A stretch of 53,892 nucleotides of DNA, filler included, from Basidioascus undulatus (Eukaryota): the NCBI GenBank assembly GCA_000826855.1. It is 3 parts of 3 records of this genome, joined end to end, with 100 filler letters (N's around TTAATTAATTAA, not from the genome) between each part and the next. Parts side by side here need not be neighbours in the genome. Positions count along the whole stretch, not along the records: positions 1 to 17,912 come from JTLS01000502.1; 2 more parts are not named here. One strand, written 5' to 3'. The translations under genes and the position numbers were made by a program. The notes below the pieces were generated by a model. That model was not told where the DNA came from. It did not search any database and was given only the letters and a program-made list of their open reading frames with translations. Below, one piece after another: positions 1 to 53,892 of the stretch (position 1 is the first letter of the stretch; each line of letters opens with the position of its first letter).

Positions 1-70
1 TAGTCAGATACTCTACCATTGAGCCAGCCGGCCTTGACCGACGCAGGGATCGAACCTGCAACCCCCTGAT
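1..70 (-). tRNA. tRNA gene with halves in permuted order (3' half 70..35, 1-nt spacer at 34, 5' half 33..1); probably tRNA-Arg(ACG); anticodon cut off by the contig end
   Basis: Minus strand reads A-TCAGG-GGGTT-GCAGG-TTCGATC-CCTGC-GTCGGTC-A (3' half), then A, then GGCCGGC-TG-GCTC-AATGGTA-GAGT-A-TCTGA-CT-A (5' half). The acceptor stem GGCCGGC/GTCGGTC pairs fully (2 G-U), the anticodon stem TCTGA/TCAGG pairs, and the D and T arms are canonical. Arg(ACG) is inferred from A34, the CTGA-CTA...ATCAG arm and the short variable loop. Confidence 0.8.
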
Positions 71-270
71 CTCGACTACCGCTAGCTTACGCTGCTGGTG
101 ACAAGCTAATGTCCAATTAAATTGGTAAGAGCAATGAAAGGTCGTCAAACAGGTGACTGAACAGGTCTGTTCTTTCCGAACCACTCCTCAACCAGTTATT
201 AGGCTATCTCCTCTTGGCTTGTTCCTGTAGTCTGTGCAACGACGACAGCGCGGTGCGCACGCGAACGAAC

Positions 271-2265
271 TCCCAGGACACCCTGGCAGGATTCGCCGTC
301 ATGGCTGCAAGTTTCCTTCGGCAGGGGCAATCACGTATGGCCGTCACAACACAGCACCCTTTTTCTCCAACTGACCCTTTTGCTGGCCGGGGAATGGGCC
401 AGTTCTGGACGAACGTCTTCCCCACACAGCTCGTGGAGCGCCATGCGAGCGAGATCAAGCGTTTTAAGTACGTTGTTAAGATCATGCGCTCGTTCGAGCT
501 GCTGTTCGCGCTCATCCCGATCAAGGTCACCTTGAAGCTGTTCTTGTTTTCTGACGATTGAGTACTCCTTACATTCGTTTCTTCTTTATCGACTCATTCT
601 GAGTCCCGGCTTCATGCAGATTCATAAACTACATGATATACCCGAGGTATCGTGCCCTTCGAGCTGGTCTTGACTGTACGCGGGCGCGCTGACTGAACGT
701 CGACTGCCTGGCTAGCCTCGCCCTATTCCTTGGTAAGCGCTTCTACTGATCTGCCGAAAATCTCTAACCAAGTCTCCCATACTCATCAGGCACCCGCAAT
801 GCAACGCCTGATCTGCCGACCGTCATGATGGAGCGTCTCTACACCTCACCGACATACGGCATGTGTGAGCATGTTGCTTGACGTTCAACCACTCTACATT
901 TACACAAATTCAGTATATATCATTGGGAACAGGGTATCCCGTCGACGACAAGAGCCTCTCGAGCAACTTGCCGCCCATGGTGTTGTTTCCCGAGCGAGCG
1001 AGTTCTACAAGAAATGGCAGAAAACTGTCGAGATCGCGGTGTTAACGTAAGCCATTCAACTCGTACGTTCCAAACACGAAAGGAATTGACACATTCTTTC
1101 AATCTCAGATTCGGTTGTCTACCGAAGTAACGCAGGTCGTCGAACGCAGCAAACGCAGTGTTCGGGTTGCCATCCGCCCGCGTCGAGCGCAGCCGGACGG
1201 GCACAACCCGGCGGGCGCTGACCAGGACCTACCAGAGACGCTCGAGGAATACGCCGAGCTCGTTTTCTGCGTTTTAGTCGATACTGCGGAAAGACGACGA
1301 GATGGATCGATCGTGCCATCTTGGGGCGCACGAAGTGGTCCGAAGATGTCCTGTCATCCATAATGCGAGTGCTCCGTTTTAACCGTTCCTTTCACACACA
1401 GGACGTGGAATACATGGAGAAGTGGTTCACGCCCCACTTCTCCGAGGATCTCGCAGGGTCCGACCTCCATGGGCGGGACGAGTCCGACCGCATCAGGGTA
1501 GGAAAAGCTTCAAGCCGTAAGCACGATATTTTTATAAACTTAAGACTAGCATTACAATACATCTCCCTGCAGCATCTATTACGTCGAACAGGTGCGTGCG
1601 CTTGCGAATGCGCCGCTGCTGCCGGCTCGAGCTTAGGTGTATTTCGCAAGCAGGTTCCGGACGACTCTCGCAAGTTGGTCATGTGTTTCGACTGTTCCGC
1701 ATTTCAGTATCAGTTCCCCAAGGTGAGTTGGACGACTTACAGCGAAGCTCGACCAGCGGCTCAGTTACCTCTATTAGGACAAACCTTTCCAGGATCACGT
1801 CTTCCAGGTCTGCTTCGAGCTCATGACAACGCTTTCGTCCCACCGGATGTCTTGTTGACAGACTTTTCCCCATTGAACAGACCATTTCCCTCAACAAGAA
1901 GCACGAGCACACGTGGCCAAAGACGAAATTGCGAAGGACAGGATCAGTGCGTCGGTTTGGTGCCCTGACAACAAGCTGCTTCTCAACTTTTTCTCAGTCC
2001 ACGAAGACTGGTGGCACTAGCTCAGCTGTGTCACTCGTGGACGCACTACGCTTTCGTCGTCCCCTGGATGTGTCTTCTCAACGGCGCGCGCTCGACCCGA
2101 TTCGCTGCCGCGTGGACTCTGGTCAATGCGCACGAGCTCGCGGTGATCTCGGGCATGGCCGTAGCGTATTCGCTCGGTGCCGAGTACCCCAAAGAGCTGG
2201 AGCAGGATTCGTTCGCGCTCTTGTGTTTCCGACTCTACCTCCTTCTTAGCCATGGGAAGTGGTAG
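271..2265 (+). pseudogene. Degraded FAD/NAD(P)-binding oxidoreductase (fungal amine-oxidase-like family)
   Basis: Exon fragments LQVSFG, FWTNVFPT, LALFLGT, MERLYTSPTYGMW, LPPMVLFP/SEFYKKWQK and FAAAWTLVNAHELAVISGMAVAYSLGAEYP match this family as recalled. Frame breaks at ~995, ~1031 and ~1290; apparent GT->TT donor mutation at 558; no N-terminal GxGxxG exon found. Confidence 0.7.
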
Positions 2266-2415
2266 CGGAAGGGTAGCAATCGAACTTGATATTGATGTGA
2301 TGTACCCGCATGCTTTCATGATAACCCCACATTGCACGTGAAAGCGACGAGTATTCCCTGTGTACGAGAATGCGATGCATGCAGATGAAATCCAAAACAA
2401 GGAAAAAAACCCTCT

Positions 2416-5400
2416 CTACTCCTCCGCCTCGTCCTCCTCGTCGCCCTTAATGTTCGCCTGTGTCCTGTGTGCATTTGAAAAAGGCTCATCAGCAACCGCC
2501 CGCAAATGTGGGCTGCTTGCAAACGTACCAGGCCACCGCACGCCGCTTAACCTCCTCCACGCCCTCCTCGTCATCGGCATCCTTCTCCATCGCCAGCCAC
2601 TTCTTGAACACCGACTTCGCCTTCTTGCTAGAAAGCTTGAGTGCCAGAACGCGGTCGAAGATTGCCCTGAAAGAAACCTTGTCAGCATCGCGAGGGGTTG
2701 AAGTCGAGTCCGCAGAGGAAACGCACCGGATACCGGAGAGATCGCCCTGCTTGTTTAGCATGTCGGCGTAGACGAACCAGAGGTCGAGCTGCTTCGGGTA
2801 GGAGTCGACAATGCCCTCGAAGAGCGTCTTGCCGCGCTCCGCGTCACCGAGCTTGAACTCGAGCTGGGCGAACTTGGAGATGGTGTGGACGTCTGCGGAG
2901 GAGGCGGTTAAGCACGGCCGACGGGATGATGCGCAACACGGTCGAAGACGTACGATCCCGCTTGTCGAGGCTCTTCAAGGACCGAGGAAGGAGAGCACGC
3001 GCATCGTCGACGCGACCTTGCCGCATGTAGTACTCCGCGAACGCGACCCACACGCGAGGCGACGCGCCGAACTTCTTCGCCGCACGCTGGTAGATCTCCT
3101 CCGTTTTCTGTGACGCGCAAGAGTAGGGTGAGCAACAGCGGCTGCTACGCGAGTGTATCAAGACATACCTCGTGCTTGTCAGCCTGCTCGAGAATCGAGG
3201 CCAATCGCAGATGGATCGTCTCCGCGTCGTTGTACTGCGCCGCCTCCTTGAAGACGGTGTCGAGCGTCTTCTCCGTGCCGTAGGTGTTCTCGAGGTTGAG
3301 CAGCGCGATCCAGATGTTGAGCTTCTCCTGCTCCTCGCGGTAGCCGATCGCCTTGAGCGCGCGGCGGCCGACCTCGCGCGCCTTGTCGACCTCGGACAGC
3401 TGCAGCTGGAACGACATGTACTGGATCCAGAGGAACGAGGAGTTGGGCGAGCCGAGCAGCAAGCGCTCAAAGTCGGTCGTCGACTCGGGCGCCTTCGTGG
3501 ACAAGTCCTGCGTCAGGTCGCGCTCGATCGTCGTGCCCTTGCGCCTCTTCTTCTTCTTCCCGTTGTCTTCGTCTGCGGACGCGCCCTCCTCATCGGAGTC
3601 GGACTCCAGGCCGCGCGCGTCGAAGTCGTCGTCCTCGTTCTGTGCGGACCAGCTGAAGCCGCCCGACAGCTCGAGCGCTTGCACCGGCGCCTTGGCCTTG
3701 GCCTTAGCGGACGGCGCGGAGGCTGCAGGCTGCGGTCGTGAGGGAGCGGGTCGTGAGGGAGCGGCGTCCTGTCCCGGAACAGAATGAGCAAGCCGCTCTG
3801 ACCGAAAGATGCACCCGCGTGTACACGTACCTCATCGTCGCTGCCATCCTCGACAAAGTCGGCGTCCTCGCCCTCCTCGTCGTCCTCGTCGTCCTCGCCC
3901 TCTTCATCATCGTCCTCCCCCTCGTCCGAGCCAGCGCCCTGGGCCTCCGCCATCTCGACGTCCCTAACGACAACGCAGATCAACTACAGGGATACATGGG
4001 AAATCCAGGTAGACTGCGGAGAACGTACTCGTCCTCGTCGTCCTCATCCTCGTCGTCCTCCTCCGTCGGCCGTGCAAGATCCGCCTCGAAGTCGTCCTGG
4101 GTGAAGTAGCTAGGCTTGAGGCCGAAGCTGATCTTGCCCTTCTCCTCGTCGATCGAGAGGATGATCGCCTTGACGGCGTCGCCCTCCGAGAACGCCTCCA
4201 GCGCGCGCGCGACGTCGGCCTTCGGATCGTCGGCGAGCTGTACAGCGCAAGGATCAGCCATGATCACGCAATAAAGATCCCAATGTGATGGAGAAAGTAC
4301 CTCAGACTTGTGGCAGAGACCGCTGACGTTCGAGCCGTCGATGCGCAGGAAGACGCCGTACGGCTCGACCTTGCGGACGGTCGCTTTGACCTTGTCGCCG
4401 ACGGAGAAGTCGGTGAGGCGAGCGGTCTTCTTCAATGCCTTCTCGCTGCGCAACGACAGCTCGACCTTCCTTGACTCGGCGTTCGCGCTGAAGATGAACC
4501 CCCGTTTGTAAGCGTCTGGTTAGAACAGGCGATGCAAGAACCAAGATACCTCAGCACGCGACCCTGGACAAGCTGACCCTCATTGAATCGCGGCTTCCAC
4601 TCCTTGACGAACTGGAACGCCGAAAGCTGCGTGAGCATGCTTCAGGAAACATAGTTTTCGGACATGGATACGCACCTCATCAAACATCTCGCGAATCTGC
4701 ACGCGAGCGGTAACGCCCCTGCCGAGAGCGACGAACAAGCCGGCGTCCGAGATGTTGGTGACGAAGCCGCGCAGTGTCTCCCCGACCTTGAGCTCCCCCA
4801 CAGCGCCAATCTCGCGGTCCGCGACCTTGCCCTTCTTTGCCGGGTTGACGCGCGACGGGCGGGTCGAGAGGTCGACGGTGCGCTTCGAGCGGTTGACGTG
4901 GACGACGACGCACTTGATCTCGTCTCCCGGCTTGGGCGTCGTCTTGTCCGCGACGAGCGCAAAATCGTCAGCGAGGTCGGTGATCGCGAGCTGGCCCCGC
5001 ATGTTGGACGAGATCTGGACATTGAGGCCTTTGGCGCTGCGGCCGACGACGCGCCCGGGGAGGACCTGGCCGTCCTTGAGCGAGTCGGTGTCGAGCGGCT
5101 TGGACGGCCCCGCAGCCTGGACCTTCGCGCGCGGGTTATTGCTGACGATGACGATGCCCTTGTCCGGGTTCTTGGAGACCACCATCAGGTCCGGGAGCGT
5201 CTCGCCCGTACGCACGCTCTCCCGCAGCGCAGCGACGCTCAGCCCCTGGTGGTGCGCGAGGTTCGCGATCGAGCACAGAGCGCGCGTCTTGTTGGGCTCG
5301 AGGAGCACGACGATGTTCGGCTCCCGGAACTCCGACACCGTGCCCGTGACGGCGCTGCCGATCTGGATCGACGCGAGCGGGTCGACGACCTCCTCCGGCT

Positions 5401-8149
5401 CCGCGCCCTCGGCAGACTGCCGGATCGATGCAAAGATGCGGGACGCGTCGCGCTCGACCTTCGTGATGCGGACCTTGACGAGCTGGCCGAGGTAGAGGTG
5501 CTCCGACGGGTCGCGAGTGTAGGTGTCGCTACGAATGAGTGCAAAATTGTCAACAGGACAACGCAGGATTCAATAGATTTTCAAGTGAACCGTACCTGAT
5601 CTCCCCAAGCGAAACGAACGCGCGTCGACGGCCGAAGAAGTCGACCAGCACGCCCTTGTCCTTGAATGCTGCGACGACGGCGTGCGTGACCATGCCGACC
5701 TTGGCGTCGTCGATGTCGGCGACGATCGGGAGGTCCGACTTGACCAGGCTCTTTTTGAGCGTGACCGTGACGCGGTTGCGCTCAGGCTCGGCGGTCAGGA
5801 TCTGCGTATTCCTCATCATCAACTCAGGGCAATCGCATCGACAGTGGAAGGTCAAACGCACCCTGCACTTGACCGACACCCCAACCTTGTACTTCTTCTC
5901 CGGGTTCTTGAGCCTGACGTCGGAGAAGTGGAGGGGCCAGACGAGCGCGTCGACGTTGCCCTGGATGGCGACGAAGATGCGCTCGCTCGAGACCTTCTTC
6001 ACTGTGCCCTGGACGACCTCGCCGACCTTGGCATCGCTGACACGCATGAACGCCTTGTCCAGCACGGACGCGCGCAAAGAGAGCTGCACCACCCCGTCCG
6101 CGAGCGCGATGCCCACCACGCGCGCGCGGTGCTTCGACCCGACGCGGTACGTCCCGGCGTGGCCGGAGATGGAGGGGACGTGGTCGTCGGAGATTTGGGA
6201 AATCTGGCGGACGCAGAACAGAAAATGAGCATCTCCATGTGCGCAAGGTGGCAAGAGCGGTTTAGTGGGCAGTAACGTACGTGAACGAAACCGCTCATGG
6301 GCGAGTCAGGGATGGAGACGACGAGGCCGCGCTCGCTCTCGACGCGGACGACCTTGACAGCGTCGATGATCATCCCGCGCGGGTACGCCTCGGCGGGCTC
6401 GAGCTCGCCCTCGCCGACGGTGATCTGCTTGAGGCCGACGAGGTGGGGCAGGAGTGAGAGCGCGAACCGCTTCGGGTTGCTCGTCGGGGAGTCCCACATC
6501 AGGCGGGCCTTGATCTGATGCCGTAGAGTCCAACCGCATCAGCAACGACTCGACGGGACGGAAAGGAGGGAGTAAGCACCTTCTTCCCTACGGGGAACCG
6601 CTCCTCGAGCGTGCCGGGCGCGAACGGGATGTGGTCGCGGTCAATCGTCCCGTCGAAAAAGCCAAGGAACTTGACGTTCAGCCCCATGGGTACAACAGCG
6701 GTGATGAGGCCGTTGACGAGCGCGCCGGGGAGGAGAGACGAGAGGGTCGAGGCGGAGGTGAGCTGTGAGGGCGATCAGTCAGCTAATGAGCCAAAGGCTT
6801 GGTGTGAACAGGCTCACGATGGTCTGCGCGTTCAAGGTCGGGTCCGGCGAAAGCGTGCAGGTGCGGGTGTTTTCGGTCACGGTGGAGACGGTGAGGGGGA
6901 GGAGCTGGCCGAGCTGGAGCGGCTTGTCTGTAACATATGAAGGATAAGCGACAATCTTCATCGGGGACCCAGTCAAGCCTGACTTGCCGTCAGAGACGAG
7001 ACCAGCCTTTTTCAGATCGCCGTTCGAGACGAAGCCGTCGACGTCCGTCAGGCCGAGGTCGATCAGGTAGCCGTGGTCCTCCTGGCTCCGGACCGCGCCG
7101 GTCACAGTCTGATCCAACAACCACCAATCAGTATAACGCGCTCGCCTTTGTCCACCGAATCTAAGTAACACTCACGAATCCCCGCTGGAGGTCGGCCTTG
7201 ACGACGCCCTCATTCACCGCCTTGGGGTCAAGCGTCAGCTCGACCTTCCGGCTCGCGCGGACGAGCTCCTCGCCCTCCTTCGTCACGCGCCCCGCGGCGC
7301 CCGCGCCCGAGTGCACCTCCGCGACGGCCGCGCGGACCCACTGGCCTGTGTGGAAGAGGTCGTTCAGGCTCGGCAGCCCGTCGTCGTCCTCGTCGTCCTC
7401 GTCGTCTGATTCGGCGGAAGAGGAGGCGGACGCGGCGTTGGCGGCGGCGGTGAGGCGGGAGGTGAAGATCGAGGAGAGGTTGGTGATGGGAACGTGGCCG
7501 AGGAGCTGGCTTGGGAGAGAGAGGACGAGCTCGAGGGGCGTGATGAGCGCGATTTTGCAGAGGAGCTTGGTGCCGGGGGTGAGACGCTGCGGTAAGGGTT
7601 ATACGAGTCAGCTTTAAAATGCGCTGAAATGCCAGAAGAACTGCATGCGCACCTTGTAGTTGAGGTGCTCCACCCGCAGCGTCTCCGACGTCTCCTTCCC
7701 TCCCTCCGTCGCGGTGGCCTTCTTCGCCTTAGCCGCCCCCACGCTCGTCCTCGCCTTCTTCTCCTTCTTCGACTTAGTAGAGGCCGTGCCATCCTACTCT
7801 CCCCCCACACACGTCAGCCTCATCCTATCCACCCGCCAAGCTCAAAAGAGAAGACGGAGTCCCGTACCTTGAATAGCTTGTCCTCGTCCTCGGCCATCTT
7901 GCGCCCCTCTATGCCCGCCTCCCGCAGCTCCACCGGCGTCAAGCTCGTTCCGCCCCCACGCGGGAACGCGGCCTCGTTCACGTCCATGCGGGAGGCGGTC
8001 GGGGCGGCTGGGGCAGGGGCAGGGGCAGCGTCGCCATCGAAGCGGCGGTGCTTCTTGGCCGGCGGCGCGCCCGCTGCCGCGGCCGCTGAGTCGCTCTTGC
8101 GCGGCGCCTTCTTGTCGGTGTCGTCGCGAGAGCGCTTTTTGGTCGACAT
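2416..8149 (-). CDS. RRP5: rRNA biogenesis protein Rrp5 (S1 repeats plus C-terminal HAT/TPR repeats), multi-exon
   Basis: Starts MSTKKRSRDD...FPRGGGTSLTPVE. Many S1 repeats (e.g. GDKVKATVRKVEPYGVFLRI). HAT region has DFERLLLGSPNSSFLWIQYMSFQLQLSEVDKAR, YREEQEKLNIWIALLNLENTYG and KKAKSVFKKWL. Confidence 0.96.
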
Positions 8150-8363
8150 GCTGCCGATTAAATGAGAGTTGTGGATAATGGATCGGAACGGACGCAGGCG
8201 AGAAGCTGCGAGGGAGTTGGGACTGGTTCAAACTTCCATGCGACTCGCTTAGTCAGGAAACGCGTCCACCTCGAATCTCGCCCACGCAGCCCCCTTTCCT
8301 TCTCTCTGTCTCACCACCATCACGTTCAAAACATTCAAACCATTCAAAACATCATTAGACATA

Positions 8364-9423
8364 ATGACCTCCGAAACTGATCCGCTAATTCCCAGTACGA
8401 CCACCCCGCCCCGCGAGCTCACCTTTTTAGAACGCGCACGGCGCCAGTGCGTCTTCTCGAATCCGAAGTCCCCCACGGTACCTCGCTCATCGATCGTTTC
8501 AATTCTCTAATAATCCACTGTGCCCATCGATCCAGTCTTTCCGAGGATGTATCGATCGATCAGAGCGTCGCTCCTCTCGCGCTCCAATGCGCTCTCACAG
8601 GCCTGATAGATTCCGTCTCGTGGTCGACTGCCGCAGTCTGGGTGGCTTTCCAAGTACAGCTCGTGCTCGATCTGTGCCTTCATTCTACATCCCATACTGA
8701 CATGCCTGAGCACACCGCCAGACAGGAAACATGGTCCAACTAAGCATGGGCCTCGCCTCGACGCCCCCGGGCCCGCACTTCCAGATCCGCGCCGCCTCCA
8801 TCGCAGGCTTCATGCTCGGGTGCCTCGTCTCCGGGCGGATCGTCGCCCGGGCTGGTCCCAAGACGCGCGCACGCTGCGCGGGCATCGCGCTCGCCCAGGC
8901 CATCGTTATCGCGCTCGTGGTCGTTCTTAGCGTGACCACGCGGCTGGGGGCCGTCGAGCCTGCGACTGTGGCGTTGGTGCGAGATTCTGTTCCTCCCGGT
9001 CCGGCAAGACGGTCACTGATGAGAGAGTGTTGGAAGCTCGCCTTCGCCATGGGCCTGCAAGCTGTATCCGCCTCCCGCCTCTCCTCCGCGCCCTTCGCAA
9101 CGACCGTAGCCTTCAGTGCGTACCCACGCTCATCTCCCCCTCGCTTATTCCCAGCTCACGCCGCCCACTCCCCAGCCGCCACCCTCTCCTCCATCCTCTC
9201 CGACCCGACCTTCCCCCTCCTCGGGCGCCAAGGCGGCCTGCGCGTCCTCAGCGTCGTGATGCTCTTCGCGGGCGCGGCGCTCGGGCAGCTCCTGGTGGAC
9301 AGCCCGCAGATCGGCTCGGAAGGCGCGCTCGGCGTCGCGGCTGCGCTGGAGGGCGTGCTGGCGCTGTTGTGGGCCGTGGGCCATGGGCAGTTAGAGGAGA
9401 GGTCTGCAATGGGGTCTCGTTAG
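8364..9423 (+). CDS. DUF1275/YoaK-family integral membrane protein
   Basis: Spliced motif LTGLIDSVSWS...VWVAFQ|TGNMVQL, then hydrophobic helices and LAFAMGLQA...FATTVAF. Confidence 0.8.
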
Positions 9424-9597
9424 GAGTCACTCTACTAGAGCGCTTGGAAAGTATAATGGAAATAATCACTTGAGTGCTCTCAAGTTTCCTACTCCTTTGC
9501 TTGACCTGTCGTTCAAAGCCGCCTTCCGAGCGACTGAACTGCTAGCCACACTCTAATCCGCACACCAACAGCATATCCACCATCGCTCCAAGATGCA

Positions 9598-10701
9598 TCA
9601 CACCCCCAAACCCTCCACCCACCCCTTGTCCAGCCCGGCGAGCCCCTCCGCGTCCGCACGCGCCAAGCACCGCGCGAGCACGATCGTCTCGCGCGCCTCG
9701 GCCGCCTTGACCCACACGCGCCCGTTCGTGCCCGTCGCGAGCTCGAAGGGGAAGTCGAGGAGCGCGGAGAGGCGGTCGAGGATGGGGGAGGTTGGGCGGA
9801 GGAGGCTGGTCCGCGTGTGTGAGCTCCGGCGCAGGGGGGAGGAGAGGGAGGGTGAGAAGCGCACTTTCTGCAGAGGCCCAGGGAGAGACCCTCGAGCAGG
9901 AACCCCTCCTTGAGCTCGCCGAACCCCTCGCCCTTACCCGTATTCGGGTTCACGCATTCCAGTTCCGTCTCCATGTCCTTGTGCGCGAGGCTCACACGCG
10001 CATAGACGAGCGTGCCTACCTGTTCGCGAGCGGGCCCAACTCATCATCAGTATGGGCGTTCGTCCTCGAGGAGTCGGAGTCGAAGTCGCCCGAGGATAGA
10101 AAGAGTGAAGAGGAGAGCGTGTCAGGGACGAAGAGGAATACGAAACGCACCTTGAGGTTCGGCTTGTTCCGCTTTGTGGCGCCCTCGAAGGCGAGCGCGT
10201 CGAGCGATGCGTGCGAGGACGAGGCGATGTCGACGCGGTAGCCCTCTGCATGGCGCGCTGAGATGATGCCGATAACGGACTCGCCGAGCGCGGGGAGATA
10301 CTGCGGGTTGACAACTTCAACTTCAGCTTCAACCACGCCTCACGAGCACCAAGAGAAAGGCACCGCCCACTCACCCGCTTGCCGTTCCCCTCAATCCACC
10401 ACCTCTCCCCCGCCCGCGCCTTGCCCTTCTCCTTCTCCTTCTCCTTCTCCGCACCCGCACCCTGCATCTCCACGCCCCCTTCCTGCTGCTGCTCGCGCTT
10501 CACGCCCTTCCCCGCCAGGTAGCCGAGCACCCCAGCCCGCACAGCAACGACCGTCTCTCCCCTGGCGCCAGTCCCGGCCGTGCGCTTGTCGACGACGTGC
10601 AGGACGCCCGGGCCGAGCGCGATGGGCGCGGCGGCGGAGGAGGTGGAGGGCAGGGAGAGCGGGAGTGCGTCGCCGGGAAGGACGACGGCGGGGGAGGACA
10701 T
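9598..10701 (-). CDS. RRP40: Exosome complex component Rrp40
   Basis: MSSPAVVLPGD...IALGPG; YLPALGESVIGII...EGYRVDI...ASLDALAFEGATKRNKPNLK; AHKDMETELEC; GFGELKEG; PFELATGTNGRVWV. Confidence 0.95.
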
Positions 10702-11228
10702 GGTTGATAGGGGAGTGGGGATATCGTGTCGGTGCGGGTGGGAAGGAGGTGTGCGGTGGACAATAATGAGGATGAGGGTGAAGGGACAAGGATGGCAAGC
10801 GCGAAGACGGTCGCGAAGAGCGTGAGAGTTTCTGCGCAGCTTCATCAAGCGGAAAAGCTCCGCCTCACCGTTTCTGGCGAAACTCCACGCAGTTGGTCAC
10901 TTCGTTGCAAATGCTCTCCAAAGACGGGAATATAAAGGCTCTATCCCGCATTATAGGTGCTGCCAAGAATCAGCATACAGGCTCAAAACCAGCTCTACTT
11001 ACGTAAGCTGTGCAGGCAGGTCAGCGCCGGACAGAATCACCCCCAAGAGCCCAATCGACAATGCTCTGCGATGCAAATATTCCCCCTCCGAGATCCGGAG
11101 TGTCCGCAAGCTGAGACCCCCCATGCTAAGACCCCGTCAGTGCCCAGCGAACCCATTCGTCCGGCAACACACACTCAAGACGCGATGAAAGCATAGCATG
11201 CATGCCTCCCGAGCCTCCTCCGCAGGTG

Positions 11229-11954
11229 TCACAAGAACCCCTTCGCAGTCTGCCCCGCTCTCCGGACAATCTGCTGCTCCGGTGGCGGGGGCTCGCGCGC
11301 CTGCGGTGGTACCGTCGGCGGGGGATGTGCGTCCACCTTCTCCTCCTCCTTCGATGGCGCTTCGCCCTCCGCTGACGAGCCGCTGTCCAGCTCCTGCAAG
11401 ACTGCAGGCGCCCAACACGACGTCAGCAAGCTCCCGCGAGGGCACCGCTCCAGATCCTCCGCGCACTCACCTCTCTCCCACTCCCTCTCCGTCCTCCGCA
11501 CCTCCTCCCTGACCCTCTCGCGCTCGCCCTCCGGCCTCTCCTGCCCAAAAAGGACCTCCCCCCACCCAATTTTCTCCCCCCTGACCCCGCGCCCCGTCAC
11601 CTCGCCCTCCACGCCGCGCAAACCCACAAGGCGCAGCCCGCGCTCGACCTCCTCCTCCGGCACGCGCTCCCCGCGCCGGTACCGCCCCACCATCTCCTCG
11701 AGCAGCGAGATCTGCGACTGCGCGCGGGAGCGCAGCGCCGCCTTCTCTTTGCGTGTGATGAGCAGGTGAAACGACAGCGTGGTGATCGCCGTCCAGGAGA
11801 GGAGGAACGGGAGAGAGCGCCGCAGGACCTGCCGGAGAGGCGGGCGCGGGGGCGCGGGCGGTCGGGGCGGGAGGTGGAAGAGGTCGCTGAGGACAGGAGG
11901 GCTTCAATGGAGGGTTGTGTAGGTGTGACGGAGCTAGACCCACCGGGTGGACAT
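11229..11954 (-). CDS. Small single-TM protein, DUF5321-like (3 exons)
   Basis: ATG TCC ACC CG|GT..AG intron gives MSTRDLFHLPP...LPFLLSWTAITTLSFHLLITRKEKAALRSRAQSQISLLEEMVGRYRRGERV. A second GT-AG intron (11470..11402) keeps the frame to the stop at 11229. The pattern resembles fungal DUF5321 as recalled. Confidence 0.6.
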
Positions 11955-12278
11955 GACGTGTGAGTGGCCGGAGCGGAGCGTCTTCTCTGCTGAAGGGCCG
12001 AACGAAGTCTGGCTTGGGCTGCTCCATCCGCGCTGGACCCGCGGATCAAGCCCGCTGTTTGCCAATTTATGTTGTGTGACTGTGGGGCTGCCTCGTCACC
12101 CGCTCAAATTGACCGAACTTCACCATGGATTTCTCTTGCTAACACATCAGAGCAATTGCATGAAAACATGGCAGCGCAATCGAGACAAAGCTATATCCGT
12201 GACAAGAGCCGTGACAAGACAACCGTTCTACCCTCACATTCCGCCTTTTCTCTTCGCGTTCTCTGGTATCTCAGCCCT

Positions 12279-14380
<2,102 letters not shown>

Positions 14381-15785
14381 GATGGTTCGCCTGAAGCTTG
14401 GGGTGAGTCTAGAGGTGAGAGTGACGGCTGTGGTAGTGGTGGTTCTTGAAGCCAGGATGGGCAGAGAGAGGGATGAATTGGGAGGGACAGGCACATTTTA
14501 ACCAGCTGCGTGTGTATGGATGAGCCAGGTTGAGCAGCGTGGGATCGGGCCGCGAGCTTCCTCAGCAGCGGATGACCGGTTCGGCAAGACGGGAGCAACG
14601 CGATCGACGGTGGAGGTTGAAGTCGGCCGACGCAACCCCGGCCACATTGCAGGCATTTTTAGAAGTAGTTCACCAGCCGCTGTGACAGAGAAAGGAATGA
14701 TAAGTCATGCTGAAGGTATATGTAGTAATAGTCTGAGGGAGCGAAGGAAGCAGTTGTAGACAAGGTGATGCCTCTAGACGGACACTCGAGCTACCTACTC
14801 CTTTCGCGACAATTTGAACTCACAACAAAAAATCGGTCACCTGAGGTTCATATTCCGGATATTTCAGATACAAATTAGAGGTGTAGTAAGATAGTCCCTA
14901 GACCGTACCTGCACAGCACGAGGCACAGGTAATCGCCGGCTCGAGGTGGAGAGTTCTCAGGAACTGAAGCTCCGGGGAAGCAACTTCCGGGCATGCATGA
15001 TAAGCTGGAAAAGGTCTATGAAAACAGTCCGAGCTGTGTTCTAGGTGTTCATTGCTATGCGTTGCTAGTAATGGTTCTAGGTGGGAAGGAATGTGAAAGG
15101 CGTCGCTCAGACGATGCTGGCCGCTGGCCGACCACTCAGGGAGACATACATACCTTTCTCCTATTGGACAGGATATTTTCTAAAAGTAATCCAGTCTCCT
15201 TCAGGTTGTGAAAGAGTAGACGCATGGGGTGAACTGGGATCTCAGAGCCGGGTCAGCCGGGCCAGCATAGGACCCAGCGACGAATGCCAGGGCACGTCCG
15301 TTGCTGCGCTTCGCTTGAAGCTATGCCAGTAGTAGCAACAGCCTCTCAGAGGGCACTGCATACAGACAGGGCTTCTGTCACTTGCCATGTTCAAGCTGAA
15401 GTCTGGTTCAGATAGTAGGCAATGCGGAACACCGGTAGCGGAGCTGCAAGGCGTTCAAGCACTTTGCTCAGAACCGACTCTCCCAAGGGTGATGGCAACA
15501 TTTGGTCTTGCTTTACCGAACGCTGTGTGATCTGGAATTTTCTCCTTAACTTGATTGTGAGGCTGAGCTGGCCTTTGCAAACAACAGCCAAGAGCGCTGC
15601 GGGCATAGTTTGGCGCTCGGCACCTTGTTCCCCATCATTGATCCGGCTGCCCTGATAGCCCGGATCTCGCGCCTCCCTTTCTGCTCGTTCCCCGCCCCTT
15701 GCCCTTTCTCCATCCATGCTCGCGCTCAATCCTCCCAAGCGCAGCGTATTTTTGTAGCTTTCCGTTTCTACTTCTCCCACATTCG

Positions 15786-17912
15786 ATGGCGGATCCATCG
15801 CCATCGACGTCCTACCTAGCCCCCACACCTTCCGCCGCCACACCGAACCCGCTCGTGCACTTCGACCCCGACCCGCCGACAACGCCGCGCCACGCCTCCC
15901 TCAAAGTCCCCAGCGCCCGCGGGACACCTTCACCGTCCTCCTCGAGGCATCAGCACCGGCGCAGCGGAAGCATCCGAAGCTCGCCAACGCTCGTCGAGAA
16001 GGACGCCGCTCGATCGAAGCGGACCTCGGCGGGGAGGCGCGAGCGCAGCGATGGCAGCGGCAGCCAGGGGCATGGCGAGGACGGCTGGGGCGGGCTTGGG
16101 CTGCTGGCGGAACTGGATCCGAGCGGGATACGCAAAGACAGCCATGGTGAGTTTGGCTAGTAGCGCTTTGTTTGGCATCCGCAGCGGGACAAGGGCGGCT
16201 TGGGGGCGTACGGGACTGGGACCGACGACACTGGCGGTGTCGTACCATTGTTGAAGCAACCTGGCCCTAGCTTCCTCGTTTATACCTCATTCCGCCACGA
16301 GAGCATCTACTTTCTCTCGGGCAGCTTCGTGAACGCTGCCTCTGGCTCCTCCGAACGTTCATGCCTCGTGATTTGTGACCTCGTGCGTCCTGTCGGTGCA
16401 CAGAGCCGACCCGTCTGCTGCGACCCTCAAATGCACTCCCTTCACGTGTATCGTCCTTGCTGCTCAAATGCTTACTCCAAATCGCACTGTACAGATTCCT
16501 TTCCTCCAGTCGACCCCCGCGTCTCGAACATGGACATCGAGCTCGCGCTCGCCAACCTCCAGTCGTCCATCCCCTCCTCAGCAGCCGCCTCATCTCCCAC
16601 CCGCACCCGCGCTCCTTCTCCCGCCGCAGGCAGAGCGCGCAGCAACACGGCTACGCGCCCTGCGAGTCCCACCATCGAGCTCGCCGAGCGCAAGAAGGGC
16701 GTGCTGGGGCGGATGCTGAGCCTGAGCAGGGGCAAGGACAAGGGGAAGGAGAAGGAGCGAGTGGAGGAGGCCAGGCCGAGCCGGAATAGGGTGACCAGTC
16801 TTGGACGAGAGAGGGAGGAGGAGGAGAGCGTTGTCGGTGATGAGGAGGCGGAAGAGATCTTCGAAGGTCCGTACTGGAAACACTGAAGGATCGAGCTGGT
16901 GCCTTAACATGTCGCTTTCACAGCCAAAGTCCACTCCACCATCCCGCATCTCACCACATCTGCCATCACCCGCGCCTCAGCCGTTTCCCACTCCCTTCAA
17001 AAGAAGTACACCCTCCTCCTCCCCTCCTCCGGCACTCCCCCGAACCTCCTCGCCGTCGCACGATGGAAGCAAGCCGCCCTCGCGCACGAGCGGCGGCGGC
17101 GGCATCGTCGGCAGCGCGGGCCGCCTCCCGCCTCGTCCTCATCTCCCACAAGCAGGGACTTCGACTCCTCGACCGACGGCGGGCGGACCTCGTCCGAGAC
17201 GACGGGAGGGCTCCTCGCGCCGCCGCGCGCGGCCACGCCGCGGCGAGAGGTCACCCCGCTCCCGCGGCAGTACACGAGCATCTCGAGCCTCTCGCGGCGG
17301 AACGCGCACGTTTGGGAGGTCTTTGCCGAGGACCTCGACGCGTACGTCGCGTGCAGTGGGCACATTTCGGACTCGTCCGAGGACGAGGGCGAGCTCACGG
17401 CGGGCCGCTCGTCGACTCTGCCGAGGCCTATTGAGAACGGACACCAGCTCCAGAAATCGCGCTCTGGGCGCAGTCATGCCCGGATGCCGTTCTCCATCCA
17501 CTCGCTCTCGCCCCAGTCTTCGTCGTCTCGCTTCTCCGGCGCCGAGCCAGGCATGCACTCCTCCAGCCCCAACACCTCACCGCAGCAACCTCCTCGCGCA
17601 TCGGGGACCTACTCGCGCTCGACCTCCTCACCCGACAAGTACCACGGCCTCTCCCTGCGCTCGCTCGTGCGCTCCGCGTCGACCTCCCTTGAGAGCCTCC
17701 CCTTCCCCGCTGGCGGCGGCGCACCTTCCCCTGGCCCATCCCCCCTGCCGACGCCGGGCGGCCTCGGCTCGCAGCCCCCCGGCGAGTTCATGAGCGCCAC
17801 GCGCCGCTCGGGTTTCTCGAACAAGCTCCGCCTCACTGCCAGCCGGAGAAAAGACGGCGCCAACGTCGCGGCGGCGGCGGCGGCGCTCGACTCGCCGTAC
17901 GACTCCCAGACC
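15786..17912 (+). CDS. Ser/Pro/Arg-rich protein of unknown function, 3'-truncated by the contig end
   Basis: ATG at 15786 (MADPSPSTSY...), GT-AG introns and GC3-biased exons (e.g. MDIELALANLQSS). Reading frame is open into the gap. No domain recognised. Confidence 0.6.
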
Positions 17913-18012
17913 NNNNNNNNNNNNNNNNNNNNNNNNNNNNNNNNNNNNNNNNNNNNTTAATTAATTAANNNNNNNNNNNNNNNNNNNNNNNNNNNNNNNN
18001 NNNNNNNNNNNN
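17913..18012. other. Artificial contig spacer (N44-TTAATTAATTAA-N44)
   Basis: Exactly 100 bp; the central 12-mer (17957-17968) puts stops in all six frames; identical to the second spacer. Confidence 0.97.
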
Positions 18013-18250
18013 GTCGGAGGGAAGGGGAAGGGGAGGAGGAGGGGAGGATGAGGGAGAGGGACGCACAGATGGCCTTAAACGGCTGGTGCGCAAACGGCTG
18101 GGCGGGGTCGTACTTCTCCGGGTCGGCCCACATGCTCTGGATCGTATCTCGGAAGGACGACGGCGCGCGCTGCGAGCCCGCGCCTATGGTCGGCGCGGGG
18201 CCGGGCCGCACAGGCTTGCGGGGAGGAGAGGCGATGGTCACTTCGGTCAT
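18013..18250 (-). CDS. 5' fragment of a gene, possibly an alpha/beta-hydrolase-3 (esterase/lipase); truncated by the contig end
   Basis: MTEVTIASPP...AQPFAHQPFKAI followed by a GTGCGT donor and a pyrimidine-rich intron. HQPFKAI resembles the N-terminus of basidiomycete HSL-like hydrolases (weak). Confidence 0.35.
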
Positions 18251-19016
18251 GGTGGTGGTATGTATGCCTGTGGGTGGACGATGAAGAGGGGATGTCTGAA
18301 GTAGGCGGTGGAGAGGAGCGGTATTCTGTATAGCCTGGAGGGTCAATGGAACACGGTCGAGCAGGAGGAGAGCCATAGTGGAAGCGCACAGGGAGCTCAG
18401 CAGCGGGCTCTATCTTTCCACAGCAGGAATGAAAAGTACACCCGCCAGATGAGCGATGCTCGCCGTTGCAAGAGCGTTCAAGAATGCCGAGAGGGGGGGA
18501 TTCAGGATCGAGCGGGGATGTTGCTGCGTGCGACAGCGCGATAATATCAGGGAGCCGCCGGCCCGGCGAGATAAGGCGCTCGACGGTGACGTCACTTTGA
18601 GAGTGGAGCGGAGGGCAGTCTTCCTTCGTCCAAGGGGTGCGTTGGGTTTCCTTGGATGCAGGGTGATGGGTTGTTGAAAGAGTGTGATAATCTGGACGTT
18701 TGTTATACAATGGACTGGTAGAAGCGCTCCTTGTGGGTGAATGATGGGGCAGCAGTCCTCAGCAGAGCGGAGCGTGCAGCGCCATGGACGCGTCCCACTC
18801 CGCTCTTCATGATCGCCCTCTTGCCATGTCATCCCTCATTACATCACCTCCCCCTACCCACCCACGCACACTCCAACAGTCCCCGTCCCCACACACCTCG
18901 TGCTTCTCTCCTCCAAAGAACCTTCTCTCCCTCACCCTCACCGATCTTCCCATTCCCAAATCGAAGCCAAGCCTTCCCAAGAAACCAACCAAACAAACCG
19001 AAGTAGACGAAGCACG

Positions 19017-20749
19017 ATGTCGACCTCCTCGGACAAGTCAGCGCTCGCGGACCTCATCGCCTCCCACGGCGAGTCCTCCGCGACTGCGTGGCTCGAACCG
19101 CGCTACGACGTCTGGTACGCGAATGACCACGCGGCGGAGAAGCCCAAGGCGCAGGGGTACTGCCGGCAGGTGCGTGGTCTTCTCTCTTGCCCTCTCCCCT
19201 TCTCGCTCTTTCTCCCAACTTCCATTCCCGCATTATCTCCACATCTCTCTCTTCTTCCTCTGCTGTCAACCTGAAGGCCCAACCATGTTGACGCCCCCAT
19301 GAGCAATTCAGGACGGCTGGGCTCTCGCCTGGGGGAACCCGCTCTGCGCCGACGCGGACCTCGGGTCCGTCGCAAAGGACTTCATCGCCTGGACCGACAG
19401 CGAGAAGCTCAAGATCCTCTGGTGCTGCGTCGACGAGGCGCTCGAGCACGTCCTCGCCGGGCTCGGCTACTCCACGTTGACTTGCATCAGTGCGTGTCTT
19501 CCTCCGTTCCCCCTTTCTCCCAAGCTTCCCCTCTTCTCCTCTCTTCTTCCTCTCTCTCTCTTCCCCTCGTTCCCCGGAGTCCAATCGATGCTGATAAAAT
19601 GACATGGACGACAGAGGAGGACGTCCTCGACCCAACAACCGTGAACCTCTCGACCGACCAAATCGCAGAAAACGTGAAGCGCGCGGAGGGCGCGGGCGTG
19701 CAGGTCGAGGAGGTTTCGGCGCCCGTGGACGACGCGGTGAAGAAGAAGGTGGATTCCGGGCTGGAGGAGTGGGAGAGCCAGAAGGGGAGCGGGTCGATCC
19801 AGTCGGTGCGTTCTCTCTCCCTCCCCTTCCCCCTTACTTTTGTGCTTCTTGGGTTCGCGGGCTCCGGTAAAATACTGACGAATGGGCGTGGAATAGGCGT
19901 CTCTCCAACCCTGGCTCGACGAGCAGCACCGCCGGTACTGGATTGCGTGTTCGCCCGAAAACAAGGTATCTTTGCTTCTTCCTCCCCATTTCCCACCATC
20001 TCCCCTCTCCCCTCCCTCCCTCTCTCCCCTCCCTCCCTCTCTCCCCTACTCTTCCTTCCCCTTCATTCCTCGGCCCCAGCTGACACCCTCCCCCACCCCA
20101 GATAATCGGCGTCCTCATCCTCACCGGCCTCAAAGACTCCTACCAGATAAAGAACTCGGTCTCCTTCCCGTCGTACACCTCCTCCTTCCCCGGCGTGCCA
20201 GAGCTCCTGCTAGCGCGCGCGCTCGAGAAGCTGCGCGAGGAGGACACGCATAGTGTGACGTTTGGGGTCAGCGCGAGCGAGAAGCTGGAGCCGGTCGATA
20301 ACCTCGGGGTGCATTGCGTTTCCCTTTATTTGGGGAGCGAGCGAAGTTTGTGGGAGGAGAAGTCTGATGGTGTGGCCGAGGTGACAGGGCTGGAAGATCA
20401 CATGGCTCGCCAAGGCGTACGGGGGGATCGTGAAAACTACTGGCCTGGCGAAGGCGAAGGGCCTCCGGGTGCGTCTTGCCTCCCCCGTCTCTTCCCATCC
20501 CCCTTCACTCTCTCTCTTCTTCCCTCTCCTGACATGACTTCATGACGTGGGGCAAAGAAAAAGTTCGGTGTCGACCCCGACCGTCTGTTCGTGTGCTACC
20601 CCAAGAGCGGGCTTGGGTGGGACGGGATCAACTCGCTCATGAAGGTCCGTTCCTACCCTTTTCCCCACTCCCGCTCCTACCTGCGTTTGGGAGATGGGTT
20701 GCTGAGGCGCGCATGGTGGGACGGGCAGATGTTGAAGCGGAGCAAGTAG
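19017..20749 (+). CDS. Free-standing DUF2156 (LPG_synthase_C) aminoacyl-tRNA transferase, similar to the ErdS C-terminal domain
   Basis: Spliced protein has DLIASHGESSATAWLEPRYDVW, AWGNPLC, VKRAEGAGVQV, LQPWLDEQHRRYW, YQIKNSVSFP, SVTFGVSASEKLEPVDNL and EKFGVDPDRLFVCYPKSGLG, colinear with fungal DUF2156 motifs. It has its own ATG and no upstream AspRS exons. Confidence 0.85.
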
Positions 20750-21573
20750 AGGCGTTCTTCTGGGAGGGAGCGTGGAGCGTTGGGTTCGTGGATAGCAGGG
20801 GATCAGCTTGAGAGCTTGGGAGGAACTGTTTTTATTGAGTTATACTGAAGAGAGAGTATTCGCGTTATTGAAGAATGATCAATATCTTTGAAGGTGCCAC
20901 ATGTTTGCTGAGCGCACTGCGTAGGCGTAAGCATTGTCAATGCCTGGCCTGGTATTCGGAATGATGCGTTGCAGGTGTACGAGGAGGCTTGATGCTCTCG
21001 GTAATTCGGGAATAGATGAGTAGGCCTAAACCTTTGAGCTGAAACGTAAGCCTGGAGAAGTCATCGCAGCGTCCGACTTCTGGCTGTGAGAGGTGCTGCT
21101 GCGCCTGCGAACGCCGGGCGCACTGCTGCTTCTGCTCGTCGTATGAGTCTATGGACAAGACGTCTCAACCAGTCCTTCAGTGTTTAGCCACGTTTCTTTT
21201 TTGCAACCATGGACCGTTCAGGTGTCCCAGGCTGCGAGAAAACGGGTGCTCCTAACAACGTAGCAGTGATCGGCACGCACGATCCGCAACCCGCTGTTAC
21301 GCGACGAGAGCATCTTTGAAGCTGGTTTGGTGTGATTCCCGATGCTTCCCGGTGGTAGAACACTGTTGTTCCAGGTCAACGAGCGTTGCAGCTCGAATCT
21401 CGCAGAGCTGGAGGATGTACAAAGCGAACTGGATGTGACGCTTTGCCTGGCAGGTCAATGGACCAATGTACCGTAAGAGTGCACATGGCTGAGCGACCGC
21501 AATGTTACAAAAAATAAGCCCAAAAGAGAAGAGACTTGGAAGAAGTTGAAGTTAAGCCGCAAGTCTCTGCTTC

Positions 21574-24500
21574 CTACCGACCCCATTCAAACGGCGACTG
21601 CTGAGCGCCCGCCTCGCGAACAAGACGCTCCATTTCCTTGTCCCGGGTGTTGCCCTGCGCGAGGGCTTGACCAGCTCCGCCGACGACTTCTCCGCACTCT
21701 GGGCAGCGCGAGCGCTGCTGAGCGCCGCCACATTCGCCGATCGTATACGTGTATCCATTCTGCATAAGCATTTCGATTCTGCGTCAGCTTTCTGAAATCC
21801 GATATATACGCCGTTCTGAAAGGGAGCTCGCTCAAGCATACCGGACAGCGGTAGCAGTGCCCCTCATACAAGCCAAAGCCTGCTTGGGCGTAAATTGAAT
21901 GGCATCGGAGCGGTTTTTCAGATACGACACGCACCTTCATCCGCCACCTTCATCACGGGCATCCTATCCTCCAGTGTGACCGGCTCGTAAAAGGCGGCCT
22001 CCCGCACATCTTGTCCAGCGCGTCGAGCTGCCCCGCTAGTTGCTGGAAGCGCGACTCGATCTCGTCCTCCGCCCACCAGGGTGGTCTCGGCTCGGCGACG
22101 CTCGCCGCAAACAGCGCAAAAAGCGGCGAGGTAGTCGGCCTTCTCTTTACGCACGTCTCCGGCGAGCTCCGCCCGACCGTCTGCGTTGATCTTGGCGGAG
22201 AAACGCTCGGAGATGCGGAACTCGAGCAGGTCGAAGCCCGCCCGAATGATCGCCAGGGAGGCCGAAAGGCGAGCGCGCGTCGACTGCGCGTCCTTCGCAA
22301 TGCCGGTAGCGATGGCCGCATCAGTATCATCTCGCGCCCGGTGAATTCGACAAAAAATTCACGCCAATCGCAATCGCCCTTGCAGGCGCGCACGGGTTGG
22401 AGCACGTCTTCCGGCATGACTGTGGTACAGCCAGCAACAGTATTACGCTCGGACACGGAAACCCGACGCAAGCCAACCTTGTGGTGCCAGCACGATACCT
22501 GGGAAGAAAGGAGTCAACTTCGTTTTAGTGGTCCGCAGAAGACACAGGCACCTACCTCACACTTGGCGGAGCATGGCGCGCAGACGTGCTCGCTTTCCGT
22601 GGGCTTGTGCTGCGCTACACAGCCGTGCCCGCAGTCAAAGACCTTCTGGCACGGATGGGCCGGCCGCGTATGCGGCACGAACGAGGAAAAGCCGCCTTGA
22701 GCCCTCGCGCTTCTCTTGCTTGATGAGCTTGCGCTTCAGGTCCTGGCATGTGCCGCACCGCGCCGTGCAGGTTGCCGAGCAGGCAGGAGAGCGGCTCGCC
22801 GCAAACGTTCTGGCAGTCGACCTTGGACGGGTCGTCGGACCAGCTTCCGAGGAACAACCATCAGTCTGAGCCTGTTTTCATTAGACAAAGACAAGCGTAC
22901 CTGATGGTTGCGGTATGCTCGCATGTCGGCAGCTGCTGCTCGACCAGCACGTGGCAGTACACGCTTTCAAGGTCCTGCATTTTGGAACTGGTATGCAGCA
23001 TAAGCGTCAGATCGCCACGCTTTGCGTTGCAGCGCTTCTCAAGGGACACTGCTCCGCGTGTGGCCGCACGGCAGCTCAACGTTCCTTACAGAGAACGTGC
23101 AGGTGCCGCAAGGTGCGCCGCACTCTTGCAAGCACGGGTGCGAACATTCAGCATGGAGCCGCGGGCAAGGCTCCTGGCAGAAAAAGGAGATGTGCTGTCG
23201 GCGAACATGAAGTCAGATATTGGCAAAACTATCCATATCTGAGAAATATACCGCTGGGTCATCGGAATGGCACTGGGGTTAAGGTACAGATCAGACGTAG
23301 CTCAATTGTGCGACTGTAGCAGGACATACCTTGTGCGTGCACGCATGGCCGCAGGGAAGGCTCGTGCAGCACGGACGAAGACAGCCGCCGGACGGAGCCT
23401 GCAGCTTGAGCGTTTGGTTAGAAGGCATAATTAGGGATACTTACCGTCCGGTGCGACTTGAGGGATCCTACCCGCCTGCGATGCGAGTAGTACCGGGTCA
23501 TCTTGGTGGTTGTGGCAGCGGATAGGGAAGCCCTCGAGCACGTCACCGCGTTGCTGAAGCTGGGCGAGTACCGGCTTCCACATCGTGGAGCCGTGAGAGA
23601 TATCTTGCGCGTTGCCAAGAATGTAGAGTCCGAGCTGACGCTCCGAAGACGCAAAAGGTTGTGCGGAGACAAAGCTGGTAAGAGCAATCAATACCTTAGC
23701 CCGCGAAAGAGCGACATTGATGCGGTTGCTCGTCTGGAAGACACGTTCAGTCGAGAATCAGGCGTGGGAGCAACAACGAAATCTCACCTTCAAAAAGCCG
23801 GTCGACGGGCGGGCGTTTGGCTTGTTGCCCGACTTGCGCACGGTCGAGAGAATGACGATGTCGGCCTCCTCGCCCTCTGCCCAGATCGTCGTGCGTTTCC
23901 TGGAGGACTTGACTTGGAAGAGGAGCGTACGGTAGTTGTCCACTGTCGATAGGCGAACACAGTCCTTTACCTGTTGGACTCAAAAGTCCTCGGCGCAGCG
24001 GGCGCGGACATGGCCGCCTCGCTAGCCTGGGCGTCTTCGGCTGCGGCCAGGTCCGCCGCATCGCGCTCTTCGATCACGATCGCGGTGTCGCCGGAGAGAG
24101 CGTCGCGAACCGAGGCCAGCTGTCCGAGGTATGCCGTAAGAATGCACAGCTGGCCCTCGCCGGTATAGCCTTGCCTGGAGAGCGCAGAACAAAACTGAAT
24201 ACTACTCGTGTCTGCTTTTGTGCTGGCGCACGTTATGCTCACCGAACAAGATGCAGGACAAGGTCGCGGACCATCTCGACCTGCACAATCAGGACACGCG
24301 CTCAGCGAACCTATGCGCAACCCAATATCAGGCTGTCGACCTTACTTCGAACGTATTTAACTTGCTCATTCCCTCATCGGCGCCTTCTCCCCCTTCCTCG
24401 TGGCGGTGACCGAAGAAGGCGACGTTCTGCGCCATGCTGCAAACGAAATCAACAGCCATCAATGACAATCTACGCTCATGCGGTAAGTCAGAGAGGAACG

Positions 24501-25047
24501 TACGCCGAGGACGCCGAGTGTGCCGTGCTGGAAAGACAAGCCGGCGCGCACGCCGACCTTGTCGGCAGGCCAAATGAGGATCTGCTGATGGCGAAGGAGG
24601 CCGTTCTGGCCGGGCTCGATGACAAGGCGCTGCCGCTATCGAAGCCCTGACCCCCAGAAATGCAGGTCTGCCTCAGTACGGGCATCCTCACTCGCCGACA
24701 AAAGCAGCGCGGTGACAGGCACAACGAGGTCGTCCTCCGATGCTGAAGCCGTCGGTCAGGACGAGGCCGATCGCGTCTTGTGCGTCGTGCGGCGCCATGA
24801 GAGACTCGGCCGCGACCTCGAAGCGGTCCGCCGCCGCCGCGGTCTGCACGCCCGCCTCCCCGCCGGCCTTCGCGGGATGCGCGTACTTGCAGTTGAAGCC
24901 GAAGGCCCGTTCGAACTTGTTGCAGATCCCCGGCTGCCTCTGTGCGCTTGCAGCGCCACGTCCAAAGACGACGGCAGGGCCGAAGGCGAGGTTCCCGCCG
25001 CCGCGACCGCGCCCTCCGCCGTGCCCAGCGCGAGACCACGACGCCAG
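21574..25047 (-). pseudogene. ZNFX1-like SF1 helicase relic (CCCH - partial AAA_12 - NFX1 Cys-rich repeats - RZ finger) with a large internal deletion
   Basis: Degenerate CCCH (GICNKF..FGFNCKYAH); AAA_12 motifs ILTAYLGQL, TVDNY, GEEADIVILS and NRINVALSRAK; Cys/His-rich repeats; C-terminal CP-NGYTYTIGECGGA...CPECGEVVGG. No Walker A/B exons, no in-frame ATG, and a frameshift near 24735. Confidence 0.75.
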
Positions 25048-25825
25048 AGAGCGTCCGTGGGGATCATCGTGAGCGAACTGGCAGTTGGAACTCCTGCGAT
25101 AGCCTTCAGTTGAGGAGTAGTAGCGACAGGGAGTCTGCCGCCAAGCCGTCGTGCTTGAAGCGAGTGATGTTCAGTGATTGAAAGCGCAAAGTCCATTCGG
25201 GATCCATATGAGAAGGGGCCGCAGCGACTGCATGCTGTTGCGCAAACGTGTGTGTTTTGCATGCGACTAAGGTTCCGTTCAGATGTGCCGTAATGCCGCC
25301 AGACGTTCTGCATCCCAGATAAGGGATTCTTTCCGATCGATAGACTCGAATTCAGATTGAATTTGTCTGGTGGTCCGATCGGCATTTCCATCCAACGAAA
25401 TGGGCGACAGCAGAGCGAGACGTGAACGAAATAAGGAAATCGATGGGGGCCAAACGATAGTCAGCAGGAGGGCCTTGGAGACCGCCTCTATCCACGTCTG
25501 TCCGACAGCTGCACATGGGTCCGTACAGTGACATGTCGCCTGACGATAGGATTAACTGCCGTTAGCACGAGGAAAGAAGACGATGAAAAGGGAAAGAATG
25601 AGCCAGGAACGGAGCGACCTTCGCGTTACAAGTCTGGCAGCTTTCGGCCAATGCGAATACTGTGGTATCTCCGCAAGGCAGCATGCGACACTGGCGGGAC
25701 GACGCGTCTCTTGCTCGCTCTCCACGTCCATCTCCAACTAGTCCTGCTCACTGTCTATGGCGCCCACCCTTCCGTTCAATTCATTCTCGAATTCAAACGC
25801 GACTTCGACACTCGCATCATCTCGA

Positions 25826-26527
25826 ATGTCGCAAACACACCAGCAGCAGACTTCCATGCCCTCACGGGCCGATTACGACACGACGCGTAACGACCTCATC
25901 AACGCGCTCAAGCGCAAGCGCCAGATTGACAAGAACCTCGTATATTGCTGATATTATGCGGAGCGCATCTCTGCAGTACACTGATGCGTCCGTGTTATCC
26001 TAGACTGCGCTCGAGTCACAGCTGTACGCGTTCGAGTCGTCGTACCTCGAGGACACGATGTCGTCGGGCGGCAACGTCGTTCGCGGCTTCGACGGCTTCA
26101 TGAAGGCCTCTTCGGGCGGTGGGCGCGCTGGCTCGCGCAAAGTGGAAGTGACGGAGGCGGACCGGGTCTTCTCAGGGAGCAGCTCCACGCTGCGCGACGT
26201 GAGTGTCTTCCCCTCTCTCTGCCTCCCATTCCGCCAACCCCGGTTCATTAGTCCCTTGACCTCGAAGGCCTCCAACTCCCACCAGCAATCCCGCCCGTCG
26301 GGGGGTCGCGCCTGAGCGCGGCCGAGACGGCCGCCGAGGCGCGGCGCGCTCGCGACCGGGAATACCGCAAGAAGTAATCAAGACTCCCTCTCGTCTCCCG
26401 CCCCCGCTCTCTCCGACGCGCCTCCTGCCACCCGCCAGAGTCGGTCCTGACGCTTGGCGGGCCGGTTAGGAAACGCGCCAGCGACGCCAAGGCCGCTGGC
26501 GATCGCGACTCCGACGACGCGGCGTAG
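25826..26527 (+). CDS. EAF6: NuA4 histone acetyltransferase subunit Eaf6
   Basis: LINALKRKRQIDKNL|TALESQLYAFESSYLEDT...GNVVRGFDGFMK...DRVFSGSS; C-terminal RDREYRKKKRA. Confidence 0.92.
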
Positions 26528-27079
26528 GCGTCCAACCGCCCCCGCGCTGGAGGACGCTTAGGCGTGTAGATGATGGGGGTTCTTGTACTTTTCCACTGTT
26601 GTTATTCGTGTATACGCTGTCTTATTGTATCAAGCGGGGCTATACCTGTGACACTTGTCCTATCGATCCCGTGTGACCTGAGTCTCCCGCACGCCACGAC
26701 ATCGAACCCAACATTTGGATATTTTTGTTTTGCCGAGAGACAACGATCTGGCAGACGTTATTCTCATCTCTTAATATACTATTTGGATGAAGACGCAGCG
26801 CTTCGGGAGGCAACTCACGACCGCGCGCCTGGTCACACAGCGGGCAGAACCTCACAGGATTTGCGGCATTACAGAGCGTTTGAATAACCGGTTTACAGAG
26901 TATAACAATATATAATACCGAAAGTGAAGAGAGATGGGTTGTATCTTGATGCGGGAATGAAAAAATGTGCAGGTGCTGTCCCGAAAAGCTGAAAGAAGGG
27001 CATGCACGGAACGACGCGAATAGAGAAAAGGGAGTCCCGGGGGGGTCCTTCAAATCTCTACCGAAATGAGGTGTCCCGC

Positions 27080-30000
27080 CTATGAAAAATTGCGGAAAAG
27101 AAGACGACTGCAAGAAAGGACAACATCAGCATGCAGTGGGCATCTCGAACGGCAGTGTAAAGCATACTTGGGAGCTCGCGAGAGGCACTCGGTAAGCTGA
27201 AGTTGCGTGGAGTCAGCCATCGGTGCAGATCAGCTTGAGAATTACATGACAAGCTGACCTCTGGCACGAGGATCGGCTTGCTGGCATAGTCGTCGAAGCC
27301 CGCTGCCAGGCAGACTTCGCGGTCACCGACGCACGCGTTCGCCGTGAGCGCGATCAACTGTGGAAAGGGCGTCAGTTCAGCGTGGGGGGCGGTGGGCTTG
27401 GGGATCGGATCATACCCAAGGTCGGTCTTTCGGATTGGGGAAGAGCTTGCATATCTCTGTGGCCGCCTCGAGGCCGTCCTTGCGAGGCATCTGTCATGAG
27501 AGCACGATGAGCATCTGACTAACCGCAGAGCACAACGTCGCTGCATGTACGTTCACGTCCATGAGCAGAACACTGTACTGCTTCGACTTGACCGCGTCGA
27601 CCGCAAACTGCCCGTCCATGGCGACCTGATGGTAATGAGACCGTCAGCGGCAATGTACAGGATGCGGTAGCGGAAAGGCTACGCACGTCCGTCTTGTAGC
27701 CGAGTAAGCGCAAAAGGATATGCTGCGCAACCTTGACGTTCACCTGTGAGCACGAAACATCAGCAAACTGTCGAGAGATCTCTTCGAGATAGGATGGACG
27801 CACAGGATTGTCCTCAGCAAGCAGCATTGTGTGCGGGTAGCGCTCAGCAAGCTTGAATGCCGGGGCGGTCCGTTCGGCAAATGGCAGTGCAGGATCGTTC
27901 CCGGGCCGAACGATGAGTTGTCGGACAGCATTGTACAGCTGTCCAGTGGAACAGGGAAGCGTAAGCATAGAATGAACGTAGCGATTAAAATGATTCGATG
28001 ACCCACCCGGTTCTGGCGCACGGGCTTGAGCAAGTACGTCGACGTCAACTTCGTGTACATGTCCGGCGCGGGCGCGCCAAGCCTTGTGAGCACAACGACC
28101 GCCTTAAACTCGGGGGCGAGTGAGCCGATGCGATCAACGAGCGGCTGAGAAAACTGGGCGGGAAGGAAGATGTCGAGGAAAATAATATCCCAGCGACGGT
28201 CGCTAACGAGAGGCAGCGAATCCGATCCATTCGAAGCTGTGGCGACGAAACCGAGAGCTTCGAGGAGCTGCACGATTTGGACTGACGTCGGCGCGTGATG
28301 GTCGATGACGAGCGCGCTCTGTAGGACAGGGATTGAATAACGGCGCGTAGTTGTGAGGTAGACAAGGCTGTCCTACCTTGCCCTTCAGGTCGAGGTTCGC
28401 CTCCGGAGCGAAGACGGGGCTTCCGGTCGGTGCACGTGGCACGAGTAGCTCGAGCTCAAACGTCGATCCAATGCCCTCGACCGAGTTCTTCAGGGTGAGG
28501 TCGCCGGACATGAGCTTACTGAGCTTGCGCGAAATCGCAAGACCGAGACCTGAATGGGATGAGCTCTTTCAGCAACCGCCAGCAGAGTGCGCCGAAGCAT
28601 ATAGCGCACCAGTCCCGCCAAAACGTCTAGCGAGGATAAAGGGGTCAGCTGGCTCATGACAACCACTCAGACGCGTTGCGAGACGTACCGGAAGGTCGTG
28701 TTGTCTGCTTGTGAGAAGGTCTGGAAGAGCTTTGGCCAATCAGAGCGAGGAATGCCTGCCAGAGTGAGTAACAGGGCGTCAGCATTGGAAACGGCGACGC
28801 GATATGCGCCACGCTCACCGATACCGGTGTCCTTCACGGCCACCGTAAGCCGCACGTCTGGCAGCTCCGATTCGACCAGTTCTTCGACAAACGACGCAGT
28901 GATGACGACCTCGCCAGCGGCCGTGAACCTGCAAAGCACATAAGCACTTGCCGGGGAAACGTATAAAAAGGAGCCACGCACTTGATCGCGTTGGACGCTA
29001 AGTTTACGAGCACTTGCCTCAAGCGGGTGAGATCCGACATGATCTAGCGAGAGTTCGGTATGTCAGCGCGAGCGGCTTCTGATCGTTTAGAGGCTAAAAC
29101 TACCGTCACATCGCCTTGATTGAAGATGAAGGCGAGATCCAGTTTCTTGGCAGCCGCCTTCTCCGAGACGAGCTCGAGAACGCCCTCAATGCAGCTGCGG
29201 ACGGAAACGGGCGTTCTTTCGAGCTCGAGACGATCTGCGCACTCACGAGCGAATGTCAGAAAGCAAATGCTACCAGAAGGTGCAGCGCAGCGTACCGTTT
29301 TCCTGAACAAGAAAGTAAGGTCAGTACTGTCAGGCGTCGCGGAATCTCACGGCCACTTACGATCTTGCTGAAATCCAAGATGCTGCGAATATAATGGGTA
29401 AGCTTACAGCGGCACAAAGCAGACAGAAGTCCTACTCGTTGATGATCACGAGCAGCTCGGAGCTTGAGTTGCGGATGGTCTCGGCGTAGTCCAGCTGCAA
29501 AGGATTCAACGGGGTGTCGAGCAGCAGGCCGGAGAGACTGAAAATGCTGTTGAAAGGCGTTCGAATTTCGTGGCTCATGTTGGCAAGGAAGAGACTCTGT
29601 GGGAGGTCGTCAAGGATGAGTGGATCGCAGAACCGGCATGCCAGGACAGCCCACCTTGAGCTTGGTCGCGTTCTCTGCGAGCTCCTTCAGTCTACGCATT
29701 GCCGCCTGCGCGCGCTCTTTCTCTCGAATCTGAACCTCCAGATGCTGAGTGCGCTGCTCGACCTGTCGTGAGTTCTACCGGTCAGTCGCCCGTTCGTCGA
29801 TGGGCGCCGTAAGCAACGGCGGACCTTCGTCTCAAGCAAGCGGTTGTACTCCTCGAGGCGTTCTTTGCTTCGAACCAGGTCATCGTACAGTCGGGCTTTG
29901 TCGACGCTCTGCAGCTCATCCATATCTTGTCAGCGGGATCGGTAGAATACGGTTACAGCTCAACGCACGATTGCCGCTCTGCACGATACAGCCCATCAGC

Positions 30001-33000
30001 AATAGCCACAGCCCGAGGTGAGGATTCGCATACTGAGTACTGATGAGCTTGAGAATTTCCGTGCGTTCGTGGCTGAATGCGGACGTGACTTGGTCATTCT
30101 GCAGGCTGAAAAGCGAAAAGACGACATCAGCACGGTACTCGGGTGGGGATCATGACAGCCGGCGCATGCCAAACGGTTACGTACTACAAGACGCCCACCA
30201 GAGCACCTTGGGATTGAAGCGGGAGCGCGAGAATCGACTTTGGGCTCTTGTCGGCGAAGAACGGCTCGTCGAGAGCGCCCGTAATGAGGCTGAAGTCGTT
30301 CAGGACGGCGTTCTGACGAGATCACAACCAAGTCAGACATGCAGTGAAAGACTGCCATAACGCTCACAACGTCAAGTCTGACCTTTGTGCGAGCGACGTA
30401 ATGAATGATCGAGCACGGAGAGAGCTCGGGCGTCTCGTCGATGGGCACGCTTGAGCGGTGGTGCTGGACCTCGAAGCCCTGCGAGGTACCGGACGCCTCG
30501 ATGCACAGCTTGCCCGCTTTCTCAAGCACGAGAACAGTCCGCTCGGCACCTGCAAAGTGCGTTAGTCAGTGCGAAGTTATGGCAAGATCCAAAAAGAGAG
30601 GGGAATAGCGAACCGCTGGCTTGGAGCACGATGTTCATGAGCTTGGATACGATCCTGCGCGTGCATTCGTCAGCGCGCACGCTCGCAGTGAAAGAGCCGA
30701 AGAGACGCACTTGTCCAATCGCACCTCCTCGGAGACAATGAGAGCTGCGTGCGGAAGGTGTCACCACGCTTGCTCCCTGGTTACAAGATGAAGATACGAA
30801 CAAGCTCGTAGAACAGTACGCAAGTCGAGCTCAGTGCCCAACGCCGAACGCGTCTCGCCGCCGATGAAGAGGTTGGAGAAGCTCTCGTCTGTGCTCTCGT
30901 GCTCGGAGAGCTTCTGGCGCTTGCCGCGCGATGCGTGACGAGACGGGCGCTCGCCGTTGCTGCGCGGGGCGGACTGCGAGTGCGGCAGTCCGATCAGTCT
31001 GCCGCCGTCGGACTTGGCGAGATCGGACTGCGACATGATGGTGTCCGAAGCGTCGGTGATGCCGAAGTCGAACGGGCCGTGCTCGATCGCGGGCGTCACG
31101 AGAGGGACGGAGAAAGGGTCGACACCCTGCGCTTCGGCCGAGAGGTACTGCTCGGGGAGCGGCAGAGGGGAGGGGTCGATTCCGAATCCGGACGGGGACG
31201 ACGGGGAGGCAGTCGAGAAGAGCGAGGGGTAGTCGTTCGCAAGCGCGTCCAGCTTGGGTTTGCAGCCCCATCGAAGCCACAAGCCGTACGCTTCGGAGAG
31301 GTAGCCGGCCGCGAACTTGGACTTGCCTCGCCGGATGAGCATCTCCGCCGCGCGCTCGTTGATGAATGCAGCCAAGTCTGCAGAAGCCGAAAGGCACAAA
31401 CCTTGAGTATGAAGCTGCGCGGGGAGACGAAACCTGAACTTACGCGTGAAGCGGTACTCGGTCGACTCGGCAATGGCGTTGTCGTACATCTCGAGCGCCT
31501 CGTCCAACCGACCTTCTCGGCGGAGAAGCTCGGCCTTGAGCCATATTCCCTTGTGGCTGAAGGTTCTGCAGAGGAGCGGGTGGTGAGTCTTCAGCGCCTT
31601 AATGACAGGTTTTAATCGACATACTCTGGGGCAAGCTCGGAACGCCAGGTGCTGAACTCCTCCGCCGTCTCGGCGATAGCCGTGAGCTCCTCTGGCGTCG
31701 CCGCCTCGTCGTCGACGATGTAGATGCATTCCCAAAATCGGAACACGCAGGTGTAGAGCAGGCCGGGCGCGCCGTGGTAGCTCTCACGCCCCATGCGGAT
31801 AGCCTCGCGAGCTCGCGTGCGGTCCTTGAACATGACCGCGAGCATCGTACCCTGCGGAAGGAGGATGTAAGCGACACTGCAGGACTTTGCATCTCAGCAG
31901 CTAATTAAGACTGACGAAAAGATTGACGAGATGGCGATGGAGATGGTACGATCGCGACTCGATGATCTCGAGCTCGGTCTTGCCGAAAACCTCGCCGTTG
32001 AGTTCGACGACATTGTCGGAGCGACCGAGAAGGTTCAAGATAGCCTGGTACACGGTCGCGTGGTACGTGATACCGATGTCTTGCCTGAAAGGCGCGACGA
32101 AAGTGAGTGGAGTTCCGCGATAGGCCAAGCGCGTGTCCCACTTACTTGAACTTGCTCAGCAGCACGCTGTACGAGCTCGCTTGCGAGACGAGAAGATTAA
32201 GGTTCTCGCCTGCGAAAAGCTGGTACACGAGCAGCTCGCATGAGCCGTACCTGTCAGAAACAAGCGTGAGCGAAAGAGTCAGCAAAGGATGTCGGCTGGT
32301 GCCTACGCGAGGTATTCCGCGTTGAACGTCCGGATCTGTGCGCGACCACCAAACGCCGTGAGCTGAATGCCTTTTGAGAAAAGTGATTGGAACAGAAGAC
32401 TCACGCCGATCGAGATCGCCGAGAGGAAGCTCTGGTTCGTGTTGCGAAGAGGCTCGCACCAGACCTGGCAGCGAAGGCGTCAGCCGAAAGTACGACAGCT
32501 CTTCGGGAAAAAGGCCGCCTTACCTGAATGTGCGACGCGTAGACCTGCGCAACAGTGCTCAGAGTCAGCTCAATTGCTCGTCGAGTGTGAAGCGGCTCCT
32601 TACCTTGTATATCGGGCAACCGAGCGGGTCGTCCGGTGCACGCGCGCGAAGAAATCCGACAGCGACGTTGCCGTACGCGTCTGGACATTTCATCAAAATA
32701 AGCATCTAAGGCATCTCCGAAGCGTGAAGTCAAAGGCCTCCCGAACTCACAAGCTTCCCGGATCTCGCGGTACTTCTCGACGATGTTGAGCGCGTGGATG
32801 GTGAGGATGTACGCGCCCGCGGGACACAGCCCGCGCTGGACCGTGATTTGCAGCGCGCTCGACATGACGGGCGCGAGGAGGTCCGGCCTCGAGAAGTACA
32901 CGGGCGAGACGAGCGCGACGACGAGGTTCTGCGCGGCGAGGAGGATCGGGTCTTCGAGGAGGGGGAGGTCGATCATGGTCTAGATGCGACCCACTCCGGT

Positions 33001-35908
33001 CAGCGCAGCCGAGACTAGAGTGTGAGGAATGCAGGCGCACTTGGATCTGCTCGACCGTGAACCTCTGCGTCTGTCGGAGCTGGTCGGCGAGCTTGGCTGC
33101 GGCGTCCGCTTCGAGAGGGACGTTGACGCCCGCGATGCGCAGACCCTTGAGCCCGATCTCGATCGCGCGGAAGGCGTCTCCCGTGCCCGTCGCACAGCGC
33201 ACGCTGCGGGCATACTGTATTCCACGAGTCAGCCTAAAGCTGCCGGAGAAAGTAGAGGTGGTGCAGGAACACACCATCTTCAGTCGGTCAAGGTCATCCT
33301 TGACGTGCTTTAAGTAAACCTCGACGTGCTGCAGTGCGCGGATGTAGTTCCTGCATCACCAGACCGAACCAATCAGCCGCTAATGCTTCCGAGCATCGCT
33401 AAACGGAAAGCAAACGCACGAATTCGAGTACTCGGCGTCAACCAGCAGCGCCATCGTCTCGTTCATGAGGTCGTACTGGTTCAGCCAGCCTCCCGCACCG
33501 AGCAAGTCGCGCGCGAGGGTGAGGTACCGGATGGACGGCTCGAACGCCGTCGCATGCAGGGCCTTGCGGCCGGCGAGCAGGTTCAAGCGCGCTAGCTCGT
33601 CGAGCTCCTCCTGCGTTGACAGGATCGATAGGCCGTGGTTAAGCTGCCCGACGAGCTGTGGAGGGCGAGAGAAGCGGCTTCAGTCCAACTGTCATGATGA
33701 AGTCGAGAACAAAGGTAATGCGTACTTCGAAGATGTGCTCGTCGAGCTGTGAGAACAGAACATCAGCACGGAGTGACGCGGCAGAAAATCTTGCGAAACA
33801 GTACCTCGCCCTGCGTCGCACTGCGGAACAGGCGCTGGCCGATGCGGTGATGCGTAGCGGCCTGCTCCTCCCTCGGGATGAGGCCGTACGCGGCTTGTTG
33901 GACCTGCAAAACGAAGTCATCAGTTTCCCGCTCCCCCATGTCCCCTCGCCTCGCTCCTATCCGCAGCCAACTTACCCGATCGTGCAAGAACCGATACCTC
34001 GGCAAGCCGCCGACATCCTCCTCCGCGGGCGGCGCGGTGCCGGCCTCCTTGCTTCCACCCTCCGACCTCGGCTCCGTCTCGACCTTCTCATCGCTGTCCA
34101 CCTCCATCGCGGAGCTCCTGGGCGTCTCCACGTCCGGCTGGCTCTGCGAGCCCGACCCTCCGTCGCTCTTCGTCACCAGAACAACCAAGCCCGCCTGTAA
34201 GGCCTCCTGCAACTCCCTCGCAATGTCCGCCGGCGCGACGTCCATCGCGCGCGCTAGCGTCGCGAGGGAGAGGTGCTCGTTGCCCAGACACGCCGCGACC
34301 TTGAGGACCTTCTGGCCCGGTTCGCTGAACTTGCCCATCTGCGTCGAGAGGAGGTCGACGACGGAGGTGGAGACGTTCGCGAGGGAGGCGAGATCCCATG
34401 TCCAGCGGCCGGCGGAGAAGTCAAATCTCAGCAGCCCGGAAGTATGCATCGTCCGCAGCAGCTGCGAGACGTGGAAGGGGTTCCCGCCCGTCTTGTCGAG
34501 GATGAGCTCGCTCAGCGCGCGCACGCCTTGGTACTCCTCCGCTGGCGCGGACCCCGCGCTCGCGCCACGCTCGATGCCCAGCGTGTCGCACACGATCTCC
34601 TCAACGTCCTCGAGCTTGAACGGGCCCAGGTCGATCGCAACGTCGACGGTGACTTGCTTGAGCATCTGCGGATGCCGGAATCACATGAGCCGGCATGTTC
34701 AAGAGATGGTGTGCGCAGTAAAGCAGATGCACCTCCGTGACGATGTGCTTCGGTCCAACCTCGTTGTCGCGGTAGATCAGCACGAGGAGTAAGGACTGGC
34801 CCGAGGCGGTCGCGTTCGAAATGAGGTTCTGGATCAGACCGAGGTCCGTCGGACTGCACGGGTTGCAGGGTGCCGGTCGTCAGCTAAATGAGAATCGGCC
34901 AGGATACGACGTAAAGCACCCACCTCGACCACTGCACGTCGTCGAAGCACATAACGAGCGGCCTCCCGCGCCTCGCAAACGTTCTCACAAAGTTCTATCC
35001 CATTCCTACCTCATCAGCCCCTCTCCCCCTCCTTCCCATACGCCGCGACCCGAACAATGCACCTGCACGACCCTCTTGAACCTCCCCTCGCTCTCCACGG
35101 GCCCCAGCTCCGGCGGGTCCGGAAGAACTCTCAGCCATCCGTCTTCAAACACGTTCTCAAGGCCGGGGACGACGGCGGCGAGAACTTTGACGTCGTTTCC
35201 GAGCGCGCGCGAGAGGCGGCGGCGCCAGTGCGCGAGCGCGTCGGAGGACTCGGTCAGGATCTGGCGGATGAGCTCGGAGAGGGCGAGGTAGATGGAGATG
35301 AAGGGGATGGCGCTGCGGGCGGGTGGAGGGTGGGGTGAGCTGGTGGGGAGGGGAGGGATGCGGGAAGACGGACCCTTTGAATTGATCTGGGTGGAGGGAG
35401 GGATGAGTGAAAGAGAGAGGAGTGAGATAGAGGAGGGGACGCACCGAACTTGGCAGACGTAAAATACCCCTTGCTCTGTACGACAGGCTTCCTAAGCTGC
35501 TTCGCGAGCGCGCTCTTCCCGATGCCCGAGTACCCGCGCACAACCACCAGCTCGCTCTTCCCCACGGCCTTGAGCACGCCGCCCGTGCCGCCCGAAGCGC
35601 TAGCGGTCGCGGGCGGGGTGCAGCGCGGCGTGCCGGAGCGGCTGCTCCCCGGCGGCGGCTGGGGCGGGGGGTCCTCGACTGTGACGGTGCCCTGCTTCAC
35701 GCGCTCGAACGCGTCCAGCAGCTCATGCAGCTGCGTCTGGCGCGCGTAGAGCTTGTGAGGGAGCGCGAATTGCGAGCGCGCGTCCAGGGCGCCGATGGGG
35801 AAGTTGTCGGCCTCCGCAGGAACCTCCGCTGTGGTGATGGTGAGGCTGCGCGCCGCGGGGGTGGGGTCGTCTTGGAGAGGGAGGACAGCGGGTGGGAAGG
35901 GCGGCGGC
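27080..35908 (-). CDS. Group X hybrid histidine kinase (Chk1/Mak2-like: AAA ATPase - GAF - HisKA - HATPase - receivers); 5'-truncated by the contig start
   Basis: Walker [20 protein letters not shown] and [14 protein letters not shown]-box [15 protein letters not shown]-box [17 protein letters not shown] boxes VKDTGIG and FGGTGLGLAIS; receiver LLAEDNPVN...LLMDV...IALTANA...GFDDYASKP. Confidence 0.93.
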
Positions 35909-36008
35909 NNNNNNNNNNNNNNNNNNNNNNNNNNNNNNNNNNNNNNNNNNNNTTAATTAATTAANNNNNNNNNNNNNNNNNNNNNNNNNNNNNNNNNNNN
36001 NNNNNNNN
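35909..36008. other. Artificial contig spacer (N44-TTAATTAATTAA-N44)
   Basis: Same 100-bp structure as 17913-18012; 12-mer at 35953-35964. Confidence 0.97.
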
Positions 36009-37719
36009 GGTGCAGGTCGCGCGCGAAGAGGCGCTGCTCGGGGATAAGGGAGGAGAGGGGCGGGGGGCCGAGGGAGACAGAGGAGAGCGAGACGAGGGAG
36101 GAGGATGAGTGCGGGAAACGGTGCAGGATGGGGCGGCGGTGGCGGGACTGTGGGGGGCTCGATTAGTAGGGACAGAAGGGAGAGGACAGGGAAGGAGGTG
36201 CACGCACGCTGCAGGAGCTCCCTCGTCGACCCAGGGTCGATGGCCCGCTATCAAAGCTCGTTTCTGCGAGCGTGCTCGAGAAGCCCAACGTCTCGGCCGC
36301 GAGGAGAGCGGACGGGTCGTGCACGACTGGCCCGTCGACGCAGAGGACCTTGACCTTGCCCGGGTGGCCGCCCTCGCCGTAGACGTCGGTGGAGGAGACC
36401 ACGGTGAGGTCGTGCGAGCTCGAAACGGTGGGAGGGGCGGAGGTGAAGACGAAGGGGTTATTGTTGTTCTGGGAGGAGTCGGGGTGGGGCGTCGGGACGC
36501 TGGAGGAAGACGGGGTGGTGAGAGTCACGGTGAGGACTGGTGCGGGAGGGGAGTAGGTGACTCCGACAGAGGTGGGGAGGAGGGACGTTGGTGCTGTTGG
36601 TGGTGCGGTGCCGGGGGAGAGGAGGGGTGTGGAAGGCTGGGAGGGGGACTTTGCAATCGACAGCGTGAGGACGTCGACGTAGTTGTCCTTGAACAAAGGG
36701 CTGGGCGCGAACGCGTGCCGGACAACGAACGCGCGCTTCGCCTCCTCCGCAGAGTCTTCCGCGCCGTCCCAGAACCAGGACGCGACATTCGCGCGCGGGG
36801 GGAGGACGACGAGGCGGGTGTCGCGCCAGACGGTGCGGAGGGTCGGATCGCGTGAGAGCCGGAGGTAGATAGGGTGCGTGTCCCAGTCGTCGTCGTCCTC
36901 TGCCAGGTCGGGGAGGAGCAGGGACGCGCGCGAAGAGTGTTGCCGGGTGAAGGGCGAGGGCGGCGAGGTCGGCGAGGTGGAGGACGAGGGGAAGGGCACG
37001 CCGCCCCCGCCGCTTCCCCCACCGCCGCCGAAGAGTGATCGCCGGTCGTACTCGAACGAGGATGATGTGTGAGAGGACTCTGAGGACGTGGACATTGGGA
37101 TATGGGCGTCAGTATTCAACGAACCCAAGAGCAGAAAAGGGCGCGAAATGTGGAAAGGAAGGCGGGGGCGCGTGCGCTGCGCTGTGCAGCGGACCGCGAA
37201 GCGGAAATGCCCCGAGGACACGTTGCCTTCGCGGAGCTTTGCCTCGGTGGCAGACGCAGATTTTATCGCATCCCATGCCATCCCATCCGAGGAAGCGCGT
37301 ACGAAAGAGCGAGCCAGTGGGCAGTAGCAGCTCAGACCGCGAGTAGGCCAAGCATCAACATGTAGCGTCGCCGTGCTGCTGCTGCCAGCCCCTGCGCGCT
37401 CGTATAGCCTGGCAGACGCGTGGAATGCCAGACCACGAGGACCATCCAGCTTGAACAGTCCTCCCCGCCGGATAACCCATCTCCCAGCACCCCTCATCTC
37501 CCCCCGAGCGCCAGAGATCCAAGCAGCGCACTTACCTCGACTCAGACTCAGCCTGCCGCTGCCCGCCCACGCGCCCTCCCCCGTCCTGCCAGATCCACCC
37601 ACACCCCCACAACCTCCTCCAATCTCCCCCGACCCAGTCCCCACGGCCAGCGCCCCCTCCCGGCCCTTGCGCTGCTTGGGCTTGACCTTGCTCTTGCCAA
37701 ACAGCGCCTTGGCAAACAT
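36009..37719 (-). CDS. 5' part of a gene resembling the N-terminus of VARP/ANKRD27-type VPS9-ankyrin proteins; start at 37719 or 37095; 3'-truncated
   Basis: HPIYLRL...LVVLPP...FVVRHAFAPSPLFKDNYV...VVSSTDVY...KVLCVDGPV follows the order of the VARP N-terminal motifs as recalled. No VPS9 or ankyrin domain is visible before the gap. Confidence 0.5.
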
Positions 37720-38639
37720 CGTGCGTGCGTGCGCGTGTCGGTCGTTCGCGGTCGTCTCAGAGCATGCGCGTTCGTTCGTGTTCGTGAGTAGAAATCCCTG
37801 CGTCAAAAGTGTAATTGCGAGTGTGTAAAAGTGAGATTTGATGGGTATGGATGTGATGGATGCGAGATGGACGCAGGACGCAGGGGGCGGGTCGAAGGGG
37901 CGGGCGAAGCTGAAGCGAAGGACGATGGCGGCGCAATCCGAAGTTCACAGTCCAGCAACTTGCAGCGCAAGGGCAGGCTGCTGTCAGGGCACGGCTGTCA
38001 GTTTATCTAGCCTGAAACAAGCCTCCTTCGAACGCGACTCGGTTCAGGATCGTTCAACGGTCAGCTGAGTCCACTCATTTTCTATCAAACAACAGCGCAG
38101 AGGGGATCAGCTTGGCAGACCCTGGCTGTTTGCAGATCCTGAACGTCGATCCTCCAACACTGGCGGTGGCTGTCGCTGCTACTGGGATGCATTGGGATCC
38201 CTTGCACACAGGAGACAGGCTCCAGAACAGGTGCAGGTACAGCCTACAGCCAAGTGCAGCCCATTCCCAGTAGCCCAGCACGTTCGCTCGTGTTCGCGAA
38301 GACTAGAAAAAACTTGCGCACAGCACGCACGCGCACGCGCACGCGCCCAATGCTGCACTCCCGTTCAAAGTGCACGCGAGCAACTTCTTGTAGACGTCAT
38401 GTATGGCAAGTTGTATATCGAAGTATTCAAAGTTGCGAAACGGCGAAGCCGTAGTACCAACGTCAAGGTCAAGGTCAAGTCACACCCCCTCCTCCCTGAA
38501 TCTCCTCGAAACGCCTCCTCCCCCCTCCCATCCCCTCTTCACATGACCAATCAAAGAACCAAGCACTGAACCCAAAATGACCTTATCATCATCCCTGCCC
38601 CCTCCCACTCCTAACCAAAACTCTACTCTTCCCTTCCCC

Positions 38640-41600
38640 CTACTCAACCAGCGCCGCCACTGCCTCGACAACCTCGTCCGAGCTGGTAACGTGCCACCCG
38701 GCCAGCGTGCGCTTGTTGCTCGGCCCGACGGTCGTGGCAAACACGGCGTCGTGGTGGAGCTCGAGGTGCGCGGGCTCGGCCGTGTCTGAGCCTTCGAACC
38801 CGAGCGGCGGGGCGAGCGTCGGCCCGCTCGCGTGACCCGAGGCGCCGCCGGGGACGGGCGAGGTGGGCGAGGCGACGAAGAGCGCGGAGAGGGAACGGAA
38901 CATGTCCTCGTCCGTCTGTGGGTTTCAATGTCAGTACGATATCTAGAGGGCCTTTGGAATAAGGGATAGCGCACCTTGTCGTCCCCCGCGCAAAAGACGA
39001 ACGACGCGTCGGGGTGCTTGAACAGGATGCGCTTGACAATCTCGCCCTTGTTGACCGCGAGCGGGCGGACCTCGAGGTTCTTTTTACCGACCAGGACTGT
39101 TATCATCCCATTCCACACATACACATCAGCACTCGCACTCCGAATCTAACAAACGCAGAACGCGAACGCACCCTCGATAGGCTTCTTCGGCACGAGGTTG
39201 CTCTCCAGCAGGTCATGGCACTGCTTAGCCTGGAACGAACTGAGCGGCATCAACCCAGGGCCTGTCAGCTTTGTCGGAAAGTGGAAGGAGCCGATGACAG
39301 AGTGCGGCTCACCCGAAGTCCGCGTCGCAGTTCCTGTAGTGCCATGTGACGGACGCCTTCTTGCGCTCGATCTGGCTGCCGGTCGTGCGCTGTTCCGTTC
39401 CGATCCCACATCTCACTCGTCATCAGCCATGCTCTTATCAAAACCCACTTCTCACTGTGCACCCACCTCAGTGTAGTACCTAAAGATGTCGTGCGCGTCC
39501 TCCATCCAGCTCATGTCGAGCTGCTCGGTGAGGTTCCACCAGCTCGTGCTGTGCGGCTCGCGGATGAAGCAGCCGTGCTCCGCGGACAGGCCGAGCGCCT
39601 CGATGTGCCCCAGGTGCTCCTCCAGGAACGCCCCGTCCCGGCCAGACACGATGTAGACGATGTTCTTCGGGTCCGCGGCGAGGATGGGCAGGATCTCCTT
39701 GAGCCTGTTGCCCGGCACCGCGTGCGCGGGGACCTTGACAATCGGCGTGAGCGTGCCCTGCGTGCGTGAATTGGTTTTCCAAGTAAGCATATGTGGGAAG
39801 AAGGGGAATGGAAGGAAAGGGGAAGGGAGAAGGACGCACGTCATAGTCGAATAGCAACAGCCGCTTCTTCGCCGCCGCGTACTTCTCCTTCATGAGCTCG
39901 ATGTCCAGCAGCGGGGTCGCGCGCGCGGTCTGCCCGACGCCGAGGTTGCGCAACAGATCCTTGACGATCGTGTACGCCCACGTGTGCGCAGTGTGCGCCG
40001 TCACGCGCTTGTACAGCGCCGCCTGGCGCTCTTCCTTCTCCGCGTCCGACATCCGCAGCGCCTTGTCGATCGTCCGCGCCGTCCCGGCGATGTCCCACCT
40101 GCAGTCCAGTTCATGCCAGTCAGTCGGCCTGTCTACCGTTTGGCTCAGGGGAAAGATGAGGCAAGACGCACGGGTTCACCCGGACCGTCTCGTTCAGGAT
40201 GCCGGCGATGCCGGTGAACTCGGAGAGGATGAGCGGCGACTTGTACGTCTTGGACTGGCAGAGAATGTCTGCGTCACAAACAAATGTCAGCGTCTCTTCT
40301 TCGGCAGCTGAATCAGAACAGACGCACACTCCAGCGAAGTCGTGTTCATGCCGTCGCGCGTGGCGGTGATGAGGCCGAGGTCGGCGACGGACAGGAGCGC
40401 GTAGTACTCGTCCTTGTCGATCGTCTGGTGGCTGTTTCGCCCGGCCCATCAATTACCATCAGTCGGGCGTCCCAGTCCTGAAAGTCGGAAAGCGACCCAC
40501 TAGTGGTGCACGGGCGTAAAGCCGAGCGAGCCAAACTCGCTGTTGATGTGCGAGACGAGGTCAGAGACCTTGCCCTCGAGCTTGGGGTCCTCGTATAGCG
40601 CAGGCGAGGTGACCTGGATGAGGACGACCTGTATCCGTTGGGCAAGTGCGCTCAACAGTAAGCATCTAGTACCCCAGGACTCTCTCCCCTTCGAGATGCG
40701 GCGACGCACGTTGTTACGCCACTCGGGGAAGTCGGCCAGGAGCTTGTGGAAGGCTTGAAGCTGGAGTACGGGGGAGGTTCCTGTCAGTACGCGATGTTTC
40801 TCGGCGCACGTAGAATTAAGGAGATCCGCTCGCGCACCTTCTGAACGACACCCTTGACAGGGTCGAGCTTGTCGCGCCCAACGATGATCTTCTTGCCCGC
40901 GTACAGCTTGCGGAGCGCCTCAATCTTGGGGACGACGCCTGCCTGATCCCTATTCGGCAGTCCCAACACCTGCATCAGCCACCTGTGCCGGAAAATGAGA
41001 CAGCTTGCTTTGCCCAACGCACCTGTCCGCCTCGACGCGCTTGGCGTCGACGCCGATGGCGCAGTGCGAGATGGCGGTGTTGAAGCCGTTGGCCTCGACT
41101 CCCGTCGGGCTCGACTCGAAGCCGCAGACGCGGATGCAGGAGGAGAGGAAGTGGCGCGAGTAGGAGTATGTCTGCGCGTCGTCAGGGGGAGGGGTGAGCT
41201 TGGACGGAACGAGTGCGGATTCCGCACTGCACAAAGAGACAGGGACCACGCACTTGGAAGCAGACGAGGTTAGAGCCGAGCATGCCCTCGAGGATTTCCC
41301 TGCGCCCTGTGTCCCGCCCAGTCAGATGCATTCCCTTTCCCCAGACAAGAGGTGAGGAGAGGAGGTAGCGCACTCGGCAGGCAGCGGAAGATCTCGGACG
41401 AGGGGAAGGGCGAGTGGAGGAAGAGGCCTACGTATACCTCGGAGATGATGGCGCGGAGAAGCTTGGGGACCAGGAGGAGATGGTAGTCGTGCACGAGCAC
41501 GAGGTCGCCCGGCTTCCAGATCTCGGCGACCTTGCGCGCGTACGCGATGTTCGCCTCGAGGTACGCCTGGTACGTCGCGTCGTCCGACTCGATCTCGGGG

Positions 41601-42547
41601 AAGACCTCCTGCCAGAGGAGGTAGTGGAAGAGCGGCCAGAGCGCTGTGGGGCGGGATGGGTTTTAGCAAGCAGGACTGAGGAGTCGGACAGGGAATGCAG
41701 CGCCTACTCGTCTTGCAGTACCCCTGCCATCCAGACCGCGACGTCAGTGCCTGCATCCCACTCCGGAGCCACTAACTCGCCCACGCACCTCATAATGACC
41801 ATGCGCGACCTTGTCCTCCAGCCACACGGGTGCCCAGCGCATGTCATCCTCCTGCATCTCCTTCTGGGTCCTGAGCTCCTCCTCCAGCGCCGCCTTGTCC
41901 CTCTCCGTCAGACTCCCCGCCTCGATCAACTCTCCCGTCCCGCTGCCAATCCGCAGATCGCCGGGCCACCCGACGGTCGTCTGCCTGAACTGCGCGCCGA
42001 GGCTGCGGATGCCGGCGTTCATGGCCGTGTGGCCGCGGCGGTGAGTAAGGGTCCACTTGGGTGCGCTCCCCGTCGAGTACGTCGAGACGGTCGACAGGCG
42101 GCGGCGGCGTTGGTGCGCGGGCTCGCTGAGGGGCTCGCCCTTGTCCCCACGCTTCTCGAACCCAACCTGCTCGACCTCGGTGAGCACGGGGCGGGGCGGC
42201 GCGGACGTCTCAAGCGCGGAGCCGGACGCGTGCTCGTCGTCCGAGTCGAGGCCGTCGCGCTTGCGCGGGGCGAGCGTGCACACGAAGGGGAGGTAGTGCG
42301 AGACGTGGATAATGTGCCCCGAGAGCTCGATGCCCTGCTGCTTGTACTCGTCCATGAGCGTCGAGATGGAGTGCTTGATCTGCGCGGTCCACCCGCCCCA
42401 CCCAGCGGCATCAGTCCGTCGCTCCCCCGCGGCCCGCCGTGGAGCTTCCCACCGCCGACGCACCTCCTCAAGCGTTTGCTCCGGTCGTCTGAGCTCTGGC
42501 GGCTCGGAAAAGTATTCGATGTTGGAGTGCGCCTCAGGCTCAGACAT
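38640..42547 (-). CDS. TPS2: Trehalose-6-phosphate phosphatase Tps2 (GT20 domain plus HAD phosphatase)
   Basis: LWPLFHY, VHDYHLLLVP, FLHSPFPSSEIFRCLP, GRDKLD and RDGMNTT; intact HAD motifs LFDYDGTLTPIV, VSGRD, LSAEHG, NKGEIV and GDDKTDEDMF. Confidence 0.93.
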
Positions 42548-43410
42548 CGTGTCGGCGGGGGGACGAAGCAAAGTGGTGTCGGGGTTGGAGAGGGTGTGCG
42601 TGGTGGGGAAATGAATGAGGGTGGTTCAGAGGAAGGGGGATCTGCAGGCGCAGAAAACGATGGAGATGGTGGTGGTTCAAGTCCAAGAATCAACCAGAAC
42701 GGAGGGTGGAAGCGAGAGTGAGAGTGAGAGGCCCAGTGCAGGCGGACGGTGCTCGACGTGCACAACTCCACAGCTGTGCGCTGGGGGAAGAGAACGTCAG
42801 GCTGAACTTTCCAAATCCAGGACGACTTTCAGGGCGCAGCAGTCTGGCCTGCGGAGCGCACGGACTGGGGGGGGTCTGCCGCGTGCGGGGTAAACACATA
42901 CAAACATTGCACGTCCATTATATCATAACATCCTCCTCCTTTTCATCCCTGAGAACTCGAGAGCAAATAAATGCAGGTTGTTGCCTTGACGCAGAGCGCT
43001 TGGAGATCCCACTCTTGGCGTCCCAAATACACCCACTTTCTCAGAGCTTGCAAGATCAAGATACAATTTTTTCAGCCTCTTGCCTCTCGATAACGCCGGA
43101 GTAAACAGGAAGGTCCGCCCCACACCCACTCTAGCCTTGATCCACTCCCGATACCGCGGTGGTTTCTACACCTTTCTAGCGCCCTCTTCGCGCTTCAGTA
43201 ACTACACCTTCCAGCACTCCCACACCGCATCTCCGCCAATCACCTCATGTTCCCAAAGTTCAGCAGCAGGCTGGGCAGGGTTCATGCAAGCAGGCACAGG
43301 CGCGGAAAAGCACACGCTGCATGCATCGTCATGACCGTCTTCTCGCTCCTCCCTCGCACGCTTCACCTTCGCCATTGCTGTTCCGCACCCGCCCTCTCAT
43401 CCAAATCTCA

Positions 43411-44748
43411 TCACACCTTCATCGACTTCCCCGAGGGCCACTGCTTGTCCGCTTCTGTGAGGGGAACGTACTGCACCTCCCAACATCGCAGTCAGCGTGC
43501 AACCCGCCAGAACCAAAAAAAGGAAGAGCGCGGAATGATTCCGCCTGCACGCACGCGCACGCCAAACAGCTCTTTCTTGTGCACTTCGCCTTTCTCGTCT
43601 TTGTCGACCTATCCCAAAGGCCATCAGACGATAGTTGGGGGGAAATGAGAATGAGGCAGATGGCGGTGGGTCGGGCGCACCTGCCAGATTGCCTGCCCCA
43701 GCCCGCGCGCGTCTTCGACGGGCACGAACATCCGCCCGGGGGAAGCAAGCTGGTCGATCAAGGGCTGCGGCATCGTGGGCGCGGCGGCGCCGACGTGGAT
43801 CGCTTGATAGGGGCCTGGGGATTCGACAGTAGTGTTCAAAGACTCATCGGAAAGTATCTGGTGTGGCTTGGGGAAGACGTACCACCGGGAGCGTACCCTA
43901 TCGCTTCCCCAAATCACAGTCAGGATTTCTGAGAGGAAAGCAAGTTTGGAAACGCACCCTGTCGCCCGTCCCCAACGACCATCTCCACGCTCCCCTCTTT
44001 CATCGCCCCGCCGAGCCCATCCCGCTCAAGATTCCTCCTGCTGTCCGCAACGAGCTCGGGGATGTGGTCGATCCCCACAACCTTGCCCGTGGGTCCAACG
44101 AGGTGGTGGAAGACGGCGCACGCTGGGGAGTCGGCCCTGATTAGCGAACGCAGCGCTCTGGCGAGGGAGAGGGAGGAAGGGCTAGGCGAATGCGCACAGT
44201 ATCCGGACCCACTGCCTACGTCGAGGACGTGCGACCCTGGCCCAAGGAAAGGGAGAAGGTTCTCCGTTGCGTGTGCGTGCTGTACCGTCTCCCTTTCAGC
44301 ACCCACCTATACGCTCACAGACGCTCCGCAAACGCACCATATGCGGTGCCGAGATCGTCGCTCCATATCCAATCGACCTTCCCCACCCCATTCCCTTCAG
44401 CCAGCCACCTACATAGGTCCAAAGCGCAAATCACGCACTGCGGCGAGTCCTCGTACGCCTCCGCCTTGTTCGGGACGTAGTTGGCGCGGTCGACTTTCTT
44501 CATCGCCTGGTAGATGTTCTGGGGGTTCAAACCCACACAAACTCGAGAAGGTGGGGTTCAAGATGGAGGGGAGTGCACTGCCACACGCACGTCTGCGACT
44601 TTGTCGGACCCGATGAGCGATGAGCGACGGAGGTTGTTGATCAGCTGTCCGTGGCGGCTCGTTACCTCGATTCTACTGAGGAATATGGGGAGAGGGAGAG
44701 AATTTTACGCACCTCCTCATTCGAGGACGCAGAGCAGAGCCAGGCCAT
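43411..44748 (-). CDS. PCM1: Protein-L-isoaspartate O-methyltransferase
   Basis: [28 protein letters not shown]...[15 protein letters not shown]...[38 protein letters not shown]...[20 protein letters not shown]. Confidence 0.95.
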
Positions 44749-46860
44749 TCTGCCGAATGTGCGCCGGAGGGCGTGCGTGTGCGGGAGGATGCGCGGGAGA
44801 GGAATGATGGATGCGATGCAGAGGCCGACGAGCGCGAGCGCGAGGGTGCGGTGGATCGTACTCAGTATGGGCGAGCGGTGTGTGTTCGAAAGTTATAGTT
44901 ATAAATCTGAGTGTGTTTATGTATTTGTGTGCATGTGCAAGGTGGTGGCGTGTGCAGATTGTGGAAGAAGGTGAGATGCACGGCAGAGTGAAGCTTAAAT
45001 ATTCGAAAGAGCTCGAAGGTGACGTCAATTGTTCTTTGGCGATAGCGAGGAGGTGGTGTTGGGAAACAGCGCCTCAGATGTGGAAGACTACTGTATTGAA
45101 AGTTTCTACAAAGGTAGAGGCAATAGAGCAAAAAAGTAAAAAGCGCATGAAAAGCTACCATGGCATTGTCTCACGAGCCCATCGTCGCCGGAGTCAGACG
45201 CGGCAGACGACGCACGATGGCATTACAATGCGCGGAAATGCTTGCTGGCCCAGAAGCTATATACCTTGGAGGAACTATACAATAGCCCCTATGAATGTAC
45301 AACAGGGCAATGGGCAGCCCCCAGGCATCGTGCAGGCTGCAGCTATCTTCCTTTCTCCTCCTCGAGAACCTTCACCGTGCACTTGCGCTCAGGCTCTTCC
45401 ACATCACGGCCGCCATACTGGCTGGAGCTCAGGGCATCCTGAATGCAGGATCATTAGTTGTCATTGGTATACCCTCAACACTGACGAAGGAACCTGCGGT
45501 GCTCCGCTCATCGTGGGAAGCGGGCCCACCTTTACAGCTGTTGCAGTGCGCAGTGCCTGGCCCAAGGCGAAAGTACAGCTAACTAGTCAGTGCATCCATC
45601 CACTTATCCTCGATTTAACCTAGCGAGGAATACGCTACTCTTGCCAACCCAAGCTGAGCATCCTCCGCCGTACCTCCTCAAATCGGCCTGAACTCCCAAG
45701 CGCATACGGGCCATCCTCTAGATTACCGCATGTACCTTTTCTGTGTAGACCTTTCAGTGCTATCTCCTCGGGCTGTCTGGTCTACTGAGGAAGACTCATG
45801 CACAAGCAGCCCTCCGTTGATCGTCCTAAAGACTCCCTCCGAGAGGGCAACCTCACCCTCACATCTTCATCGCCAACGTCCGTACCCCCCCCGGCACCTG
45901 TTCTGATTCCTTGGGGATGCCTTGTCCCAAATCTGTGCAGTTCATATTCTCCCCGTCTCCGCCGCTGTCGCGCCCTTCCCATATTCCGTTCCGGATCCGG
46001 CGTCGTTTCCGCGTGCAGGGAGTGGAGTGAGTTAGGAAGATTCGCAGGCGGACCCAGTAGTGGGTCGCGAATACGTTCGGGTGTGTTCCAGAAGCAATAA
46101 TTTAGAGATATCGCCTCAGCAATACCAAAAAGACAAAGCGGCATAGTGCTGCGAAGTGCACCAAGTTTCTCGACCTCCGCGTGCGAGTTCGTGGCTCAAA
46201 GTCGGTGGCTAACTCTTCATGCCGATACGGTCTGAGCCAGAATATCAGGGTCATATTGGAAAGCCTTGATACAGAATCCCAATGCGTTTGTATTCAAAGG
46301 GAAATGCCCAAGAACAGCAAGCAGCAGAAGTCTCGCAGCCTTGCGCAGCCTCGCTTCGGACCGGCGCTCGGTCAATTCGGTTGATTTCGTCGGGCCCGGG
46401 TTGTGCTCCGCCGAGTCTTTGCTTCCGCAAACTCCGAGCCAGCTTTCGCATTGACATTGGCTGACGCTGCCGCATGGCTCATCCAGCTCTCTTATCTTTC
46501 AGAAGGGTTCATGATCACCTGCCATACAGCTTGGGGGGTTCTGCGAAGAGTTTTTTGCCATAAAAGTTGCATGGTCAAGTCATAACGGTCCACATAGCGG
46601 TCTGCTTGATCAGCAACTGTAAAATGCCGAATTGCCGTCAGGGCAAAGCCGCGTGTGCCGCGGGAGGACTGTCGATCTCGACCTTGCGTTGAAATGATGC
46701 ATCTTCCCAGCCCACGCGGGCGCTACTTCCTGCCGTATTTCTCCTCTCACCAACGACCATCACCAAGCTCACGCCTAGGAGCAACCATCATCATCCCCAT
46801 ACTAATCCAGGAGACCGCATTCTCTAGCACGCCGCGGTGTCCCAAGGCAACTGGGATTGC

Positions 46861-53892
<7,032 letters not shown>

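Follow-up and report, generated by a model that had tools for sequence, protein, structure and literature searches.

A back-to-front tRNA locus in a basidiomycete: a candidate member of a circularly permuted tRNA gene family

Some discussions treat permuted tRNA genes as remnants from early in tRNA evolution, others as a peculiarity of algae. In 2010, Maruyama et al. reportedly described type II genes, in which the break lies at 37/38, in Ostreococcus and Micromonas. Published permuted tRNA genes come from Cyanidioschyzon merolae, prasinophytes, chlorarachniophyte nucleomorphs, and Thermofilum (PMC3978253) and also from Auxenochlorella (PMC12633428), and the permuted tRNAs of O. tauri and B. 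natans are discussed in a review of 2026. According to PMC3978253, the intervening sequences of permuted tRNA genes are 1–74 nt long, and 37/38 is the commonest break among those of green algae. The same source describes a maturation route via the splicing endonuclease, an RNA circle and RNase P, which has been demonstrated in Cyanidioschyzon and is a proposal in the case of green algae. Among the titles listed for the literature on permuted tRNA, fungi included, none concerns a fungal permuted tRNA, with subscription journals lying outside this scope, and a term search of a paper on a related genus (PMC4500085) gave no mention of tRNA.

In this study, we analyzed a stretch of fungal DNA of 53.9 kb (the whole of which is called the window in the following), one end of which carries the two halves of a tRNA in reversed order. 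For comparison with positions 1–600 of the window, contigs of four public sequencing runs, here called X1 to X4, were used. X1 and X2 comprise about 34 Mb of contigs each and possibly represent the source organism, so that they are not independent of the window. X3 is a soil metagenome, and X4 shares its sample with X2. The contigs of X4 sum up to 15.7 Mb and cover only positions 1–75 of the 600 bases compared; this run was taken as DNA by guess, its total size would fit a transcriptome, and no inference on expression was drawn from it. Parts of positions 1–600 that are uncovered in X3 and X4 carry no weight as evidence. For X1 and X2, the reading of the contigs rests on the best 8 of 53 and the best 8 of 55 matches, respectively, and that of the loose ends on 13 of 23, so that contrary cases may exist among the others. 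The contigs of both runs are presumably unbranched paths of 31-mers (k = 31).

A fungal host had been assumed in an earlier note on this DNA, and the protein-coding genes of the window bear this out. An exon of a Tps2-type gene shares 86% identity with Wallemia ichthyophaga and no more than 68% with Agaricomycotina proteins, which assigns the window to a basidiomycete near Wallemiomycetes. The genes are split by many short introns starting with GTGAGT or GTGCGT and ending with CAG. For a piece of RRP5, the best database relatives are only about 43% identical, pointing to a thinly sampled lineage. The window consists of three contigs connected by linkers of the form N44-TTAATTAATTAA-N44 (17913–18012 and 35909–36008), which are six-frame stop spacers; adjacency across them is therefore no proof of true linkage. 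The contig ends flanking the linkers are purine-rich low-complexity runs.

At the beginning of the window, the minus strand reads in the order leader (80..71), tRNA 3′ half (70..35), spare A (34), and tRNA 5′ half (33..1), where the sequence ends (Table 1). Position 1 corresponds to A34 of the 5′ half; nt 35–37, the trailer and the terminator lie beyond the window. Between the acceptor 3′ end and the 5′ end, the intervening sequence consists of the single A at 34. On the same strand, the B box (56..47) lies ahead of the A box (26..16), and an AT-rich block is located about 45–55 nt upstream of nt 38. The arrangement of 3′ half, one A and 5′ half is the one given in the earlier note, and reading of the sequence confirmed it.

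Table 1. Coordinates of the features of the permuted locus, of its upstream region and of protein-coding genes in the window.
Feature	Position	Strand	Basis or remark
tRNA 3′ half, nt 38–73	35..70	minus	pairing; ARAGORN on re-ordered halves
Anticodon-stem 3′ strand	69..65	minus	within 3′ half; A38 precedes
Variable loop, 5 nt	64..60	minus	within 3′ half
T arm GCAGG/TTCGATC/CCTGC	59..43	minus	within 3′ half
Acceptor 3′ strand GTCGGTC	42..36	minus	within 3′ half
Discriminator A (A73)	35	minus	end of 3′ half
Spare A separating A73 from G1 (one-base intervening sequence)	34	minus	sequence reading
tRNA 5′ half, nt 1–34 (no nt 17)	1..33	minus	truncated at sequence end
Acceptor 5′ strand GGCCGGC, then TG	33..27 (acceptor strand)	minus	within 5′ half
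D arm GCTC/AATGGTA/GAGT, then A26	24..10 (D arm)	minus	within 5′ half
Anticodon-stem 5′ strand TCTGA	8..4	minus	within 5′ half
C32 U33 A34 (CTA)	3..1	minus	last letters before sequence end
Proximal leader GGTAGTCGAG, candidate intron-type 3′ end	71..80	minus	conserved in nearly all copies
Extended leader: TCACCA, 2–3 variable bases, AGCGTAAGC, TAGC	81..104	minus	subfamily of copies
AT-rich TATA-like block, candidate upstream promoter	111..125	minus	AATTTAATT at 123..115
A/T run in loose-end contigs X1-89, X2-89, X2-92, X1-93, X1-94, X2-104			hand reverse-complement reading
RRP5 exons (S1 repeats)	3983–6305	minus	
Exosome subunit RRP40 exons	9516–10896	minus	
Tps2-type gene (glycosyltransferase 20 + trehalose-phosphatase)	38640–41850	minus	at least 10 short exons, introns 60–90 nt

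The two halves had also been described as complementary in both stems that they share, and this holds at every position: the acceptor stem is paired at 7/7 positions, including two G.U pairs, and the anticodon stem at 5/5, including the wobble pair U27.G43. The D stem (4/4) and the T stem (5/5) are likewise fully paired. By random pairing, seven pairs would be expected with a chance of 0.001 and five pairs with a chance of 0.007. For the detection of tRNA genes, we used ARAGORN, which called none in the 53.9-kb window and none for the halves in native order. After the slices had been re-ordered, with NNN inserted at nt 35–37, one 72-nt tRNA with the anticodon a.. was called, and among 200 shuffled 5′ halves re-ordered in the same way there was no call (0/200). 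On their common strand, the 3′ half comes first and the 5′ half second, and jointly they form a canonical cloverleaf. With up to 3 mismatches allowed, neither a second 5′ half nor a second 3′ half was found in the 53.9-kb window, in agreement with the earlier statement that no other 5′ half had been found upstream.

No Rfam family reached its gathering score in the window, and no tRNA match was obtained at E ≤ 1. The sole match at E ≤ 1 over the whole window was YrlA (RF02553; 67..3, minus strand), which was discarded as an identification since its 30.4 bits are below the gathering score of 69; the match can be attributed to the like order of T arm, acceptor and D arm and indicates nothing beyond this order. 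In minimum-free-energy folds, the cloverleaf was not singled out (z-scores of −0.85 and −0.54 against shuffles, in a shifted register). On the minus strand from 130 to 1, no run of four or more T was present.

The leader had been likened to the 3′ end of an intron on account of two pairings with the anticodon region, and both pairings are possible. Bases 78..74 are complementary to G30–A34 at 5/5 positions, and the G at window position 73 can pair with C32, which is a pair of the eukaryal anticodon-intron type; the two registers are mutually exclusive. Derivation of the leader from a decayed 5′ half was rejected, as its local alignment score of 10 was matched or exceeded by 1770 of 2000 shuffles. 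The anticodon stem resembles that of eukaryotic tRNA-Arg(ACG). This likeness, A34, and C35 as predicted by the pairing of the leader together suggest Arg(ACG) as the probable isotype.

The junction A73-A-G1 (36..33), on which the earlier proposal depends, is crossed by contigs in all four runs (X1, X2, X3, and X4). The depth of the unique flank 101–600 (18.2 in X1 and 55 in X2) served as single-copy reference. Over positions 1–80, the summed depth amounts to 1,940–3,337 in X1 and 6,133–8,095 in X2, i.e. 107–183 times single copy, and is contributed by 53 contigs in X1, 25 of them with at least 99% identity, and by 55 contigs in X2. A 56-base contig identical to 9–64 has a depth of 175 in X1 and 473 in X2, equivalent to about 9.6 and 8.6 copies, and this exact match at about 9–10 times single-copy depth substantiates the multicopy element that had been suggested before. 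A 53-base contig on 12–64 with one difference has a depth of 298 in X1, about 16 times single copy. From these two contigs, the copy number is at least about 26, and it is perhaps above 50. In X3, a 151-nt contig covers 1–81 with three differences counted, and the spare A at 34 reads T (minus strand), the only difference within 1–81 among those listed; X3 also carries the unique flank 246–444 with 2 differences in 199 bases. The reversed junction is thus present in the genome in many copies and is no artefact of a single assembly. In pattern searches, the exact junction had 0 matches in metagenome contigs and 0 in genome contigs, and a looser pattern from T loop to D loop with a gap of 19–29 nt had 0 in metagenome contigs and 0 in viral contigs.

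The contig identical to 9–64 spans exactly nt 44 to nt 26 and forks at positions 8 and 65, from which it follows that copies differ at nt 43 and nt 27. These two fork positions are the partners of U27.G43, the sole wobble pair of the anticodon stem. As judged from the fork positions, the variation would be restricted to this pair, in which single changes are tolerable, and may reflect a pairing constraint, possibly with covariation.

To both sides of the tRNA halves, the limits of conservation can be located. The depth of the bin 61–80 is 96% (X1) and 85% (X2) of that of the bin 41–60, and in the bin 81–100 only 239 (X1) and 579 (X2) are left, about 7% of the bin 61–80. This drop at 80/81 means that the 10-base leader is common to nearly all copies and that homology mostly ends there. 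The depth of the bin 81–100, about 13 times (X1) and 10.5 times (X2) single copy, belongs to an extended-leader subfamily of about 10–13 copy-equivalents, which has a leader of about 35 bases behind an AT-rich block. Variants of the extended-leader motif recur in the loose-end contigs at 77, 85, 89, 92, 93, 94, and 104. Beyond the extended leader, the flanks of the copies differ, and in X1 the leader is attached to a variety of mostly AT-rich flanks in at least 14 contigs. The GC content of 105–135 is 0.32 compared to 0.60 for the window, and a run of at least seven A/T is located at 111–124 in the window and occurs in 6/6 listed loose-end contigs that reach this region. With respect to its composition and position, the AT-rich block 111..125 is a candidate promoter. 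At the other side, a contig of X4 (record 19) runs from 42 to 1 plus 3 bases and stops after nt 37. The conserved block has 10 + 36 + 1 + 37 bases and is bounded by both canonical splice-site positions.

With a probability of roughly 0.45, and hence tentatively, we regard the locus as one member of a dispersed, functional family of circularly permuted tRNA genes, probably for tRNA-Arg(ACG), in a basidiomycete. Gene order, pairing, multicopy state and conservation limits are observed features of the DNA, and the splice-site boundaries at 80/81 upstream and at nt 37 downstream fit a permuted gene and count in its favor. A unit of this family would be composed of the AT-rich block, a leader of which the last 10 bases are conserved, nt 38–73, the spare A, and nt 1–37. 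Since the B box precedes the A box, RNA polymerase III would be expected to initiate at the upstream TATA-like block. In the folded transcript, the cloverleaf would have its opening in the anticodon loop, to which the leader would pair in the manner of the 3′ end of a canonical 37/38 intron. Leader and trailer would be cut off by the tRNA-splicing endonuclease, and a fungal ligase of the Trl1 type would seal nt 37 to nt 38, so that a circle of about 74 nt results. RNase P would then cut this circle on the 5′ side of G1, RNase Z or an exonuclease would trim off the spare A, and CCA would be added. Every one of these RNA steps, as well as the anticodon and the isotype, is a prediction from DNA. 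In the basidiomycete Cryptococcus neoformans, 132 of 143 tRNA genes carry introns, with 37/38 being the rule (PMC4090602), so that both the splicing machinery and the raw material for such genes are plausible.

Against a permuted gene family stands the summed depth over 1–80, which even when halved for overlapping contigs is large for a single tRNA family and in line with a repeat; also, a 63-nt head-to-tail form present in X4 (see below) is unexpected of a simple permuted gene, and the minimum-free-energy folds score no better than shuffles. In Saccharomyces cerevisiae, the splicing endonuclease resides in the cytoplasm and RNase P in the nucleus. With enzymes located in this way, splicing ahead of end-trimming would need re-import.

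The alternative that survives best, although we consider it unlikely, is that the locus is a non-functional dispersed repeat derived from a tRNA, with the real tRNA-Arg genes having other positions and another sequence. The repeat might have arisen by reverse transcription and spread of a pre-tRNA that was end-joined or circular, and retro-origin from a circular pre-tRNA is a published scenario for permuted genes (PMC3978253). The high copy number, being at least about 26 from two contigs and 107–183 copy-equivalents in sum, would suit such a repeat, as would the end of the window sequence inside the element; tRNA-derived repeats are present in a subset of fungal genomes (PMC8450103), and identical copies could merely be young. 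The earlier interpretation as a permuted tRNA is supported in part: its layout, pairing, junction and fungal origin stood, and the copy number is high enough for the dead repeat to stay in play. However, the copies are bounded at both splice-site positions and not at variable truncation points, and the flanks of the subfamily are AT-rich by position and not random. Among the matches listed, the same 3′ half has no conventional context in the contig graph. Furthermore, a retro-copy in which the B box lies before the A box would be without promoter, and its repeated spread would be hard to explain.

Short head-to-tail arrays, to which we assign a low probability, would also place a 3′ half before a 5′ half. 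Their inner units would be ordinary tRNA-Arg genes with the 10-nt intron GGTAGTCGAG, separated by one-A spacers and co-transcribed, and the window would represent the left edge of an array, starting with intron plus 3′ exon. The 10 + 36 + 1 + 37 nt of the conserved block are exactly one intron-bearing gene plus 1 nt, the depth of 1–80 exceeds the sum of the flank contigs among the matches listed, and an assembler would halt inside an array. Head-to-tail forms are seen in X4, where a 93-nt contig (record 20) runs 42..13 and then 75..13 and thereby describes a loop of 63 nt. This loop passes through the pentamer GGTAG, which occurs twice, at 17..13 within the D loop and at 80..76 within the leader, and a 21-nt deletion between two GGTAG copies would yield the loop from an array unit. 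The mean depth of the loop contig is 32.7 compared to 60.7 for the other X4 contig, which fits a rare form; the loop may stem from a true tandem copy, from deletion within an array of intron-bearing units, from a circle that was read through twice, or from template switching at GGTAG. Contrary to what arrays would predict, no contig of X1 or X2 was matched in two pieces among the matches listed, although the listing is meant to retain matches at a joint. Wherever the sequence upstream of the 10-mer is visible (14 X1 contigs and the X3 contig), it is a non-tRNA flank and never the end of a 5′ exon, and the X4 contig that stops after nt 37 does so without continuing into the 10-mer. A bridging contig of about 60 nt is perhaps too short to appear, which leaves the array explanation standing in weakened form, and the outer halves would be permuted even so.

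We consider it very improbable that the locus is an ordinary intron-containing tRNA gene behind a relic 3′ half, although the sequence at this locus stops at nt 34 and the leader resembles the 3′ end of an intron. The window from 9 to 64 is identical to a contig of about 9–10 copies, and both this contig and the one on 12–64 cross A73-A-G1 unbranched. From the former it follows that no copy of that 3′ half runs into an ordinary trailer, and from the latter the same follows for about 16 variant copies, both conclusions resting on the presumed way in which such contigs are built; the path forks neither in X1 nor in X2. Among the loose ends listed (13 of 23), none is located at G1 or A73. The depth ratio of 3′-half bins to 5′-half bins is 1.1–1.7 and not 2, as opposed to what an additional relic would require. 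A single-copy contig of 4,220 nt in X1 (record 1; 18,542 nt in record 9 of X2) continues past nt 34, and no second 3′-half piece was found for the 4,220-nt contig among the matches listed. Continuation of the 5′ half into its own 3′ half, which the earlier note had named as one of the findings that would contradict a permuted gene, is opposed indirectly by the unbranched contigs 9–64 and 12–64.

An assembly or scaffolding artefact at a contig end, conceivable for a window chained from contigs via N44-TTAATTAATTAA-N44 linkers with the finding at one end, is extremely improbable in view of the same junction in contigs built independently from four runs, including a soil metagenome. Two other candidates were rejected. 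In a tRNA-derived SINE, the head would have the opposite order to the visible B box (56..47) before A box (26..16), and in dimeric co-transcribed tRNA genes of the yeast type, the upstream unit would not be without a 5′ half, of which the window holds one match.

Returning to a functional permuted family, a more far-reaching version of it is possible but somewhat doubtful, namely that the whole tRNA-Arg(ACG) family (tens of genes) of a Wallemia-related lineage was replaced by permuted genes with a one-base intervening sequence. If this were true, an essential fungal tRNA would be made only through a splice-ligated RNA circle opened by RNase P. Algae, nucleomorphs, and archaea would then no longer be the sole known carriers, the family would be the first large multigene family to be permuted, and the spread of a single permuted founder would be its likely origin. 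A working family would imply that an opisthokont with the ordinary heterotetrameric endonuclease and a Trl1-type ligase can acquire and spread the layout, and that in some fungal genomes an essential tRNA escapes standard tRNA finders unnoticed. It would also provide a culturable system for asking how splicing can precede end-trimming, and its multicopy state would allow the copying of tRNA gene families to be tested in nature. A dead repeat would still be a new type of tRNA-derived fungal repeat, although of modest interest.

In comparison with known systems, the type II genes of green algae (Ostreococcus and Micromonas) and of Auxenochlorella (PMC12633428) share with the locus the 3′ half before the 5′ half, a break that coincides with the canonical intron site, acceptor ends joined by a short intervening sequence, and an AT-rich or TATA-like region upstream that stands in for a usable order of A and B box. 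In contrast to these algal genes, the host here is a fungus, many near-identical copies take the place of single genes, the intervening sequence has only 1 nt, and the leader is more like a eukaryal intron end paired to the anticodon loop than like a demonstrated bulge-helix-bulge. For C. merolae (PMC3978253), the order of endonuclease, circle, RNase P, RNase Z, and CCA addition is like the one proposed here; the algal genes have several break positions and intervening sequences of 7–74 nt, and their circle is experimentally proven, whereas that of the fungal locus is predicted. A one-base intervening sequence is shared with the tRNA-Tyr of Thermofilum pendens (Chan, Cozen and Lowe 2011, via PMC3978253), which is unlike the locus in being archaeal, in having its break at 59/60, and in encoding CCA. 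Fungal tRNA-derived repeats and SINEs (PMC8450103, PMC5063351) are likewise multicopy, tRNA-derived and fungal; they have the A box before the B box and decayed cloverleaves, while the locus has the reversed order and all stems intact. YrlA, a Y RNA-like RNA whose tRNA-like module is naturally permuted, shows the same order of T arm, closed acceptor-like stem, and D arm, but it is bacterial and does not contain the halves of an anticodon stem, both strands of which are present in the locus.
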